Assembly (NCBI GenBank): GCA_043754535.1
Contig: JAYUUN010000084.1
Location: forward strand, 1 to 64,000
Direction of reading: 5' to 3'
Origin: Chloroflexota bacterium
GTDB lineage: Bacteria > Chloroflexota > Chloroflexia > QHBQ01
DNA length: 64,000 nt
Under the pieces are notes generated by a model. It was not told the origin of the DNA. It did not search any database and saw only the letters and a program-made list of their open reading frames with translations. Position numbers and translations under genes: made by a program. Positions 1 to 64,000 of this stretch are shown piece after piece; position 1 is the stretch's first letter, and each line of letters opens with the position of its first letter.

Positions 1-2
1 GC

Positions 3-86
3 GGCACTTGCTTCCGCCGCTTTGACTACATCATCCGTGGCGAGATGGCGAAGGTAGCCCGCCGGGCTATCGAGGACAGACCGTAA
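3..86 (+). CDS. 3' end of a CDS entering from the left edge; product unknown
   Basis: Open frame GTCFRRFDYIIRGEMAKVARRAIEDRP ending TAA at 84-86, followed by a GC hairpin at about 115-139. Confidence 0.5.
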   Translation, partial: GTCFRRFDYIIRGEMAKVARRAIEDRP

Positions 87-281
87 GTAGCTTGACAGAT
101 AACAGGTAGTGGTGGGGGCTGGTCTACATGACCAGCCCCGCTCTACCCTCTAGTACTGTGCTGGATCACATTGTGGTAAAATAGAACTACGTACCCCACA
201 GCCCAAGCCGAGGTCGCCTTATAGCGATGACTTCAAGCGCGCTTACGGCGGAGCGCAGCAGCCCGCCTACGTACAAAGCCC

Positions 282-310
282 TTGCAATCTGGGGCGAACT
301 GTGCTACAAT
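282..310 (+). promoter_or_regulatory. Sigma70-type promoter for the zinc-ribbon gene
   Basis: TTGCAA-17 bp-TACAAT with an extended -10 TG. Confidence 0.7.
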
Positions 311-449
311 GTTAGCCAATAGCAAGCGATTGCTTTTAGTCCATCACCCCGGCGTTGTAAGTTCAGCCGTAGCATCCCGCGACCTCCCGAACTAGCTCAC
401 CGCCGCGCTACCTTATCATGGCTACCCGTGCAATTCAAGGAGGTTCAAG

Positions 450-767
450 GTGGGTCATCAGGATATCGATCTGCAATGCCGCGAGTGCAGTGCCGCATTC
501 GTCTGGACAGCTGGCGAACAGGCTTTCTACTCCGAGAAGGGGCTGACTAACCAGCCGACGCGCTGCCCAGAGTGCCGCGCCAACAAGCGTCGCCTGCGGA
601 ATGAAGTCGTTACTGCCAGCGGCAGCATTCGCATCCAGTACCCCGTCGTCTGCGCTGGCTGTGGCAAAGAAGCCACCGTCCCCTTCGTCCCACGCAACGA
701 GCGGCCTGTCTATTGCAGCAACTGCTTCGACAAAGTGCGCGTAGCCGAGACCCAGGCCGTAGTCTAG
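450..767 (+). CDS. Zinc-ribbon / CxxC-x17-CxxC domain protein
   Basis: CREC...WTAGEQAFY...PTRCPEC, then CAGC...VPFVP...PVYCSNCF; strong AAGGAGG RBS. Confidence 0.9.
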   Translation: MGHQDIDLQCRECSAAFVWTAGEQAFYSEKGLTNQPTRCPECRANKRRLRNEVVTASGSIRIQYPVVCAGCGKEATVPFVPRNERPVYCSNCFDKVRVAETQAVV

Positions 768-801
768 AGCCAACTTGCACTTTGCGCCCAGCGTGCCAAA
801 C

Positions 802-835
802 AACCCGCCCCCCAACGAGGGCGGGTTCGTCTTTT
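802..835 (+). terminator. Intrinsic terminator
   Basis: aacccgccc/gggcgggtt stem followed by cgtctttt. Confidence 0.7.
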
Positions 836-945
836 GCCACCAAGTGTTTGAGGATTGTTATAATTCATTGTCCTCCTCCCCTACCGCCTGCTCGTTCAGC
901 CCCAAGCAGCCCCGCCAGCTACAACTTTTGCTGTAGATGGGTAGA

Positions 946-974
946 TTGCCGACCCTTGCACCCTGTGATAAGAT
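946..974 (+). promoter_or_regulatory. Sigma70-type promoter for the F420 cluster
   Basis: TTGCCG-17 bp-TAAGAT with an extended -10 TG. Confidence 0.5.
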
Positions 975-1035
975 GCACGCAGCGCAGGAGCAAGCAGCGC
1001 ACAATCAGCTCACACATAGTAAACAGGAGCATCAG

Positions 1036-1965
1036 ATGAAACTCGGTTTGCAAGTCCCCGTCTTCACCTACCCCGGTGGCCCAGCCATGCTGGGCGAGAC
1101 CTTCGGCCAGATCGCCAAGAATGCTGACCAGGCAGGCTTCTACTCCTTCTGGGTAATGGATCACTTCTTCCAGATTCACATGGTCGGCCCAAAAGAGATG
1201 GATATGTTGGAAGGCTACTCTGCCCTTGCCTACGCCGCCGCTCTGACCAAGAACATCAAGCTCGGCACGATGGTCACCGGTGTTACCTACCGCTACCCCG
1301 GCATCCTGCTCAAGACCGTAACCACGCTGGATGTCCTCAGCGGCGGGCGGGCTTACCTTGGTATTGGTGCAGCCTGGAACGAGGAAGAACACATGGGCCT
1401 GGGGGTGCCGTACCCACCGTTGAAGGAACGCTTCGAGCTACTAGAAGAAACCCTGCAACTCGCGCATCAGATGTGGAGCGGCGAAGCCAAGCCCTTCGAG
1501 AGCGCGCACCTGCACCTCGCGGAGACCCTCAACTCGCCCAACGCCCTCAGCAAGCCCCACCCACCCATCCTGATCGGCGGCACTGGCGAGCAGAAGACGC
1601 TGCGCTTTGTTGCCAAGTACGGTGATGCTTGCAACATCTTTGATGCGGGGGCGGACTTTATTACCCAGAAGTACAATGTGCTGCGTGAACGCTGCCAGGA
1701 AGAAGGGCGCGACTACAACGAGATCGAGAAGACTACCCTTGGTGTGGCGTTGATCACGGCTGACGGCAAGACCCCCGCTGGCTTCCCAGAGCGCGTCCAG
1801 GCACGCACGACCCAGCAGATGATCGAACACTTCCACCAGCTTGCTGAACTAGGCACCGACCACGCCCTGGTCAGCCTGGTCAACGTTCACGAGCCAGACG
1901 CTTTCGAGGTGTGGGCCAACGAGATCGTGCCAGCCGTCGCAAAGTTCACCCCCGCTAGTCGCTAG
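1036..1965 (+). CDS. LLM-class F420-dependent oxidoreductase
   Basis: WVMDHFFQ, LGTMVTGVTYRYPG, TLDVLSGGRAYLGIGAAW and PPILIGG motifs; start set at the ATG after an AGGAG RBS. Confidence 0.9.
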   Translation: MKLGLQVPVFTYPGGPAMLGETFGQIAKNADQAGFYSFWVMDHFFQIHMVGPKEMDMLEGYSALAYAAALTKNIKLGTMVTGVTYRYPGILLKTVTTLDVLSGGRAYLGIGAAWNEEEHMGLGVPYPPLKERFELLEETLQLAHQMWSGEAKPFESAHLHLAETLNSPNALSKPHPPILIGGTGEQKTLRFVAKYGDACNIFDAGADFITQKYNVLRERCQEEGRDYNEIEKTTLGVALITADGKTPAGFPERVQARTTQQMIEHFHQLAELGTDHALVSLVNVHEPDAFEVWANEIVPAVAKFTPASR

Positions 1966-1966
1966 G

Positions 1967-2374
1967 GTGGCTATGGAGCTTGGCGAGAACGCCCGTCGCT
2001 TTCTGCAACAACCCCGCTTTGCGGTCGTCGGCACCAACCCTGCCGACGGCCCGCCCCAACTAAGCGTGGTTTGGTACCGCATGGACGGTGACGACTTGCT
2101 GTTCGTTTTCAGTCGGGGGAGCGCGAAGGAGAAGAACCTGCGCCGCGCCCCCTATCTCTCCGCCTGCGTCGAGGATGGCTACCGCTACGTTACCCTCAGC
2201 GGCCTGGCAGTGATCGAGGAGGACGAGGGAACTACCCGCGCCCTGCTGCGCGATCTCGCCAGCCGCTACCTTACCCCTGCCGAGGGCGAAGTCTGGCTAG
2301 CCAGCGATGAGAACAGCGGCGGCAGCGTGACGGTGCGCCTCAAACCCGAACATATAGTAACCTACGGTATCTGA
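1967..2374 (+). CDS. PPOX-class (split beta-barrel) F420-dependent oxidoreductase
   Basis: ADGPPQLSVVWY, KEKNLRRAP and YRYVTLSG motifs. Confidence 0.85.
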   Translation: MAMELGENARRFLQQPRFAVVGTNPADGPPQLSVVWYRMDGDDLLFVFSRGSAKEKNLRRAPYLSACVEDGYRYVTLSGLAVIEEDEGTTRALLRDLASRYLTPAEGEVWLASDENSGGSVTVRLKPEHIVTYGI

Positions 2375-2438
2375 CAACCCCCCATCTACGCCTGAAGATC
2401 GAGGGTGCAATACTGGCTACGGCAACTAAGGAGAGAGC

Positions 2439-2840
2439 ATGACAACTGAACTGACCGCCGCGATGCGCGAGTTCCTCGGTGAAGCACGGATCGGGGTGTT
2501 GGCGGGCATTAAGGAAGATGGTTCGCCGCAGCTAACCCCGATCTGGTTTCTGCTAGAAGGTGACGAAATCCTGATCAACACGGCGCGGGAGCGGGTAAAG
2601 GGCAGGATTTTTGAGCGCGAGCCACGAGCATCCTTCTGCGTGTTTGAGGATTTTCGCTACCTGACGCTCAGCGGCAGGGTGACGATCAGCGAGGACAGCG
2701 ACATGGCCGATATCAAGCGCATCGGTCTGCGCTACAAGCCAATGGAGTTCCTCGAAAAACGCATCCGTGACCAGTGGGGCAGGCAGCAGCGCATTACCCT
2801 GCACCTGAAGATCGAACACGTAGTCAGCAGCGGCTTCTAG
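2439..2840 (+). CDS. PPOX-class F420-dependent oxidoreductase, second paralogue
   Basis: EDGSPQLTPIWF, INTARERVK and FRYLTLSG motifs. Confidence 0.85.
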   Translation: MTTELTAAMREFLGEARIGVLAGIKEDGSPQLTPIWFLLEGDEILINTARERVKGRIFEREPRASFCVFEDFRYLTLSGRVTISEDSDMADIKRIGLRYKPMEFLEKRIRDQWGRQQRITLHLKIEHVVSSGF

Positions 2841-2890
2841 CCCAGAGTACGGTATAATAAGCACATAACAAACTAAATGGAGGGCAGTTC

Positions 2891-3865
2891 ATGCCCGCAG
2901 CAAAGAGAAGGCCCAAAATCGTCGCGCTCGCTGGCGGCGTGGGCGGCGCGAAGCTGGCCTATGGCCTGGCCGCCGTGATCCCCAGCGAAGACCTGACCGT
3001 GATCGTCAACACCGCTGATGACTTTACCATGTTCGGTCTGCGTATCTGCCCCGACCTGGACACTGTGATGTATACCCTGGCAGGGAGGGCCAACGCCAGC
3101 ACCGGCTGGGGCGTGGCAGGCGACAAGTTCTACGCCATGGCAATGCTGGCCGACTATGGCGCGACCGACGGCTGGTTCAACATCGGTGACTACGACTTCG
3201 CCACCCACATCGTCCGCACCCAGCAGCTACGTGAGGCCGGTCTCAGCCTCACCGACGTGACGGCAGAACTAGCCGCCTCCATCGGAGTGCAGAGCCGCAT
3301 CCTGCCCATGTGCAACGAGCCAGTCCGCACCGTAATCCACACGCCCAACGGCAAGCTCAACTTCCAGGTCTACTTCGTGCAACGCCAGCAGCAAGATACG
3401 GTGGAGGGAGTGGAGTTCTTCGGCATCGAGAAGGCGCGCCCGACCGAGGAGGCACGGCAGGCGATCCTGGCCGCCGACGTGATCATCTTCTGCCCCTCAA
3501 ACCCTATCGTCAGCATCGGCCCGATCCTGGCGGTGCCGGGGATGCGCGAACTGCTGCTTGAGTCGTCCGCGCCGAAGGTGGCAGTCAGCCCCCTGGTGGG
3601 CGGCAAAGCCTTGAAGGGGCCAGCCGACAAGATGATGGCAAGCCTGGGCCACGAGGTTTCCGCCTATGGCGTGGCTCGCCTCTACGCTGGCACGGTCAAC
3701 GCGATGGTGATTGACCATGCCGACGCAGAGCAGGACGACAGCATCCACGCGCTTGGTATGCAAGTGTTGGCGACCGACGCTGTGATGCACGACGAAGCCG
3801 ACCGCACCCGCTTTGCCCACGAGGTGCTAGACTTCGCCCTACAGGTGCGCCACAACGAGATGTGA
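2891..3865 (+). CDS. cofD: 2-phospho-L-lactate/PEP transferase (CofD/FbiA)
   Basis: LAGGVGGAKL, VNTADD, ICPDLDTVMYTL, PSNPIVSIGPIL and KGPADKMM motifs. Confidence 0.95.
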   Translation: MPAAKRRPKIVALAGGVGGAKLAYGLAAVIPSEDLTVIVNTADDFTMFGLRICPDLDTVMYTLAGRANASTGWGVAGDKFYAMAMLADYGATDGWFNIGDYDFATHIVRTQQLREAGLSLTDVTAELAASIGVQSRILPMCNEPVRTVIHTPNGKLNFQVYFVQRQQQDTVEGVEFFGIEKARPTEEARQAILAADVIIFCPSNPIVSIGPILAVPGMRELLLESSAPKVAVSPLVGGKALKGPADKMMASLGHEVSAYGVARLYAGTVNAMVIDHADAEQDDSIHALGMQVLATDAVMHDEADRTRFAHEVLDFALQVRHNEM

Positions 3866-3985
3866 AGGGGAGACAAGGATCGTTCGATACCACACAGATA
3901 GAGCATACTGCTACCAGGTTTGGCATAGACGTACAGCATACTAACCACGCACAAAAAGAATAGTAGGATACAGTAGGGTACCCAC

Positions 3986-4591
3986 ATGAAAGTGCTTACC
4001 GTAATCCCAATCAAGCGGCTGGGCGAGGCTAAGAGCCGTCTCAGTGCCAGTCTCGACCCCAGCCAGCGCAGCGCACGAGCAACCAGCCTGCTGCGTAGCA
4101 CCGTCGCCGCCATCCACTCCTGTGCAAGCATTGATGGGCTGGCCCTGGTCAGCCCCGACCGCAGCGTGCTAGATGTGGCTGCCAGCTTGCGGGCTGCCCC
4201 GATCTGGCAAAGCGCGGGTGGGCTGAACGACGGGCTGGCCCTCGGTCGCGCCTGGGCCGCGCAGCAGGGGGCCGATGCGCTGCTGATCCTGCTACCCGAC
4301 CTGCCCATGTTGGTCAGCAGTGAGCTTGCCGCCATGGTTGCCCTCTCCACCCCCGGCAGCGTCGTGCTTGCTCCCGACCGCCGCGACGAGGGAACGAACG
4401 CCATGCTGCTCAATCCCCCCTCAGCGATAGCCTTCCAGTTTGAGGGAGGCAGCTACCTTCGCCACAGGCTCGCAGCGGAGGCTGCTGGCCTACACGTAGT
4501 CGTCCACCGCGCCCCCGGCCTCTCCTTCGACCTGGATACCCCCGACGACCTTGATGAGCTACGTTACCTGCGCCCAATCCTGGGGCTGTAG
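3986..4591 (+). CDS. cofC: 2-phospho-L-lactate/PEP guanylyltransferase (CofC/FbiD)
   Basis: IPIKRLGEAKSRL, PDLP, APDRRDEGTNA and DLDTPDDL motifs. Confidence 0.93.
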   Translation: MKVLTVIPIKRLGEAKSRLSASLDPSQRSARATSLLRSTVAAIHSCASIDGLALVSPDRSVLDVAASLRAAPIWQSAGGLNDGLALGRAWAAQQGADALLILLPDLPMLVSSELAAMVALSTPGSVVLAPDRRDEGTNAMLLNPPSAIAFQFEGGSYLRHRLAAEAAGLHVVVHRAPGLSFDLDTPDDLDELRYLRPILGL

Positions 4592-4604
4592 ATAGGAGTT
4601 GTAT

Positions 4605-5360
4605 ATGGCAAATACAATCAGCGTGATCGGCCTCGGTGCGGTGCCAGAGGTGCGGGTGGGCGACGACTACACCCAATTGGTGCTTGAGGCTGCCTCCGCC
4701 GATGACTTCAGCTTCCAGGCAGGCGACATCCTTGTTGTCACTCAGAAGATCGTCAGCAAGGCGGAAGGGATGTTGGTTGACCTGCGCGAGGTGCAGCCGG
4801 GCGAGTTTGCTAAACAGTTCGCCGCTACCTGGGACAAAGACCCACGTCAGGTGGAGGTGGTCTTGCGCGAGAGCGTTCGCATCGTCAAGATGGAGCGCGG
4901 CATCATCATCAGCGAGACGCGGCACGGCTTCATCTGCGCCAACGCCGGGGTAGACATGAGCAATGTGGCTGGCTACGACTACGCCTGCCTGCTGCCCAAG
5001 AACTCCGACGCTTCGGCGGAGTGCATCCGCCACGGCCTGCGCGAGCAACTGGGGCTGGAAATCCCGGTGATCATCTCCGACAGCTTTGGCCGCGCCTGGC
5101 GCAACGGGATCACCAACATCGCCATTGGCGTAGCCGGGATGCAACCGCTGCTCGATTATCGTGGCACGACTGATGCACATGGCTACCTGATGCACGCCAG
5201 CATCATCGCCGTTGCCGACGAGATCGCCTCTGCCGCCGAACTGGTAATGAACAAGATCGACGGCGTACCGCTTGCGGTGGTGCGTGGCTACAAGTACGCC
5301 CCTGGCGTGGGTAGCGGCCAAGAGATCGTAATGGAGGCTTCACGCGATATGTTTAGGTGA
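4605..5360 (+). CDS. cofE: Coenzyme F420-0:L-glutamate ligase, stand-alone CofE
   Basis: TQKIVSKAEG, CANAGVDMSN, ISDSFGRAWR and ADEIASAAELV motifs; ends DMFR with no nitroreductase domain. Confidence 0.95.
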   Translation: MANTISVIGLGAVPEVRVGDDYTQLVLEAASADDFSFQAGDILVVTQKIVSKAEGMLVDLREVQPGEFAKQFAATWDKDPRQVEVVLRESVRIVKMERGIIISETRHGFICANAGVDMSNVAGYDYACLLPKNSDASAECIRHGLREQLGLEIPVIISDSFGRAWRNGITNIAIGVAGMQPLLDYRGTTDAHGYLMHASIIAVADEIASAAELVMNKIDGVPLAVVRGYKYAPGVGSGQEIVMEASRDMFR

Positions 5361-5451
5361 ATCCCACTCTGCTCCTTCAATACAGGCAGGGAGGCTGGAC
5401 AATTCAACGATTGAACATAGAATAAGCGCAGTTACAGTAAAGGAGTTACAG

Positions 5452-6492
5452 ATGAGCGGCACTATCGGCTACGCGGCAATGTTCGAGCAGTTCCACCCTA
5501 ACGAACTGATCACCTACAGCAAGCTGGCCGAGCAGCAGGGCTTCCAAGCGATCATGGCTAGCGACCACTTCCACCCCTGGGTGCCAAGTCAGGGCCAATC
5601 GGCCTTCGTCTGGTCGTGGCTGGGGGCGGTTGGGGCGCAGACCAGCCTGCGCTTTGGCACTGGAGTAACAGCCCCTGGCTTCCGCTACCACCCGGCGATC
5701 CTGGCCCAGGCCGCCGCCACGTTGGAGGCGATGTACCCTGGTCGCTTCTACCTGGGCATTGGTGCGGGCGAGGCCTTGAACGAGCATATCGTAGGTCTAC
5801 GCTGGCCCGAAGCTCCTACCCGCACCCTCATCCTGGAGGAGGCTATCGAAGTTCTCCGCAAGCTGTTCAGCGGCAAGGTAGTCAAGCACAGCGGTGCCTA
5901 CTTCACGCTCGAAAGTGCCAAGCTCTACACCATGCCGAGCAGCCCACCGCCAATCTACATTGCATCCAGCGGGCCGATCAACAGCGAACGCACCGGACGC
6001 ATCGCCGATGGCTACATCACGGTCGGCGCAGCTGACGATAAGATCAAGATGCTGCTGGAACGCTTCTACAAGGGCGCACGTGAGGCGGGCAAGAACCCCA
6101 CGACTATGCCGCGCATCATCCAGCTACACGTCTCCTGGGCCGACAGCGTGGAGGTAGCGACGGAGAACGCGGTCAAAGAGTGGCCGAATGGTGGCATGAA
6201 CTTCCCGAAGGCTGACATCCGCAATCCAGAGGATTTTGAGGCCATGGCGAAGCTAGTGCGCCCAGAGAACTACAAGGGCCGCGTGCTGATTTCGCCCGAC
6301 CTGGAAGATCACCGCGCCCACATCCAACACTTCATTGACCTTGGCTTCAACGAGGTCTACGTCCACAATGTAGGCCGCAACCAGGAAGCCTTCATTGCCG
6401 CTTATGGCCGCGAGGTGCTACCTAATCTCAACTGGGCCAACGCCGATGCTGCTATCAGCGCACCCACCGTACCTGCTGCCACCGCAGCTTAG
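5452..6492 (+). CDS. F420-dependent LLM oxidoreductase of the G6PDH-like family
   Basis: FEQFHP, ASDHFHPW, FVWSWLGA, RYHPAILAQAAAT and GAGEALNEH motifs. Confidence 0.9.
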   Translation: MSGTIGYAAMFEQFHPNELITYSKLAEQQGFQAIMASDHFHPWVPSQGQSAFVWSWLGAVGAQTSLRFGTGVTAPGFRYHPAILAQAAATLEAMYPGRFYLGIGAGEALNEHIVGLRWPEAPTRTLILEEAIEVLRKLFSGKVVKHSGAYFTLESAKLYTMPSSPPPIYIASSGPINSERTGRIADGYITVGAADDKIKMLLERFYKGAREAGKNPTTMPRIIQLHVSWADSVEVATENAVKEWPNGGMNFPKADIRNPEDFEAMAKLVRPENYKGRVLISPDLEDHRAHIQHFIDLGFNEVYVHNVGRNQEAFIAAYGREVLPNLNWANADAAISAPTVPAATAA

Positions 6493-6501
6493 GAGAGAGC
6501 A

Positions 6502-6993
6502 ATGACTGACAACCACATGATCACGACGATCTACGACAACTGGAAGGGTTACCAAGAGAAGGTAGCCGCCGCCATTGCCCCGCTGACTGCCGAGCAACTG
6601 ACCCTGCGGGCGGCACCGCACCAGTGGTCGGTCGGTAGGCTCGTCGAACACATGGTCGGCGCACGGGTCTGGTGGATCATCGAGCGACTTGGCGAAGATG
6701 GGGCGGCGGTGCAATCGCTCAAGGACTGGGATAGAGAGGATGAGGTATTGCCGCTCACCGCTGCCGAGCTAGTAGCGGGCCTCGACCTGACCTGGCAGAT
6801 GATCGCCAATGCGCTAGCCCGCTGGTCTGCCACGGATATGGAGCAGGTGTTCACTTACACCCATTACAACGGAGAGCAGCAGCAATTTGACCGTGCCTGG
6901 GTGATCTACCACCTGCTCGAACACGACCTCCATCACGGTGGCGAAGTGTCACTGACGCTAGGCGCACATGGGCTTGAAGCACCGGATATTTAA
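6502..6993 (+). CDS. DinB/YfiT-family protein, copy 1
   Basis: SVGRLVEHM and HLLEHDLHHGGEV His-triad pattern. Confidence 0.85.
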   Translation: MTDNHMITTIYDNWKGYQEKVAAAIAPLTAEQLTLRAAPHQWSVGRLVEHMVGARVWWIIERLGEDGAAVQSLKDWDREDEVLPLTAAELVAGLDLTWQMIANALARWSATDMEQVFTYTHYNGEQQQFDRAWVIYHLLEHDLHHGGEVSLTLGAHGLEAPDI

Positions 6994-7006
6994 TAAGGAG
7001 AGAGCA

Positions 7007-7495
7007 ATGACTGACAACCACATGATCACGACGATCTACGACAACTGGAAGGGTTACCAAGAGAATGTAGCCGCTGCCATTGCCCCGCTGACCGCCGAGC
7101 AACTGGCCTTGCAGGCGGCACCGCACCTCCACTCAATTGGCGAGATCGTCCGTCACATAATCTGGGCGCGGATCGGCTGGTTCATCTTCACGCTTAACGA
7201 GGATAAAGCCTCAATTCAAGACCTCTCCCATTTTGTCGAAGAGCCGCTGCCGACTTTCACTGCTGCCCAACTGGTGCATGGTCTCGGCGCAACGTGGCGC
7301 ATGATCAGCGATGCGCTAGCCCGCTGGTCGGATGACGACCTTAAGCAGACCTTCCCCGACACCGATGAGGAGGGAACAGAGTTTCAGGTTAGCCGCGCCT
7401 GGGTGATCTACCACCTGCTCGAACACGACCTCCATCACGGCGGCGAGGTGTCGCTGACGCTGGGGATGCACGGCTTGCAGGCCCAGGATATGTAA
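7007..7495 (+). CDS. DinB/YfiT-family protein, copy 2
   Basis: SIGEIVRHI and HLLEHDLHHGGEV; start and RBS identical to copy 1. Confidence 0.85.
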   Translation: MTDNHMITTIYDNWKGYQENVAAAIAPLTAEQLALQAAPHLHSIGEIVRHIIWARIGWFIFTLNEDKASIQDLSHFVEEPLPTFTAAQLVHGLGATWRMISDALARWSDDDLKQTFPDTDEEGTEFQVSRAWVIYHLLEHDLHHGGEVSLTLGMHGLQAQDM

Positions 7496-7533
7496 TTGGC
7501 TACCTACGTATATCGTACATAGGAGAACATCAT

Positions 7534-8394
7534 ATGGCTACCCCGCGTCATCCCCTGCGCTTCGGCCTCTTTGCCGCGCAGCACCAACGCGACTGGCAGT
7601 GGATACTCAACGGCTTCAAGCTGGCGGAAGAACTGAACTTCGACAGCGCGTTCATCTTCGACCACTTCATCCCCCTCTACGGTAGCCAGGATGGGCCGTC
7701 GCTGGACGGCTGGACGCTGCTGGCGGGGCTGGCAGCGCACACCAGCAAGCTGCAACTTGGCATCCTCGTCACTGGCAACACCTACCGCAACCCCGCAGTG
7801 CTGCTCAAGCAGGCGACGACAGTTGACCACATCAGTGGAGGGCGCGTACTATTTGGCATTGGGGCTGGCTGGTTTGAGCGCGAACACGACGCTTACGGCA
7901 TCCCCTTTCCACCGCTGAAGGAGCGAGTAGAGCGTTTCGGCGAAGCTCTGGCGGTGATCGACAGCTTGCTGAATAATGAGCGAAGCAATTACGCTGGTAA
8001 GTACTACACCCTGAAAGACGCACCCTTCCAGCCGAAGCCAGTGCAGGCCAAGCTGCCGATCCTGATCGGCGCGGGCGGCCCGAAGATGCTGCGCTACGTC
8101 GCCAAGTACGCCGACATCTGGGACACGCTGGCTAGCACACCAGAGGACTTCAGCCAGAAGCGCAGGCTGGTGGAGCAGGCTGCTGCCGAGATTGGCCGCG
8201 ACCCGCTCCAAATCCGCTACGAACTGGCGGGTGGCGGCCACAACCTGGAGTCGGTAGACAGCTTCCGCCGCCACCTCGAAACATACATCCCGCTGGGAAT
8301 TAGCGATTTTGTCTTCGACCTGCCAGAGGAGAGCCATTGGGATACCGTGCGCCGAATCGCCACCGAGGTGATGCCAGAGTACCGTAATGGCTAA
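7534..8394 (+). CDS. LLM-class F420-dependent oxidoreductase
   Basis: FDHFIP, DGWTLLAGLA, VTGNTYRNPA and TVDHISGGR motifs. Confidence 0.9.
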   Translation: MATPRHPLRFGLFAAQHQRDWQWILNGFKLAEELNFDSAFIFDHFIPLYGSQDGPSLDGWTLLAGLAAHTSKLQLGILVTGNTYRNPAVLLKQATTVDHISGGRVLFGIGAGWFEREHDAYGIPFPPLKERVERFGEALAVIDSLLNNERSNYAGKYYTLKDAPFQPKPVQAKLPILIGAGGPKMLRYVAKYADIWDTLASTPEDFSQKRRLVEQAAAEIGRDPLQIRYELAGGGHNLESVDSFRRHLETYIPLGISDFVFDLPEESHWDTVRRIATEVMPEYRNG

Positions 8395-9448
8395 CCAACT
8401 CGACGCAAGCGGGCAGGCATTCGTTGCGGGCGCACGGGTGGCACGGCTAGCGACCAGTGACGCAGCGGGCGACCCATATCTCGTTACTGTCTGCTATGCC
8501 TGGGATGGAGAGCGCGCCTACATCCCCCTCGATGCCAAGCCGAAGGGGGTGGAGCCGAGCCAACTAAAGCGGGTACGCAACATCCTCGCCCGCCCCACCG
8601 CTGCCCTGCTCGTGGATTACTACGATGACGCGCACTGGGAGCGGCTGGCCTTCGTCCAGCTACGCGGGCCAGCCGCCCTGGTTGCGCCAGGCATGGCAGA
8701 ACACATAGCGGCGGTGACGATGTTGAAGGAGAAGTACCCCCAATATCAGCAGATGCCGATTGAGGAGCGACCTGTGATTTGCCTGACCGCCCAGCACAGC
8801 CATCAGTGGCAGTACGACCCCGCCTTGCCGCTACCAGGGCGGGCCAACGATTGGGCGGCGATCATCAGGGGGCGGCGGTCAGTTCGCAGCTACCAGGATC
8901 GCCTGCTCACCCGCCCGCAACTTGAGGCGATCCTGGCAGCAGGTGGCTATGCACCCTCGCCGCACGGTCGCCAACCCTGGCGGTTCGTGGTACTGACCAC
9001 CGCTGAGGCAAAGCGCACCCTCGCCGACGCGATGGCAGCAGAGTGGCAACGCAACCTGGAGATGGACGGGCAGGCGGCGGAGATCGTCAACATCCGCCTG
9101 AGCAAGTCGTATCAGCGCATCCTCGGCGCACCAGCGATCATCATCCCCTGCCTCTACCTCACTGACCTGGACGTGTACCCAGATACGGGGCGACAGGCGG
9201 CAGAGGCGACGATGGCGGTGCAGAGCCTCGGTGCAGCAGCCCAGAATATGCTACTGGCAGCTTACGCCCTGGGACTGGACGGTGGCTGGATGTGCGCCCC
9301 TCTGTTCTGCCCAGAGGTAGTGGTAGTAGCCCTCGGCCTCGACCCGCGCTTGACCCCACACGCTATGCTGACCTTCGGCTACGCCGCCGCCGACCCTAAG
9401 CGTCGCCCAAAGTTGCCGCTTGGCGACCTTGTGGTGCGCTGGACGTAG
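8387..9448 (+). CDS. Fusion of a PPOX F420-binding domain (Rv0121-like) and a nitroreductase (FbiE/FbiB C-terminal-like)
   Basis: N-half has ARVARLAT, LDAKPK, LKRVRNI and LVDYYDDAHWERL; C-half has RRSVRSY, APSPHGRQPWRFVV, QSLGAAAQN and WMCAPLFCP. Confidence 0.85.
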   Translation: MANQLDASGQAFVAGARVARLATSDAAGDPYLVTVCYAWDGERAYIPLDAKPKGVEPSQLKRVRNILARPTAALLVDYYDDAHWERLAFVQLRGPAALVAPGMAEHIAAVTMLKEKYPQYQQMPIEERPVICLTAQHSHQWQYDPALPLPGRANDWAAIIRGRRSVRSYQDRLLTRPQLEAILAAGGYAPSPHGRQPWRFVVLTTAEAKRTLADAMAAEWQRNLEMDGQAAEIVNIRLSKSYQRILGAPAIIIPCLYLTDLDVYPDTGRQAAEATMAVQSLGAAAQNMLLAAYALGLDGGWMCAPLFCPEVVVVALGLDPRLTPHAMLTFGYAAADPKRRPKLPLGDLVVRWT

Positions 9449-9449
9449 G

Positions 9450-9878
9450 TTAGTGGTAGGTCTGCACCCGCTGTGGTTCGCTGTTGGTCGGCGGGGCAAC
9501 CAGCAACCCCTCCACCTGGGCCAGCAGGCTGGGGATGTCGAACGGCTTGGCTAGCACATTGACGGGCAGGTAGCGCAAGCCTGCCGTTAGTTCGCTCACT
9601 CGCCGCGGGAGGCTGCTGCACACCAGCACGTGTACGCCCTCAAGTTCGCGCATCAGTACCATTTGTTGCAGGCTGTCTACGCAGCTTTCCTCGCAGGTGG
9701 GGCTATGGTCGAGCAGCACCAGGTTGGGCGATGTCGCCCGCAAGGTGCTAGCAAGGTCGGCAGTATAACCGCTGGTGCTGACCTGGTAGCCCTCCTCAGC
9801 AAGCAAGCTAGCCAGCATCTCCAATACAGTAGCATTATTGTGGATCAGCAGCACATGGTCGCCAGGTGTGTACATCAT
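9450..9878 (-). CDS. Single-domain response regulator receiver, atypical
   Basis: PNLVLLD and AKPFD retained; the acidic pocket reads IHNN instead of VDDD. Confidence 0.8.
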   Translation of the reverse strand: MMYTPGDHVLLIHNNATVLEMLASLLAEEGYQVSTSGYTADLASTLRATSPNLVLLDHSPTCEESCVDSLQQMVLMRELEGVHVLVCSSLPRRVSELTAGLRYLPVNVLAKPFDIPSLLAQVEGLLVAPPTNSEPQRVQTYH

Positions 9879-9947
9879 GTCACTCCTCCTCTAGCTTACC
9901 ACCTACTGCGTCGGGGGAGTAGTGCATGGCAAGCACTACTATTATAC

Positions 9948-9999
9948 CTGACCAAACTTACCAAACACCTTACCAAGCCACCTTACCAAAACCTTACCA
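9948..9999. repeat. Imperfect direct repeats CTTACCA (four, plus one CTGACCA)
   Basis: Units start at 9948, 9957, 9969, 9982 and 9993, adjoining a minus-strand TATAAT at 9941-9946. Confidence 0.75.
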
Positions 10000-10094
10000 T
10001 TTAGCACGAATCACAAACAACCAGCTTGCTAGCAGTAGGAGACAAAAGAAAGGGTCCAGTCGTGTTGACTTGCCCCCATCCGCCACCCACCCGC

Positions 10095-10138
10095 TCACAG
10101 CCGCAGCCGGGCGGCTCGTCGTAGCACAACTCTACCGC
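10095..10138 (-). pseudogene. Duplicated, internally deleted remnant of the NUDIX gene 3' end
   Basis: 10097-10115 is identical to 10522-10540; 10117-10138 matches 10582-10603 at 20/22; reads AVELCYD...AARLRL*. Confidence 0.8.
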
Positions 10139-10157
10139 CGTAAGCCTACCGTCGAGA

Positions 10158-10442
10158 TCAGCGCAGGGCGTTTACCAGGAAGAAGGCAACATAGGTTGGT
10201 AGAGCTAGAAAGGAGATCAGCTTTGCGGCATTAACCGCCTTCACTCCACCAAGTATGCGAGTCAAACAAGCCGTAGCTAGCAGCATCCAGGCCATTGGGT
10301 GAAACCAGCGCAGAATAAAGTAGCTGATTCCGTCTGCCCCCACTGCCTTCTGAACAGGCCAGACGAAGCAGTATGCCGTAGCAATAGCGACGCAGATGAA
10401 GAACAAGACGATCAGCGGAACACCAAAGAGTCGAACTGACAT
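10158..10442 (-). CDS. Small three-TM membrane protein, hypothetical
   Basis: Three hydrophobic segments; AGAGGG RBS; visibly more AT-rich than its neighbours. Confidence 0.65.
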   Translation of the reverse strand: MSVRLFGVPLIVLFFICVAIATAYCFVWPVQKAVGADGISYFILRWFHPMAWMLLATACLTRILGGVKAVNAAKLISFLALPTYVAFFLVNALR

Positions 10443-10519
10443 AGGTCTACCCTCTTTCTTAAGCTCTGCTCTTAGGAGTGATAGCTGGGGCTAAATGTTT
10501 CGCTGTGCCAAAGCAGTAA

Positions 10520-11074
10520 CTACAGCCGCAGCCGGGCGGCCCGCAGCATGGCGATGATCGTCAGGCCGTCGCTGATCCGCCCGTCGTAGCACATCTCGAC
10601 CGCTTCGACGAAGGGGATGCTGACCGACTCGAAGCCTGCCTGCTGCTCTGTCACCTCCAGATCGCTGTCCACCTCGGTCAACTGCTCGGCCAGGAAGGCG
10701 TGGGCGGTCACGTTGCTGATGCCAATCGCGGTATGAAAGCTGCCCAGCGCAGTCCAGCGGCCCGCCACCAGGCCTTGCTCCTCGCGCAGTTCACGCACGG
10801 CGCAGTGCAGAGGCGCGTCCGCATCCTCTGGGTTAAACGCCCCTGCCGCCAGTTCCAGTAGCGTCTCATTCACTGTGTAGCGATACTGTCGCTGCATCAC
10901 CACGTTACCCTCCGCCGTCAGCGGTACGACCACCGCACAGCCAGGGTGTTCGACCCAGGTGTAGGTGATCTCCGCGCCATTCGGTAGGGCGACCTGGTCC
11001 TGTTGCAGGTTGTACCACTTGCTGCTGAACAGCGTCGCGCGGCTGAGAGTGCGCCAGTACGTGCGCTCGCTCAC
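10520..11074 (-). CDS. NUDIX hydrolase (ADP-ribose pyrophosphatase-like)
   Basis: RQYRY, ELAAG...AVRELREEQG Nudix box and ISDGLTI. Confidence 0.9.
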   Translation of the reverse strand: MSERTYWRTLSRATLFSSKWYNLQQDQVALPNGAEITYTWVEHPGCAVVVPLTAEGNVVMQRQYRYTVNETLLELAAGAFNPEDADAPLHCAVRELREEQGLVAGRWTALGSFHTAIGISNVTAHAFLAEQLTEVDSDLEVTEQQAGFESVSIPFVEAVEMCYDGRISDGLTIIAMLRAARLRL

Positions 11075-11988
11075 TCTGCTACTACCTTGCTCCCGCTGGC
11101 GGGTTCAGGCAGCGTAGCGGCAGACTGCTTGCCCAGGCGACGCAGTTGACCGAGGATCAGGCGATCCTTGAGGCGATCAGGGAGCAGGCCGAGGATGAAA
11201 CGCAGCGGCACTTTGCTACCCACCAGATAGCGCGTCTTAGGTCGGCGGGCCGTGAGGGCGTGTAGCACAGCCTTGACTACTGTCTCTACTGGGGCGGCGG
11301 TGCGGCTTGCGTCGGCAGCCAGGTTGCGGACGGCTGCTATCTGCTTGCCGTAAAGGGCTTCTGCGCCAGGGGGCATCATGCTGCTGAGGCGGTCGGCCTC
11401 GGTCAGCGACTTGCTCCAGATCGGGGTGGCAATCGAGCTTGGCTCAAGCAGGGCAACGCGCACGCCGAAGGGGGCAAGTTCCATACGGAGGGCATCGCTA
11501 ACCGCCTCCATTGCGTACTTGCTAGCGCAGTACGGTCCAAACATGGGGACGGTGCTGAGGCCGCTGATCGAGCCGATGTTGATGATCCGCCCCCTGCGCT
11601 TCCGCAATAGCGGCAGGAACGCCTGGGTGACAGCCACCTGGCCCGTCACGTTCACCTCCATCTCGCGGCGGAACTCCGCTATTGGCAGGAACTCTAGTGG
11701 GCCAGTGATGGCGATCCCAGCGTTGTTGACCAGACCCGCCAGCCCCGTACCGCCCACTGCCACCGCCACCTGCGCCGCCGCCGCCGTGATCGAAGCAGCG
11801 TCGGTCACGTCGAGGATCAAGGGGTATAGTTGGCCCGCCGCTTCCTGGCGCAGGCTTTCACCATCAGCCTCCTTGCGTACCCCCGCAAACACACGATAGC
11901 CGAGTTCAGCCAGCCGCAAGCTGACTGCCCACCCGATACCCGTGGATGCACCCGTCACCACCACCGACCCAGGATGTGCCATCGCCAC
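11071..11988 (-). CDS. Short-chain dehydrogenase/reductase
   Basis: TGASTGIG, LVNNAG and YCASK motifs. Confidence 0.93.
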   Translation of the reverse strand: MAMAHPGSVVVTGASTGIGWAVSLRLAELGYRVFAGVRKEADGESLRQEAAGQLYPLILDVTDAASITAAAAQVAVAVGGTGLAGLVNNAGIAITGPLEFLPIAEFRREMEVNVTGQVAVTQAFLPLLRKRRGRIINIGSISGLSTVPMFGPYCASKYAMEAVSDALRMELAPFGVRVALLEPSSIATPIWSKSLTEADRLSSMMPPGAEALYGKQIAAVRNLAADASRTAAPVETVVKAVLHALTARRPKTRYLVGSKVPLRFILGLLPDRLKDRLILGQLRRLGKQSAATLPEPASGSKVVAE

Positions 11989-12051
11989 TTCTCTCCCTCA
12001 AGCGAGCGTGGTTGGTCACGCCCACAGAACACGCCAGCGGTTATGTTCGGC

Positions 12052-12918
12052 TCAGTGCTTCGATTGCACCAACCCTGCTGCTGTCTCCTCCGAGGGGAGC
12101 AGGTAGGGGATACCGTTCTTGATTGGGTACCACTTGCCGCAATCCTGGCAGATCACCTCGTTGGCAACGATCTTCACACTGCTGCCTGGGCAATCGGGGC
12201 AGGATAGTATCTTTTCGAGATCAACCTGCTTGACTGCATTGCGCTTGCTGCGCCGAAACTTCTGCACCAGCGGACGCAACTTGCGCGGCACTGCCGACTT
12301 GCCGAGCGTGCGGAAGGTCGTCAGCAGGCTTTGCAGTGGGCTACCCTTTGGCCGCGTCATTCGCAGCAGCGTCTTGCGATCCTCCAGCTTCAGCGGCGAC
12401 TCGTTAACCACCTTGATCTTGATCTCCCCTTCCCACTCATAACTCATCCAAAACACGTCGGGCGCACTGCGCTGGAAGCGTTCGTACCACGGGTTGTACT
12501 CGTAGAAGTAGTCGAACAGATCGCCGAAGATGTTGTTCGGCGTATCCTTGTGCTGCATAACGATGCTATCGCCAATGTGGTTGACGTACCACTTGTGGAA
12601 CGACCAGAAGAACATCTTCTCGGCTATCTCAGTGGGCGACTCGATGTATCCACGCTTGCTGACGCGCATCAACTCCTGACAGAAGCGTACTGGGTCGTCC
12701 ATATGCTCGATGATGTGGCTGGCGATCACGTAGTCGAAGGCTTTGTCCTTGAAGGGCAGGAAGTGGCCGTCGGCGCAAATCAGCGGGCGGTCAATCTGGA
12801 GATTGCCGCCGCGCTCGGTATTGTCGCTAATATAGCGATCCACCAACACGTCGCTACGTGGATTGGGGCGGTCGCCACTACCTACTTCCAATACCAGGTC
12901 GTCTTTGTTGATCCGCAA
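12052..12918 (-). CDS. Class I SAM methyltransferase with a C-terminal Trm112-like zinc finger
   Basis: VLEVGSG and LPFKDKAFDYVIASHIIEH; C-terminal LSCPDC...ICQDCGKWYPIKNGIPYLL. Confidence 0.85.
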   Translation of the reverse strand: MRINKDDLVLEVGSGDRPNPRSDVLVDRYISDNTERGGNLQIDRPLICADGHFLPFKDKAFDYVIASHIIEHMDDPVRFCQELMRVSKRGYIESPTEIAEKMFFWSFHKWYVNHIGDSIVMQHKDTPNNIFGDLFDYFYEYNPWYERFQRSAPDVFWMSYEWEGEIKIKVVNESPLKLEDRKTLLRMTRPKGSPLQSLLTTFRTLGKSAVPRKLRPLVQKFRRSKRNAVKQVDLEKILSCPDCPGSSVKIVANEVICQDCGKWYPIKNGIPYLLPSEETAAGLVQSKH

Positions 12919-12976
12919 GAAAGTATCTCCTCATCAGTTTGTTAAGCAGTCGCGCCAGGCTATGTTGGGCTGCACC

Positions 12977-13894
12977 TCACCCCACCGTGTGGGTGACCAG
13001 GCTGGGCCAGGGGGTTGCCTGCAACTTCTGGTGCAAAGTCTGGGCCGCCTGCTGATCATCATACAGGACGAAGAAGCCAGGGCCAGGGCCACAGTAGCGC
13101 ACCTCCGCCCCGCCAGCGGCCACGATGTCGCGGCGGCAATCCTCAAGCTCTGGGAAACGGATCGGAGCAGCCCACTCCAGGGTGCTGACCATCTCGGTGT
13201 AGGGTGGGCGTTCGCCAGCCCGTAGACTGGCAGCCAGCCGCTGGCTAACCAGGCCGTTGCCGAAGTTGTACCACTTCAGCATACCAAAGATGTCCATCAC
13301 CTTGTCCTTCACTGCGGCGTTCGAGTTGACGAGGACGGCCCAGAGTGGCGCAGGTGGTGGCGGCAACGGTGTCGCCTGCTGCCCAGCATCCTCCACCAGC
13401 GCGGTGCCGCCGAGCAGGAAATAGGCGACGTGTGGCCCGATCACGTCCGCGAGGTTGACGCTGGCGGCGTAGTCTAGCTTCAGTTCCCACAGTTGCCGCA
13501 GCCCCTTGATCGTCGCCGCCGCATCACTAGCCCCACCGCCCAAGCCCCAAAACAGGGGAATGCGCTTGGTCAGCGTAATATCCGCCCCCATTTGCACGCC
13601 CAGCACTTGCCGCAGCAGGTTGGCAGTGCGCACGATGATGTTGCCGCTGCCCTTGGGGGCGTTAACCTCCACCACACTCTCCCCTGCGAGAGGCAAGGTC
13701 ACATCCTGCTCAACCACCAGGTTGATCAACTTGTCGGTACGGGGGGCGAAGGTGAGAGTATCGTGCAGGGCAAGCTCCTGCATCACCGCTACGTACGCAA
13801 AGCGGTCACTCCGCTTCTCGCGCCTGCCCTGCACCTCGTAGGTGAGGGGAAGGCGGGCCGGTGCCTCAATCTCTAGCTCTAGACGCTCTGCCAA
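12977..13894 (-). CDS. Divergent IspE-like GHMP kinase
   Basis: KRIPLFWGLGGGASDAAA ATP loop and overall IspE layout; substrate and catalytic residues altered; TTG start after GGGAGG. Confidence 0.75.
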   Translation of the reverse strand: MAERLELEIEAPARLPLTYEVQGRREKRSDRFAYVAVMQELALHDTLTFAPRTDKLINLVVEQDVTLPLAGESVVEVNAPKGSGNIIVRTANLLRQVLGVQMGADITLTKRIPLFWGLGGGASDAAATIKGLRQLWELKLDYAASVNLADVIGPHVAYFLLGGTALVEDAGQQATPLPPPPAPLWAVLVNSNAAVKDKVMDIFGMLKWYNFGNGLVSQRLAASLRAGERPPYTEMVSTLEWAAPIRFPELEDCRRDIVAAGGAEVRYCGPGPGFFVLYDDQQAAQTLHQKLQATPWPSLVTHTVG

Positions 13895-13979
13895 TGCTCT
13901 GCCTCCCAGTTCGCGGGCTAAGTATAGCACATTTTGGGGTCACTCGCACGGTCGGGGCGATTCGTGGTTTGCAGTGCAG

Positions 13980-16124
13980 CTACTGCACTGTGGCCCAGTC
14001 CACCGCTACGCCCAGCTTGCGCGGGTCTTGGGGGCTGGCTGGTTGAGCGTCGGTTTGTAGGGTGATGATGTTAACGTTGGCAGCGCGGTTGGCAGCGAAA
14101 GTAAGTAGCTGCCAGTCGAGAGTCAGTCGGTAGTCGCCCACTGGCTGACCGTTGACCCTGATGCTGACTCGCTGCTGCTCGCGGCTGGCCCGTAGCTGCA
14201 AGGCTATCTGCCCGCCCTGGCCCGCTAGCCTCAGACTGGCCTGCTCTTTGCTCCAGCGGTATGTCACATTGCTCGCCTGCTCCGGCTCGTAGAAGCCGTC
14301 CAGGTTGCCATAGTCAGCTACGCCCACATCCAACCTGGTCGGTGCATCGCCGAGGTGCTGCCAGGCCCACGCCTGCGCCGCCGCCCGCTGCTTGGGGGTG
14401 ATGGTGGCGAAGGTTTGTTGGGCGGCGGTAGTGTCGCCCTGCGCCCTCTGCGCTGCGCCCAGGCTGAGGATCGCGGGCCAGTAGAGGCGGTCGGCCTCTA
14501 CCCCCTTCGCGTACTGCGCCGCCGCATCGTTCAGCTTGCCTAGCCCACGCAAGGTATCGCCCAGGCTCACGTACCAGTCAGCGGCATCGTACTTCGCCAC
14601 CGCCTGCTGCAAGAGGTTGACCCGCTCGCCCCCACTCGCCAGCCCCGCCCGCAGCCGCAGGTAGGCCGCCTGCCAACCGCTGCCGTAAGCGGGCAATTCG
14701 CCCCACGAACTAAAAAGCAGGAAGGCGATTGCCAGCAGCGCGAGCAGTTTGGCGCGCAGTCTGGCGGGTGCAGCGGCTTGACCCAGGGCAGGTTGGTCGC
14801 GCTGCCGTAGCCTGCGCCACCCTGCTACCAGCCAACCGCCAAACTCTAGCAGGGCATAGCCCGCCCAGGGTGCGAAAAGTACCAGGAAGGGCAGCAGGTA
14901 GCGGTACTCTGGGTGGGCCAGGGTGGTCAACAGGGTGTTGACCAGAGCAATGAGCAGCAGCAGTCCCTTTGCCGCCGCCTCACCTCGCGCCAGAGCCAGA
15001 CCCACCACTGCCAGGGCGAAAAAGAGCAGGTGGTAGAGACCCGCTGCCAGGCTGTAGCTCAGTTCGGCGGTGCCGCTGCTGCCAGGATACTTGTCGTGCA
15101 GCACAACCACGTACTCGCTGAAGCGGTCAACCTTCCAGGTATCTACTACGCGGGCGGTGGCGTTGGCAAGGAAGCGGGGCGGATCAGCCAGGATCGCCGC
15201 CAGGCCCGCACTCCCGGCGTAGCTTGCCCGCGCGGCCAGGTTGGGAATGCGGCCAAGCTGCTCCATCGTCGTCTTGCGCGGGAGGGTGCCATTATCTATG
15301 TAGAGGTTGATCTGCCCGGTCGTATCGATCAGGATCAACTGACCATAGGTTGCCAGGTTCCGCCCACTCCACGGTAGGATCAGGGCCAGCACGATAGCGG
15401 TGTAGATTGCCAACCGCACGAGACTGCGCCGCCAATCGGCCCGCTTGGTTAGCCAGAGTAGCCAAAACCAGAGTGCGGGCAGGAAGAAGAAGACTAGCGA
15501 ACGGGTAAGAGCCGCGCCCGCAAAGGTCAACGCGGAGAAGACGAACGCAGCACTCAAGTGAGGACGCACCTGCTCATCGGCCAGTGGCAAGAACGCCCGC
15601 AGCGTGAGATAGAACCAGGCGAGGGTAAGCAGCACGTATAGTTGCTCGCTCATGTACATATTGGTAAAGAAGACAAGCACCGGGCTGGCAGCCACCAGCA
15701 AGGCCGCTATTCCTCCTACTGCTGCCCGCGCTGGAAACAGCAAGCGAGCCAGCAGGTAGACCAGCCAGATGGTCAGCAGCCCCAGCAGCACTTGGCTGAG
15801 GCCGAGGGCCAGCAGGTTGCCGTCGCCATCCTTGCCAAAGAGGGCGAACACGCCCGTGCTGTAGAAGATGTAGCCGGGTGGTCGCAACCAGAGCCAGCGG
15901 TCGGGCAGGCCGCCACCGTTCGCCAGCGAGAGCGCACTGCCGAGGTAGTTACCCTCGTCGCGGATGAAGGGCGTACCCGTAGCCTGCCCATGCAGCAGCA
16001 ACAGCAGGCGCAGGCCGCCGCCCAGCAGCAGGGCGAAGCTGAGGCTGAGGCTAGCAGTTTTATTGGTAGAACGTGTAGGTTGGCTCACAGGCAGCAGGGT
16101 ATCATGTAGCCAGAACGCTGTCAA
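13980..16124 (-). CDS. GT-C/ArnT-like membrane glycosyltransferase with C-terminal TPR and beta domains
   Basis: RDEGNY...RPPGY, SEQLY and PWSGRN motifs, many TM segments, TPR-like helices. Confidence 0.8.
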   Translation of the reverse strand: MTAFWLHDTLLPVSQPTRSTNKTASLSLSFALLLGGGLRLLLLLHGQATGTPFIRDEGNYLGSALSLANGGGLPDRWLWLRPPGYIFYSTGVFALFGKDGDGNLLALGLSQVLLGLLTIWLVYLLARLLFPARAAVGGIAALLVAASPVLVFFTNMYMSEQLYVLLTLAWFYLTLRAFLPLADEQVRPHLSAAFVFSALTFAGAALTRSLVFFFLPALWFWLLWLTKRADWRRSLVRLAIYTAIVLALILPWSGRNLATYGQLILIDTTGQINLYIDNGTLPRKTTMEQLGRIPNLAARASYAGSAGLAAILADPPRFLANATARVVDTWKVDRFSEYVVVLHDKYPGSSGTAELSYSLAAGLYHLLFFALAVVGLALARGEAAAKGLLLLIALVNTLLTTLAHPEYRYLLPFLVLFAPWAGYALLEFGGWLVAGWRRLRQRDQPALGQAAAPARLRAKLLALLAIAFLLFSSWGELPAYGSGWQAAYLRLRAGLASGGERVNLLQQAVAKYDAADWYVSLGDTLRGLGKLNDAAAQYAKGVEADRLYWPAILSLGAAQRAQGDTTAAQQTFATITPKQRAAAQAWAWQHLGDAPTRLDVGVADYGNLDGFYEPEQASNVTYRWSKEQASLRLAGQGGQIALQLRASREQQRVSIRVNGQPVGDYRLTLDWQLLTFAANRAANVNIITLQTDAQPASPQDPRKLGVAVDWATVQ

Positions 16125-16127
16125 GCA

Positions 16128-16928
16128 TCAGCCCAGCCGCCAGGCGTAGTTGTCTTCGCTAAAGCGTTCGACGAAGCCAAGCCGCTGGTACATTCGGTAG
16201 CTATCATCCGACGGTTGCAGGGTGGCGTACTGGCAGCCACGCTCCCAGCCCATCTGCATCAAGGCAGCGGTGATCGCCGAGCCGATCCCCCTGCCACGAG
16301 CAGCCGGGTCGGTCGCCACATCGTAGATGCCAGCAACCTCTGCCTGCATCAGCACGGTGCCGCCCGCTACCGGTTGGCCGTCCAGGTAGGCAACGTAGGA
16401 TTGGTGCGCTGCATCGCTGGCGAAGCCCAGGCCCAGGTAAGCGTCGTAGTAGGTGGCAGCCTGCGCGGGCGTGGACTCGAAGCCGCGCCATTGGCTGATG
16501 TACCAGTCGGCTAGCTGCTGCGGGTTGCCAACCCGCTCAAGGCGCAAACCAGGTACGACGCGCAGGGCAGCCGCTGGCTGCGTCAGGTCGGCGATCATCC
16601 AGGGGCGGGGATCGATCCGCTTGAGGCCGTGCGCCAGCAGGTGTACGCCCAGGTCTGCCGGTTCACTGCTGGGGAATACCTGCCACCAGCCGTAGTGCGC
16701 TTCACGTTCGCGCATCGCCTCTAGCACCGCCGCTATCTGCCCGTCAACGTCGCCGCTGATGCGAGTGCGATGAACGCTCGTACCCGGCGGGCTGGGGGCG
16801 ATCAACCAGGCTACCCTGTCGTCAGCATAATGACTGATGGTTGGCAGGCTAGCGAAGGCGGTGAAGTATAGCTCGCAGTTGGCGCGCACTGCCTCAAAGA
16901 GGGCTAGCTCGCTCAGGTTGGTGGACAC
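16128..16928 (-). CDS. GNAT N-acetyltransferase
   Basis: IYDVATDPAARGRGIG and YQRLGF motifs. Confidence 0.9.
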   Translation of the reverse strand: MSTNLSELALFEAVRANCELYFTAFASLPTISHYADDRVAWLIAPSPPGTSVHRTRISGDVDGQIAAVLEAMREREAHYGWWQVFPSSEPADLGVHLLAHGLKRIDPRPWMIADLTQPAAALRVVPGLRLERVGNPQQLADWYISQWRGFESTPAQAATYYDAYLGLGFASDAAHQSYVAYLDGQPVAGGTVLMQAEVAGIYDVATDPAARGRGIGSAITAALMQMGWERGCQYATLQPSDDSYRMYQRLGFVERFSEDNYAWRLG

Positions 16929-17028
16929 AACGAGAACTCCTCTTGCTTACTGCTAGCATTGTAGCACGCCAGGAGAGGATGTGCATCGGGCTTGCGCTGT
17001 ATCTCCGCTCATTGCGGCCACAAGCAGA

Positions 17029-19371
17029 TCAGGGGTTTTGTAGCCGCTGGCGCAGGGCGGAATAGCGGTCTGCCGAGCGGTCGTTACGAACGGCAAGGGC
17101 GATTGCGTCGCGGGTGCCGACCAGGACGACCAGCTTGCGCGCGCGGCTAATCGCGGTGTAGAGTAGATTGCGGGCTAGCATACGCTGGTGCGCCAGGGTG
17201 ACAGGCAGCACCACCACCGGGTACTCACTGCCTTGCGCCTTGTGGACGGAGATCGCGTAGGCATGGGCCAGTTCGTCCAGTTCGCCGAAGGCATAGCTGG
17301 CGGAGAGTTCGGTGTCGAACAGCACCCGCACGCTCTGCTCAAGCGGGTCGATTTGCACTATGCGGCCAATGTCACCATTGAACACCTTCTTGTCATAGTC
17401 GTTGGTCGCCTGCATCACCTTGTCGCCCTCGCGGAAGATGCGGTCACCATAGCGGTGTTCGGCCTTGCCCGCAGCGGGTGGATTGAGTACCTCTTGCAGG
17501 CGCACGTTGAGGGCGGCCACCCCCACCGGCCCAGCGTGCATGGGCGATAGTACCTGAATATCGTCGAGCGGCTGGAAGCGAAACTTGCGCGGGATACGAG
17601 TGCTGACCAGTTCGGCAATCAGGTCGGGCGAGTCTTGCAGCGGGGCGTTGACGAAGAAGAAGTCGCTATCCGGGTTGGCGTTGGCGATTACTGGCATCTC
17701 GCCCGCGTTAATCAGGTGAGCGTTGGCGATGATTGCGCTGGCTTCGGCCTGGCGGAAGACCTGCTCCAGGCGCACTATTGGCACCGCCCCACTCTCAATC
17801 ACGTCGCGCAGGACATCACCCGGCCCTACCGGCGGCAACTGGTCAGCGTCGCCAACGAGGACGAGGTGGGAGCCGGGTGGCACTGCCTTGAGCAGGGCAT
17901 AGGTGAGCGGCAAGTCCATCATCGAAGCCTCATCAATGATGATTACGTCGGCATCAAGCGGGCTGCTGCCGCTAAACTCCATGCCACCGCCCGGCTTCAA
18001 CTCTAGCAGGCGGTGGATGGTGCTGGCGGGTGCGCCGGTCGCTTCGGTCAGGCGGCGGGCGGCGCGGCCAGTGGGGGCAGCCAGGATTACGCTGTTGCCC
18101 TTCGTCTGCAACAACTCAATGATCGCCCGCAGCGTCGTCGTCTTACCCGTCCCCGGCCCGCCAGTCAGCACCATCAGCGGGCTGGTCAGGGCCAGCTTCA
18201 CAGCATCCTGCTGCTGTTCGCTGAGGTCGAGCGTCGTCCGCATCCGCAGGTAGTCGTGGGCCTTCTCCCAGTTGAACAGGCGGAAGCGGGCTAGCCGATC
18301 ATCCTTCGCCTGCATCACGCGGTGCAGCAGGGCGGCCACTCCTACCTCGGCATGGTAGAGGTAGAGCGGATAAACTACCTGCTGCTCGGCAACGCGGTCA
18401 AGCTTGACCGCCTCGCCCTCCATCTGCTCCTCAAGTACGCTAGCCAGACGGTTGGGGCCAATATTGAGCAAGCCCTCGCCAGCCTCAAGCAGGTCGCGCA
18501 GGGGCATGAAGGCGTGGCCGCCCTCGCTGTGGCTAGCTAGCAGGTGGATTAGCCCGGCGGCAATGCGCTCGTCGCTGCTGCGGGTCAGGCCCAGGCCAGT
18601 CGCCATGCGGTCTACGGTGGCGAAGTCGGCCCCGTAGACGCTGGTGATTAGCCGATAGGGGTGGTTGCGGAGGACATCAAGCGACTGCTCTCCATAGTGG
18701 CGGTAGATGCGGAGGGCCAGCGAGACGTTCATCTGCTGGGTTTGCAAGAACTGCATCAACTCCTTAATCGTGCGCTGCTCTTGCCAGGCGGCGACGATAG
18801 CAGCGGCGCGGCGGGGGCCGAGGTGTGGCACCTCACGCAGGCGGGCTGGTTCGCGGGCCAGAACCTCCAGGGTTTGCAGGCCGAAGTGGTTGACGATTTG
18901 CTCGGCGATGCCCGGTCCTACCCCACGTAGGAGGCCGCCGCCCAGGTACTTCTTGATTGTACTCAAGGTAGCGGGCGGAGCGACCTGGTAGCGTTCGACG
19001 GTAAACTGGCGGCCATACTGGGGGTGCAGCAGCCACTTGCCTTCAAGGCGCAAAGCTTCACCGGGGATGATGCCGGGCAGGTAGCCGACAATTACCTGAG
19101 GCTTGCGTTTGCCGACCACGTGCAGGCGGGCTATCGTGTAGCCGTTCTCCTCGTTGGCGTAGCTGACACGCTCTAGCGTTCCCTCAAGGGTCACTGTGCT
19201 GGTCAGTTCGATGTTGCCGCCGCTGGGCTTGCCGGTGGGATTGCGCGCATCGTAGCTAGGAGCGGTAGCGAGCGCAGCAGGCAGCGGCTCTAGCTCCTTG
19301 TGCTTGCGCGGCAGGGCAGGGCGGGGAGAAGGGTAGGCAGCCCGGTAATTGTCTTCTTCCAATCGGTTCAT
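17029..19371 (-). CDS. recD2: ATP-dependent RecD2-like DNA helicase
   Basis: HPQYGRQF, HhH repeats, TGGPGTGKT, IDEASM, GDADQL, GDKVMQ, HKAQGSE and LLYTAISRA motifs. Confidence 0.95.
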   Translation of the reverse strand: MNRLEEDNYRAAYPSPRPALPRKHKELEPLPAALATAPSYDARNPTGKPSGGNIELTSTVTLEGTLERVSYANEENGYTIARLHVVGKRKPQVIVGYLPGIIPGEALRLEGKWLLHPQYGRQFTVERYQVAPPATLSTIKKYLGGGLLRGVGPGIAEQIVNHFGLQTLEVLAREPARLREVPHLGPRRAAAIVAAWQEQRTIKELMQFLQTQQMNVSLALRIYRHYGEQSLDVLRNHPYRLITSVYGADFATVDRMATGLGLTRSSDERIAAGLIHLLASHSEGGHAFMPLRDLLEAGEGLLNIGPNRLASVLEEQMEGEAVKLDRVAEQQVVYPLYLYHAEVGVAALLHRVMQAKDDRLARFRLFNWEKAHDYLRMRTTLDLSEQQQDAVKLALTSPLMVLTGGPGTGKTTTLRAIIELLQTKGNSVILAAPTGRAARRLTEATGAPASTIHRLLELKPGGGMEFSGSSPLDADVIIIDEASMMDLPLTYALLKAVPPGSHLVLVGDADQLPPVGPGDVLRDVIESGAVPIVRLEQVFRQAEASAIIANAHLINAGEMPVIANANPDSDFFFVNAPLQDSPDLIAELVSTRIPRKFRFQPLDDIQVLSPMHAGPVGVAALNVRLQEVLNPPAAGKAEHRYGDRIFREGDKVMQATNDYDKKVFNGDIGRIVQIDPLEQSVRVLFDTELSASYAFGELDELAHAYAISVHKAQGSEYPVVVLPVTLAHQRMLARNLLYTAISRARKLVVLVGTRDAIALAVRNDRSADRYSALRQRLQNP

Positions 19372-19482
19372 CTTTATCTTCTAACTCTGCATAAGGTTGG
19401 CTGGCCGCTTACGCTCGCGGGTCTATGCTGCAAACAGGTTGGGCTGGGGACGCAGGTATGCTGCGCCCCCACCAGGCTGCGG

Positions 19483-19902
19483 CTAGAAGGGTAGCTCCTC
19501 AGCCTCCATCTCGTCGTCGGCTCCAGCTCCCACCCCTGCCAACACCTGGCTGCCGTTGCTGCCGCCTGGCTTGCCGCCCAGCATGGTCATCTGGCCCGCG
19601 ACCACCTCTGTCTTGTACCGCTTCTGGCCGCTCTGGTCTTCCCAGGAGCGGGTTTGCAGCCGCCCCTCTATGTAGACCAACTGGCCCTTGACCAGGTACT
19701 GGTTGCAGCGGTCAGCCAGCTTGTCCCAGGCAACTATGTTGTGCCACTCGGTCTCCTCGCGGCCCTGGCTGCCCTCGCCGCCTATGTAGCGGTCGGTTGC
19801 CAGACTGAAGCTGGCGACCGCCGTCCCTGCCTGGGTGTAGCGCAGTTCGACGCTGCCCCCGACCCGCCCAATCAACATGACCTTATTCATAGTCCCAGCC
19901 AT
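19483..19902 (-). CDS. ssb: Single-stranded DNA-binding protein
   Basis: NKVMLIGR, ETEWHNIV, KGQLVYIEGRLQTRSW and an acidic EELPF tail. Confidence 0.97.
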   Translation of the reverse strand: MAGTMNKVMLIGRVGGSVELRYTQAGTAVASFSLATDRYIGGEGSQGREETEWHNIVAWDKLADRCNQYLVKGQLVYIEGRLQTRSWEDQSGQKRYKTEVVAGQMTMLGGKPGGSNGSQVLAGVGAGADDEMEAEELPF

Positions 19903-20027
19903 CTTAACATACTTCCTTTCTAAACTCTAGTCGCTCTAATTGTGGGTGACGGTTGAGCCGCTGCGCCTGGTGCTGTCTTTGCCCTGGGGCTGGCAGCAGC
20001 GGTAGGTGATGAGGTGGAACGAGGGCA

Positions 20028-20879
20028 TTACTGATTTGCGGCGCGGCGGCTGTTGGCGGCTGCATTGCTGATCGGCGGTGAGCCAGGACGGGTGGCGCGG
20101 ATGTTGGTTACCTTGCTGGGGGCGGCTGGCTCTGGGCTGGCAGGCTGCTCTGGGGTGGGCGCAGCTTCGGGCTGACGGGCAGACCGCTGCTCGCTAGCTA
20201 GCTGGGGGGCAGTCGGGTTGGCTGGGCGCGGAGCTGGCTGTGGGGCTGGCTGGCGTTCGCCACGCTCCTGGTCACGAGCCTCTAGCCGCTCGCGCAACTC
20301 GCGGGTCTTCTCGGCGACGATGCGGTTGTAGTTAATCAAGTCATACGCTGCCACGTAGTCGCGGGTGACCAACATTGCCTTCATCAAGTCGCTCTCTGGG
20401 ATACGCATCTGCACCCGACTGGTCGGCTCACCAGCAGGCTGGATTGCCCCATTCTGGGTTGCCTTGCCAGGGCCGTTGGCAATGGTCAGGCGGTAGGGGT
20501 AGCGGGCGAACTTGCCCCCCTGGTCGTCATACTCGATCATTAGGGTACGGCTCTCTATCGTACCATCCTGCTTGCTACTGCCGCCGAACCGCTCGAAGCG
20601 GCCTGCCACCTGGGTGGGGGCGCAGATTACCTCGCGGAACAGGCGATTGGTGACCAAGTGGACGAGCAGCTTGAGGTCGTCGCTATCCAACCAGGCCGAG
20701 GCGATACCGGTCTGCCGCCCTGACTCCTGGTCGTAGCTGGCTAGCTCGATTTTGACCTTGTTGATGCGGAGCGCGTCGTAGATGTTGAGGAAGTTCTTGT
20801 TCGTCGCGTAGACGTAAATCTCGACCGGCGGCTTGGGGCGGTCAGCGGGCCGCTGTTCGGGGCGTTGCTCTTGGCTCAT
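20028..20879 (-). CDS. Hypothetical protein, predicted Whirly/PC4-like beta4-alpha repeat with a Pro-rich tail
   Basis: Long ORF with typical codon usage between the SWIM gene and ssb; fold call is an inference. Confidence 0.75.
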   Translation of the reverse strand: MSQEQRPEQRPADRPKPPVEIYVYATNKNFLNIYDALRINKVKIELASYDQESGRQTGIASAWLDSDDLKLLVHLVTNRLFREVICAPTQVAGRFERFGGSSKQDGTIESRTLMIEYDDQGGKFARYPYRLTIANGPGKATQNGAIQPAGEPTSRVQMRIPESDLMKAMLVTRDYVAAYDLINYNRIVAEKTRELRERLEARDQERGERQPAPQPAPRPANPTAPQLASEQRSARQPEAAPTPEQPASPEPAAPSKVTNIRATRPGSPPISNAAANSRRAANQ

Positions 20880-20962
20880 CTTTTTGCTCTTTCGTTCTCT
20901 CAGGTGGTGGGGCAGCCCCAACACGCGGATTGTGCGCGGCGGCTGCCTTCAGCGTGGCTGGC

Positions 20963-21190
20963 TCAGGCGGCAATGAAGCCACAATCGCGCAGGGCGATGA
21001 TGTGTTGGCACTCGGCTGGCTGTCCCGCCTTGCTGCCTGCGCCACAGGTGCAACTTGGCTGTGGGCTACCAGTCAGCACCACGCGGTAGCTGCGTTGGCC
21101 GCCCTGCTGCACCGTATAGGTGCCACCCTGCCCATAAATGCGTGTCCAGGCTGGGCGATGCTTGGGCTGGTCTGCTGCTTGCTTGCTCAT
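20963..21190 (-). CDS. Small SWIM zinc-finger protein
   Basis: YRVVL...SCTC-x10-CQH; GAGGAG RBS. Confidence 0.8.
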   Translation of the reverse strand: MSKQAADQPKHRPAWTRIYGQGGTYTVQQGGQRSYRVVLTGSPQPSCTCGAGSKAGQPAECQHIIALRDCGFIAA

Positions 21191-21210
21191 CACAATCTCC
21201 TCTCTGCGTA

Positions 21211-21222
21211 GAACTGCTGTTC
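21211..21222. promoter_or_regulatory. LexA (Cheo-type) box 2, in the 5' UTR
   Basis: GAAC-TGCT-GTTC matches GAAC-N4-GTTC. Confidence 0.85.
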
Positions 21223-21234
21223 TAACCTGGGTTA

Positions 21235-21263
21235 ATTGTATCATAGAACGCTTGTTCTGTCAA
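21235..21263 (-). promoter_or_regulatory. Near-consensus sigma70 promoter with LexA box 1 in the spacer
   Basis: Minus strand TTGACA-17 bp-TACAAT with an extended TG; the spacer contains GAAC-N4-GTTC at 21246-21257. Confidence 0.9.
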
Positions 21264-21361
21264 GGGCTGCTGCCCGCTTTGGTGGGGGATTGGGGCAAAG
21301 TGCGTGCTTTAGCGGGCAGCAGCTAGCCTGCAACTGGCGTGGCTGGCTCTGCTCAAAGCAA

Positions 21362-21390
21362 ACCCAGCCCTCCTGTGCTGGGGGCTGGGT
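21362..21390 (-). terminator. Probable terminator after the GAPDH-like gene
   Basis: acccagccc/gggctgggt stem with a T-rich tail on the minus strand. Confidence 0.55.
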
Positions 21391-21425
21391 CGTTGCTGCT
21401 CATGCTGGCTGTTGACTGGCGGCTG

Positions 21426-22475
21426 TTAGCCCGCCCTGACCCAGCTAACGAAGTCGTGGCGCATCCCCAACGCCGCGTCGGTGCGGCTGATTGAGTCCTC
21501 AGCCAATCGCTCGCTGGCGCAGAGGGCGCGGATTGCATCAATGTTCTCGGCAATAGCCGCCGCTTCACTAGCCTGGTAGCTGAAGTAGATTTCGGCCCGC
21601 TGCACCACCAGCGAGTCCTCCCACAGGGCCGTTTCCCACATATCTCCACGCGGGCGACCAAGGTCGAGCATCAGAGCCTGCAAGTCCTGGTAGCTGTTGA
21701 TGCCATCGGCCATCCGTACTAGGGCAATGCGGGGGCTGGCGCGGAAGGCAGTTAGCACCTCCTCAATCGTTACCGCGTGGTCGGCTTCAATGATCCAGTA
21801 GTGGTTGTTGTCCTGCTTGGGCGTGGCGCGGGCGATGAAGGTGACGACATCCAACCCCGATAGCACCAGGTTAAGCTCGTCGGTTTGGTTGCTGCGGACT
21901 TTGCTGGCGGGCAGGCTACCAGGCGCGGGTCGGTCGCTGAGCGGCTGCCAGGAATCGTCGTGCGGGTGGTGCATGACCACACCGCGTGCCTTGTGCAAGA
22001 GGCCGCCATCGCGTAGCGCAACCAGCACGCGGGCTATGCTGATGGTATTACTTGAAGCAATGCGGGTGTAGTCGCGGCCCAGTGTAGCCGCATAGTTGGC
22101 CTGGGACACGAAGCTGTGGCCCGCCACGTCGTGCTGTTCGCGGCCTTGAAAGACAGCCTTGACCGCAGCCCGCTGGTAGTGTTCTAGATTGCGTACGCCC
22201 ACTCCACGTGGGGTACAATCCAGCACCACGTCTACCAGACTAAGCAGGCGGTCGAGGGTGCCAAGCACTACAATGCCTGCGGCTGTCATGGCACGCTCAT
22301 GTTCTGGAGCGGCGGCGTAGAGTGGCACCCCCAGGGCTGCCGCTACTTTGGTCTGGTAGTTGCTCAGTACATCGCATACCCCTATCAAATCCATGTCTGG
22401 CTGAAGGCGCACTGCGTCAGCCACCCGCTTGCCAACAGTACCATACCCGTTGACAGCTACTCTGATCTTGTCCAT
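21426..22475 (-). CDS. Type II (archaeal-type) GAPDH homologue lacking the catalytic Cys
   Basis: VAVNGYGTVGKRVADAV, DCTP, FQG, RPRGDMWE and ENIDAIRA motifs; SCNT reads SSNT. Confidence 0.85.
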   Translation of the reverse strand: MDKIRVAVNGYGTVGKRVADAVRLQPDMDLIGVCDVLSNYQTKVAAALGVPLYAAAPEHERAMTAAGIVVLGTLDRLLSLVDVVLDCTPRGVGVRNLEHYQRAAVKAVFQGREQHDVAGHSFVSQANYAATLGRDYTRIASSNTISIARVLVALRDGGLLHKARGVVMHHPHDDSWQPLSDRPAPGSLPASKVRSNQTDELNLVLSGLDVVTFIARATPKQDNNHYWIIEADHAVTIEEVLTAFRASPRIALVRMADGINSYQDLQALMLDLGRPRGDMWETALWEDSLVVQRAEIYFSYQASEAAAIAENIDAIRALCASERLAEDSISRTDAALGMRHDFVSWVRAG

Positions 22476-22825
22476 CTTGCCCTCCGTTAATAGCGACCAA
22501 TAGCGATTGAAGGCCAATGGTAGCGACTGATAGCAACTGCCCACCCACATCATTGCAGGATGCCAGAGCTTGCGCCGCTAGCAGCCTCTCCAGCACAACT
22601 AACCCTACTCCATTGTACGGTACGCTGGTTGCGGTTGCGGTATGCATAGGTGAACAAACGGTAAACAACCCACGCAGCGACGATGTGGCCCACCCCGCTC
22701 TAACCCCACGCAAGCCAGCCTACCAGCGGGGCTAGTTCATAGCTCACTTTCAGTTCCACCAGACCTCAGGGGTGCAACCAAACTGGAACTGGGAACGGCT
22801 AGCTCGCTGCTATACAGCCCTACGC

Positions 22826-24388
22826 TCACTGCTCCCCTTGCAACAGCACTGCTGCCGAGGGTGCAGCACTCAGCCTGTTCCCCTGCCAGCGCAAATAGAG
22901 GTCGCGCCCAGCAGTGGGATTGGGTTGCTCAATCGCTGCATCGAACAGCTTCTGCTCAAACAGGCGGTAGTAGACCGCCATGCTGCGGTAGGGGTCTACC
23001 CTATCTGGCGCGCCATACCACATCCGCGCCGCCCAGTGCAGCCCCTCGTTCCAGACGCTGGCCCGCTGGTAGGTGAAGGGTGGGCCGACGAAGAACAGGC
23101 GGTCGTTCGGCTGTACGTCCGGGTAGGTCTGCTTCAGTTGTACCAGCAAGCTGCGGGTTTGTTCGCCTGCCACCCGCCACTCATCGTTGTGCGCCATCGT
23201 CCCCCAGCCGCCAAGCGCAACCAGCAGCATGATAGGCACGGCAACCAGGCTGGCTGCCAGCCACTGCTTCAGCCCCAGAGCAAAGACCGCGACCGCGAGA
23301 CGTGCCACCGCTGCGCCCAGCATAATCGCCAGCCCCACACTGGGCAGATAGACATAGCGGGTGGCCTGGTCGAAAATCGGGATGCTAACCACCGGCGCAA
23401 GGCTGACTAGCAGCCAGAGCAGCCCAAACCAGCCGATGCGCCCACCATACCAGGCCAGTGCAGCGAACGCCACCAGCCCGCCCACCAGGAACAGATTGGC
23501 CGCCCCCCCACGCAACCCCGTCACGCTAGGCAGCCCCACAACCATGCCAATATAGCCCGCGATATTGTCGAGCAAGGGCTGGCCGAGCTTAGGGGTCGAG
23601 CCATAGCCCATCATCAGGATGCGCTGGCTTTGCAGCCAGAGCCGCAGCAGCAGATAGCCGCCGCCGAGCAGCACGAACGGCCCATGCAGCCGCAACTTCG
23701 CCAACAGCCAGCCGCCAAAGTCGCGGGCGCGCAACTCAGGCTGGTCGAAGCAGAGCAAGTCGGCCAGGAACAGCACCGCGAACGAGGTCAGCCCCATCTC
23801 CTTCGCCAGGATACCGAGGATAAGGAACAGCGCGGTCAAGCCATACAGCCACCAGCGCGGCGCACGACGGTAGCTCACGAAGGAGACCACGCAGGCCAGA
23901 TAGAACAGGCCGGTTAGGGAGTCGAAGCGGCCATCCACCCAGGTTACTGCGCCCGGATGAGCAGGCAGCACGGCAAACGTTACCGCCGCTACCCCCGCCG
24001 CCAACACCCCCTGCTCCCGTGCGGGAGAATGCTCGGCTGGGGGGACTAGACCCAGCAGCAGCCGCCAGACCAGGGCGGCACAGCCGCAGTTGAGCAGCAC
24101 GTTCTCCAACCGCCAGGCCGCCGGGTTGAACCAGCCCCATAGCTTGTAATCCAGCACGAAACTAAGCCAGGTGAGGGGCCGATAGAAGCCGCCCCCGCGC
24201 CGCAGGTTGAAGAAGTTAGCCACCTGCGCCCAGCCCTTCGGCAGCGCGAAGTTGTAGTCGTCGGCCACCCACCAGTAGCCGAGCGTCGGCAGGTAGAGCG
24301 CGAGGGTGAGGCCCACCGCCAGCGCGAGAGCCAGCCACTTCAGGTTTCGCAGCCGCTGAGCTGGCGCAGGAGGGCGGTTGGTGGTCAC
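22826..24388 (-). CDS. GT-C-type multi-TM glycosyltransferase (TMTC/PMT-like)
   Basis: ADDY, FYRPL, HPGAVTWVDGRFD, AKE and RYVYLPS motifs. Confidence 0.8.
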   Translation of the reverse strand: MTTNRPPAPAQRLRNLKWLALALAVGLTLALYLPTLGYWWVADDYNFALPKGWAQVANFFNLRRGGGFYRPLTWLSFVLDYKLWGWFNPAAWRLENVLLNCGCAALVWRLLLGLVPPAEHSPAREQGVLAAGVAAVTFAVLPAHPGAVTWVDGRFDSLTGLFYLACVVSFVSYRRAPRWWLYGLTALFLILGILAKEMGLTSFAVLFLADLLCFDQPELRARDFGGWLLAKLRLHGPFVLLGGGYLLLRLWLQSQRILMMGYGSTPKLGQPLLDNIAGYIGMVVGLPSVTGLRGGAANLFLVGGLVAFAALAWYGGRIGWFGLLWLLVSLAPVVSIPIFDQATRYVYLPSVGLAIMLGAAVARLAVAVFALGLKQWLAASLVAVPIMLLVALGGWGTMAHNDEWRVAGEQTRSLLVQLKQTYPDVQPNDRLFFVGPPFTYQRASVWNEGLHWAARMWYGAPDRVDPYRSMAVYYRLFEQKLFDAAIEQPNPTAGRDLYLRWQGNRLSAAPSAAVLLQGEQ

Positions 24389-24936
24389 GAGCAGAGCTGC
24401 GCTATTGTGCGCGCCAGCCAGCCCAACTCCGCCTGGTACATAGTCAGGATGTGGTCGTTGACGATAGCGTGGTGGGCTGTCGGCTGCTGGATAGCGGCCA
24501 TCTGCTGCTCGGTCGCGGCTAGCTGCTGCTGCAAGTTCTGTTGGCGCGCCTGCAAGAGGGCAATCGCTTCGCCAGTCGGTAGGTAGTTGAGGAAGAAGAT
24601 AGCCACGTCTACCGCATTGTGGATTGGTTCGCTGCCCCTGAGGACAGCCCGCAAGGTCTGGTGAAAGAGAGTGCGGCCAGCCTCGGTCACGGCGTAGACC
24701 AGCCGCTCACCCCCCTCACCCTCCACCGACTGACTGCTGCTAGCCAGGTAGCCATCAGCAGCCATGCGGTCGAGTAGATAGTAGAGGTTCGGCTTCTTCA
24801 GGTCAGAGTAGAAGTCGAGGTGGGTGTCAATCAGTTCCTTCAACTGGTAGCCGTACATTGGCTGACGAAGCAACATCCCCAGCAGCATCAGTTGCTTGTG
24901 GCTACCTGCCTTCTTGTCCGCTGGGCCAGCCGTCAT
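24385..24936 (-). CDS. PadR-family transcriptional regulator
   Basis: LGMLLRQPMYGYQL, LYYLLDRM and YAVTEAGR motifs. Confidence 0.9.
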   Translation of the reverse strand: MTAGPADKKAGSHKQLMLLGMLLRQPMYGYQLKELIDTHLDFYSDLKKPNLYYLLDRMAADGYLASSSQSVEGEGGERLVYAVTEAGRTLFHQTLRAVLRGSEPIHNAVDVAIFFLNYLPTGEAIALLQARQQNLQQQLAATEQQMAAIQQPTAHHAIVNDHILTMYQAELGWLARTIAQLCS

Positions 24937-25934
24937 CGCGCTTCGTCAAGGCGCAATACACTGCCTGCCTCAGCCAGCCCACCCTTCGCCAGCCACTCGC
25001 GGTTCCAGGCGACCGCCAGCGGTATCCCCTCGGCCAACGATACCAGCGGCTCATAGCCAAGCAGGCCGCGCGCCTTGCCGAGGTCGGCCACATAGCGGGT
25101 CACTTCACCAACCAGCGAGGGTAGCACGGTCATCGCGGGCGGCACTCCTACCGCCGCACCAATCATCTCCGCCATCTCCACCAGCCCGTGGCCCTGCCCA
25201 TAAGCCAGGTTAATCACCTCATTCGTCACCCGCCCGCTCACCAGTGCGTCAATGCCCAGGCGCACCCCCCGCACACAGTCATCCACGTAGGTGAAGTCTA
25301 GCAACTTCTGTTCGCCATAGACCGTAATCGGCTCGCCAGCAGCTATCTTGCGGATGAACAGCGGCATCACCCGCTCCATCCGCTCAAGATCGTTGTCGTA
25401 GCGACCATAGACGTTGCTGAAGCGGAAGACCATGTATGTCATATCGTAGCAGCGAGCATAGGCGTAAACCAGGGCTTCGCTAGACAGCTTGCTGGCCGCA
25501 TAGGGGCTAGCCGCCAGGCGGTGGTCAGCCAGTTCCTCACTCACGGGGTCATTGTGGTGCAGGGGCAGGTTGCCATAGGTCTCGCGGCTGCTGCCGAGGA
25601 TGATCGGCAGGTTGTGCTGGCGGCAATATTCCAGCACGTTGAAGGTCATCACCATGTTCTCCAGGGCGCGGTGGGGGTAGCGGGTCAGTTCGTGAACCTT
25701 CGCGTAGGCAGCAAAGTGTACTACCACGTCAGCGATAGGGCCAGCCTCGTTCAGGTAATCGCCCACTTCCTCTGGGGCCAACACCCGCGCAAGGTCGCAG
25801 CCAACAGTGGTGATACGCTCCGTCCACTCGTTGGCCCGCTTGTCCACCCCCACTACCTCATGCCCCTCATCGAGCAGAGCCAGACCCAGGTTAGTGCCAA
25901 TCTGCCCGCTAGAGCCAGTAATCAATACGCGCAT
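24933..25934 (-). CDS. NAD-dependent epimerase/dehydratase
   Basis: ITGSSGQIG, SSRETYG, YAASK, RFSNVYG and DFTYVDD motifs. Confidence 0.92.
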   Translation of the reverse strand: MRVLITGSSGQIGTNLGLALLDEGHEVVGVDKRANEWTERITTVGCDLARVLAPEEVGDYLNEAGPIADVVVHFAAYAKVHELTRYPHRALENMVMTFNVLEYCRQHNLPIILGSSRETYGNLPLHHNDPVSEELADHRLAASPYAASKLSSEALVYAYARCYDMTYMVFRFSNVYGRYDNDLERMERVMPLFIRKIAAGEPITVYGEQKLLDFTYVDDCVRGVRLGIDALVSGRVTNEVINLAYGQGHGLVEMAEMIGAAVGVPPAMTVLPSLVGEVTRYVADLGKARGLLGYEPLVSLAEGIPLAVAWNREWLAKGGLAEAGSVLRLDEAR

Positions 25935-25945
25935 GAGCTTCCTCG

Positions 25946-26671
25946 TTAGCCAAGATACTGCTTGAACCAGGCTAGCAACTGCTGCCAGGCCGCATCCGCC
26001 GCTTCCTTCTGGTGGGTCGGGTGCTGGTCGTTGATGAAGGCGTGGCCTGCGGCATAGGTGTGGGCCGCATAGGTCTTGCCCTCCTGCTTGAGCAGGTCAA
26101 CGATGTGGGCGCGCTGCTCAGCGGGGATGCTGCCATCGTCTTCGCCCCAAATCACCAGCACAGGAGCCGTCACCTTGCGGATTTCCTCGGCGGTCGGCTG
26201 GTAGCGGCCAGCATAGAAGGGAGCGATAGCAGCCAATTCGCCGTTCTCCTGCTCGGCAGTCTTCCAGGTGAGGAAGCCGCCCATGCAGAAGCCGGTCATG
26301 CCCAGCTTCTTCGGCTGCACCTCGGCCCTGCTCTGCAAGTAGTCAATAGCCGCCCCAATCTCGCCCACCGCCTTGTCCTTGTTCAGGGCCATCGCCGCCT
26401 TAGCTGCATCGTTCGGCTCGGCCACTACCTTGCCGTGGTAGAGGTCGGGGGCAAGCACTACATAGCTACCCTCGCGCGCCAGTCGCGCACACAAGTCCTT
26501 GATGTGCGGCTCAATCCCCCACCACTCCTGCACCAGGATTACGCCAGGGTGCAGCGCGCCATCAGCAGGCATCGCCAGGTAACCGTCTATCTTCTCGCCA
26601 GCCCCATCGTAGCTGACAAAGCCAGTCAGCAACCCATCCTTCTGCGTCAACTGGTTACTTTCAGAAGCCAT
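25946..26671 (-). CDS. Dienelactone hydrolase family protein
   Basis: QEWWG, APDLY, GFCMGG and AGHAF motifs. Confidence 0.92.
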   Translation of the reverse strand: MASESNQLTQKDGLLTGFVSYDGAGEKIDGYLAMPADGALHPGVILVQEWWGIEPHIKDLCARLAREGSYVVLAPDLYHGKVVAEPNDAAKAAMALNKDKAVGEIGAAIDYLQSRAEVQPKKLGMTGFCMGGFLTWKTAEQENGELAAIAPFYAGRYQPTAEEIRKVTAPVLVIWGEDDGSIPAEQRAHIVDLLKQEGKTYAAHTYAAGHAFINDQHPTHQKEAADAAWQQLLAWFKQYLG

Positions 26672-26803
26672 CTTGTCCCCTCCAATAGTGGTTTGCTTGC
26701 CGCCATTATAGCACAAGAGCAGGCGAGCTGAAACGACGATGCGGCAACCCTCAGAGCCTATAGGGTGCAGACTGGCACTCCCTGCCACAGCAGCACAACG
26801 ACA

Positions 26804-26838
26804 ATGTGGCCCCTTACCCACTGAAGGGTAGGGGCCAC
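26804..26838 (-). terminator. Intrinsic terminator hairpin
   Basis: tgtggccccttaccc/gggtaggggccaca stem right after the stop of the 26851 gene. Confidence 0.65.
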
Positions 26839-26850
26839 AGCTTGTCGCAG

Positions 26851-27852
26851 TTAGTTGGTGATGTAGAAGAACACGATGGCCTGGTTGCCACTCTCCTTAC
26901 CCTGGAAGGTGATTGCCCACTGGCCGGGGGTTAGAGTACTGGTGCTGCGCCCATCCAGCGAACTGGCGAAGGTGCTGCCGTGCGAGCCGAGGTCGAACGG
27001 TCGGGCAGAGCCAACCACATCGCCCCGCGGGTTGGTAATCCAGAAGCTCAAAGCCTCGTTTATCTGGAAGCCACTGACCGTGAAGTTGAAGGTGGTGCCA
27101 GCCTTACCGCAGCCCGGCTCGACGGTCGCATTGACCGACTTACCGTTGGGGCAGGTGTTAGCCACCGCAGTGTTGGCCGGGGGTGGGTCGCCAGCCTGGG
27201 GGCCGCCATTGCCATGCACCTTGTCGTAGCGCATCCGACCCAGCAGGCTGAGGAGGATTTCGTTTGGCCCGCCCGCGTTGTCCTGGTGCCACTCGAACTG
27301 GGCGCGCTCGAAGTACTGCACGTAGTAAGTCTGGCCGTTAACGTCGCTCTTTTCCTGGAAGACGGGGCTGATCGGGAAACCCTGCTGCGAGAGGCCGCCG
27401 TGCGACTTCCAGTAAGCGAGGAAGGGGCCGCCGACGTTGAAGCCAGTCTCATTGAAGCGTTGGCTGTTGGGGAAGGTGTAGGTCTCGCCTGCACCGCCAG
27501 CATACTTGTCCTGGAAGCGGAAGCGACCGACCAGCGACAACAGCACGTTGTTGGGGGCGGCATTCTCCGGGTGGTACTCGAAGACGGCGCGCTCGAAATA
27601 CTGGGTGAGATAGGTCTTGCCATCGGTGGCGTTCTGCTCGTTGGCCGCGTCGGAGACGGGGAAGCCCTGCTGCGAGAGGCCACCATGCGTCTGCCAGTAG
27701 GCATAGAAAATCGCCGGTACACACTTGCCCGTCTCATTAAAGCAGGTCTTGTCGCTCTGGCTGAGAGGGGCAGCCGAGCTAAAGCCGGGAATACTGAGCA
27801 GCAGGCCAGTGACAAATAGGGCCACCAAAGCGATGTTGGGCTTACGCTTCAT
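26851..27852 (-). CDS. Secreted protein with two FxETG...HGGL...GFP...QYFERA repeats and a C-terminal Ig-like domain
   Basis: Signal peptide MKRKPNIALVALF; duplicated YWxxHGGLSQQGFP...QYFERAxFE unit. Confidence 0.85.
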   Translation of the reverse strand: MKRKPNIALVALFVTGLLLSIPGFSSAAPLSQSDKTCFNETGKCVPAIFYAYWQTHGGLSQQGFPVSDAANEQNATDGKTYLTQYFERAVFEYHPENAAPNNVLLSLVGRFRFQDKYAGGAGETYTFPNSQRFNETGFNVGGPFLAYWKSHGGLSQQGFPISPVFQEKSDVNGQTYYVQYFERAQFEWHQDNAGGPNEILLSLLGRMRYDKVHGNGGPQAGDPPPANTAVANTCPNGKSVNATVEPGCGKAGTTFNFTVSGFQINEALSFWITNPRGDVVGSARPFDLGSHGSTFASSLDGRSTSTLTPGQWAITFQGKESGNQAIVFFYITN

Positions 27853-28095
27853 CTTGCTTATGCTCCTTGCGGATGCGATCCGCGCTGTGGTTGGTCGCTC
27901 CAGCCAACGCCGTTGGCAGGCCACAACCGATTGGTTGGTTGCCAGGCGGTTTGTTTAACCGCCCGCTTACTCTACGACCGTGGTACACATTTGGTTACAT
28001 GATTTGGGCCAACACTTGCTGCCAGTTACGATTGCTGAACTGCGGTTGCTACTTTTGTAGGAGAGATAAGTGCTGCGAGGTGCTGGCAAGTATGG

Positions 28096-28124
28096 TTGAC
28101 GCTACCGGCCAGCAGTGCTATACT
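28096..28124 (+). promoter_or_regulatory. Sigma70-type promoter
   Basis: TTGACG-17 bp-TATACT with an extended TG. Confidence 0.75.
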
Positions 28125-28166
28125 TCGCACAGCCGTTCTTACCTCAACCGGGAGCAAACCCAGCCC

Positions 28167-28688
28167 ATGCCCGACGGACGTACCCACGACATCCTCACCA
28201 TTGCGGTCGGTGCCTGCGCCGCGCCGCTGGTGGTCAGCCTGCCTGCGATGAACCCGCTGCACTATGGCATCCTGCTGGGCAGCTATCTCGCCAGCGGCCT
28301 CATCTTCAGCAACGACCTCGACCTGCACAGCAGCAACTATATGCGCTGGGGGCTGCTCCGCTTCATCTGGCTACCCTACCAGAAGGTCGTTCGCCACCGT
28401 AGCTGGGTCAGCCACAGCCTGGTGGTCGGCCCTCTGCTGCGCGTAGTCTACTTTGGGCTGGCGGTGCTGCTGCTACTCTGGCTGGCCCTCGCCATCCTCG
28501 CCTTCTTCGGCAACACCCTCAACCCACGTGGCACCTTCGATCAGCTAACCAGCAGGTCCTACCAGTTCATCATCAGCCACCCCACCGCCACCATCTACTT
28601 CTTGCTCGGCTTCGTCATGGGCGGGGCCGTCCACACTGTCGCCGATGTGGTTAGCACCTGGCGCAAGCGGCACCGCATCCGCTGGTAA
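28167..28688 (+). CDS. Putative metal-binding membrane protein (DUF2227-like)
   Basis: MPDGRTHD, SNDLD, WLPYQ...HRSWVSH and HTVAD motifs. Confidence 0.85.
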   Translation: MPDGRTHDILTIAVGACAAPLVVSLPAMNPLHYGILLGSYLASGLIFSNDLDLHSSNYMRWGLLRFIWLPYQKVVRHRSWVSHSLVVGPLLRVVYFGLAVLLLLWLALAILAFFGNTLNPRGTFDQLTSRSYQFIISHPTATIYFLLGFVMGGAVHTVADVVSTWRKRHRIRW

Positions 28689-28743
28689 ACGAAAAGTGGC
28701 CGCCTAGGAGCAGCCACTTACACCTAGCGCAGCTTGCGCTCTG

Positions 28744-29685
28744 CTACTGGCGTACGCCAAACACACTGAAGTTACGTATCTCCACCGGGTTGGGGCCGTT
28801 GTTGGCGTAGATGTAGACGCGGTAATCGCCTACCAGCCAGTCGCCCTTCTTGGCCGCCTGGAAGCAGGCGTAATAGGTGCCAGCACGAACCAGCTTTGCG
28901 GTCGGGCCATCAAAGGAGAGGCCACCGTTGGCAGCAGGGTAAGTGGTATTGAAGCCAGGTGGCCCCTGCCAGACGGTATGTAGTTCGTTCACCGCATCGC
29001 GGCCAAACTTAGCCTCCACCAGCACGAAGAAGTCCTCGCCGCTAGAGTAACTGGTCACTTGCGAAGCAGTGTCGCCCGGCCTGCAACTCTTGACCAACTC
29101 TACCTTGTAGATCAGGCCGTTGGCACTGATCGCCAGTGGCGCAACGGTTGCCACCGCACCAAGATTGACCACAGTTGGCAGGCCACCACCTACGACGGTG
29201 GGCAAGCCGCCGCCAACTACCGTGGGTAGGCCACCAGGCGTGGCGGTGCCGACCTGACCAGCGGGGCCGAGGACGGTCAGGGTGGCAAGGGCAGTCGCAG
29301 TGGCGTTGGCGTTCTGCTGCGCCTCCCGCTCGCGCTCAGTCTGCGCCCCCTTGTATTGTTGGTTGAACAGGAAGTAGGCGAGCAGGACGAGGGCGGTGAC
29401 GATCAGCAGCAGCACAAGCGTGCCGACTTTAGAGCCGGGCTGGGCAACAGCTTCTTCGGTGTAGGGGTCATCCTCACCCACATACTCGGCGGCACCGTAC
29501 TCGTCGGTGTAGGTGGCCGCGTAGCCAGCCGGGACGCGTTCCATCTCATCTTCGGCAGCAAGGGTAGGCGGTGTAGCATTGCTGCTAATCAAGCGGGTGC
29601 CGCAGCGCGAACAAACGCGCTCGTTGTCCCAGAACTGCCACTGCTCCTGCTGGGCAATGCAGTCGGGGTTGGGACACTCCTTCAT
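28744..29685 (-). CDS. Zinc ribbon, single TM and extracellular domain protein
   Basis: CPNPDC...CSRCG, one TM segment and a (GGLPTVV)x3 linker. Confidence 0.75.
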   Translation of the reverse strand: MKECPNPDCIAQQEQWQFWDNERVCSRCGTRLISSNATPPTLAAEDEMERVPAGYAATYTDEYGAAEYVGEDDPYTEEAVAQPGSKVGTLVLLLIVTALVLLAYFLFNQQYKGAQTEREREAQQNANATATALATLTVLGPAGQVGTATPGGLPTVVGGGLPTVVGGGLPTVVNLGAVATVAPLAISANGLIYKVELVKSCRPGDTASQVTSYSSGEDFFVLVEAKFGRDAVNELHTVWQGPPGFNTTYPAANGGLSFDGPTAKLVRAGTYYACFQAAKKGDWLVGDYRVYIYANNGPNPVEIRNFSVFGVRQ

Positions 29686-29871
29686 CGCTCCTTCGCTCTG
29701 GGCATCCGTCTCGTATTCAGCGGCGCGGCTGTCTCTCATCTGCTTGCCACCTCCCCCCACTTGCTGGTACAATCTACAGTAGCCACCCCTACAGCCGCCA
29801 GTGCTGGCGCAACCGCGTGGGGATCAACTTCACATAATGTTATATTACAGCAAAGGGAGAGGAAAGTCAAT

Positions 29872-30756
29872 ATGCCAGCCCCGCTGCGCCTCGGCCTGAT
29901 CGAGGAGATCGCCACCCTGCCACTCGTCTACCCCATCCTGGCCGGTTGGTGCGACATTGAGGGTTTCAACCTCAGCCGCATCCCCGTTTCTGCCGAGCAG
30001 GCCGTCGAACTGCTGGACAACAACAAGCTGGACGTAGCCCTGATCCCAGTGGTAGACTACCCCCTACGCGCCCGTAATCTCACCCTCGTCCCCATCGGCC
30101 TGACCAGCGAGAAGCGCGGCCCAGCCACCCTGGTCGGCCTCAAGCGGATTGACGAACTGGACGGCGAAAGGATCGCGGTAGAAGATCGGGCCAACCCCGC
30201 CCTACCGCTACTTAAGGTGCTGCTCAAACGCTACTATAGCATAGAGCTACACTTCCGCGCCGAGTACATCCCCTGGCAGGAGTTGCCCGCCCAGGAGCAG
30301 CGCGAGGACGACGACTGGGAGAAGATGCGCCTGACCCTCTTGCTGGGCGACGAGGCAGTGGCCGCCAGCCACAGCCCCATGCCCGACGAGAAGATGGCCG
30401 CCGAAGACCTGAGCAAGAACTGGTGGATCATGACTGGCACCTCGTTCACCTGGTACATCATGGCTGTGCGCCGCCAGTTTGCCGAAGCGCATCCCGACCT
30501 CGGCCCCGCCCTGATCCGCCTGGCCCTGGATGCAATCCGCAAGGGCAAAGAGCAACACCCTAGCCTCGTGCTGGAAGGGCAGAAGCGAGCGCAGGCGGTC
30601 GGCCTCACCCTCAATGCCGAGCAGCTAGAGGCGTTCTGGGGCGAGCAAACCTACGGCATCGTGCAGAAGCAGCAAGAGAGCCTGATGACCTTCTTCCAGT
30701 GGGCCTCGCAACTGCGCCTGGTGCCGCTGCCCGCCAGCCTCAACCTGATCGGCTAA
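29872..30756 (+). CDS. Divergent MqnA/MqnD-like (periplasmic-binding fold) protein
   Basis: RLGLI...LPLVY, LDVALIP, LLLGDEA and DLSKNWWIMTG motifs. Confidence 0.7.
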   Translation: MPAPLRLGLIEEIATLPLVYPILAGWCDIEGFNLSRIPVSAEQAVELLDNNKLDVALIPVVDYPLRARNLTLVPIGLTSEKRGPATLVGLKRIDELDGERIAVEDRANPALPLLKVLLKRYYSIELHFRAEYIPWQELPAQEQREDDDWEKMRLTLLLGDEAVAASHSPMPDEKMAAEDLSKNWWIMTGTSFTWYIMAVRRQFAEAHPDLGPALIRLALDAIRKGKEQHPSLVLEGQKRAQAVGLTLNAEQLEAFWGEQTYGIVQKQQESLMTFFQWASQLRLVPLPASLNLIG

Positions 30757-30782
30757 GCACAGCTCTTGCTAGAAGGAACAAA

Positions 30783-32705
30783 ATGCAGACCAGAACCCGC
30801 CTGTTCATCCTCACGCTCCTGCTCCTTACCCTCAGCCCCAGCCTCGGCAGCGCACAGGTAGCTGTGGGCGGTCGGGTTGCCCCGCACTCCTACTTCGGCC
30901 TGAACCTCTACGCCAGCGCACTAGAGCGGCACAGCGACAACAGCAGCAGTCGGGTGATTGCCGCCGCAGGCGAACTAGGCGTGCGCTGGACGCGGGAGGA
31001 GCTTAGCTGGGCCAACATCGAGCCGGTGGAGGGAGCCTACAACTTCCAGCAGTACGACAGGGCGATCAACGAGCTTGCCGCCCAGCAGATCGGCATCATT
31101 GGAATGCTGCTGACCACCCCCACCTGGGCTAGCGGGCAGCAGAAGGGCGCAGGTGGCTGGTACTGGTATCCGCCGAACGATGCGAAGGCATATGGTCGCT
31201 TCGTCGAGGCGACCGTCAACCACTGGAAGGACAAGGTGGCCGTTTGGGAGTTGTGGAACGAACCAGACAAGGAGGACACCTGGAAGCCGACCCCCAACCC
31301 TGCTGCCTACGCTGCTCTGCTGGCCGAGGGCTACGCTGCCGTCAAGCGGGCCGACCCGACCGCGCAGGTGATGCTCGGCTCGGTCTACATCCACGACCGG
31401 GGCAACGAGGGGCTAGCCTTCATGGATCAGGTGGTAGCCGCCAGTGGGGGCGCGCTCAACTTCGACATCATGGGCGTGCATACCTTCATGCTGGATCGCG
31501 CCCCAGAGGACATCTCGCCCGTCACCGTGGTACAGAACCTGGCCTACCGGGTGGCAACCGCCCGCAAGTGGCTGGCTGACCACAAGGCGGGCGACAAGCC
31601 GCTTTGGATCACCGAGGACGGGGCGAGTACCTGTCAGGATTGCAGCGGCCTGGGTACCACGCCAGCGTTGCAAGCCGCTCGCCTACCCCGCCAGTACGCC
31701 CTTGCTATCGCCAATGGTGCCGCCCAATTCGACTACTTCCAGGTCAAGGACAAGTTCTACGGTGGTGGCGCAGAGGTGTGGGGCAATATGGCTCTGCTCG
31801 ACAACAACTGGCAGCCGAAACCCGCCTACTACGCCTATAAGACGCTGGCTAACCTGGTTGGTGATGGGCAGTATGTAGGCCCCGGCCCGCTTCTGCACAA
31901 GGCGGACGACCGTTGGCAGGAGGCATACGACCGCTATGAGTACATCTTCAAGCGGGCGGGGACGACCATCCACATCCTCTGGACACGGGAGGACGTGCCA
32001 GGGCAAGTAGTTAGCGTAGTGGTTGGGCAGAACAGCGTGCGGGTGGTGCAACTAAATGGTGCGACCCAGGTGGTGGCGGCGAAGGCCAAGCAGGTGCAGG
32101 TGCAAATCAGCAGCAGCCCTGTCTACGTGGTAGAGGAACGCGACCCGAACGCCCCCACCCTCGACCCAGCCACCGACGCAGCCTCACCAAGCGGCTATCA
32201 TGTCGCCAGCCGCTTCCAAAACTACTGGCAGCAACATGGTGGCTTGCCCGCCTTCGGCTACCCGATCAGCGGCGAACGCTATGAGGAGGCAGCAGCAGAC
32301 GGCAAGAGCTATGTCGTGCAGTGGTACGAGCGCGCCCGCATGGAGTACCACCCAGAGTTCGCTGGCACTGCCAACGAGGTGCAGCTTGGTCTGTTGGGTA
32401 CCCAGGCCGCTGCTGGTCGCAACTTTCCGCCTGCGCCGCCCAGTGCTAGCAAGGACAGCCGCTACTTCGCCGAAACCAGCCACAACCTGGGGGGACGCTT
32501 CCTGGCCTACTGGCAGCAGACAGGGAGGCTGACCCTCTATGGCTACCCAATCAGCGAGGCGCAGACCGAGAGCGGCAGCGACGGCAAGCCCTACACCATG
32601 CAGTACTTTGAGCGCGCCCGTTTTGAGTACCACCCAGAGAATCAGCAGCCCTACGACGTGCTACTTAGCCTGCTGGGGCGGCAGTTCGAGCCAGCCTCGC
32701 GCTAG
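30783..32705 (+). CDS. Secreted clan GH-A glycoside hydrolase with C-terminal QYFERA repeats
   Basis: Signal peptide; WELWNEP acid/base and LWITE nucleophile; two GYPIS...FERARFEYHPE repeats. Confidence 0.85.
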   Translation: MQTRTRLFILTLLLLTLSPSLGSAQVAVGGRVAPHSYFGLNLYASALERHSDNSSSRVIAAAGELGVRWTREELSWANIEPVEGAYNFQQYDRAINELAAQQIGIIGMLLTTPTWASGQQKGAGGWYWYPPNDAKAYGRFVEATVNHWKDKVAVWELWNEPDKEDTWKPTPNPAAYAALLAEGYAAVKRADPTAQVMLGSVYIHDRGNEGLAFMDQVVAASGGALNFDIMGVHTFMLDRAPEDISPVTVVQNLAYRVATARKWLADHKAGDKPLWITEDGASTCQDCSGLGTTPALQAARLPRQYALAIANGAAQFDYFQVKDKFYGGGAEVWGNMALLDNNWQPKPAYYAYKTLANLVGDGQYVGPGPLLHKADDRWQEAYDRYEYIFKRAGTTIHILWTREDVPGQVVSVVVGQNSVRVVQLNGATQVVAAKAKQVQVQISSSPVYVVEERDPNAPTLDPATDAASPSGYHVASRFQNYWQQHGGLPAFGYPISGERYEEAAADGKSYVVQWYERARMEYHPEFAGTANEVQLGLLGTQAAAGRNFPPAPPSASKDSRYFAETSHNLGGRFLAYWQQTGRLTLYGYPISEAQTESGSDGKPYTMQYFERARFEYHPENQQPYDVLLSLLGRQFEPASR

Positions 32706-32783
32706 CAGGCAACCAATTGCTGGTCTGTGGGCTAATAGGGAGAGGCAGCAGTAGCCTCACAAACAACCAGATAGTGGCACAAG

Positions 32784-32817
32784 CAAGCCGCCTGCTCATC
32801 ATCGAACAGGCGGCTTG
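32784..32817. terminator. Bidirectional terminator between convergent genes
   Basis: caagccgcctg/caggcggcttg 11-bp stem. Confidence 0.7.
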
Positions 32818-32854
32818 TTGGTTGAGGCAGGTCTAAGCGGGTTAGTAGCTCTGC

Positions 32855-34657
32855 TTACTTGAGGATCATGTCGAGGGTATGGCCGTCGCTGCCGCTAGGA
32901 ACCTGAATGCCCAGGATGGTGCTGAGGGTTGGGGCCAGGTCGTTGACGTTAATCTTGCCGTTGTAGAAGCCGCTCTTGATCATCTTGCCAGCCAGCATCA
33001 TCGGCACGTGGGTGTCATAGGCGTAGGCCGAACCGTGCGTGGTGCCAGTCGGCCCACTCCAGGGATACCAGTTCTGCTTGTTGACCACTACCACGTCGCC
33101 GCTGACCTCACGGTTGAAGGCGTACATCAGACGCTGGGTGGTATCGTTCAAAGGCATATCACCGTTGATGATCTGGTCGCTGGTGTAGGAGTTGGCAACA
33201 CCAGGTAGGCGGTTCAACGTCTGAGCAGCGAACTTGCGGGCATCCTCGACCTTGACGTTCTTGCTGGCGAGGGTGCTGTAGTCCAGGTAGAGGTAAGGCT
33301 CGATGTAGCCGTCGCCAGCGAGGTAGTTACCTGCGCCGTAGGTCTGGCTGAAGGTGTCCTGCACGATCTTCGCCATCTGCGCGCTGCTCTGGAAGCCAGC
33401 GTCCAGCTTCATCACGTTGAGGGCGTAGCTGCTAACTGGAGCTACACCATGGTCGGCAGTGATAGCAATCACTACGTTGTCCAGGCCACCAGGGACATTA
33501 GTGTTGAGGAAGTTGAGCAGGTCGGCTACCTGGCGGTCGCTGCGAACAGTGATGTCTTCCACTTCCTGGCTCTGGGGCCCGTAGGCGTGGCCGAGGTAGT
33601 CGTTGCTGCTGAAGCTGATGGTAAGCAGGTCGGCTACGCCATTGGCGTTCTGGCCTAGCTTCTCGCTGATCACCGCCTGCTTGGCGAAGCCGAGCAAGTA
33701 GTCGTTACCGAAGGGGCTGGTGGTTACGTCGTTGTAGAAGCCGCGATCCGGCTTGCCGCTGGCACTAGTCAGCTTGTGCGGGAAGGTCTTGCCGAGGGTA
33801 CCAGCCGTCTCATAGGCGGTGTCATCGGCACCCTGGCGGGCGTACTGGTCGGCAGGGAGCAGGCGATCCCAGGTGGTATTGTAATACTTGTCGAGCAGCT
33901 TGCTGGTGTTGAAGGCCGTGACCCAGGCAGGCAGGGTGCTGCTGAACCAGTAGGTGCTGCTGACCATATTGCCACTGGCAACGTCGAACCAGTAGGTGCC
34001 ATCGGTCGAGTGGCCGCCCATCAGGATCGCAGCGCGGTCCTTGAGCGCAACAGCTACGGTCTTGGACTGGCGAGCGTTGCTGGCCTTGAGTTCGTCACCA
34101 ACGGTGGTAGCCTTCAGGCTGGTGGGGGCGGTGCCAGTGTGCTTGTTGCTGCTCGGCGCGCCAACCTGGGTAAACCGCTGGTCTTCGACCACGTAGAAGA
34201 AATCGTTGAGCTGACGGCTGAACCAGTCGTTGCCGATGATGCCGCTCTTGTAGGGGTCAGCACCCGTCAACTGAGTGCTGTGGCCGGTGCCGGTGTACTG
34301 TGGGAAGGCACGATACTCGTTGTTGGTGAAGAAGGCACCGTTCTGCATGAAGTAGCGGAAGCCGCCAACCGTGCCGTCGCTCTGGGTGGCAGGCAAGAAC
34401 AGGTCAGCGAAGCGGGTCATGTAATCCTCGCGCAGTTGGTCGAATGAGATGACAACGACCAGCTTGGGCTGCTGGCGGTTCATCAACATCGAACTGAGGC
34501 TACTGCTATCGGCGGATACGGTGCTAGCACCGCGATCCTCGCGGGTGCGCTGGGCAGCAGCAGGCTGGCTGCTGGTCAGCCCGACAATGCCGACGAGCAT
34601 CATGGCGATCACCACGAGGCTGACTACGGCGAACATATAACGACGAGCAAAACTCAT
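32855..34657 (-). CDS. Secreted alkaline phosphatase, PafA/PhoK type
   Basis: VISFDQLR, YTGTGH (Thr nucleophile), KDRAA, DYLGHAYGP, TADHG and THGS motifs. Confidence 0.92.
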   Translation of the reverse strand: MSFARRYMFAVVSLVVIAMMLVGIVGLTSSQPAAAQRTREDRGASTVSADSSSLSSMLMNRQQPKLVVVISFDQLREDYMTRFADLFLPATQSDGTVGGFRYFMQNGAFFTNNEYRAFPQYTGTGHSTQLTGADPYKSGIIGNDWFSRQLNDFFYVVEDQRFTQVGAPSSNKHTGTAPTSLKATTVGDELKASNARQSKTVAVALKDRAAILMGGHSTDGTYWFDVASGNMVSSTYWFSSTLPAWVTAFNTSKLLDKYYNTTWDRLLPADQYARQGADDTAYETAGTLGKTFPHKLTSASGKPDRGFYNDVTTSPFGNDYLLGFAKQAVISEKLGQNANGVADLLTISFSSNDYLGHAYGPQSQEVEDITVRSDRQVADLLNFLNTNVPGGLDNVVIAITADHGVAPVSSYALNVMKLDAGFQSSAQMAKIVQDTFSQTYGAGNYLAGDGYIEPYLYLDYSTLASKNVKVEDARKFAAQTLNRLPGVANSYTSDQIINGDMPLNDTTQRLMYAFNREVSGDVVVVNKQNWYPWSGPTGTTHGSAYAYDTHVPMMLAGKMIKSGFYNGKINVNDLAPTLSTILGIQVPSGSDGHTLDMILK

Positions 34658-34686
34658 CTGGAACTCCTCCCTTTCTGAACAAACCA

Positions 34687-35973
34687 CTAGTAGATGATAT
34701 ATGGCACATCCGGCTCGGTCGCGGGCTGGATGCTGGTCGCTTTGATCACTGGCACCTCTTTGCCTTCAATCGTGATCCGGTCAACCGTCCCTGTCACCCA
34801 GAGCCACTGGTCGTCGGCGTAGCTATCGGCTTTGCTGTTTTGCAGCAAGACACCGAGAGCGTGCGCTTCGGCAGAGCAGTGAGGGGTAACGTAGCGCGTG
34901 AGGATGAAGCTGCTCCCCGGCAGCCCATACTTGCGGTAGACGAAGCCGAGGACGCGGAACTGCCTGCCCCCCACATCGCCATTATCAATGGCATAGGATA
35001 GCTCGTTGAGGTCGGGTGTCCAGATGTTGGCACTGCTAGTGTCAGGCAGTAGTGCCACTGGCTGGGTGGGGGTAGGCGGTATGGCAGTGGCCGTCGGAGG
35101 CAGGGAGGTAGCCGTAGCTGGCAGCCGGGTAGCAGTCGGTGGCTGAGAGGTAGCCGTAGCTGGCAATGGTGTACTGCTGGCAGGTGGGGTACTGCTGCTG
35201 GCGGTAGCTGGCTGCTTGCTCGCTGTTGCGTTGGCAATGGCAAGGCCGGTGGCAGTCGGGCTGACCTTCTCGCCAGCTTTGCTAGTTGCGCTTCCCTTGC
35301 TGCCAGGGCCAGATGTGCTAGTTGTCGTAGCAGTGGCCGCAGCAGCACTGCCGCCCGCTGGTGCAGTAGTGGTGGGCAGTGGCGTGCTAGTGGCAGCGGT
35401 AGTGCTGGTCGCCAGCGGTGTGTCCATGGTGGCAGCTACTGTGTCCGTAGCAGGCAGGGTGGTGGCAGTACCAGGGAAGGGCGTAACCGTATCAAGCAGA
35501 GTGGTAGCTGTAGCAAGGGGGGGCGTAGCTGTAGCGGGTGGAGTAGTGGGGGAGAGGATCGCCAGGGCGACACCAGTAGGCGGACGCGACTGGCTAGCAT
35601 TGCGGGCAGGCTTGCCATCCATACCAGCGATGCTGATGCCCCCAGTGCTACGCACAGTGTCTGCTCCAAAAGCACGAGGCGCAATTGCCACGCTCATCAC
35701 CAGCGGCAGGGCAAAGACTAGTAGGGCAACGACTCGGCTGCGGTTGAGGTAAGGGCTGACACCCGCGAAGACCGCGCGCCCCACGTTGTAGACCAGCGTC
35801 GCCCCAATCAGCAGGCAGAGTACCCCCGCCAACGTAACCATCCAGGCCACATTGCTGCCATAATAGAGACTGGCATTGTTGCTTGCCCGCCACACCAGGG
35901 CAGCCAAGCCCAGCCACACCAGGGCGTAGCTGAGTTCTTTCCCGATCTTCTGCTGCGAGTGGCTGCGATCCAA
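34687..35973 (-). CDS. DUF1980/TIGR03943-like membrane protein with a long Thr/Ala/Pro linker
   Basis: N-terminal TMs; C-terminal GFVY...TRY...HCSAEA...DDQWLWVTG...PDVPYI; start uncertain. Confidence 0.75.
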   Translation of the reverse strand: MDRSHSQQKIGKELSYALVWLGLAALVWRASNNASLYYGSNVAWMVTLAGVLCLLIGATLVYNVGRAVFAGVSPYLNRSRVVALLVFALPLVMSVAIAPRAFGADTVRSTGGISIAGMDGKPARNASQSRPPTGVALAILSPTTPPATATPPLATATTLLDTVTPFPGTATTLPATDTVAATMDTPLATSTTAATSTPLPTTTAPAGGSAAAATATTTSTSGPGSKGSATSKAGEKVSPTATGLAIANATASKQPATASSSTPPASSTPLPATATSQPPTATRLPATATSLPPTATAIPPTPTQPVALLPDTSSANIWTPDLNELSYAIDNGDVGGRQFRVLGFVYRKYGLPGSSFILTRYVTPHCSAEAHALGVLLQNSKADSYADDQWLWVTGTVDRITIEGKEVPVIKATSIQPATEPDVPYIIY

Positions 35974-36045
35974 TAGTGGCTCTGGCTCCCTGAGCGACGG
36001 CTAATGGCTAGTGGTGGTGCATCTGGCGAATATTACAGCAGCCGC

Positions 36046-36095
36046 TTTAACAGGAGGTTAGCCAATCTTTAACGCGAAGTTAAGAAGGTGTTAAC
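36046..36095 (-). promoter_or_regulatory. Pho-box-like array of five TTAAC-type units at exact 11-bp spacing
   Basis: Units at 36046, 36057, 36068, 36079 and 36090, upstream of a minus-strand TAATAT at 36030-36035 and the phosphatase operon. Confidence 0.75.
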
Positions 36096-36216
36096 GTTTG
36101 TGCAGAAGGGTGGCCTGCATCAGTTTGGGCGAACAAATGTCTTTTTGGTATAATTAGGTGCTGGCATTAGCAATCTGCAAGCAGCAACCGCTAAGCGTAA
36201 GGAAAGAGGAAAGAAG

Positions 36217-36816
36217 ATGCAAGCTGCCCCAGAGCCGATCAATCGGCTGATCGAGGAGTTCACCAAGCTACCAAGCATCGGCCCGCGTAGTGCCGCCCGC
36301 CTGACCTTCTTTCTGCTGCGAGGTGACGGTCAGCAGGCCCAGAGCCTGGCAGAAGCGATCCTGGAGATGCGCGAGAAGATTCGCTTCTGCTCGATCTGCT
36401 TCAACATCACCGAACACGACCCCTGTGCCATTTGCGCCAACCCCAGCCGCGACCGCAACCTGATCTGCGTGTTGGAGGAGCCACTGGACGTGCTGAAGAT
36501 AGAAGGGACCGGCATCTACAAAGGTCTCTACCACGTCCTGGGCGGCGCGCTCAACCCCCTGGAGGGGATCATGGCTGACGACCTGAAGATCAAGGAGCTG
36601 CTCAACCGCGTGCGTAGCGGTGAGGTGGAGGAGGTAATCCTCGCCACCAACCCGAACATGGAGGGCGATGCAACTGCCATGTACCTGCAACGCCAGCTTG
36701 AGCCGCTGGGGGTCAAAGCCACCCGCCTCGCTCGCGGCCTGTCGGTGGGTAGCGACATCGAGTACGTAGACGAGGTGACGCTGACCCGCGCCTTCGAGGG
36801 TCGTAGGGCTATGTAG
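36217..36816 (+). CDS. recR: Recombination mediator RecR
   Basis: LPSIGPRSA, CSIC...CAIC, YHVLGG, ATNPNMEG and RLARGL motifs. Confidence 0.97.
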   Translation: MQAAPEPINRLIEEFTKLPSIGPRSAARLTFFLLRGDGQQAQSLAEAILEMREKIRFCSICFNITEHDPCAICANPSRDRNLICVLEEPLDVLKIEGTGIYKGLYHVLGGALNPLEGIMADDLKIKELLNRVRSGEVEEVILATNPNMEGDATAMYLQRQLEPLGVKATRLARGLSVGSDIEYVDEVTLTRAFEGRRAM

Positions 36817-37260
36817 CTACGTGCTGCGAAGCCGAGTGCAGGTGGTTGCGGCTATCGCTGGATGAGGCCATCGCTAGTAGGGTAGCCAGGTGCGGTAATC
36901 TACTTGCGTCCTAATCTAGCTTCGGCAGCAGGCTGAGTTAGCCGTTTGTGGCCCAGGTAGTAAATGCCAGAGGCAAGCACAAAGCTATGCTCCTTACGCA
37001 CCAGCTACCTGTCCAGGTACTTGAGCGGGCCAGCAGGTAGATGGCCTACTTCCTTCGCCCTCATGTAGTGTTGGGCGGCCAGGTGGGTGGGGGTAGTGGC
37101 GAAGCTGCCCTCCACGTCGGCAGTGGCGAACCTGCCGAGCAGGGTGAAGCAGCCGCTACTACCTTCTCCTTTAGCCAAGCAAACCTCCGTCGGCAATGCC
37201 ACCTACCAGTGCATCGCCCTTCGCAGCTTGCCCACCAGGCTGACCAGCCAGCGCAGCAGG

Positions 37261-39195
37261 TTACTCCTCTTTGTAGATGCGGACGCGACGAAATGGTTCG
37301 CGCCCTTTGCTGACGCTCTGCAAGTTGTAGCGTTCGGCCATCTGGTGTTGTAGGCGGCGGATATAGTTGTTCTGCGGGCTGAGTTCGACCGACTCGGTGT
37401 GGTTGTCCAGCAGGTTGCCAATCGCCTCCTCGGTCTCGTAGAGGGCAGAGGCCACCGGGTCTTGCTTCAAGTCAACTTCGAAGATGCTACCCAGGCTGCT
37501 CTGCATCTGAGCGACCGTGTTGCTCTTTAGCACGTAGACCGGCAGCCCCTCGGCCTCTGCCGACTTGATCGCAGCGGGCTTGCTGCGGTAGTAACTTTTG
37601 AGGGTCATCACCAAGTCTGCATCGTCCTGCCCATCGACGATAGTCGCTGGCACCCCGATGTTGACTATCGCCTCCTCCAGGCGGTTACGACTAATGCCAA
37701 AGGGCAGCAGGCGCAGCGGGCGGGTAGTAGTCCCCGGCACGTGAGGCAGCAGATCGCCCGCCTCCGGCTCTGGGGCAGCCTCTCTGATCTCCTCCCGCTG
37801 ATTGCGCGTGATCGGTACGGGAGCAGCAGTAACGTTGAGCGCGACTGCGTTGCTCAGCCGTGGGGCGGAGGGCGGTGGGTTGAGGCTGAAGGCGGGGGTA
37901 GGCGGGAGGCTACGCTGCTCGCCGACGACCGCTGTCCCGTGACTCTGGCGCGGGCTGACCGAGCGCACCCCCGGCTGACCCTGGGCCTGCTGGCGACCTT
38001 GCTGGCTCTTACGGCCACTGACAGGGCTAGGACTACGTCGCACCGCCAACTCGTCGCTCTCCATCATGCTGAGAACGTCCACCTCGCGGGTTTCGATGCT
38101 GCCGTCCTTCAGGCGGGTGCGAATCTCGGCGGGCATCTGCTGGCCGCGCAAGATCGCATCTACTGTTTCGGCCACGTTGACGTGCAAGGCCACCTGGTCA
38201 CGGTCGAGAATCTCTACCATCACGTCGAAGGTGGGCGGAGCCTTGCGCTCCAACACCGACTTCTGCGTACCCCGGCGGCGGGCCTCCTCGTCGCTGAGGG
38301 TGACGCTGCTGATCCCACCAATCAGGTCGCTGAGGGTAGGGTTCATCATCAGGTTTTCCAGCGTCGAGCCGTGGGCGGTGCCGACTAGCTGCACACCGCG
38401 CTCGGCGATGGTGCGGGCGGCCATTGCTTCCAGTTCGGTGCCGATCTCGTCAATGATGATCACCTCTGGCATATGGTTCTCCACTGCCTCAATCATCACC
38501 GCGTGTTGGCTGAGTGGGGTCTTGACCTGCATCCGCCGGGCGCGACCAATGGCCGGGTGGGGGATGTCACCGTCGCCTGCGATCTCGTTGCTGGTATCCA
38601 CAATGATCACCCGCTTCCGCATTTCGTCGGCCAGCACGCGAGCGGTTTCGCGCAGCATGGTCGTCTTACCCACCCCTGGCGGGCCGAGCAAGAGGAGGCT
38701 ACGCCCCGACTCTACCAGGTCGCGCAGGATGGCGATGGTGCCAAACACAGCCCGCCCGACGCGGCAGGTAAGGCCGACCACCAGACCCGCCCGATTGCGG
38801 ATGCAGGATATGCGGTGGAGAGTACGTTCGATGCCAGCCCTGTTGTCGTCGCCGAACTCGCCGATGCGCGAGACGACCGCCTGGAGGTCTTCGTCGGTGA
38901 TCTCCTGGTCGGTCAGTTCGATTTCGCGGCCTCGGTAGCGGGCTTCTGGCCTGCGCCCAAGATCCATCACGATCTCCAACAAGTCCTGGCGGTTGTTGAG
39001 GCGGGCAAGGGCTTCCTGGATTGGGATGGGGAGGGTGGCAAGCAGGAGATCGAGATCATCGGTCATCTCCATTTCGCCTTTGGAGCGTTCAGCCGGGTGC
39101 GTGCTATCGGTGGCTAGATAGCCTGGGCTAGTGCTGCTACCATAAGGGTTGTAGTTGTATTGTTCGCGGGACTCTCGGTACGTTGCGTCTGTCAT
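37261..39195 (-). CDS. SpoIIIAA/Ycf45-like AAA ATPase with a C-terminal R3H domain
   Basis: [32 protein letters not shown] and IRRLQH motifs. Confidence 0.9.
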
Positions 39196-39351
39196 CAGCA
39201 CCTCACGCTTTGGATTTAGCGAACGGCACATCCCCGCCGTTCGACTCAAATGTTCCTATGATCATTATAACCGACCAGGCAAGGAGCGGCTATTTGAACG
39301 CCGTTGGATTCGTACACCTTACGCCCGATCTTGCGCGTCAGCGGTTGGCAG

Positions 39352-40410
39352 CTAGTGGGGTTGGGGGTCGCGCTGGCTGTTGATTACCAGGCCACCCTGC
39401 ACAGGGACTGCTTCGCGGTTGGCGACCGAGCGGCGGGCAAAGAGCGGGTGGCGAGCCTGGGCGGGGCTGCGTACCCAGGTCGTAGTGTACTTGACCATTG
39501 CCACCTGGCGTAGGAGCGGACGAAAGCCATGACTTTCGAGGGCGGATTGCAAGCCGGGCTGGTAGTCGCGCAGGGGGATGTAGAGCGGCTTGTTCGCTCC
39601 CTGCCGTCGCAGAAGGTAGATCGCATGGTTCAGGGCAGCCTCCACCACCATTGGTTCGCAGTCAGCGGCGGCTAGCAGTTCGGCGACGTGGCCGCCCGGC
39701 CCACTAGCAGTGTGCAGGTAGGCCCGGATCGCGCGGCCATCATCCCACAGGTAGTTCTGGCTGGCATGCAATGGTGGTGGTAGGGGACGTGCGGTCTGCC
39801 AGTGGCTGCTGCTGTAACCCTCGGCGTGATGGACGGCGGTAGGGGTAAGGGCGAGATAGAGCTGGAACAAGGCCCATGCGTCGCGGCGGGCTTGTGGGCG
39901 GGGCAGGTAGGCGGGGACTGGCCCTTCCTTGCTGCGCTCGGCCAGCGACGGCTTGACCCAGATCGTCTCCTCGGCGTAGGGCTGAAAACCAGCCCGGCTG
40001 AGGGTAGCGATCAAGGATACATCGTCTGGCACGCGCGCAAAGAGGCGGGTGATCTCCTGCTGCCCAGCGGCTGCACTAACCGCTTCGAGCATCATCTCGG
40101 CAATCTCGTCGTTGTCGGGCAAGCCCTCGCGGATGCCCAGGCCGGTCAGCGTCCAGCTTGTGCCAGAGGCCGTCGCTCGCACATCTTGACACACGCTGAC
40201 ATAGGCGAGTACACGACTGCGGTGCAGCAGCACGTAGATGGGGTTGAGCGGCTGGCGATTGAACCCGCTGCTGTCGAGTAGGCGGCGGACGAAGCCCAGC
40301 GGCGAAGTTTGCCCTGCGATCAACGACTGTGGCGCATCAAGTTGTAGCACTGGCTGCGGGCCAGCGAAGCGCAGGCGGAGCAGGTCGAGTGGGCTGGCAG
40401 GGCGGATCAC
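39352..40410 (-). CDS. Hypothetical protein with a tandem GNAT-like fold
   Basis: Two acetyltransferase-like ends (LSRAGF, LESHGF); co-oriented with pdxT. Confidence 0.65.
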   Translation of the reverse strand: MIRPASPLDLLRLRFAGPQPVLQLDAPQSLIAGQTSPLGFVRRLLDSSGFNRQPLNPIYVLLHRSRVLAYVSVCQDVRATASGTSWTLTGLGIREGLPDNDEIAEMMLEAVSAAAGQQEITRLFARVPDDVSLIATLSRAGFQPYAEETIWVKPSLAERSKEGPVPAYLPRPQARRDAWALFQLYLALTPTAVHHAEGYSSSHWQTARPLPPPLHASQNYLWDDGRAIRAYLHTASGPGGHVAELLAAADCEPMVVEAALNHAIYLLRRQGANKPLYIPLRDYQPGLQSALESHGFRPLLRQVAMVKYTTTWVRSPAQARHPLFARRSVANREAVPVQGGLVINSQRDPQPH

Positions 40411-40412
40411 CG

Positions 40413-41117
40413 CTACTTGCCTTGCGAAGCTGCGGCTACCATGTCGAGAAACAGTTGATGGAAGCGACTGTCGTTGGTCAACTCTGGGTGGAAGGCAGAG
40501 ACGAGCAGGTTATCCTGACGAGCCGCCACTACTGGGCCACCATGGGCCAGGGTCGCCAGCACTTCTACGGCAGGGCCGACCGCTTCTATATAGGGGGCGC
40601 GGATGAAGACCATTGGGAAGGGTGCCGCACCCAGCCCTGCTATTGGTGCCTCGGTCTCAAAGCTGTCTAGCTGGCGACCGAAGGCGTTGCGCTTCACCCG
40701 AATGTCCATCACCCCAAAGAGGCTTTGCGGCTTACCGTCCATCAGGGCTGCACTGTCACCAAGGTCGTTGCTGAGCATGATCATGCCCGCACAGGTGCCG
40801 TAGACGGGGAAGCCGCCACGGGCCAGCTTGTGGATCGGCTCGGTCAGGCCATAGATGCCCGCCAGCCGCCCAATGGCTGTACTCTCGCCCCCAGGGATGA
40901 TCAGGCCGTCGAGGTCGACCAAATGCTCTGGGTGGCGCACCTCCACCGCTTCAGCCCCCAGGCGGCGCAGGATGGCGATATGCTCTGCGAAGTCGCCTTG
41001 CAAGGCTAGCACGCCGATCTTCAGGCTGGCAGCGGCACCATGCTGGGCTGGCTGAGTCTGCTTTGCACCAGACCCAGCCCGCCCGCCCTGTCCATTTGTT
41101 GGCTGCTCATTGCTCAT
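40413..41117 (-). CDS. pdxT: PLP synthase glutaminase subunit
   Basis: GVLALQGDF, PGGEST, GTCAG, RNAFGRQ and FHPEL motifs. Confidence 0.97.
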   Translation of the reverse strand: MSNEQPTNGQGGRAGSGAKQTQPAQHGAAASLKIGVLALQGDFAEHIAILRRLGAEAVEVRHPEHLVDLDGLIIPGGESTAIGRLAGIYGLTEPIHKLARGGFPVYGTCAGMIMLSNDLGDSAALMDGKPQSLFGVMDIRVKRNAFGRQLDSFETEAPIAGLGAAPFPMVFIRAPYIEAVGPAVEVLATLAHGGPVVAARQDNLLVSAFHPELTNDSRFHQLFLDMVAAASQGK

Positions 41118-41157
41118 ACTGCTCACTCCAAACCCCGCCCCTAAAATGCAGATCAGG

Positions 41158-42042
41158 TTACCAGCCGCGCACCGCCATGCGCTCCTCTTGAGGGAGGATT
41201 TGCAGGTTGATGCCAACCATCGCCTCGCCCAGGTTCTTGCTCACCTCGGCCAGCACGTTATAGTCGTTGTAATGGGTGACGGCTTCGACGATAGCCTTGC
41301 CCCGCCGGAAGGGGTCGCCCGACTTGAAGATGCCGCTACCAACGAACACGCCGTCTGCACCGAGGTGCATCATCAAGGCTGCATCGGCGGGAGTGGCTAC
41401 GCCCCCAGCAGCGAAGTTAACCACTGGCAGCCGACCACTGGTGGCGATCTCCTTGATCAATTCATAAGGCGCGCCAAGCTCCTTCGCATAAGCCATCCAC
41501 TCCTCGCTCGGCATATTCTGCAAGCGACGCACGCTGTCCATGACCGTCCGCATATGGCGAACAGCCTCGACCACGTTGCCAGTACCAGCCTCGCCCTTTG
41601 TGCGGATCATCGCTGCGCCTTCACCGATGCGGCGCAGGGCTTCGCCCAGGTCGCGGCAGCCACAGACGAACGGCACCTTGAAATCGTGCTTGCTGATATG
41701 GTGGCTCTCGTCGGCAGGGGTGAGGACTTCGCTCTCATCAATATAGTCCACGCCCAGGGCTTCCAGGATGCGCGCTTCGACGAAGTGGCCGATGCGGGCC
41801 TTTGCCATAACCGGGATGCTGACAGTATCAATGATCTCTTGGATCATCGCAGGGTCGCTCATGCGGGCTACTCCCCCCTGCGCCCTAATGTCGGCAGGCA
41901 CCCGCTCCAGAGCCATAACCGCGACCGCGCCAGCCTGTTCAGCAATGCGCGCCTGCTCGGCATTGACCACATCCATGATCACCCCGCCCTTGAGCATCTG
42001 GGCCAGCCCCTTCTTCGTTGTCCAGGTAGACTTCTCCATCAC
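41158..42042 (-). CDS. pdxS: PLP synthase lyase subunit
   Basis: [29 protein letters not shown] and [11 protein letters not shown] motifs. Confidence 0.98.
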
Positions 42043-42414
42043 ATAGCTCCTTCTTATTTTTAGCGGCGACGCTGCCGCTGCGCCCTGTCATTAGCAACAC
42101 GCGAAAGCAAACTGCGGTTGCAGGTGATTGCGAAGCAGGCCACAAGCGGCCCCGCTAACACACTATATTGTACCAGTTTTAGGGGGTTGGCGGCAAGTTA
42201 GGCGAGTGTGGAAGCAGCTAAGCCCGCGCACAAGCCAAAGCTACCCTGCGCCGAAGCAAAGTGTGTTGGTTAGTTGGTTATATCCTGCTAGCTCCTCTGC
42301 CATGATCAGATTATAACATAGTCCTGCGCTCTACCTTTGGCTGTGCAAGCGAGCGGCCTTGACTCTATATGCTATAATCCCCTATCACAAGCCACGAACA
42401 GGAGCAGATGACAA

Positions 42415-42906
42415 ATGGATAATAACCAGACAGTTGACGCAAAGATCATGGCAAAGAACGTAGCCGGTAGTGGCCTCAACGCAGAGATGTTGCAGAGCCT
42501 CTACGAGCGGATGCTGCGCGAACAGAAGCGTTACCACGACGAGGTGGATTATCTCGACCGCGAGGTGGCTGAGGGCGACGACCTAGTGCCAGAGCGCGGC
42601 GGGGTCAGCAACCACATCGCAGACGACGCTGACGAAGTAACCGAGCAGGAGAAGGACATGGCCCTGCGCCGCAACAGCGAGACGCTGATTGAACTGGTTG
42701 AACTAGCTCTGGGCAAGATGCAGGCTGGCAGCTATGGCAGGTGCGAGGTCTGTGGCAAGCAGATCGGCGAACGCTTGGAAGCGCGCCCCTACGCCCGCTA
42801 CTGCATCGTTGACCAGGCAAAGGAGGAGGCACGAGAGCGGCAGCAGGTCGCCGCCAACGCCCAGTCAGAGTACCTGCCACGCGTGGCGGGCAGCAGCGAG
42901 GAGTGA
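42415..42906 (+). CDS. TraR/DksA-family transcription factor
   Basis: NHIADDA coiled-coil tip; YGRCEVCG...ERLEARPYARYC. Confidence 0.88.
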   Translation: MDNNQTVDAKIMAKNVAGSGLNAEMLQSLYERMLREQKRYHDEVDYLDREVAEGDDLVPERGGVSNHIADDADEVTEQEKDMALRRNSETLIELVELALGKMQAGSYGRCEVCGKQIGERLEARPYARYCIVDQAKEEARERQQVAANAQSEYLPRVAGSSEE

Positions 42907-43682
42907 GCGTGACAGCCCAACCCGATCAGCCACAGCCAACAGCCCCCGCCACGCCAGCCGAGGACGCTGCCGCCCCAGCCAAGAGCGCAGAGCAGTTGCG
43001 GGCCGAACTTGAGGGCCTGCCAGACGACGAGTTGACCCGCCGCTATGAGTACCTGCCCCAACGCGCCCGCAACCAGAGTGCTGCCTCGTTTAACCTGCTG
43101 CCAGTGGGGGTGGCCCTGCTAGGCTTCTTCATCGATCAGATCATCAAGCTCTACACCACCGCCACCTTCCTCTACGACCCGGCGGTAAAAGAACCCGCTA
43201 GCAAGCGGGTGGAGTTGCTCGGTGAGTACCTGACCGCAGTTTATCGCCAGAACACCGGCGGGGCGTTCAGCCTCTTTCGCGACGCGCCCTGGCTGTTCAC
43301 CACCTTCGCCAGCCTGATCATCGTGGCTATCCTTGTCTTTATCTTCTTCTTTCCGCAGCGGGCCGCTGCCAGCACCTGGCTGGGCGTGATCCTGGGGCTG
43401 ATCCTTGGCGGGGCGAGCGGCAACCTGCTGGATCGCCTGCGTCTTGGCTATGTGATCGACATGATCGACTTCCGCATCCCCCAATGGGGCTTTCACTGGC
43501 CTACCTTCAACGTGGCCGACAGCCTGGTTGTAGTCGGTTTCCTCATGCTATTTGTCTACGTCTGGCGCGATAGTAGCAAGAAGCAGGCGGCGGAGCAGCA
43601 AGAGGGAGGGGTGGCACGTCCCTTGCACACGGTTAGTGAGCAATCAAACAGCGGGGGGAAGAATGATGACGCAGCAAAATAG
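42903..43682 (+). CDS. lspA: Lipoprotein signal peptidase II
   Basis: DQIIK, NTGGAFS, GNLLDR, VIDMI and FNVAD motifs. Confidence 0.95.
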   Translation: MSVTAQPDQPQPTAPATPAEDAAAPAKSAEQLRAELEGLPDDELTRRYEYLPQRARNQSAASFNLLPVGVALLGFFIDQIIKLYTTATFLYDPAVKEPASKRVELLGEYLTAVYRQNTGGAFSLFRDAPWLFTTFASLIIVAILVFIFFFPQRAAASTWLGVILGLILGGASGNLLDRLRLGYVIDMIDFRIPQWGFHWPTFNVADSLVVVGFLMLFVYVWRDSSKKQAAEQQEGGVARPLHTVSEQSNSGGKNDDAAK

Positions 43683-44136
43683 TGGGCCTGCCGATATCCA
43701 GGTGCGCGATGCCGAGCGCGACTTGCGGCCACAAGCAAGCCAGTTGCCCGCTGCCACTCGTGAGCGGCAGGAGCGTAGTATGTACAACTACGTCAAGTAT
43801 CTGAGCGAACAGCGCAGCCTGGATCGCAGCGTCACCGAACACCCGCTGGATGAGCAAGCGAACAAGGTTAAGCCCTGGGGGGTTCTCGGCCTGGTCGGCT
43901 TCCTGATCGGCACTTTTGTACTTGGCCTGGTACAAGCCTTCCGCAATGTGCGTGTCCCCTGGCAGAAGCAAGTAGATAACGTGCGGCTAGCGAAGGACTA
44001 CGCGAAGGAGAGCAAGCGGCTGGCAAAGGAAAGCCAGAAGCTAGCTAAACAGGCTAAGAGCTACGCGAAGCTGGCAAAGGATGAGGTGAAGGCCCGTACT
44101 GCAGCGGCTAAAGATCAGGCCGCCGAGCAGAGCTAA
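43663..44136 (+). CDS. Hypothetical single-TM protein with a Lys/Ala-rich coiled coil
   Basis: Overlaps the lspA end; one TM; AKE/AKQ heptads. Confidence 0.65.
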   Translation: MMTQQNSGPADIQVRDAERDLRPQASQLPAATRERQERSMYNYVKYLSEQRSLDRSVTEHPLDEQANKVKPWGVLGLVGFLIGTFVLGLVQAFRNVRVPWQKQVDNVRLAKDYAKESKRLAKESQKLAKQAKSYAKLAKDEVKARTAAAKDQAAEQS

Positions 44137-44846
44137 ACCACTAGTGGCAGTAGCTCCGTCAGGCTGTGGATCACCCGACAGTCGCTAGGCCGCCCACTCA
44201 TCTGATGGTGGCGGTCGATCAGCACCCCTTCGATGCCCGCCGAGCGCGCCCCCAGCACGTCTAGCACGTAGTTGTCACCCACATAGGCAACTTGGTCGGC
44301 CCGCAATCCTACCCGCCAAAGCGCAAGGTGAAAGAGGTCTGCGCTGGGCTTGCTCAGGCCAACGACTGCCGAGGAGATCACGAAGTCGCAGTGGTCGGCT
44401 ACACCCAGTGGCACGAGAATGTGTTCGAGCAGATCAACCCCCCAATCACTGACCACGCCCACGCCGATCCCCCGTTGGCGCAAGGCGATCAGGGTAGGTA
44501 GCACTTCTGGGTAGAGGTGCCAGCCCGCTGAACTATTGTTATGAACGTAGAGGCGGTCAAGCAAGCTGGGCAGATGATGTTCGGCCACGCCGCCATGCCG
44601 CAGCACAAGGCCGTAGAAGCCGTCCCAGAAGTGGCGCACCTTCGCCTCGCTGGCGAAAATGTCGTTCGGTAGGCGGCTATTGTCTAGTAGATAGGCACGG
44701 GTGAGGGGCAATGCTGCTTGCATCGCGGCCTGGTCGGGGCTGAGGCCGAACTCGGCGGCGACCTCGGCGCAGCGTTCGGGCAGGCCTGCGCTCAAGTTCA
44801 ACAGGGTAAAGCCCGCGTCGAAGAAAATCGCCGTGAACTTGCTCAA
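44133..44846 (-). CDS. HAD-family hydrolase
   Basis: FFDAGFTL, VVSDW, KP and VGDNYVLDV motifs. Confidence 0.9.
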   Translation of the reverse strand: MSKFTAIFFDAGFTLLNLSAGLPERCAEVAAEFGLSPDQAAMQAALPLTRAYLLDNSRLPNDIFASEAKVRHFWDGFYGLVLRHGGVAEHHLPSLLDRLYVHNNSSAGWHLYPEVLPTLIALRQRGIGVGVVSDWGVDLLEHILVPLGVADHCDFVISSAVVGLSKPSADLFHLALWRVGLRADQVAYVGDNYVLDVLGARSAGIEGVLIDRHHQMSGRPSDCRVIHSLTELLPLVV

Positions 44847-45976
44847 TGTTCACTCTCTGAGCTGGCCTGCTTATCGAGCGGCACCTGCTCCAACCGCCAC
44901 AAGCCTACACCTGCACACACCGCTGCCATCACCGCCAGGATACGTCCAACCAGCGGCCCTGTCCAGAAGATCGCCAGCCCAATAACACCAAGAGCGGTGG
45001 CGACCAGATAGATGAACATCACTGCCTGCTGGTGGCTGAGACCGAGGCGAACCAGCCGATGGCTGAAGTGATCCTTACCAGCGGTGAAGATCGAGATACC
45101 CCGCCGCCTACGCGATATCGTAACCAGCGTGGTGTCGAAGATTGGCACGCCGAGGACAAGGATGGGGACGAGCCAGGTGAAGTCGGTGCCGTTCGGCTTG
45201 AGCGGGAAGCGTACGATGATGCCGATCACTGCCAGGGTAAAGCCGAGGAACATACTGCCCGCATCGCCCATGAAGATACTAGCTGGGCCTTGCGGCTTGA
45301 AGTTGTAAAAGAGGAAGCCTAGGCACGCTCCCGCTAGCGCAGCAGCCAGTGGCGCGACGTAGGTCTGATCGTTGAAGACGGCGAGGGCGAAGAAGAAGCT
45401 ACTGGCGATAGCCGCCACCCCGCCCGCCAATCCATCCATGTTGTCCATCAGGTTGAGCGCGTTGGTAATGCCCACCACCCAAACTACCGTCACCAAGTTG
45501 TTCGCCAGCCCGTTCACCCAGGCGAGATCACCGCTAAAGAGGTGGAGGAAGTCTACTCGAATGCCAGTGGCGATCAGGCCGATGGCCGCTACCCCCTGAG
45601 CCAGCAGCTTCGCCTTGGGGGTCAGCCCCCACTTGTCATCGAACGCCCCGACTATCGCTAGCACTGTCGCGCCGAGCAAGATGCTGACTGTCTGCCAGAA
45701 CACGTAGCCAGAGCCAGAGGCCGCCTTCGCTAGACCGCCGAAGCCGACCAGCGCGATGATGAAGGCGACGTAGATCGCTATACCGCCTAGCAGCGGGATC
45801 GGGTTGAGGTGAATCTTGCGGGCATTGGGCGCATCCACCACGCCGAAGCGGTAGGCAAGGCGGCGAACAAGCGGCGTGGCCCCCAGCACTAGCACCAGCG
45901 ATGCGGCAAAGACTAGCAGATACTCCGGCACACGACCTCCTCTTGTGCGGGTAGATTGCAGGTTGGTGAGAGCCAC
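44843..45976 (-). CDS. WecA/TagO-like undecaprenyl-phosphate GlcNAc-1-P transferase
   Basis: RKIH...PLLGG, GAFDD, NALNLMDNMDGL, IFMGDAG and DHFSHRL motifs. Confidence 0.92.
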   Translation of the reverse strand: MALTNLQSTRTRGGRVPEYLLVFAASLVLVLGATPLVRRLAYRFGVVDAPNARKIHLNPIPLLGGIAIYVAFIIALVGFGGLAKAASGSGYVFWQTVSILLGATVLAIVGAFDDKWGLTPKAKLLAQGVAAIGLIATGIRVDFLHLFSGDLAWVNGLANNLVTVVWVVGITNALNLMDNMDGLAGGVAAIASSFFFALAVFNDQTYVAPLAAALAGACLGFLFYNFKPQGPASIFMGDAGSMFLGFTLAVIGIIVRFPLKPNGTDFTWLVPILVLGVPIFDTTLVTISRRRRGISIFTAGKDHFSHRLVRLGLSHQQAVMFIYLVATALGVIGLAIFWTGPLVGRILAVMAAVCAGVGLWRLEQVPLDKQASSESEH

Positions 45977-45998
45977 TGCTGCAATCTACCCCCATGCT

Positions 45999-48900
45999 TT
46001 ACGGTTGCTGCGAACCAGGCAGGCCCGGTAGTGGCTGGGCGGGTTGGGCCGGGGCAGCAGGGCTACCACCAAGCTGGGTTACACGAGCCTGGATTTGCGC
46101 CTTCTCCTGCTGGTAGGCGGTCGAGTCGCCCTGGAACACGCTGTTAACCGCATTGGGGTCATTCAGGATCGCCACCATCTTCTGCAAGAGGCGCAATTCG
46201 TCCTGCGGCTTGCCGAGGCTGCTGTAGTGGCCGACCGCCAGGCGCATCACGTTGTACTGACCGCCGTCGATAGCAACAGACTGCTCCAATGCCGCCGCCG
46301 AAGCTGCCAGGTCGTTCTTCACCCAGTAGATGTAGCCGAGGAAGTTATAGGCGTTGGCGTTCTTAGCCTGCCCTCCCTTCCAGTAGGCAGCGGTGTCGCG
46401 TACCTTCACGAAGTCGCGGGTAGTCAGCAGGTCGTTCTGCATCACCAACCACTGCTTCTCTTCCTCTGCATTGCGCGGAGTAGTAACCAGTTTCAGGGCA
46501 TCAATCACCAGGCCGTCGGTCTTGTTGTCCACCAGATACTGGGCGCGAGCCTTCAACTCCTGCGAGTTGTCGTTGAAGATAGAGGGGTTGATCAGGGTGC
46601 CGCTGATCGTTGCCATGACGTTCAACTGTGGGTTGCCCAGCCCGCGTTCGATGTCGGCCCAAATTGGATAGCTGTTGTCGTAAACCGGGTCTACGTTGTC
46701 GATAGTGTGGCGGATCGACTTCTCTGCCTCAAGCAGCCATGTCTTCGCCTCCGGGTTGATCGCTGGAACCACTGGGGCCGTAGTGGGGCTGATCGTGCCA
46801 GTGTTGGTGACACTACCACTGGGGGTGACAACTCCAGTGCTGGTGATCGGACTGGTGGCAGCCACGTTCTGGGCGGCAATGGCATTGAGCAGCAGCGCAT
46901 AGCCACGCTCAGCCTGCGCCCGCTCATTCCAGAGTTGCGCGTTCTGCGGGCTAAGTTCGGTTGCCTTGCGGAAGCTGTCCACCCCCTGCTTGAGCTTGGC
47001 TGGGTCGCTCGTCACCTGCCCACCCCAATAGAGGTAGAGGCGGGCGAGGTTGGCGTAGTGGTCAGTGTTCATCGGGCTGATCGTCAGTGCCTTCTTCAGC
47101 GTCTCCTCAGCCTTGAGGATCAGCTGGCTCTGCGCCTGGGTGGTGCTGGTTTGATCCCACTGCACACCATCTGCCCGTGGGAAGCGTTGCGGGGCCTTTG
47201 ACCACTCCATGTAGGCACGACCCATGAACAGGTAGTAGTAGTCCTGGTCAGGTTGCTCCTTGATCGCTTGGTCGTAGATTTGCACACTCTGAGGCCAGTA
47301 GGATTGCGCGTCTGCACTAAGACCTTGCTTGTAGAGCATATCAGCGTGAACCAGGTTGACATTGACGCTGATCGTCAGGTAGAGGACGACGGCGGCAATC
47401 GCGGCGTAGATGGCGAGGTTGACTGGGTTGGCGATCCACTGGCTGCCTACCTGCGTGCGGTTGGCCTTTGCGCTGGGAGCAACCTGGCGACGTGCGGTAC
47501 TCTGGTTGGGGCGCACGATACGCGGGTCAGCCTTGGGTGCGTCAGGGCGCGGGGCGGCGGTGCTGCTGCGGGGGGAAGCCGCCTTTACTGCATCCGGGTT
47601 GCCCGTTGCATTGCCGTTGCTAGCGGGTAGGCTCTCCATATCTGCTGGAGTGACACTGGTGGTGCCGCCACTAGCGGGCTGACCGCTGCGAGCCGTGCGG
47701 CTGCTGCGTGGGGCGCGGCTGTTGCCGCCCGTCTGCCGCCCAGTGTTGCTAGCGAACATCATATTGGCGGGGGCAGAGCTGCCAGCCATTGCCATCGCTG
47801 GCACCAGGCCGGGGCCGGGCTTGAGGGCAGTCAAGATGCGGCTAAGTACATTGCTGTCGTTGGCCTTCTCCGCCTGCACGCGGGGCCGCTCGTTCTCTAC
47901 CAGCACACGGTCAACAAAGACGGCGAAGGCGATGAACAGGCCCATGTATGTGTAGAAGTAGGTATAGGTGGCCGCAATCTGGATACCGACCGAGACCTCG
48001 ATCAAGTGGGCGGCTACACCAGAGGCAAGAGCTAGCAGGAGCGTCTTGTTGATCAACGACTCGCTACGGCGGATGCTTCGCCAGACAAAGAAGAAGAAAG
48101 TGCCAATCATCAACAGGTAGAGAACAAGCATGACAAAGCCGCCGTTGATCAACTGATCAAGGTAGGCGTTGTGCGAACGATCTGGCGTAGCGTTGCGGAG
48201 TTCGACGTGAGCGAGGTCAGCGGGGTAATACTTGTTGTAGGCAACGTACATACTCTCTGGGCCGTAGCCAACCAGGGCGCGGCCAGGGCCAGAGCTGATC
48301 AACCCAACTGCTCCCTCCCAGATCAGCTTACGCACCTGAGCGGTAGTGGACTCGCGACCCTGGGCGAGGAAGGGTATCTTCTCTGTATCGAGCTTGTTCA
48401 AGCCTGGCACTGCCTTGATCAGGTCGGCGGCGAAGGGGGCAATCAGGGTGAGGGCCAGTCCAAGAGCAACGGCCAGTCCACCGAGGTTGAGCAACCAGCG
48501 GCGGCGGAGAAGGAAGGCCAGCACCCCCAGGCCAAAGAGGGCGAGCGAAGCGGCAAGACCAGCTAGCGGGCCGCGCGAGTGCGTCCAGTAGATGGTGAGG
48601 CAGACGAGCAGAAAGAGGGCAGCCATTGCCCCAAGTTGAGCGTAGGCGAAGACGCGGCTGCTGCTACGAGCAGTACCATAGACGTAGTTGAGCAGGTAGA
48701 AGACGGTAATCGCAGTAGGCAAGATGAACCAGAGACCGAAGTCGGGCCGCTGGTTGGCGGCGATCATCAGCAGCGCAAACCAGAGGATCACGCTCTGCAC
48801 GGCAGCCGTCACCGCATAACCTAGCACCATCAACCAGTCGTCCCCACTGGTGGTTGCTTCCAGGTCGCTGTCTTTACCCTGACGCAAGCGGTAGATCAGG

Positions 48901-49514
48901 CTGACGATCCGGTAGAGGATCAGAGGCACAACCATGATCTGCCAGGCACCGACGAAGATCGAGTTGCCCATTGTACTGGCGACCCGGTCGCTCACATCGC
49001 CTGCCCAGGGCAGGGGGTCGAGCTTATAGTGCTGGATTACGCCATAGAGCGAAACAGGGACGGCAGTCAATATCATAAAGGTAACTAGCCGCTCTACCTG
49101 CGCTCGCGTCCGCACGTTGAAGGCGATCACCAGGGCTAGCATAATGTAAGCGTACTGGCTGAACAAGCCCTGCAACCGCTGGTAGCTGCCATAGATGCTA
49201 GCACTGGGCGTGACGGAGAACGCACTGGTGACGAGATACCAGAGAGCGTAGAGGAGGATGGGCAGAAGCAGCGGCACGCGCCACCAGGGAGCCTGTTCAA
49301 CCCTCGCCCCATTACTACGCCCCGCGCTGATCTGCTCAATCAGCTTGATCGCCCAGGCCAGCACCGCGAACAGCACGATAGTGCGGAGCAGGGAGAGCTT
49401 GTCCGGCTCGAACACTCGACTGCTGTAGACGTTGAAAAAGAGTGGGGTGAAGACGATAGCCGCCAGCCACAGCCACTCCATAACCTTGTCGGCGATAAAA
49501 GCAAGTCTCGTCAC
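45999..49514 (-). CDS. O-antigen ligase-like (Wzy_C) membrane protein with C-terminal TPRs
   Basis: STMGNS, THSRG, R..IW, GYGPE and DRSHN motifs; TPR tail; GTG start after GGAGG. Confidence 0.85.
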   Translation of the reverse strand: MTRLAFIADKVMEWLWLAAIVFTPLFFNVYSSRVFEPDKLSLLRTIVLFAVLAWAIKLIEQISAGRSNGARVEQAPWWRVPLLLPILLYALWYLVTSAFSVTPSASIYGSYQRLQGLFSQYAYIMLALVIAFNVRTRAQVERLVTFMILTAVPVSLYGVIQHYKLDPLPWAGDVSDRVASTMGNSIFVGAWQIMVVPLILYRIVSLIYRLRQGKDSDLEATTSGDDWLMVLGYAVTAAVQSVILWFALLMIAANQRPDFGLWFILPTAITVFYLLNYVYGTARSSSRVFAYAQLGAMAALFLLVCLTIYWTHSRGPLAGLAASLALFGLGVLAFLLRRRWLLNLGGLAVALGLALTLIAPFAADLIKAVPGLNKLDTEKIPFLAQGRESTTAQVRKLIWEGAVGLISSGPGRALVGYGPESMYVAYNKYYPADLAHVELRNATPDRSHNAYLDQLINGGFVMLVLYLLMIGTFFFFVWRSIRRSESLINKTLLLALASGVAAHLIEVSVGIQIAATYTYFYTYMGLFIAFAVFVDRVLVENERPRVQAEKANDSNVLSRILTALKPGPGLVPAMAMAGSSAPANMMFASNTGRQTGGNSRAPRSSRTARSGQPASGGTTSVTPADMESLPASNGNATGNPDAVKAASPRSSTAAPRPDAPKADPRIVRPNQSTARRQVAPSAKANRTQVGSQWIANPVNLAIYAAIAAVVLYLTISVNVNLVHADMLYKQGLSADAQSYWPQSVQIYDQAIKEQPDQDYYYLFMGRAYMEWSKAPQRFPRADGVQWDQTSTTQAQSQLILKAEETLKKALTISPMNTDHYANLARLYLYWGGQVTSDPAKLKQGVDSFRKATELSPQNAQLWNERAQAERGYALLLNAIAAQNVAATSPITSTGVVTPSGSVTNTGTISPTTAPVVPAINPEAKTWLLEAEKSIRHTIDNVDPVYDNSYPIWADIERGLGNPQLNVMATISGTLINPSIFNDNSQELKARAQYLVDNKTDGLVIDALKLVTTPRNAEEEKQWLVMQNDLLTTRDFVKVRDTAAYWKGGQAKNANAYNFLGYIYWVKNDLAASAAALEQSVAIDGGQYNVMRLAVGHYSSLGKPQDELRLLQKMVAILNDPNAVNSVFQGDSTAYQQEKAQIQARVTQLGGSPAAPAQPAQPLPGLPGSQQP

Positions 49515-49658
49515 CAGAAACCTCCAGACTACTATGCAAAGATGGGCAGAGTACGCACAGTGCGCCCTACCGTTGATACGCCCCAGCAGGGCTGCGCGGT
49601 TTCGCCCACGCAAGGCTGCTCTCTCATAACAACGAGAGCAGCATAAAAGTCACATTGC

Positions 49659-51518
49659 TCAACCTACCTGGGCCAGCTCCGCCGACTTGTAGGCTTCGGC
49701 CTGGCGGATGATCTGGCGGGCGTTCTCTAGGCTGACGGCGGTCGGGTTGGGGCCACCGATCATGGCCGCTACCTCGTGGACGCGCTCCTCACCGTTGAGG
49801 GCATCAATATGGGTGCTGGTACGGCCAGCATTGACCTGCTTGCTGATCTTGAAGTGCTGGTCGCCGAAGGCAGCGATCTGCGGCAGGTGACTGATGCAGA
49901 TCACCTGGTGGTGGTCGGTCAGGCTCCACAGCTTCTCGCCAACAACCTGACCGCTGCGCCCACCCACACCAACATCTACCTCGTCGAAGATCAGGGTAGG
50001 GGTGGCATCCGCTGCACTGAGGATCGCCTTGATCGCCAGCATCAGGCGGCTGGTTTCGCCACCAGAGGCGATCTTTGCCAGCGGCTTGAGCGGTTCACCA
50101 GGGTTGGACGCAAGCAGAAACTCTACCTTGTCCACCCCCCGCTCATTAAAAGCATAGCGACCGGCTGTGTCATCGCTGCGGCCATCCAGGTTCAGCACGT
50201 CGGGCGGTAGGGCTACGCCGTCGCGGTCGGGCGTGTGGTTGATCGCCACGTAGATTTGCACGCGGGCCATGTTGAGGTCGGCCATTGACCGCTCGATAGC
50301 GCGGGCCAGCTCGTCGCCCGACCGCCTGCGCGCCCGCGTCAGTTCGGCAGCCATTGCCCCGATCTCGGCCAGCAAACCATCCTCGCGCGCCTGCAACTCG
50401 ATCACCCGCTCCTCGCTGTGGCTAATGCCGTCCAACTCGCTGGCGGCCCGCTGACCAAACTCGATGATCTCGGCCAGGCTCGGCCCATACTTGCGCTTGA
50501 GCAGGCTAAAGAGGCTAATGCGCTCCTCAATATACTCCAGGCGAGCGGGGTCATGCTCGATCCCGTCGCGGTAGTGGCGCAGGGCCTTCGCCAGATCGTT
50601 CACCTGGTCAACCAGGGTAGTGATCGTCGCCTCCTGTTCGGTCAGGCGGCTATCGTAGCGGGCCAGCTCGGCCATTGCCCCAGCTACCTCGTTGAGCGCG
50701 TCGATCACCGCCTTCGCGCCAGGGGTCGGCACCCCCTTTGCCCCCTTACGGCTGGTCGGTGCATCGAACTCGGCTGCCGCTTCGTCACTGCTCTCATAGA
50801 GGATGGTGTATGCAGCAGAAGCGAGGCTGTCCAACCGCTCGGCATTGCTCAACAGCTGACGTTCGTTCACCAACTCGTCATCTTCACCAACCCGCAAACC
50901 AGCCTTCTCGATCTCCTCCACCTGGTAGGTAAGCAGGTCGGCCCGGCGGGCTAGTTCGCGCTCATCTTTCTGCAAGCCGTGCAACTCGCGGCGCACTGCC
51001 CGCAGGGTGGCAACCTTTGCGGCGTAGTGTTCGCGCTGGCTAGTCAGGCCCGCGTACTGGTCTAGCAGTTCAATGTGTTCGCTGCTGCGAAGCAGGCTAG
51101 CGTGTTCGTTCTGCCCATGGATGTCGATCAGGTGTTCGCCCACCTTCTGCATGATAGCGAGACTGACGGCCCGGCCATTGATGCGGGCCACGCTGCGACC
51201 ACTGGCGTTGATGTCGCGGCTGACTATCACCTGCGCGATCTCTGCCTCGTCCGCCAACCCATTTTCGCGCAGCAGGGGAAAGAGTGGGTGGTCGGCGGTG
51301 AGGTCGCTGAGATCGAACAGCCCCTCTACGTGGGCCTGCGGCTGGCCGCTACGGATGAACTCGGCCCCGATCTTCTGGCCCAGCAAGGCACCCACCGCGT
51401 CAATGATGATCGACTTGCCCGCGCCAGTCTCCCCAGTCAGGGCGTTGAAGCCCGGCCCCAGCCCCAGGCGCAGGTGATCAATGATCGCAAAGTTGGCAAT
51501 GTCTAGTTCTATCAGCAA
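49659..51518 (-). CDS. recN: DNA repair protein RecN
   Basis: TGETGAGKS, IHGQNEH, ASGGETSR, FDEVD and SHLPQ motifs. Confidence 0.97.
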   Translation of the reverse strand: MLIELDIANFAIIDHLRLGLGPGFNALTGETGAGKSIIIDAVGALLGQKIGAEFIRSGQPQAHVEGLFDLSDLTADHPLFPLLRENGLADEAEIAQVIVSRDINASGRSVARINGRAVSLAIMQKVGEHLIDIHGQNEHASLLRSSEHIELLDQYAGLTSQREHYAAKVATLRAVRRELHGLQKDERELARRADLLTYQVEEIEKAGLRVGEDDELVNERQLLSNAERLDSLASAAYTILYESSDEAAAEFDAPTSRKGAKGVPTPGAKAVIDALNEVAGAMAELARYDSRLTEQEATITTLVDQVNDLAKALRHYRDGIEHDPARLEYIEERISLFSLLKRKYGPSLAEIIEFGQRAASELDGISHSEERVIELQAREDGLLAEIGAMAAELTRARRRSGDELARAIERSMADLNMARVQIYVAINHTPDRDGVALPPDVLNLDGRSDDTAGRYAFNERGVDKVEFLLASNPGEPLKPLAKIASGGETSRLMLAIKAILSAADATPTLIFDEVDVGVGGRSGQVVGEKLWSLTDHHQVICISHLPQIAAFGDQHFKISKQVNAGRTSTHIDALNGEERVHEVAAMIGGPNPTAVSLENARQIIRQAEAYKSAELAQVG

Positions 51519-51664
51519 GCTGATCACCCATCCTCTAGTTCCCTGTAAGCCGCTGCGCCCGCCGCTTTCGTGGCACACAGAAGCTCGCGCCAATGCAGAC
51601 AGGCTGTAGCTATATTAACATATTGAGCGCACTTTGGCAATTCTGTACTACTTGAGAGGCAAAA

Positions 51665-51759
51665 TGGCGAGGGTGCATAGGAGTCGAACCCACCTGCGCC
51701 CGTCCAGGACGCACAACGGTTTTGAAGACCGCAGACCCCACCGGGGATCAACCACCCCC
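51665..51759 (-). tRNA. selC: tRNA-Sec (anticodon UCA)
   Basis: 95 nt; 6-bp D stem with a 4-nt loop, CUUCAAA anticodon loop, long variable arm, UUCGACU T loop, G discriminator and encoded CCA. Confidence 0.93.
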
Positions 51760-51817
51760 ATAGACTGACTACAAGCTACGGCAGGGCGTGCGCCAGCCCA
51801 CCCTGCCGCAGCCTAGC

Positions 51818-53215
51818 TCATTGTGGGTTGAACAGCCGCCCAATATCGCTGATCGAAACGACCAGGATGAAGACCATCAGGATGGCGAAGCCAATAAAGT
51901 GGATCGTTCCCTCCAGGCGTGGTGGGATGCGGCGCACCCCGAATGGGCGCAGCAGCAGTTCGATCAACACAAAGAAGAAGCGGCCACCGTCGAGGGCGGG
52001 GAAGGGTAGCATATTGACGACGAACAAGTTGACCCCCAGGAAGCCCATTAGACTAAGCAGGCCGATGAAACCGCCATTCTGCGCTACCTGGTTGGTGAGT
52101 GCGCCGATGCCGACCGGCCCGCTGAGGTTGGTGACGGGTTGGCTGCCCTGGAACAGTGCCTTGAAGGTGGCGACCATCTGGCCGAAGGTGTTGCCCAGCC
52201 GATTAAAGCCTTCACCAACCGCCCCGATCACCCCGTAAGAGATACGTTCGGTTGGGATAGCTATAACTGCGTCGTTGAGGAATGCACGAGCCGAGGGGCT
52301 ACCGTTGGTACGCAATGGCAGGGTAATCGGTACGCTGCTGATCACCGCCTGCTCCTTACCGCGCAGCACGGTGAGGCTGGCCGAGGTCTTGCCAAGCAGA
52401 GCCTGGTTGAGAGCAAGGCTATCGGAGATGGGCTGCTTGACCACTGACTTGCCGTCTACCGCCAGGATCAGGTCGCCATTGCGTAGCCCCGCCTTCTCGC
52501 TAGGGCTGCCCCCCGCCAGGTGGTCTACCTTCAGGCTGTCAAAGAGGTCGAGGCTTTCAATACCTACCGAACCCTGTCCCTTCTCTGGCTTACGCGGCAC
52601 GACGTTGATCGTCTGCTGCTGGCCGTCGCGCCGGACAACGAGCGGGACTTTGTAGCCGATGTTCAGTTGGGCTTCTATAGAGAGGTCGCTGATCGTCTTG
52701 ACTGTCTTGCCGTTCGCGCTTACCAACAGATCGCCCGCCTTGAGGCCTGCTGCCGATGCCGGGCTGTCGGGTTGCACGTAGAGGATAGCCTGCTGGGTTT
52801 GTGGCACCTGCGTGCCGTTGAACAGGGCAAGGAAGCTGAAGATCAGCACTGCTGTAACAAGATTGACGAACGAACCAGCCGCCAGGATAATTAGCCGCTG
52901 CCAGGCTGGTTTGTGGACGAAGGCGTTGGGGTCGCTAGACTCGCCATCCTCTCCCTCCATGCGAACGAAGCCGCCGATGGGCAGCCAGTTGAGCGTGTAC
53001 GCAACCCCAGTCTTCTTGCTGACAAAGAGGGTGCGAGCCTTGGGCGGGAAGCCGATGCCAAACTCATGCACCGTAACCCCAAACAGGCGGGCAGTGAGGA
53101 AGTGGCCGTACTCGTGGGTGAGAACGAGGAGAAAGAGGATCGGGACGAGCAGCAGGATCGCTGTGATCACCCCAGTAATTGCTTCTACCAATGTGTGTTT
53201 CCTTCCTGCGTGCAT
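51818..53215 (-). CDS. rseP: RseP-like M50 site-2 protease with two PDZ domains
   Basis: HEYGH, LPIGGFV, AGSFVN and NMLPFPALDGG motifs. Confidence 0.93.
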   Translation of the reverse strand: MHAGRKHTLVEAITGVITAILLLVPILFLLVLTHEYGHFLTARLFGVTVHEFGIGFPPKARTLFVSKKTGVAYTLNWLPIGGFVRMEGEDGESSDPNAFVHKPAWQRLIILAAGSFVNLVTAVLIFSFLALFNGTQVPQTQQAILYVQPDSPASAAGLKAGDLLVSANGKTVKTISDLSIEAQLNIGYKVPLVVRRDGQQQTINVVPRKPEKGQGSVGIESLDLFDSLKVDHLAGGSPSEKAGLRNGDLILAVDGKSVVKQPISDSLALNQALLGKTSASLTVLRGKEQAVISSVPITLPLRTNGSPSARAFLNDAVIAIPTERISYGVIGAVGEGFNRLGNTFGQMVATFKALFQGSQPVTNLSGPVGIGALTNQVAQNGGFIGLLSLMGFLGVNLFVVNMLPFPALDGGRFFFVLIELLLRPFGVRRIPPRLEGTIHFIGFAILMVFILVVSISDIGRLFNPQ

Positions 53216-53246
53216 GGCACTCTAGCAGCGGGACATAGTCGAGTAA

Positions 53247-54167
53247 TTATACACCATCACCTGTTAGGCTGCTAGTTTGGCAGATTAGATGCTGGTTAGA
53301 TGCTGGGCGGCGTAATAGAGGCGGCCAGATGTTGATCACGAAGTAGACAAGAGGGGCTAGCAGGGCCAGATGGTGATAGAGGGGCAGCAGCCAGCCGTCT
53401 GCCCCAGGGGGGATCAGCAACCTTTGGCTGTATGTCGCCAAGAGCAGGGCAACGAAACTGGCGGTGGTCAGGGTAGCAACCGCCCAACCGAAGTACAGTG
53501 CATCGCCTGCGCTAAAGAGGATGGCGACTAGCGGCAGCAGCCAGCCAGCGTAGCGAGGGAAGGCGCGGGCGATGAAGTAGCCGCTGGCGTTGGCTAGCAG
53601 CAGAACGATCACCACCTGGGCAGCCTGGCTGGTGGCGGGGGCTGGGCTGATCGGCCAACCTACATCGCTGAGGCTAGGCAGGTGGTGGGCCTGCCACTCG
53701 CTGAGGATGTTGGCTAGCAGAGGGTTGGCGGCAGGGCTGTGGTCTGTGCTGGCGGGCAGGTAAAAGAGGTGCAGCAGATAGGAGGAGAGCAGACCTCCGT
53801 AGAGCGCGCCAACGACGGTCAAGGCCCAGTTCAGCACGGCCTGGCGGGTGTCGCGTTCGCTCAAGCGACTGACGAGGGTAAAGACAACGATTACCGCGAC
53901 GACCACGACGTTGATCATCGCCAGGTTGCTCTCACCCCTCTGCAAGCGTTGGGCTTCGGCATAGGTGAGGGAGAGCGAAAAGTAGAGGGCGGCCACCAGC
54001 CCCACCCCAAACGATGGCTGGTAGCCGCTGCGCCCGAACAGGCGGTAGAGGGCAATGGTGGCGGCGGCGGTAAGGATGATCACTGCGAGGGGGAAGAACG
54101 GCCCACCCAACCACGCAGCAGCAGCAAGTAGCAGCAGTACCACCAGTTGGGGCAGAGAGGCTGGCAT
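53247..54167 (-). CDS. Degenerate CdsA-like membrane protein
   Basis: Lies between uppS and rseP with a CdsA-like TM layout, but the signature motifs are lost. Confidence 0.65.
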   Translation of the reverse strand: MPASLPQLVVLLLLAAAAWLGGPFFPLAVIILTAAATIALYRLFGRSGYQPSFGVGLVAALYFSLSLTYAEAQRLQRGESNLAMINVVVVAVIVVFTLVSRLSERDTRQAVLNWALTVVGALYGGLLSSYLLHLFYLPASTDHSPAANPLLANILSEWQAHHLPSLSDVGWPISPAPATSQAAQVVIVLLLANASGYFIARAFPRYAGWLLPLVAILFSAGDALYFGWAVATLTTASFVALLLATYSQRLLIPPGADGWLLPLYHHLALLAPLVYFVINIWPPLLRRPASNQHLICQTSSLTGDGV

Positions 54168-54953
54168 CTAACTGGCTTCAGTGGCTTCGGCAGGGCTGAT
54201 CTGCTCGGCCATAATTACTGTGCCAAACTTGCGCTGGCGTTGGGTGTAGGCAACCAGTGCCTCATAGAAGGCCGCCTCGTCAAAGTCGGGCCAGTAGACC
54301 TGGGTGGCCCAGTACTCGCTGTAGGCAGACTGCCAGAGCAGGAAGTTGGAGAGCCGCCATTCACCAGCGGTGCGGATGATCAGATCAGGGTCGGGCAGGC
54401 CGCCAGTGTAGAGGTAGCGGCTGATTAGCTCCTCGGTGATCTCGGTGGGCGGGTGGCCCTCGGCGGTGATACGCTGCACGGCCTGGGCAATGTCGGCGCG
54501 ACCCCCGTAGTTGAAGGCCACGCAGAGGTGGAGGCGGTCGTTGTTGCGCGTCAACTCCACCGACTCGGCGATAGAGTGGTCGAGGCCGTGCGGCAGGTTG
54601 GCGGTGGAGCCAATATGACGGATGCGCACCCCGTTCTCGTTGAGGATCGGGGTCTCGCGGCGGATACCGTCGCCCAGGATACGCATAATGCCATCTACCT
54701 CGGCGGCTGGTCGGTTCCAGTTCTCGGTGGAGAAGGCGTAGACGGTCAGGTACTTAATGCCCATCCGCACACAGAACTGGACGGTGCGGCGGATGTTCTC
54801 GGTGCCTGCCTTGTGGCCGGAGACGCGCGGCAGGTTGCGTTGGCGCGCCCAGCGTCCGTTGCCGTCCATGATGATCGCAACGTGCTGCGGCATGGGGCTG
54901 AGGGGTTGGAACTGGCTAGCCTGTTCGGTTGTCGCTTGCTGCACCGTGTCCAT
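54168..54953 (-). CDS. uppS: Undecaprenyl diphosphate synthase
   Basis: HVAIIMDGNGRW, YAFSTENW, NYGGR and IRTAGEWRLSNF motifs. Confidence 0.97.
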   Translation of the reverse strand: MDTVQQATTEQASQFQPLSPMPQHVAIIMDGNGRWARQRNLPRVSGHKAGTENIRRTVQFCVRMGIKYLTVYAFSTENWNRPAAEVDGIMRILGDGIRRETPILNENGVRIRHIGSTANLPHGLDHSIAESVELTRNNDRLHLCVAFNYGGRADIAQAVQRITAEGHPPTEITEELISRYLYTGGLPDPDLIIRTAGEWRLSNFLLWQSAYSEYWATQVYWPDFDEAAFYEALVAYTQRQRKFGTVIMAEQISPAEATEAS

Positions 54954-55010
54954 AGCGGCGTGCGCCTCTCTGCGGTGTCGGTCGTTGGTGGGTTGGCGGC
55001 AGGTGGTCGG

Positions 55011-55568
55011 TCAGACCTCCATGATCTCCTGCTCTTTGTTCGTGCCTACGCCGTCTGCTTCCTTGACGAACTTATCCACCAACTGCTGCACTTTGTCCTC
55101 GGCCCGCTTCTGCTCATCCTCGGAGATTTCCTTCTCCTTTACCAAATCCTTGATCATCGTCATTGCGTCGCGGCGGACGTTGCGGAGGGAGATGTGGCAC
55201 TCCTCTACGTGGCTCTTGACCTGCTTGGCAAGCTCCTTGCGCCGTTCGCTGGTAAGGGGCTGCATTATCAGGCGGATCACCTTGCCGTCGTTGGTCGGGT
55301 TGACCCCCAGGTTGGCGGTCTGCAAGGCCTTCTCGATAGCGTTCATTGCCGTCTTATCGAAGGGCTGGATCAGCAGCATCCGCCCTTCGGGGACGCTGAT
55401 CTGCGCCATGTCGCGCAGGTTGGTGGGCGTGCCGTAGTATTCTACCTGGATGCGCTCGATCAGCGAGGTTTGGGCGCGCCCAGTGCGGATCGTTTGCAGG
55501 TGGTGGCGGAGGGCATCTATGGCCTTCTTCATCCGCTCGTCTGCATCAGCCATTATGTCTTCAATCAT
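55011..55568 (-). CDS. frr: Ribosome recycling factor
   Basis: IRTGRA, YYG, LTSERRKEL and RNVRRD motifs. Confidence 0.97.
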   Translation of the reverse strand: MIEDIMADADERMKKAIDALRHHLQTIRTGRAQTSLIERIQVEYYGTPTNLRDMAQISVPEGRMLLIQPFDKTAMNAIEKALQTANLGVNPTNDGKVIRLIMQPLTSERRKELAKQVKSHVEECHISLRNVRRDAMTMIKDLVKEKEISEDEQKRAEDKVQQLVDKFVKEADGVGTNKEQEIMEV

Positions 55569-55646
55569 CGCTAGGTTCCTTTAGCTGGTTGACGGTTGCT
55601 AGTGGGTTGCGTGCCTCAAGCTAGAACACGGCGGACGGCGGGCTGC

Positions 55647-56534
<888 letters not shown>

Positions 56535-56571
56535 TTACCCTCTCCCAGCCTCCCCAGGGGGAGCGGTGCAA

Positions 56572-57084
56572 CTACTCTGCGCCGATCTCGAAGCGGGCGA
56601 AGCGGCGGACGCTGATATTCTCGCCGAGGCGGGCGGCTGCTTCCTTGATCAAGGCTTCGATGGTCTTCTTGTTGTCCTTGATGAAGGGCTGGTGCATGAG
56701 GGAGATTTCTTCGGGGCTGCCCTCAACCGCCACTTCATCCTGCGACAGGTTGATCAACTTGGGGTTCATGCTGGCGACCTGCATGGCGATATCTTTGGCT
56801 AGCTGGGTAAAAAGTTCGTTGCGCGCCACGAAGTCAGTCTCACAGGTCAGTTCGACCAATGAACCAATCCGACTGCCATTGTGGATGTAGGCGTAGACGA
56901 TACCCTGGTTCATGGCGCGCCCGCTGGTGAGCATCTTCTCGCCCTTAACCTGCTTGCGCTCCTCAAGGATAGTCATGGCCTTCTTTGCGTCACCGTCGGC
57001 TTCTACCAGCGCATCCTTGCACTGCTTTGGGCCTGCGCCGCTCAGCTCGCGCAGTTCCTTGACCATCTGGGCCGTGATTTCCAA
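56572..57084 (-). CDS. tsf: Elongation factor Ts, short form
   Basis: VKELRELSGAG, CETDFVA and VRRFARFEIG motifs. Confidence 0.95.
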   Translation of the reverse strand: MEITAQMVKELRELSGAGPKQCKDALVEADGDAKKAMTILEERKQVKGEKMLTSGRAMNQGIVYAYIHNGSRIGSLVELTCETDFVARNELFTQLAKDIAMQVASMNPKLINLSQDEVAVEGSPEEISLMHQPFIKDNKKTIEALIKEAAARLGENISVRRFARFEIGAE

Positions 57085-57208
57085 CGCTCTCTCCTCCTGA
57101 ATCATCTTGTGGGCTGTAGGTTGATTGGGCTGGCAGCTAGATTGTGGGGCAAGCGGACTGGCAATGCCATGCCCAACCCCAGCAATCTACGCGGCTAGCC
57201 CTGGTTGC

Positions 57209-58114
57209 TTAGGCGTTCGCTTCAGCGTACTGCTCGTCGGTTTCGGTTTCCTTGTTGTGGCGGTCGCGGCCAGCAGCGTTGTCTGCCATCTGGCTCTCAC
57301 GGCGGGCCTGACCTTCGAGGCAGGCATCGGCTAGCTTGGCGGTGATGATGCGGACGGCGCGGATTGCATCGTCGTTGCCAGGGATCGGGTAGGCGATCTC
57401 ATCGGGGTCAGAGTTGGTGTCGGCAATAGCGACGACCGGGATTTCGAGACGCAGAGCCTCAGCCATCACGATGCGCTCCTTGTGGGTATCCACCACGTAG
57501 ATCGCGTCGGGCATATCGCGCAGGTTGCGGATACCGCCGAGGATCAGGTTGAGATGGATGATCTCCTCGTCGAGGGCGGTTGCTTCCTTCTTCGGCAGCC
57601 GCTCAAACTCGCCACGAGCCTTGCGGGTTTCGAGGTCGGTCATGTGCTTGAGGCGGGTCTTGATCGTGGTGAAGTTGGTAAGCATCCCACCCAGCCAACG
57701 CTGATTGACGAAGAACATCCCGCAGCGTTCGGCTTCTTCCTTCACTGCATCCTGGGCCTGCTTCTTGGTGCCGACGAACAGCACCTTGCCGCCCCCGGCT
57801 ACCAGGTCTACGACGTACTTGTATGCGTCCTGCATCCCCTTGACCGTCTGCTGCAAGTCAATAATGTGGATGCCATTACGCTCGGTGAAGATGTAGGGGC
57901 GCATCTTGGGGTTCCACCGCTTGGTCTGATGACCGAAGTGTACGCCAGCTTCAAGCAGGCTTTTCATCGAAACGTTGGCGTTAATCGGCTGCTGGCCCAT
58001 CGCTAGCTGCTGCGGGGTAGGGGGGGGCGTGGGGGTTAGTTGGCCGGGGATGGGCGTGGGGGTTAGTTGGCCGGGGATGGGCGTGGCCGCGCCAGGGGTA
58101 ATACTAGCAGTCAT
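57209..58114 (-). CDS. rpsB: 30S ribosomal protein S2 with a Pro/Thr-rich N-terminal extension
   Basis: [24 protein letters not shown] and PGNDD motifs; AGGAG RBS before 58114. Confidence 0.97.
58025..58086. repeat. Perfect 27-bp tandem repeat (2.3 copies) inside the rpsB 5' end
   Basis: gggcgtgggggttagttggccggggat at 58025 and 58052, partial copy at 58079. Confidence 0.9.
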
Positions 58115-58283
58115 GGTTTCTCCTATGTGTTAGACTTCCGCTCCGCTTCTACCTGCGCGGGAACCGGGCGTTTGGCGGGCAGATGATCGCGCATCCACGA
58201 GCCAAGCCACAGGGGTCACAGCCGTAGCAGTCGGCGGGCGTGTTGATTTGCGCCGCTAAGGGGCGGCACTGAATGTAATTATA
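58115..58283 (-). promoter_or_regulatory. rpsB promoter -10 and long leader, probable S2 autoregulatory RNA
   Basis: TATAAT at 58278-58283 on the minus strand; leader of about 155 nt; position matches known rpsB leaders. Confidence 0.5.
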
Positions 58284-58336
58284 ACAAATCTAGGGCGTAG
58301 GTGGCAAGTCCAGCCATTCATCTCTGGCTGCCCTGG

Positions 58337-59689
58337 TCACGGCAGCGGCTTGCCGATCACAATGATGCGGTGGGTAAAGGTAGTATAGGGCCAGCAGGTG
58401 ATCAGCGTCACCCGCTCGTCCACCGTCGGCGCACTAAACTGCGCATTGCTGGTGTGAACGGCTTCGCTAACCCCGGCTTCCTGCACCTTGTGCGTCTCCG
58501 TCACCACGTAGCGGCGTTCGCTACCATCGCTCATCAGAAAGCTGAAGCGGTCGCCCACCTGCGCCTGGTAGAGGTAGCGGAAGACCTCCCCCCGCCAGTT
58601 GTTGTGACCAGCATAGACGCTGTTGCCCCCCGCGCCGGGGTAGCTAGTGCTGTAGAGGTGGCCCGCTGCGAAGTCGGCCACCTGCCAGATGCCGCCTTCG
58701 ACATAGGTCTCCTTGAGCGGCGCATCAATCTGCACGCTGGGGAAGACCACCCGCAGCGGCAGCACTGGGGCCGCCAGCCGCCAGCCCTCACCCGCCGAGC
58801 CATACCGCCAGCCGTAGTAGTGCAGGCCAACATTGGTCATCTCTACCTGGAAGCCGGGCGCATTGCTGGGGGTGTAGCTGAGCATTCGCCGCTCGAAGGC
58901 CTGCACCAGCACATCGCGCTGCACGCCGCTGATGGTCGCCCGCAACCAATACGCCTCGCTGACGGGATAGCCCATCGTCGCCACCCAGTCTACCAACCCG
59001 TCGCTCTGCAACTCGCGGTTGCCCGGCCCGCTGAGGACGGCCCCACGCTGATTGAGGAAGGCCCAGAATGCGGCAGGGATGTTGTGCTGGGTGGAGGGCA
59101 GGTAGGCGGTCAGGCGGGTAGCGGCGGCGTAACGTTCTGCCAGCGGTGCGTTGGTTGCCACTGCACCGTTCGCTGCGAGCGTACTGGTTGCCAGTTGGCC
59201 GCGACGGTCGTTGGCTGCCAGCCCGCGCCCACCCGGCTGCACCGAGACCACCCCAGCCAGCGTCGCGTAGGAGGGAGCCGGGTTGCCTACCCCATCGCCC
59301 ACCACCGCCTGCCCAGCCGCAGCCCGCTGCGCGTAAGTTTCGGGGCCAGTCTGCACCAGCCCGCTGACCAACTCCATCAGCAGCCTGCCGTTCGCCACAA
59401 AGTAAGGGCTGTCGCGCGCGGCCAGGGGGTCGTTGATCTCCATCCGCCCCTTGTCGTAATACTCGACCAGCCGCGCCCCACCACCAAAAGGCTCATTCAG
59501 CCGCGCAAAAGGAGATGGCCCCCAGTACCAACTACGCGGCAATCCCCCAGCCACAAGCTGGTCGGTGCGCCCCCACAGCAGCCCAAATGCCCGATCAGTG
59601 GACACCCCGCCAACGGCACCCGCCCCCGCTGGTTGCAACAGCAAAACCGCCAGCACTACCAACGCCAGCCACCATCGCTTGATCGCCAC
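58337..59689 (-). CDS. Sortase fused to an N-terminal secreted domain
   Basis: Signal peptide; RSWYWGP, YYDKGRMEI and MGYPVSEAYW...QAFERR; C-terminal AGH...TLITC...R sortase triad. Confidence 0.9.
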   Translation of the reverse strand: MAIKRWWLALVVLAVLLLQPAGAGAVGGVSTDRAFGLLWGRTDQLVAGGLPRSWYWGPSPFARLNEPFGGGARLVEYYDKGRMEINDPLAARDSPYFVANGRLLMELVSGLVQTGPETYAQRAAAGQAVVGDGVGNPAPSYATLAGVVSVQPGGRGLAANDRRGQLATSTLAANGAVATNAPLAERYAAATRLTAYLPSTQHNIPAAFWAFLNQRGAVLSGPGNRELQSDGLVDWVATMGYPVSEAYWLRATISGVQRDVLVQAFERRMLSYTPSNAPGFQVEMTNVGLHYYGWRYGSAGEGWRLAAPVLPLRVVFPSVQIDAPLKETYVEGGIWQVADFAAGHLYSTSYPGAGGNSVYAGHNNWRGEVFRYLYQAQVGDRFSFLMSDGSERRYVVTETHKVQEAGVSEAVHTSNAQFSAPTVDERVTLITCWPYTTFTHRIIVIGKPLP

Positions 59690-59694
59690 GAACT

Positions 59695-60621
59695 CTACCC
59701 CATTTCCAATCTGGTTGTCACTGCTACCACTTCCCTACCAACTGCTACGCTGTCGCCTGCGCTCTGGTTCTCCGCCAGCGGTGAGGGCTGGCTAGCTGGC
59801 AGTTCGGGCAGCTTGCGCGTGGGCCGCCCCCGTCGCCGTACCGCTACCGCCCGCTCAAGTTCACGCAGCCGCGCCCAGGCCGGGGCGACATCCAGCACCT
59901 CTGCCGCGATGGTCAGCCGCAAGCGGGCGAGATAGTGATCGGCCTCGGTCAGCAGCCCAGCCGCCAATGCCACTCGTGCGCGTTCATAGCAGATACCCGC
60001 TGCACGCCGACGACGATCCGCCTCTAGACCCTGGCGCACCCGCTCCGCTACCGCTACGTCCAGGCTCAGCGTCGGCCAGTCGTCGGCGTGCAGGCCCACC
60101 CCACAGAGCAGATCAGCCGCCTCCGCCCACTGTTCGTGCCGCAGAGCCTCGCGTAGGCGGGCAGCAGGGAGGGGTGGCCGGGGAGCGCGCGCCCGCAGCA
60201 GGGCATCAACCTCCGCCTGCTCCCCCTCATCCAACAACTGTGTTGGGCCGTAGCAAGCCGCGATCAGGCGCGCCGTCGTCAGTAGCGGCCCGTCAGCCTC
60301 CTCGCGCTGCCGCTGCAAGGCTGCTTTGGCCCAGGCCAGACCAGCCGCCGCCTTCGCATGAGCAGGATTGTGCTGCAAGACCCGCCGCAGGTAGGCAGCC
60401 GACTGCGCGGGGTCGCGTACCAGCCCGGCCAGCCAGACCAACGCCTCCTCATGCTCGGCCTCACGCTCCACCACCTCGCTGAAGTAGTGGCGGGCTAGCA
60501 CACGATTGCGGGCCGCTACTGCCTGCCTGCCCAGCCGCAGCAGCGTTTCCACGTCTGCGCCGACCAGTCCGTTACCGTCCAACACCAGCGTCAACAACCT
60601 GTTCATCGAGAGTTGCGGCAT
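59695..60621 (-). CDS. Hypothetical TPR-like protein
   Basis: Helical-repeat pattern EEALVWLA...LRRVLQHNPAH. Confidence 0.65.
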   Translation of the reverse strand: MPQLSMNRLLTLVLDGNGLVGADVETLLRLGRQAVAARNRVLARHYFSEVVEREAEHEEALVWLAGLVRDPAQSAAYLRRVLQHNPAHAKAAAGLAWAKAALQRQREEADGPLLTTARLIAACYGPTQLLDEGEQAEVDALLRARAPRPPLPAARLREALRHEQWAEAADLLCGVGLHADDWPTLSLDVAVAERVRQGLEADRRRRAAGICYERARVALAAGLLTEADHYLARLRLTIAAEVLDVAPAWARLRELERAVAVRRRGRPTRKLPELPASQPSPLAENQSAGDSVAVGREVVAVTTRLEMG

Positions 60622-60749
60622 CAGCTTGTCTCCCCACCCTGATTATAGCACAACTTCAGCTAACTGTTGAGGTTTGCAGCACAGCAAAGGCGGCCACCTG
60701 AAGATGACCGCCCATACTGCTATCCTTTGGGGAAGATGCTACCCTTCGG

Positions 60750-61451
60750 TTAGCGTGCGCCGACGCTAGCTCCCTCGCGCTCGGTATCGAGGACTTCGCG
60801 GCTGCCCTCCTCAGGCTGCGGGTTTGCACCCGGCTGCATGTCGGTGGGCAGGTCGCGGGTGGACTTGATCACCTCGTCTACCAAGCCGAACTCTACCGCC
60901 TCCTCTGCGCTCATGTAGTGGTCGCGGTCGAAGTCCTTGCGGATGCGCTCCTCAGACTGGCCGGTGTGCTTCGCCATGATCTTGACCATGTTATCCTGAA
61001 TCCGCATCATCTCGCGGGCCTGAATCTGGATATCAGGATTGGAGCCGCCCATCTGGGTGATCAGGGCCGGGTGCTGGTGGATGGTGCTGTTCGTCAGGGC
61101 GTACCGCTTGCCCTTAGCTCCCGCGCAGAGCAGCACGGTTGCCATGCTTGCCGTCACGCCCAGGCAGAGGGTAGATACATCTGGCTGAATCCACTGCATG
61201 GTGTCGTAGATAGCCAGCCCAGAGTAGACGCTACCGCCGGGGCTGTTGATGTAGAGCAGGATATCGCGCTCCGGGTCTTCGTAGGTCAGAAAGAGCAACT
61301 GGGCAACGATCAGGTTGGCGACGTGATCATCAATCGCGGTGCTGATGAACACGATGCGGTCGCGCAGCAGCCGTGAGTAGATGTCGTAGGCACGCTCGCC
61401 CCGGTTGGTACTTTCGATCACCGTAGGGATGAGCAAGTTGTTGATAGGCAT
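60750..61451 (-). CDS. clpP: Clp protease proteolytic subunit
   Basis: [25 protein letters not shown] and DRDHYM motifs. Confidence 0.97.
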
Positions 61452-61594
61452 TCTGTTGTACCTTTCGCATTACCGCGCCGCCAGAAACAGCAGCGGGGAA
61501 GGGCTATTGACCAATAAACTACCATATATGTTGCGGCTACCTTGGTTCGTCCCCCGCCAGCCCCCTCCTTAAGGGAGAGGGCTGGGATGAGGGT

Positions 61595-63439
61595 CTAGAG
61601 GTCGTTGGCGATCTTCTCGGCGCGGTCGGTCTGGCCGCTGGTTGGCGCGTTCTCGTCCAGTTGCTCGTCGTCGCTAGAGGCCGCGGGAGCCTGGCGGGTC
61701 GCGCCGTCACTCTCGCCGCCAGCGGTCTGCTGTGCCTCAGCCAGTTGGTCAGGGGTCTGGGCATCAGCGGTGGCAGTGGTGTCCTGCGTCTCAGCCAAGC
61801 TAGCCTCGTCGCTGTCGCTGCTCAAGCTGGCAGCGGGCAGTTCGGGGGCGGTACCACTAGCAATGGCAATGATGCGATCTTCGATCTTGCGATTGAGCAA
61901 GCGGCTGCGGAGGCGGTCACGGGTCTCCTCGGTGTCGAACTGCTGACGCACCATCGAGCGGATCGCATTGTTGAGAAGGTCGTTGCTCTGGGCAGTCGGC
62001 GCAGTATCGTCGCTGGCGGCTTCCTCGCTGGTGGCTTCCTCGCTGGCGGCTGGCATTGCGTCCTGGGTTGAGGGGTCGGGGGTAAAGTCGGCAGGGAGGG
62101 TGGCGACCTCGCCTGGCGCGGCAGCCTCGGTGGCTTCGCTCTCGCTCTGCTCCGCGTCCTCTGTGTCGGCGGTCACATCGTCGTCCGAAAGGTCGGGATT
62201 GGCAAGGGCAGCGGTTTGAGCCTTGCTGTCGGCGATCACCGACTTGGTGGTGCTGTCGATCAGCGTGTCAAGCTCGGCTTCGATCTCCGCGTCGTCAACT
62301 TCGATCCCCTCAACCTCGGCCAGCCGCTCAACGAGCATTGCTACGCGGCTCTGGCGTTCGATGTCGGGGCGCATATCATCCTCAAGCTCCTTGCGGGTCT
62401 TGCCAGTGTACTGGAGGTACTGGTTGAGGTTAATTTTCTGCTCCTTCAGTTGCGCCTCCAGCCGCTTCATCCGCTCGTCAAGCTCCTCGCGCACCATTGA
62501 GGATGGTACTGGGAAGTCGGCACTCGCCATCATCTTCTCAAGGATTTGGTCGAGATGTGCCTCACGGCCCTGCGTCTCGCGGCGAGCCACAAGCTCGGTG
62601 CGGATGTTCTCGCGCATCGCAGCTTCATTGGCCAAACCCTGCTTGACAGCAATCGCACTCAGTTCGGGCCGCGTCCCCTCCTGCAACTCTACCAGCTTAA
62701 TATGGAAGGTAACATCGGCTCCACGTAGCTCCTCATTGCCATAGTCGTCGGGGAAGGTAGTAACAATATCCTTCTCGTCGCCCGGCTTCATGCCGACTAC
62801 CCCAGCCAGCAGGTCGGGCAGCACATCGCCACCCTCCTCCGCCGGGATCAGGTCAAGCACATCGTGCTGCACCTGGGCAGAAAGTGGCCCCTGAGCGGTA
62901 AAGCCCTGTACGTCCACGTGGGCGCGGTCGCCCATGCGGGCAGCCCGCTCCTCGGCGGGGAAGCTCCACTCGGTCGCCTCACCCACCAGTTGCTTGATCA
63001 CCCGTTCGATTTGGGTGTCGGTGATACTGGTGTCTGGTGCGTCTACCCGAATGTCGCGGTAATCAGCGGGCAGTTGGATGTCGGGCATTACCTCAAGGAT
63101 CACCCGGATAACGAAGGGATCAAGGCTTTTCATTTCGGCCTCTGGCTCGCCAACAGGCCGCAGGTTCGGCTCGCTGTCCAAGCCCTGCTTGAGGGCAGCA
63201 GGCATGAGGTCGTGCATTGCCTCATCCATCATCACCTCGCGGCCCACCACGCGCTCGACCATGTAGCGCGGAGCCTTGCCCCGCCGAAAGCCGGGGACGT
63301 TGACCTGGTTGACGAGGCGGCGGTAGACCTTGTCCATCGCCTTGTTAATCTGCTCGGCCTCGACTTCGATATCAAGGGCGACGCGGCTACCCTCCAGCCG
63401 CTCAGTAGTAGTCTTCAAATCTATGCTTCTCCCGTTCAC
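61595..63439 (-). CDS. tig: Trigger factor with an acidic insertion and tail
   Basis: VPGFRRGKAP ribosome-binding motif, FKBP-like FPDDY, located upstream of clpP. Confidence 0.93.
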   Translation of the reverse strand: MNGRSIDLKTTTERLEGSRVALDIEVEAEQINKAMDKVYRRLVNQVNVPGFRRGKAPRYMVERVVGREVMMDEAMHDLMPAALKQGLDSEPNLRPVGEPEAEMKSLDPFVIRVILEVMPDIQLPADYRDIRVDAPDTSITDTQIERVIKQLVGEATEWSFPAEERAARMGDRAHVDVQGFTAQGPLSAQVQHDVLDLIPAEEGGDVLPDLLAGVVGMKPGDEKDIVTTFPDDYGNEELRGADVTFHIKLVELQEGTRPELSAIAVKQGLANEAAMRENIRTELVARRETQGREAHLDQILEKMMASADFPVPSSMVREELDERMKRLEAQLKEQKINLNQYLQYTGKTRKELEDDMRPDIERQSRVAMLVERLAEVEGIEVDDAEIEAELDTLIDSTTKSVIADSKAQTAALANPDLSDDDVTADTEDAEQSESEATEAAAPGEVATLPADFTPDPSTQDAMPAASEEATSEEAASDDTAPTAQSNDLLNNAIRSMVRQQFDTEETRDRLRSRLLNRKIEDRIIAIASGTAPELPAASLSSDSDEASLAETQDTTATADAQTPDQLAEAQQTAGGESDGATRQAPAASSDDEQLDENAPTSGQTDRAEKIANDL

Positions 63440-63516
63440 AATTTAGCGTTAGGGCTATTATAACAAATAAGGGGCGCGTCTGGAAGTGGCAGGGCGTGTG
63501 AGGTGTGTTAGCGTGA

Positions 63517-63999
63517 TCAGCCCCGCTGCTTCTTCTCGCGCGGTGGCTCGCAGCCGCTGATCGCTAGCAGGTAGACCAGCGTCCCCACAACAAGGTAGAC
63601 CAGCGCAAACCATAAGTTGCCATCAACCTGCACGCTGAAGCCCGCTGCCTCGCTCAGGCGGATGCGGCCAGCTTTGACTGCCCGCTGCAACTGATCTTCG
63701 TCGGGGCGGTAGAGGATCGACCAGCCATTGGCGGCGGTGTAGGCGGCAACGACCCGTCCATCGCTGATCCCGGCAGCTACCAGCTTCTGACGATATGCCA
63801 ACCCACCTCGCGTCTCGGCTTGCTGCAAGGCAGCGCGTTCGTCGATCCTCCAAGCAGTGGGCTTAAACTTGCCGATCACCTGGGGGCTGGCTGCTACGGC
63901 CTTGCCAGGCCAACGTGGGTAATGACTGGCGACCGTATAGGTTTGACCGCCAACAGGCTGGTAGAAGGTATAGAGGTCACACTCTGGCGTGGCAAGGTT
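63517..63999 (-). CDS. 3' part of a hypothetical membrane protein entering from the right edge
   Basis: Frame stays open to the window edge; C-terminal TM followed by a basic tail. Confidence 0.55.
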   Translation of the reverse strand, partial: NLATPECDLYTFYQPVGGQTYTVASHYPRWPGKAVAASPQVIGKFKPTAWRIDERAALQQAETRGGLAYRQKLVAAGISDGRVVAAYTAANGWSILYRPDEDQLQRAVKAGRIRLSEAAGFSVQVDGNLWFALVYLVVGTLVYLLAISGCEPPREKKQRG

Positions 64000-64000
64000 G

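Follow-up and report, generated by a model that had tools for sequence, protein, structure and literature searches.

The SOS operator of the Gram-positive type (the Cheo box; LexA/DinR) is also found in Dehalococcoides. SsbB of B. subtilis is competence-induced, not SOS-induced, while PUR-alpha, Bpur and MRP1/MRP2 serve transcription or RNA editing, mainly by acting on RNA or on specific repeats; no PUR-alpha/Bpur or MRP1/MRP2 gene is known to lie beside an SSB or helicase gene, or under LexA. In both B. subtilis and M. tuberculosis, the LexA motif is reported to be GAAC-N4-GTTC, and the ssb gene of E. coli is reported to be SOS-regulated (PMC3323433). RecD2 is described as binding SsbA and RecA and limiting RecA filaments (PMC8989531), Whirly tetramers as binding ssDNA and preventing spurious annealing after breaks (PMC3245945), and the fold class of PUR and MRP1/2 as binding both RNA and ssDNA (PMC7549692).

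Here we describe a four-gene operon in a 64-kb stretch of Chloroflexia DNA (hereafter, the window) that encodes a 75-aa SWIM-like protein, a 283-aa protein with a predicted Whirly fold, an SSB paralog and RecD2 (Table 1). Because the operon promoter carries two conserved LexA boxes, LexA repression and likely damage induction are predicted, and we consider it probable that the four genes form a damage-induced unit that coats and processes ssDNA. The interpretation of the locus as an SOS module, proposed in an earlier note on this DNA, is supported in silico.

Table 1. Features of the four-gene cassette and its surroundings, in window positions.
Feature	Position	Strand	Evidence
Terminator-like hairpin and T-run at the 3' end of the upstream oxidoreductase gene (upstream edge of the unit)	21363..21382	-	
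-35 hexamer TTGACA	21258..21263	-	promoter scan and sequence reading
LexA box 1, GAACAAGCGTTC on the coding strand	21246..21257	.	perfect GAAC-N4-GTTC
-10 hexamer TACAAT, TG just before	21235..21240	-	promoter scan and sequence reading
LexA box 2, GAACAGCAGTTC on the coding strand	21211..21222	.	perfect GAAC-N4-GTTC
75-aa SWIM-like zinc-finger gene, CxC-x11-CxH then LRxCGF	20963..21190	-	ORF, motif
283-aa Whirly/PC4-like-fold protein; core ~residues 18-210, then Pro/Ala/Gln-rich tail	20028..20879	-	predicted model
139-aa SSB paralog, acidic ...EELPF tip	19483..19902	-	PF00436, 133.3 bits, E 3.9e-39
GC-rich hairpin between ssb and recD2, without U-tract	about 19446..19470	-	11-bp stem
780-aa RecD2 (SF1B 5'-3' helicase)	17029..19371	-	TIGR01448, 823.8 bits vs 500-bit cut-off

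The near-consensus promoter that the earlier note had placed ahead of four co-oriented genes, with one perfect palindrome in its spacer and another past the predicted start, was confirmed. This minus-strand promoter, TTGACA-17-TACAAT, matches 11 of 12 consensus positions in a promoter scan; box 1 fills the spacer and adjoins the -35, while box 2 lies 12 nt past the -10 and spans the predicted transcription start. These are the only two matches to GAAC-N4-GTTC in the window, and the whole 3.87-Mb genome holds 34 such sites, compared to 95 for a reversed control pattern. A lexA gene is present in the genome (166.7 bits), and its promoter has the same layout as that of the operon (TTGACA, a box within the spacer, TACAAT and a second box with one mismatch); the recA promoter has a one-mismatch box immediately 3' of its -10. 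When the genome was scanned with a LexA matrix trained on 46-50 boxes of relatives only, its own genus excluded, box 1 ranked second genome-wide (score 22.0-22.2) and box 2 fourth to fifth (21.2-21.7), with the recA promoter at rank 6 (20.0-20.2) and the lexA promoter at rank 9 (18.8). Other matches lie upstream of SRAP, radA, uvrC, uvrB, an AlkZ-related gene and mutL, and several top matches are found upstream of genes without an obvious tie to repair (Ser/Thr kinase, ftsK, murT). By this relatives' matrix, the operon has the two strongest intergenic operators in the genome after one kinase gene.

The earlier note had named conserved synteny and upstream LexA boxes as checks on its reading, and both are seen in relatives. 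The gene order SWIM-like/Whirly-like/SSB/RecD2 is shared across an uncultured Chloroflexia order: the Whirly-like gene is present in 38 of 41 relatives, the Whirly-like-SSB-RecD2 order holds in every locus long enough to show it, and 34/36 loci have an ORF with the CxC..CxH motif 5' of the Whirly-like gene. The cassette is near-universal within the order (36/38 genomes of families f1-f3) and, because the genes flanking it are common only to the same-genus genome, it is kept as a unit. Thirty of the 33 perfect boxes in 36 related loci (289,689 nt) sit 150-560 nt upstream of the 283-aa gene; for the 32 public loci, which are the same set minus four loci from flagged genomes, 26 of 29 lie just upstream of the cassette. 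Perfect boxes are found in 29/36 loci, at least one box with no more than one mismatch in 34/36, and at least two such boxes in 28/36. The position of box 2 is occupied by a perfect box in 29/36 related loci, and most relatives have a box in the spacer that overlaps the -10. Aligned promoters from ~35 loci share a common footprint of TTGACw, AGAAC-N4-GTGC overlapping TATAAT, GAACA-N3-GTTC, RBS and ATG. A second family, f11, has the Whirly-like gene immediately 5' of an SSB gene in 7/7 genomes, and this pair has a promoter and a one-mismatch box upstream.

As the earlier note had said, the 283-aa protein is uncharacterised, with no family matched in Pfam, NCBIfam, PHROG or PADLOC. The AF2 model of residues 15-215 (pLDDT 95.3, pTM 0.87) has the topology of a Whirly/PC4-like beta4-alpha-beta4-alpha domain, and its structure matches are StWhy2 (Z 13.2, 142/161 residues), PBF-2 (Z 12.4) and MRP1/2 (Z 11.7), with the next unrelated match at Z 5.8. 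Foldseek returned PURA and WHY1 at E 6e-5 to 6e-4, the best E-values being those of PURA repeats I-II (E 5.9e-5, probability 1.00). At the sequence level, the protein matched neither Pfam Whirly nor any PDB chain, and it lacks the KGKAAL motif. We refer to a predicted Whirly fold, a relation by predicted fold only; such a single-strand nucleic-acid-binding fold in the model is consistent with the ssDNA-processing role suggested previously.

The 75-aa gene has GGAG 8 nt ahead of its ATG, and residues C47, C49, C61, H63, C70, G71 and F72 of its product show no variation among 13 orthologues. Of the previous description of this product as a SWIM zinc finger, the CxC..CxH motif stands, but its Pfam SWIM score of 15.3 bits is under the 19.6-bit cut-off, and so we call it SWIM-like by motif only. 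Judged from their sequences, SWIM-Whirly-like fusions exist among distant homologues: P0079 has Pfam SWIM (19.9 bits vs the 19.6 cut-off) fused to a Whirly-like domain, and P0007, P0071 and P0010, the last from a Chloroflexota genome of another family, have an N-terminal CxC..CxH fused to one. Alignment of the 75-aa profile to the fused N-termini was weak (hhalign E 0.0033, probability 9.7%, and E 0.16).

The identities proposed for SSB and RecD2 were borne out by the family matches in Table 1. A second SSB, of 175 aa and with a ...DIPF end, is encoded in rpsF-ssb-rpsR on contig C48; on sequence grounds, the operon SSB is the second paralog and the rpsF-ssb-rpsR copy the housekeeping one. Of 31 operon SSBs in relatives, 30 terminate with an acidic stretch and [LIM]PF. 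RecD2, with the domains OB_YrrC, HHH_RecD2, AAA_30, SH3_13 and UvrD_C_2, is single copy, the sole above-cut-off match in the genome. None of 18 RecD2 loci in other Chloroflexia families has an SSB, SWIM-like or Whirly-like gene within 1.5 kb.

It is unlikely that LexA controls the first two genes only, with ssb and recD2 as mere neighbours transcribed from promoters of their own and the hairpin 3' of ssb as a terminator. That hairpin, raised in the earlier note as a possible transcript end, is real and stable (the ssb-recD2 intergenic fold has -46.9 kcal/mol, z = -3.4), but it lacks the U-tract and was not picked up by a terminator scan. Separate transcription would also fit the last two of the gaps between the four genes (83, 125 and 111 nt, in order), the inserts of 0.6-1.6 kb that four relatives have between ssb and recD2, and the location of recD2 elsewhere in f11, apart from the Whirly-like-SSB pair. 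In most relatives, however, the ssb stop and recD2 start abut or nearly so, the gene order is constant despite differing flanks, and a scan of the minus strand from 21235 to 16985 revealed no promoter-like or terminator-like site. A constitutive operon, with palindromes that match by chance or serve another regulator, is highly improbable: shuffles of the window give a chance expectation of 0.50 matches, and two or more anywhere in 8/100 cases, but the positions are conserved in ~30 diverged promoters, the same motif is present at lexA and recA, and repair genes are recovered by the matrix. It is the comparison with related loci, not the window alone, that excludes a chance origin.

A mobile origin is possible because the family is patchy in the phylum (9/301 sampled Chloroflexota genomes, own genome included) and the Atlas clusters closest to it by features (0.92-0.93) are largely viral: they consist of hypothetical proteins, viruses make up 57-100% of their known taxa, and one cluster has Pfam Whirly on 13% of its members. 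We nevertheless regard it as quite unlikely that the cassette is a domesticated replication/recombination module of a phage or mobile element, or an anti-phage module, in which an SSB and a helicase under LexA control accompany a Whirly-like protein that acts as sensor or as ssDNA binder, and not host DNA repair. Prophage genes are often LexA-controlled, GemA/DUF3072-like repeats or DnaA_N-like domains occur in distant homologues, f11 has extra Whirly-like copies in other contexts on contigs differing in G+C content, and Whirly-fold domains have been reported for the Shedu and Menshen defence proteins and a jumbo-phage protein. Against this stand the near-universality of the cassette in f1-f3, its possession of the genome's only RecD2, and operators of the same type as at recA, lexA, uvrB and uvrC; moreover, the SWIM-like, Whirly-like and SSB proteins have no PHROG or PADLOC match, tblastn with two queries against 50,697 phage records gave no match, and no integrase or other phage genes flank the cassette within the window. 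A role of the Whirly-fold protein on RNA or as a transcription factor (cf. PUR-alpha, Bpur and MRP1/2), for example in tuning stress expression and not on damaged DNA, is very unlikely. While the PURA and MRP1/2 matches, and the binding of RNA as well as ssDNA reported for the fold (PMC7549692), speak for it, the gene adjoins an SSB gene in two separate families, plus RecD2 in its own order, its predicted operators are SOS operators, and the best Z-scores belong to ssDNA-binding plant Whirlies.

Under the LexA-repressed, ssDNA-processing reading that we prefer, LexA dimers on the spacer and start-site boxes would block RNA polymerase in undamaged cells; upon damage, ssDNA would give rise to RecA filaments, LexA self-cleavage and a freed promoter. 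The extra SSB would increase ssDNA-coating capacity, and its acidic ...LPF tip may, as with B. subtilis SsbA, recruit RecD2. This helicase, travelling 5'-3' on ssDNA, could remove or remodel RecA and other protein obstacles in its path. The Whirly-fold protein may bind ssDNA non-specifically and, by analogy with its plant organellar counterparts, prevent microhomology annealing of strands that are resected or gapped, with the SWIM-like protein as its putative zinc-dependent partner or regulator.

Compared to the Gram-positive-type SOS regulon, the locus has the same operator motif and the same placement of boxes over the -35/-10 spacer and the transcription start, and its genome has a putatively autoregulated lexA and boxes at recA, uvrB and uvrC. 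The four-gene operon differs in that it is not among the described regulons found in the literature searched, which yielded no earlier description of it; new here are the predicted Whirly fold of the 283-aa protein, the SSB paralog status and the SWIM-Whirly-like fusions. This protein shares with plant Whirlies (WHY1/2/3, PBF-2 p24; PF08536) the predicted fold and a DNA-damage link, suggested in its case by gene context, but it is bacterial, its gene lies next to that of SSB and has a SWIM-like partner gene, it has no detectable sequence similarity to them, and it adds a long helix and a disordered tail of 70 residues rich in Pro/Ala. With PUR-alpha, Bpur and MRP1/MRP2 (PC4-like type I domains) it shares the predicted fold class. 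Similar to the E. coli uvrA-ssb divergent pair, an SSB gene has a (here predicted) LexA site, and as with B. subtilis SsbA/SsbB there are two SSB paralogs, one in rpsF-ssb-rpsR; unlike in either species, the putatively LexA-controlled copy is a dedicated second paralog within a four-gene cassette. Finally, RecD2 is a full-length equivalog of B. subtilis and Deinococcus RecD2 (YrrC), a known SSB-tail partner and RecA modulator (PMC8989531), with an identical domain set, but here recD2 lies directly 3' of an SSB gene and behind predicted SOS operators.

The four genes for a 75-aa SWIM-like protein, a 283-aa protein, an SSB and RecD2 lie co-oriented on contig C84 of the source genome (3.87 Mb, 61% G+C, 89% complete), and the promoter ahead of them carries the only two perfect GAAC-N4-GTTC palindromes (hereafter boxes) in the 64-kb window. 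An earlier note had proposed that these genes form a LexA-repressed SOS module, and every detail that it gave of the promoter, the two boxes, the four genes and the hairpin after ssb is present in the sequence. The multi-pass membrane proteins encoded on either side look by eye like glycosyltransferases or PMT-like proteins, unrelated to the operon. The 4.4-kb stretch itself was found in DNA contigs only, from sediment, glacier and freshwater metagenomes, with no RNA runs among its listed holders.

Positions in the window of the cassette, its predicted control elements and its neighbors
Feature	Position	Strand	Remark
SWIM-like protein gene	20963-21190	minus	75 aa
Whirly-like protein gene	20028-20879	minus	283 aa
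Tail end of Whirly-like protein	20028-20240
SSB gene	19483-19902	minus	139 aa
RecD2 gene	17029-19371	minus	780 aa
Promoter TTGACA-17-TACAAT	21263-21235	minus	11/12 consensus positions
Box filling the promoter spacer	21246-21257		perfect GAAC-N4-GTTC
Box 12 nt past the -10	21211-21222		perfect GAAC-N4-GTTC
Terminator-like hairpin and T-run	21382-21363	minus	ends preceding oxidoreductase gene
Next promoter-like site	16985-16958	minus	after RecD2, ahead of GNAT gene
Flanking membrane protein	13980-16124		714 aa
Flanking membrane protein	22826-24388		520 aa

Predictions of SOS regulons beyond the model phyla have mostly drawn on lists of repair genes already known. Within the Chloroflexi, the LexA of Dehalococcoides reportedly uses GAAC-N4-GTTC. 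The source genome encodes a single lexA (C28:28998-29639; TIGR00498, 166.7 bits against a cut-off of 110.95), whose promoter is arranged like that of the operon: its spacer contains a perfect box, and a second box, with one mismatch, comes after the -10. At recA, a box with one mismatch directly follows the -10. Both boxes of the operon are placed where bound LexA would block its promoter. A strict search of the genome for perfect GAAC-N4-GTTC missed recA and the uvr genes, so a weight matrix was needed; it was built from boxes of relatives only, with the genus itself omitted, and scanned over the whole genome. The operon boxes scored 22.0 and 21.7, recA 20.0 (6th) and lexA 18.8 (9th), and the ranks of recA and lexA were unchanged when the matrix was rebuilt without four flagged, unpublished genomes. 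Other matches lie just before the genes for an SOS-response-associated peptidase (SRAP), RadA, UvrC and UvrB, and before AlkZ-related, MutL, GyrB and two FtsK-like genes. The top site of the genome (C97:6986, score 22.7-22.9) is found about 110 nt before the gene for an 837-aa Ser/Thr kinase that carries a PQQ-like propeller.

Given the boxes at lexA and recA, the recovery of repair genes by a matrix made from relatives, and the agreement with the LexA motif reported for B. subtilis and M. tuberculosis (PMC3323433), LexA control of the operon is strongly predicted. That the boxes are of the LexA type, as the earlier note held, is supported by the presence of the motif before lexA and recA as well and by its conservation in orthologous promoters. 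Genome-wide, GAAC-N4-GTTC occurs at 34 sites versus 95 for the reversed pattern, as if the sequence were avoided except at regulatory sites. Two more perfect boxes, 57 nt apart, are situated at C48:19057-19125, flanked by a 274-aa ORF on the minus strand and a 112-aa ORF on the plus strand. Both ORFs lack a Pfam family, and this pair of boxes may mark another unnamed SOS unit. The outcome is a worked predicted SOS regulon for an uncultured order, comprising recA, lexA, uvrB, uvrC, radA, SRAP, the AlkZ-related gene and mutL, and among the strongest predicted operators of the genome, those of the cassette precede two proteins without a family name.

On its own the window is weak evidence, since 0.5 boxes are expected in its shuffled versions and at least two were reached in 8 of 100 shuffles; comparison with relatives settles the question. 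In 36 loci of species-representative genomes (289,689 nt), 30 of 33 perfect boxes fall within 410 nt upstream of the cassette. A perfect box precedes the cassette at 29 of the 36 loci, a box with at most one mismatch at 34, and two or more boxes at 28; of the two box-less loci, one is a contig end and the other a stray paralog. The flagged genomes (G007, G012, G015 and G034) contribute four of the 36 loci and are also included in the tallies on synteny, distribution, promoter alignment, RecD2 loci and SSB tips. Repeating the counts without them gave 26 of 29 boxes upstream of the cassette, with perfect boxes at 25, boxes with at most one mismatch at 30 and at least two boxes at 24 of 32 loci; with key counts and matrix thus repeated, the conclusions are independent of the unpublished genomes. 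Aligned promoters read TTGACw, 3-5 nt, AGAAC-N4-GTGC overlapping TATAAT, 0-8 nt, GAACA-N3-GTTC, ribosome-binding site and ATG, and this two-operator layout is kept although the encoded proteins share just 46-65% identity.

The 283-aa protein is present in 38 of 41 related genomes (Chloroflexia MAGs), and an ORF with a CxC..CxH motif precedes its gene at 34 of 36 loci. The genes flanking the cassette, the two membrane proteins among them, are common only to a same-genus genome; the cassette is therefore kept as a unit, rather than by a general conservation of gene order. The gene-neighborhood comparison that the earlier note had called for thus finds both cassette order and upstream LexA-type boxes recurring in relatives while the flanks differ. 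Four relatives (loci L039, L040, L051 and L061) have an extra 0.6-1.6 kb between ssb and recD2. At 18 RecD2 loci outside the order, no SWIM-like, Whirly-like or SSB gene was found within 1.5 kb, so the joining of RecD2 to the cassette is order-specific. Five of eight recD2 genes in another family, f6 (L124, L125, L148, L150 and L151), have GAAC-N4-[AT]TTC, a box with one mismatch, 20-95 nt before the start, and recD2 there may be under SOS control without the cassette.

The 75-aa protein has an invariant CxC..CxH (C47, C49, C61 and H63 in 13 orthologues) followed by LRxCGF. Its match to Pfam SWIM (PF04434) reaches 15.3 bits (E 0.014), below the gathering cut-off of 19.6, and only 3 of the 13 orthologues match at E ≤ 1. 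Of the SWIM finger named in the earlier note, the signature thus stands and the family assignment falls short of the cut-off; we call the protein SWIM-like for this reason. The cassette SSB (PF00436, 133.3 bits) ends in ...EELPF, and an acidic stretch with an [LIM]PF tip is found in 30 of 31 orthologous cassette SSBs. It is a second copy: the other SSB, of 175 aa and ending in ...DIPF, has its gene on another contig, flanked by rpsF and rpsR, and in each of the three relatives checked the number of SSBs is likewise two, with one copy in the cassette. RecD2 was named correctly, as the protein matches TIGR01448 along model positions 1-713 of 713 (823.8 bits against a cut-off of 500), contains the full domain set (OB_YrrC, HHH_RecD2, AAA_30, SH3_13 and UvrD_C_2) and is the only equivalog match in the genome. 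In PADLOC, RecD2 matched generic RecD-like helicase models only, with a best score of 282.9 bits. B. subtilis RecD2 is reported to bind SsbA and RecA and to restrain RecA filaments (PMC8989531).

For the 283-aa protein, no family matched in Pfam (E ≤ 0.01), NCBIfam, PHROGs or PADLOC. Among the 120 homologues listed of 191 matches, the only name given is "hypothetical protein", and Pfam domains are lacking throughout; in 50 homologues, the Whirly-like domain is covered by no Pfam family at E ≤ 0.001. When 1.84 billion representatives were searched with a profile, 254 clusters came up at E ≤ 0.001. With 109 aligned homologues, AlphaFold2 modeled residues 15-215 at pLDDT 95.3 and pTM 0.87, predicting two beta4-alpha units (E6-11, E15-22, E27-36, E41-51, H52-63; E80-88, E94-103, E115-126, E140-146, H148-168) and then a long extra helix. 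In a structure search other than Foldseek, the best match was potato StWhy2 (Z 13.2, 142 residues, rmsd 4.0), followed by PBF-2 p24 (Z 12.4), trypanosome MRP1/2 (Z 11.7) and Pur-alpha (Z 6.5), with all remaining matches at Z ≤ 5.8; the best Foldseek rows were PURA, Whirly and MRP chains only (probability 0.96-1.00). An earlier model from 15 close sequences had a pLDDT of 64.7, yet gave the same structural matches. No chain fell below E 0.43 when PDB sequences were searched with the 109-homologue profile, and the string KGKAAL is absent from the 283-aa sequence. Since the fold match comes without a Pfam Whirly (PF08536), PDB-sequence or KGKAAL match, the protein is, on the predicted model on which its Whirly fold rests, a family of its own with the Whirly/PC4-like type I fold, for which binding of single-stranded nucleic acids is reported (PMC7549692). 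Beyond the core, about 70 residues rich in Pro, Ala and Gln form a tail, which is modeled with low confidence. In most relatives (orthologous loci L037-L071) this tail ends in a basic tip, R-x-x-[TAS]-R-[ATV]-G, and in the genus itself in ...RRAANQ; by analogy with the SSB tip, the basic tip may be a docking motif.

The Whirly-like family was found in 36 of 38 genomes of the order (families f1-f3), in 7 of 7 of family f11, in 0 of 105 of other families of the class and in 9 of 301 of a phylum-wide sample (the source genome, the seven of f11 and one of f33), counts that describe genome samples and in which zeros do not show absence. All seven f11 genomes encode a 199-206-aa homologue directly before an SSB gene (L116-L122), with TTGACA-17-TATGCT/TATAAT and then a one-mismatch box upstream (for example AGAACAAATGTAC); no SWIM-like gene or RecD2 is found near this pair. 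These genomes, which are 99-100% complete and may come from cultured strains, also have four or five SSB paralogs and further copies of the Whirly-like gene in different surroundings. In four of ten longer homologues inspected, a CxC..CxH finger at the N-terminus is fused to the Whirly-like domain; one such fusion, P0079, passes the Pfam SWIM cut-off, and one comes from a Chloroflexota genome belonging to a different family. On motif and position, free and fused fingers may be homologous; the profile comparison (hhalign of the free SWIM-like profile with fused N-termini) is weak, at E 0.0033 (probability 9.7%) and E 0.16. In distant homologues the Whirly-like domain is also fused to an N-terminal DnaA_N-like domain (P0140, P0071 and P0129) or to C-terminal repeats faintly like GemA/DUF3072 (P0079 and P0007), and P0092 carries it in tandem duplication.

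From the promoter, boxes, synteny, paralogy and fusions, all read from sequence and its comparison, we infer as most likely the following regulation, co-transcription, nucleic-acid binding and contacts. LexA on both operators would shut the promoter; after DNA damage, RecA-ssDNA filaments would induce LexA self-cleavage, and the operon would be expressed. The extra SSB would provide more ssDNA coating and through its tail recruit RecD2, which would travel 5'-3', trimming RecA filaments or clearing obstacles. By analogy with plant Whirlies, the Whirly-fold protein would bind ssDNA and limit spurious annealing, acting together with the SWIM-like protein.

Transcription of ssb and recD2 apart from the first two genes is suggested by the intergenic gaps and the hairpin after ssb, which has an 11-bp GC stem and lacks a U-tract; we consider it unlikely, as a scan of the four-gene stretch found no internal promoter-like or terminator-like site and the ssb-recD2 spacing is tight in most relatives. 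It is improbable, too, that the cassette is a domesticated mobile or defense module. Its patchy distribution would fit such an origin, as would the nearest Atlas clusters, which are unnamed and, where taxa are given, mostly viral (a lead only); the Whirly-like core and the distant homologue P0059 had no tblastn match in 50,697 phage records, nor did the SWIM-like protein match PHROGs. Against this origin, nearly all genomes of the order have the cassette, it holds the only RecD2 of the source genome, and its operators are of the kind that core repair genes have. An RNA-directed role of the Whirly-fold protein, which would fit the gene neighbors more poorly than a role on ssDNA, seems improbable.

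In the literature searched, neither this operon nor an SOS-regulated protein of Whirly fold nor a "bacterial Whirly" was found described, in keeping with the earlier note, in which the arrangement was not recognized as any described operon. What we rate as new is a predicted SOS operon built around a new family with a predicted Whirly fold. If the bacterial protein acts like plant Whirlies, it would offer a simple system in prokaryotes in which to study this activity, explain the co-regulation of a second SSB with RecD2 and give small SWIM-like proteins a testable partner. Plant Whirlies have been linked to the suppression of microhomology-mediated rearrangements (PMC3245945; plant papers). 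They are described as mainly found in plants (PMC3245945) and, in abstracts of plant papers, termed plant-specific; the prokaryotic and phage cases of the fold in the literature found are domains of the Shedu and Menshen defense proteins and a jumbo-phage RNA-binding protein. We tentatively raise the possibility that the proteins described here are bacterial Whirly-type ssDNA guardians which, with a SWIM partner, an SOS-only SSB and RecD2, form a damage-induced shield against microhomology mis-annealing, doing the same job as the Whirlies of chloroplasts and mitochondria, with a fold that would be of prokaryotic or phage ancestry and not plant-specific.
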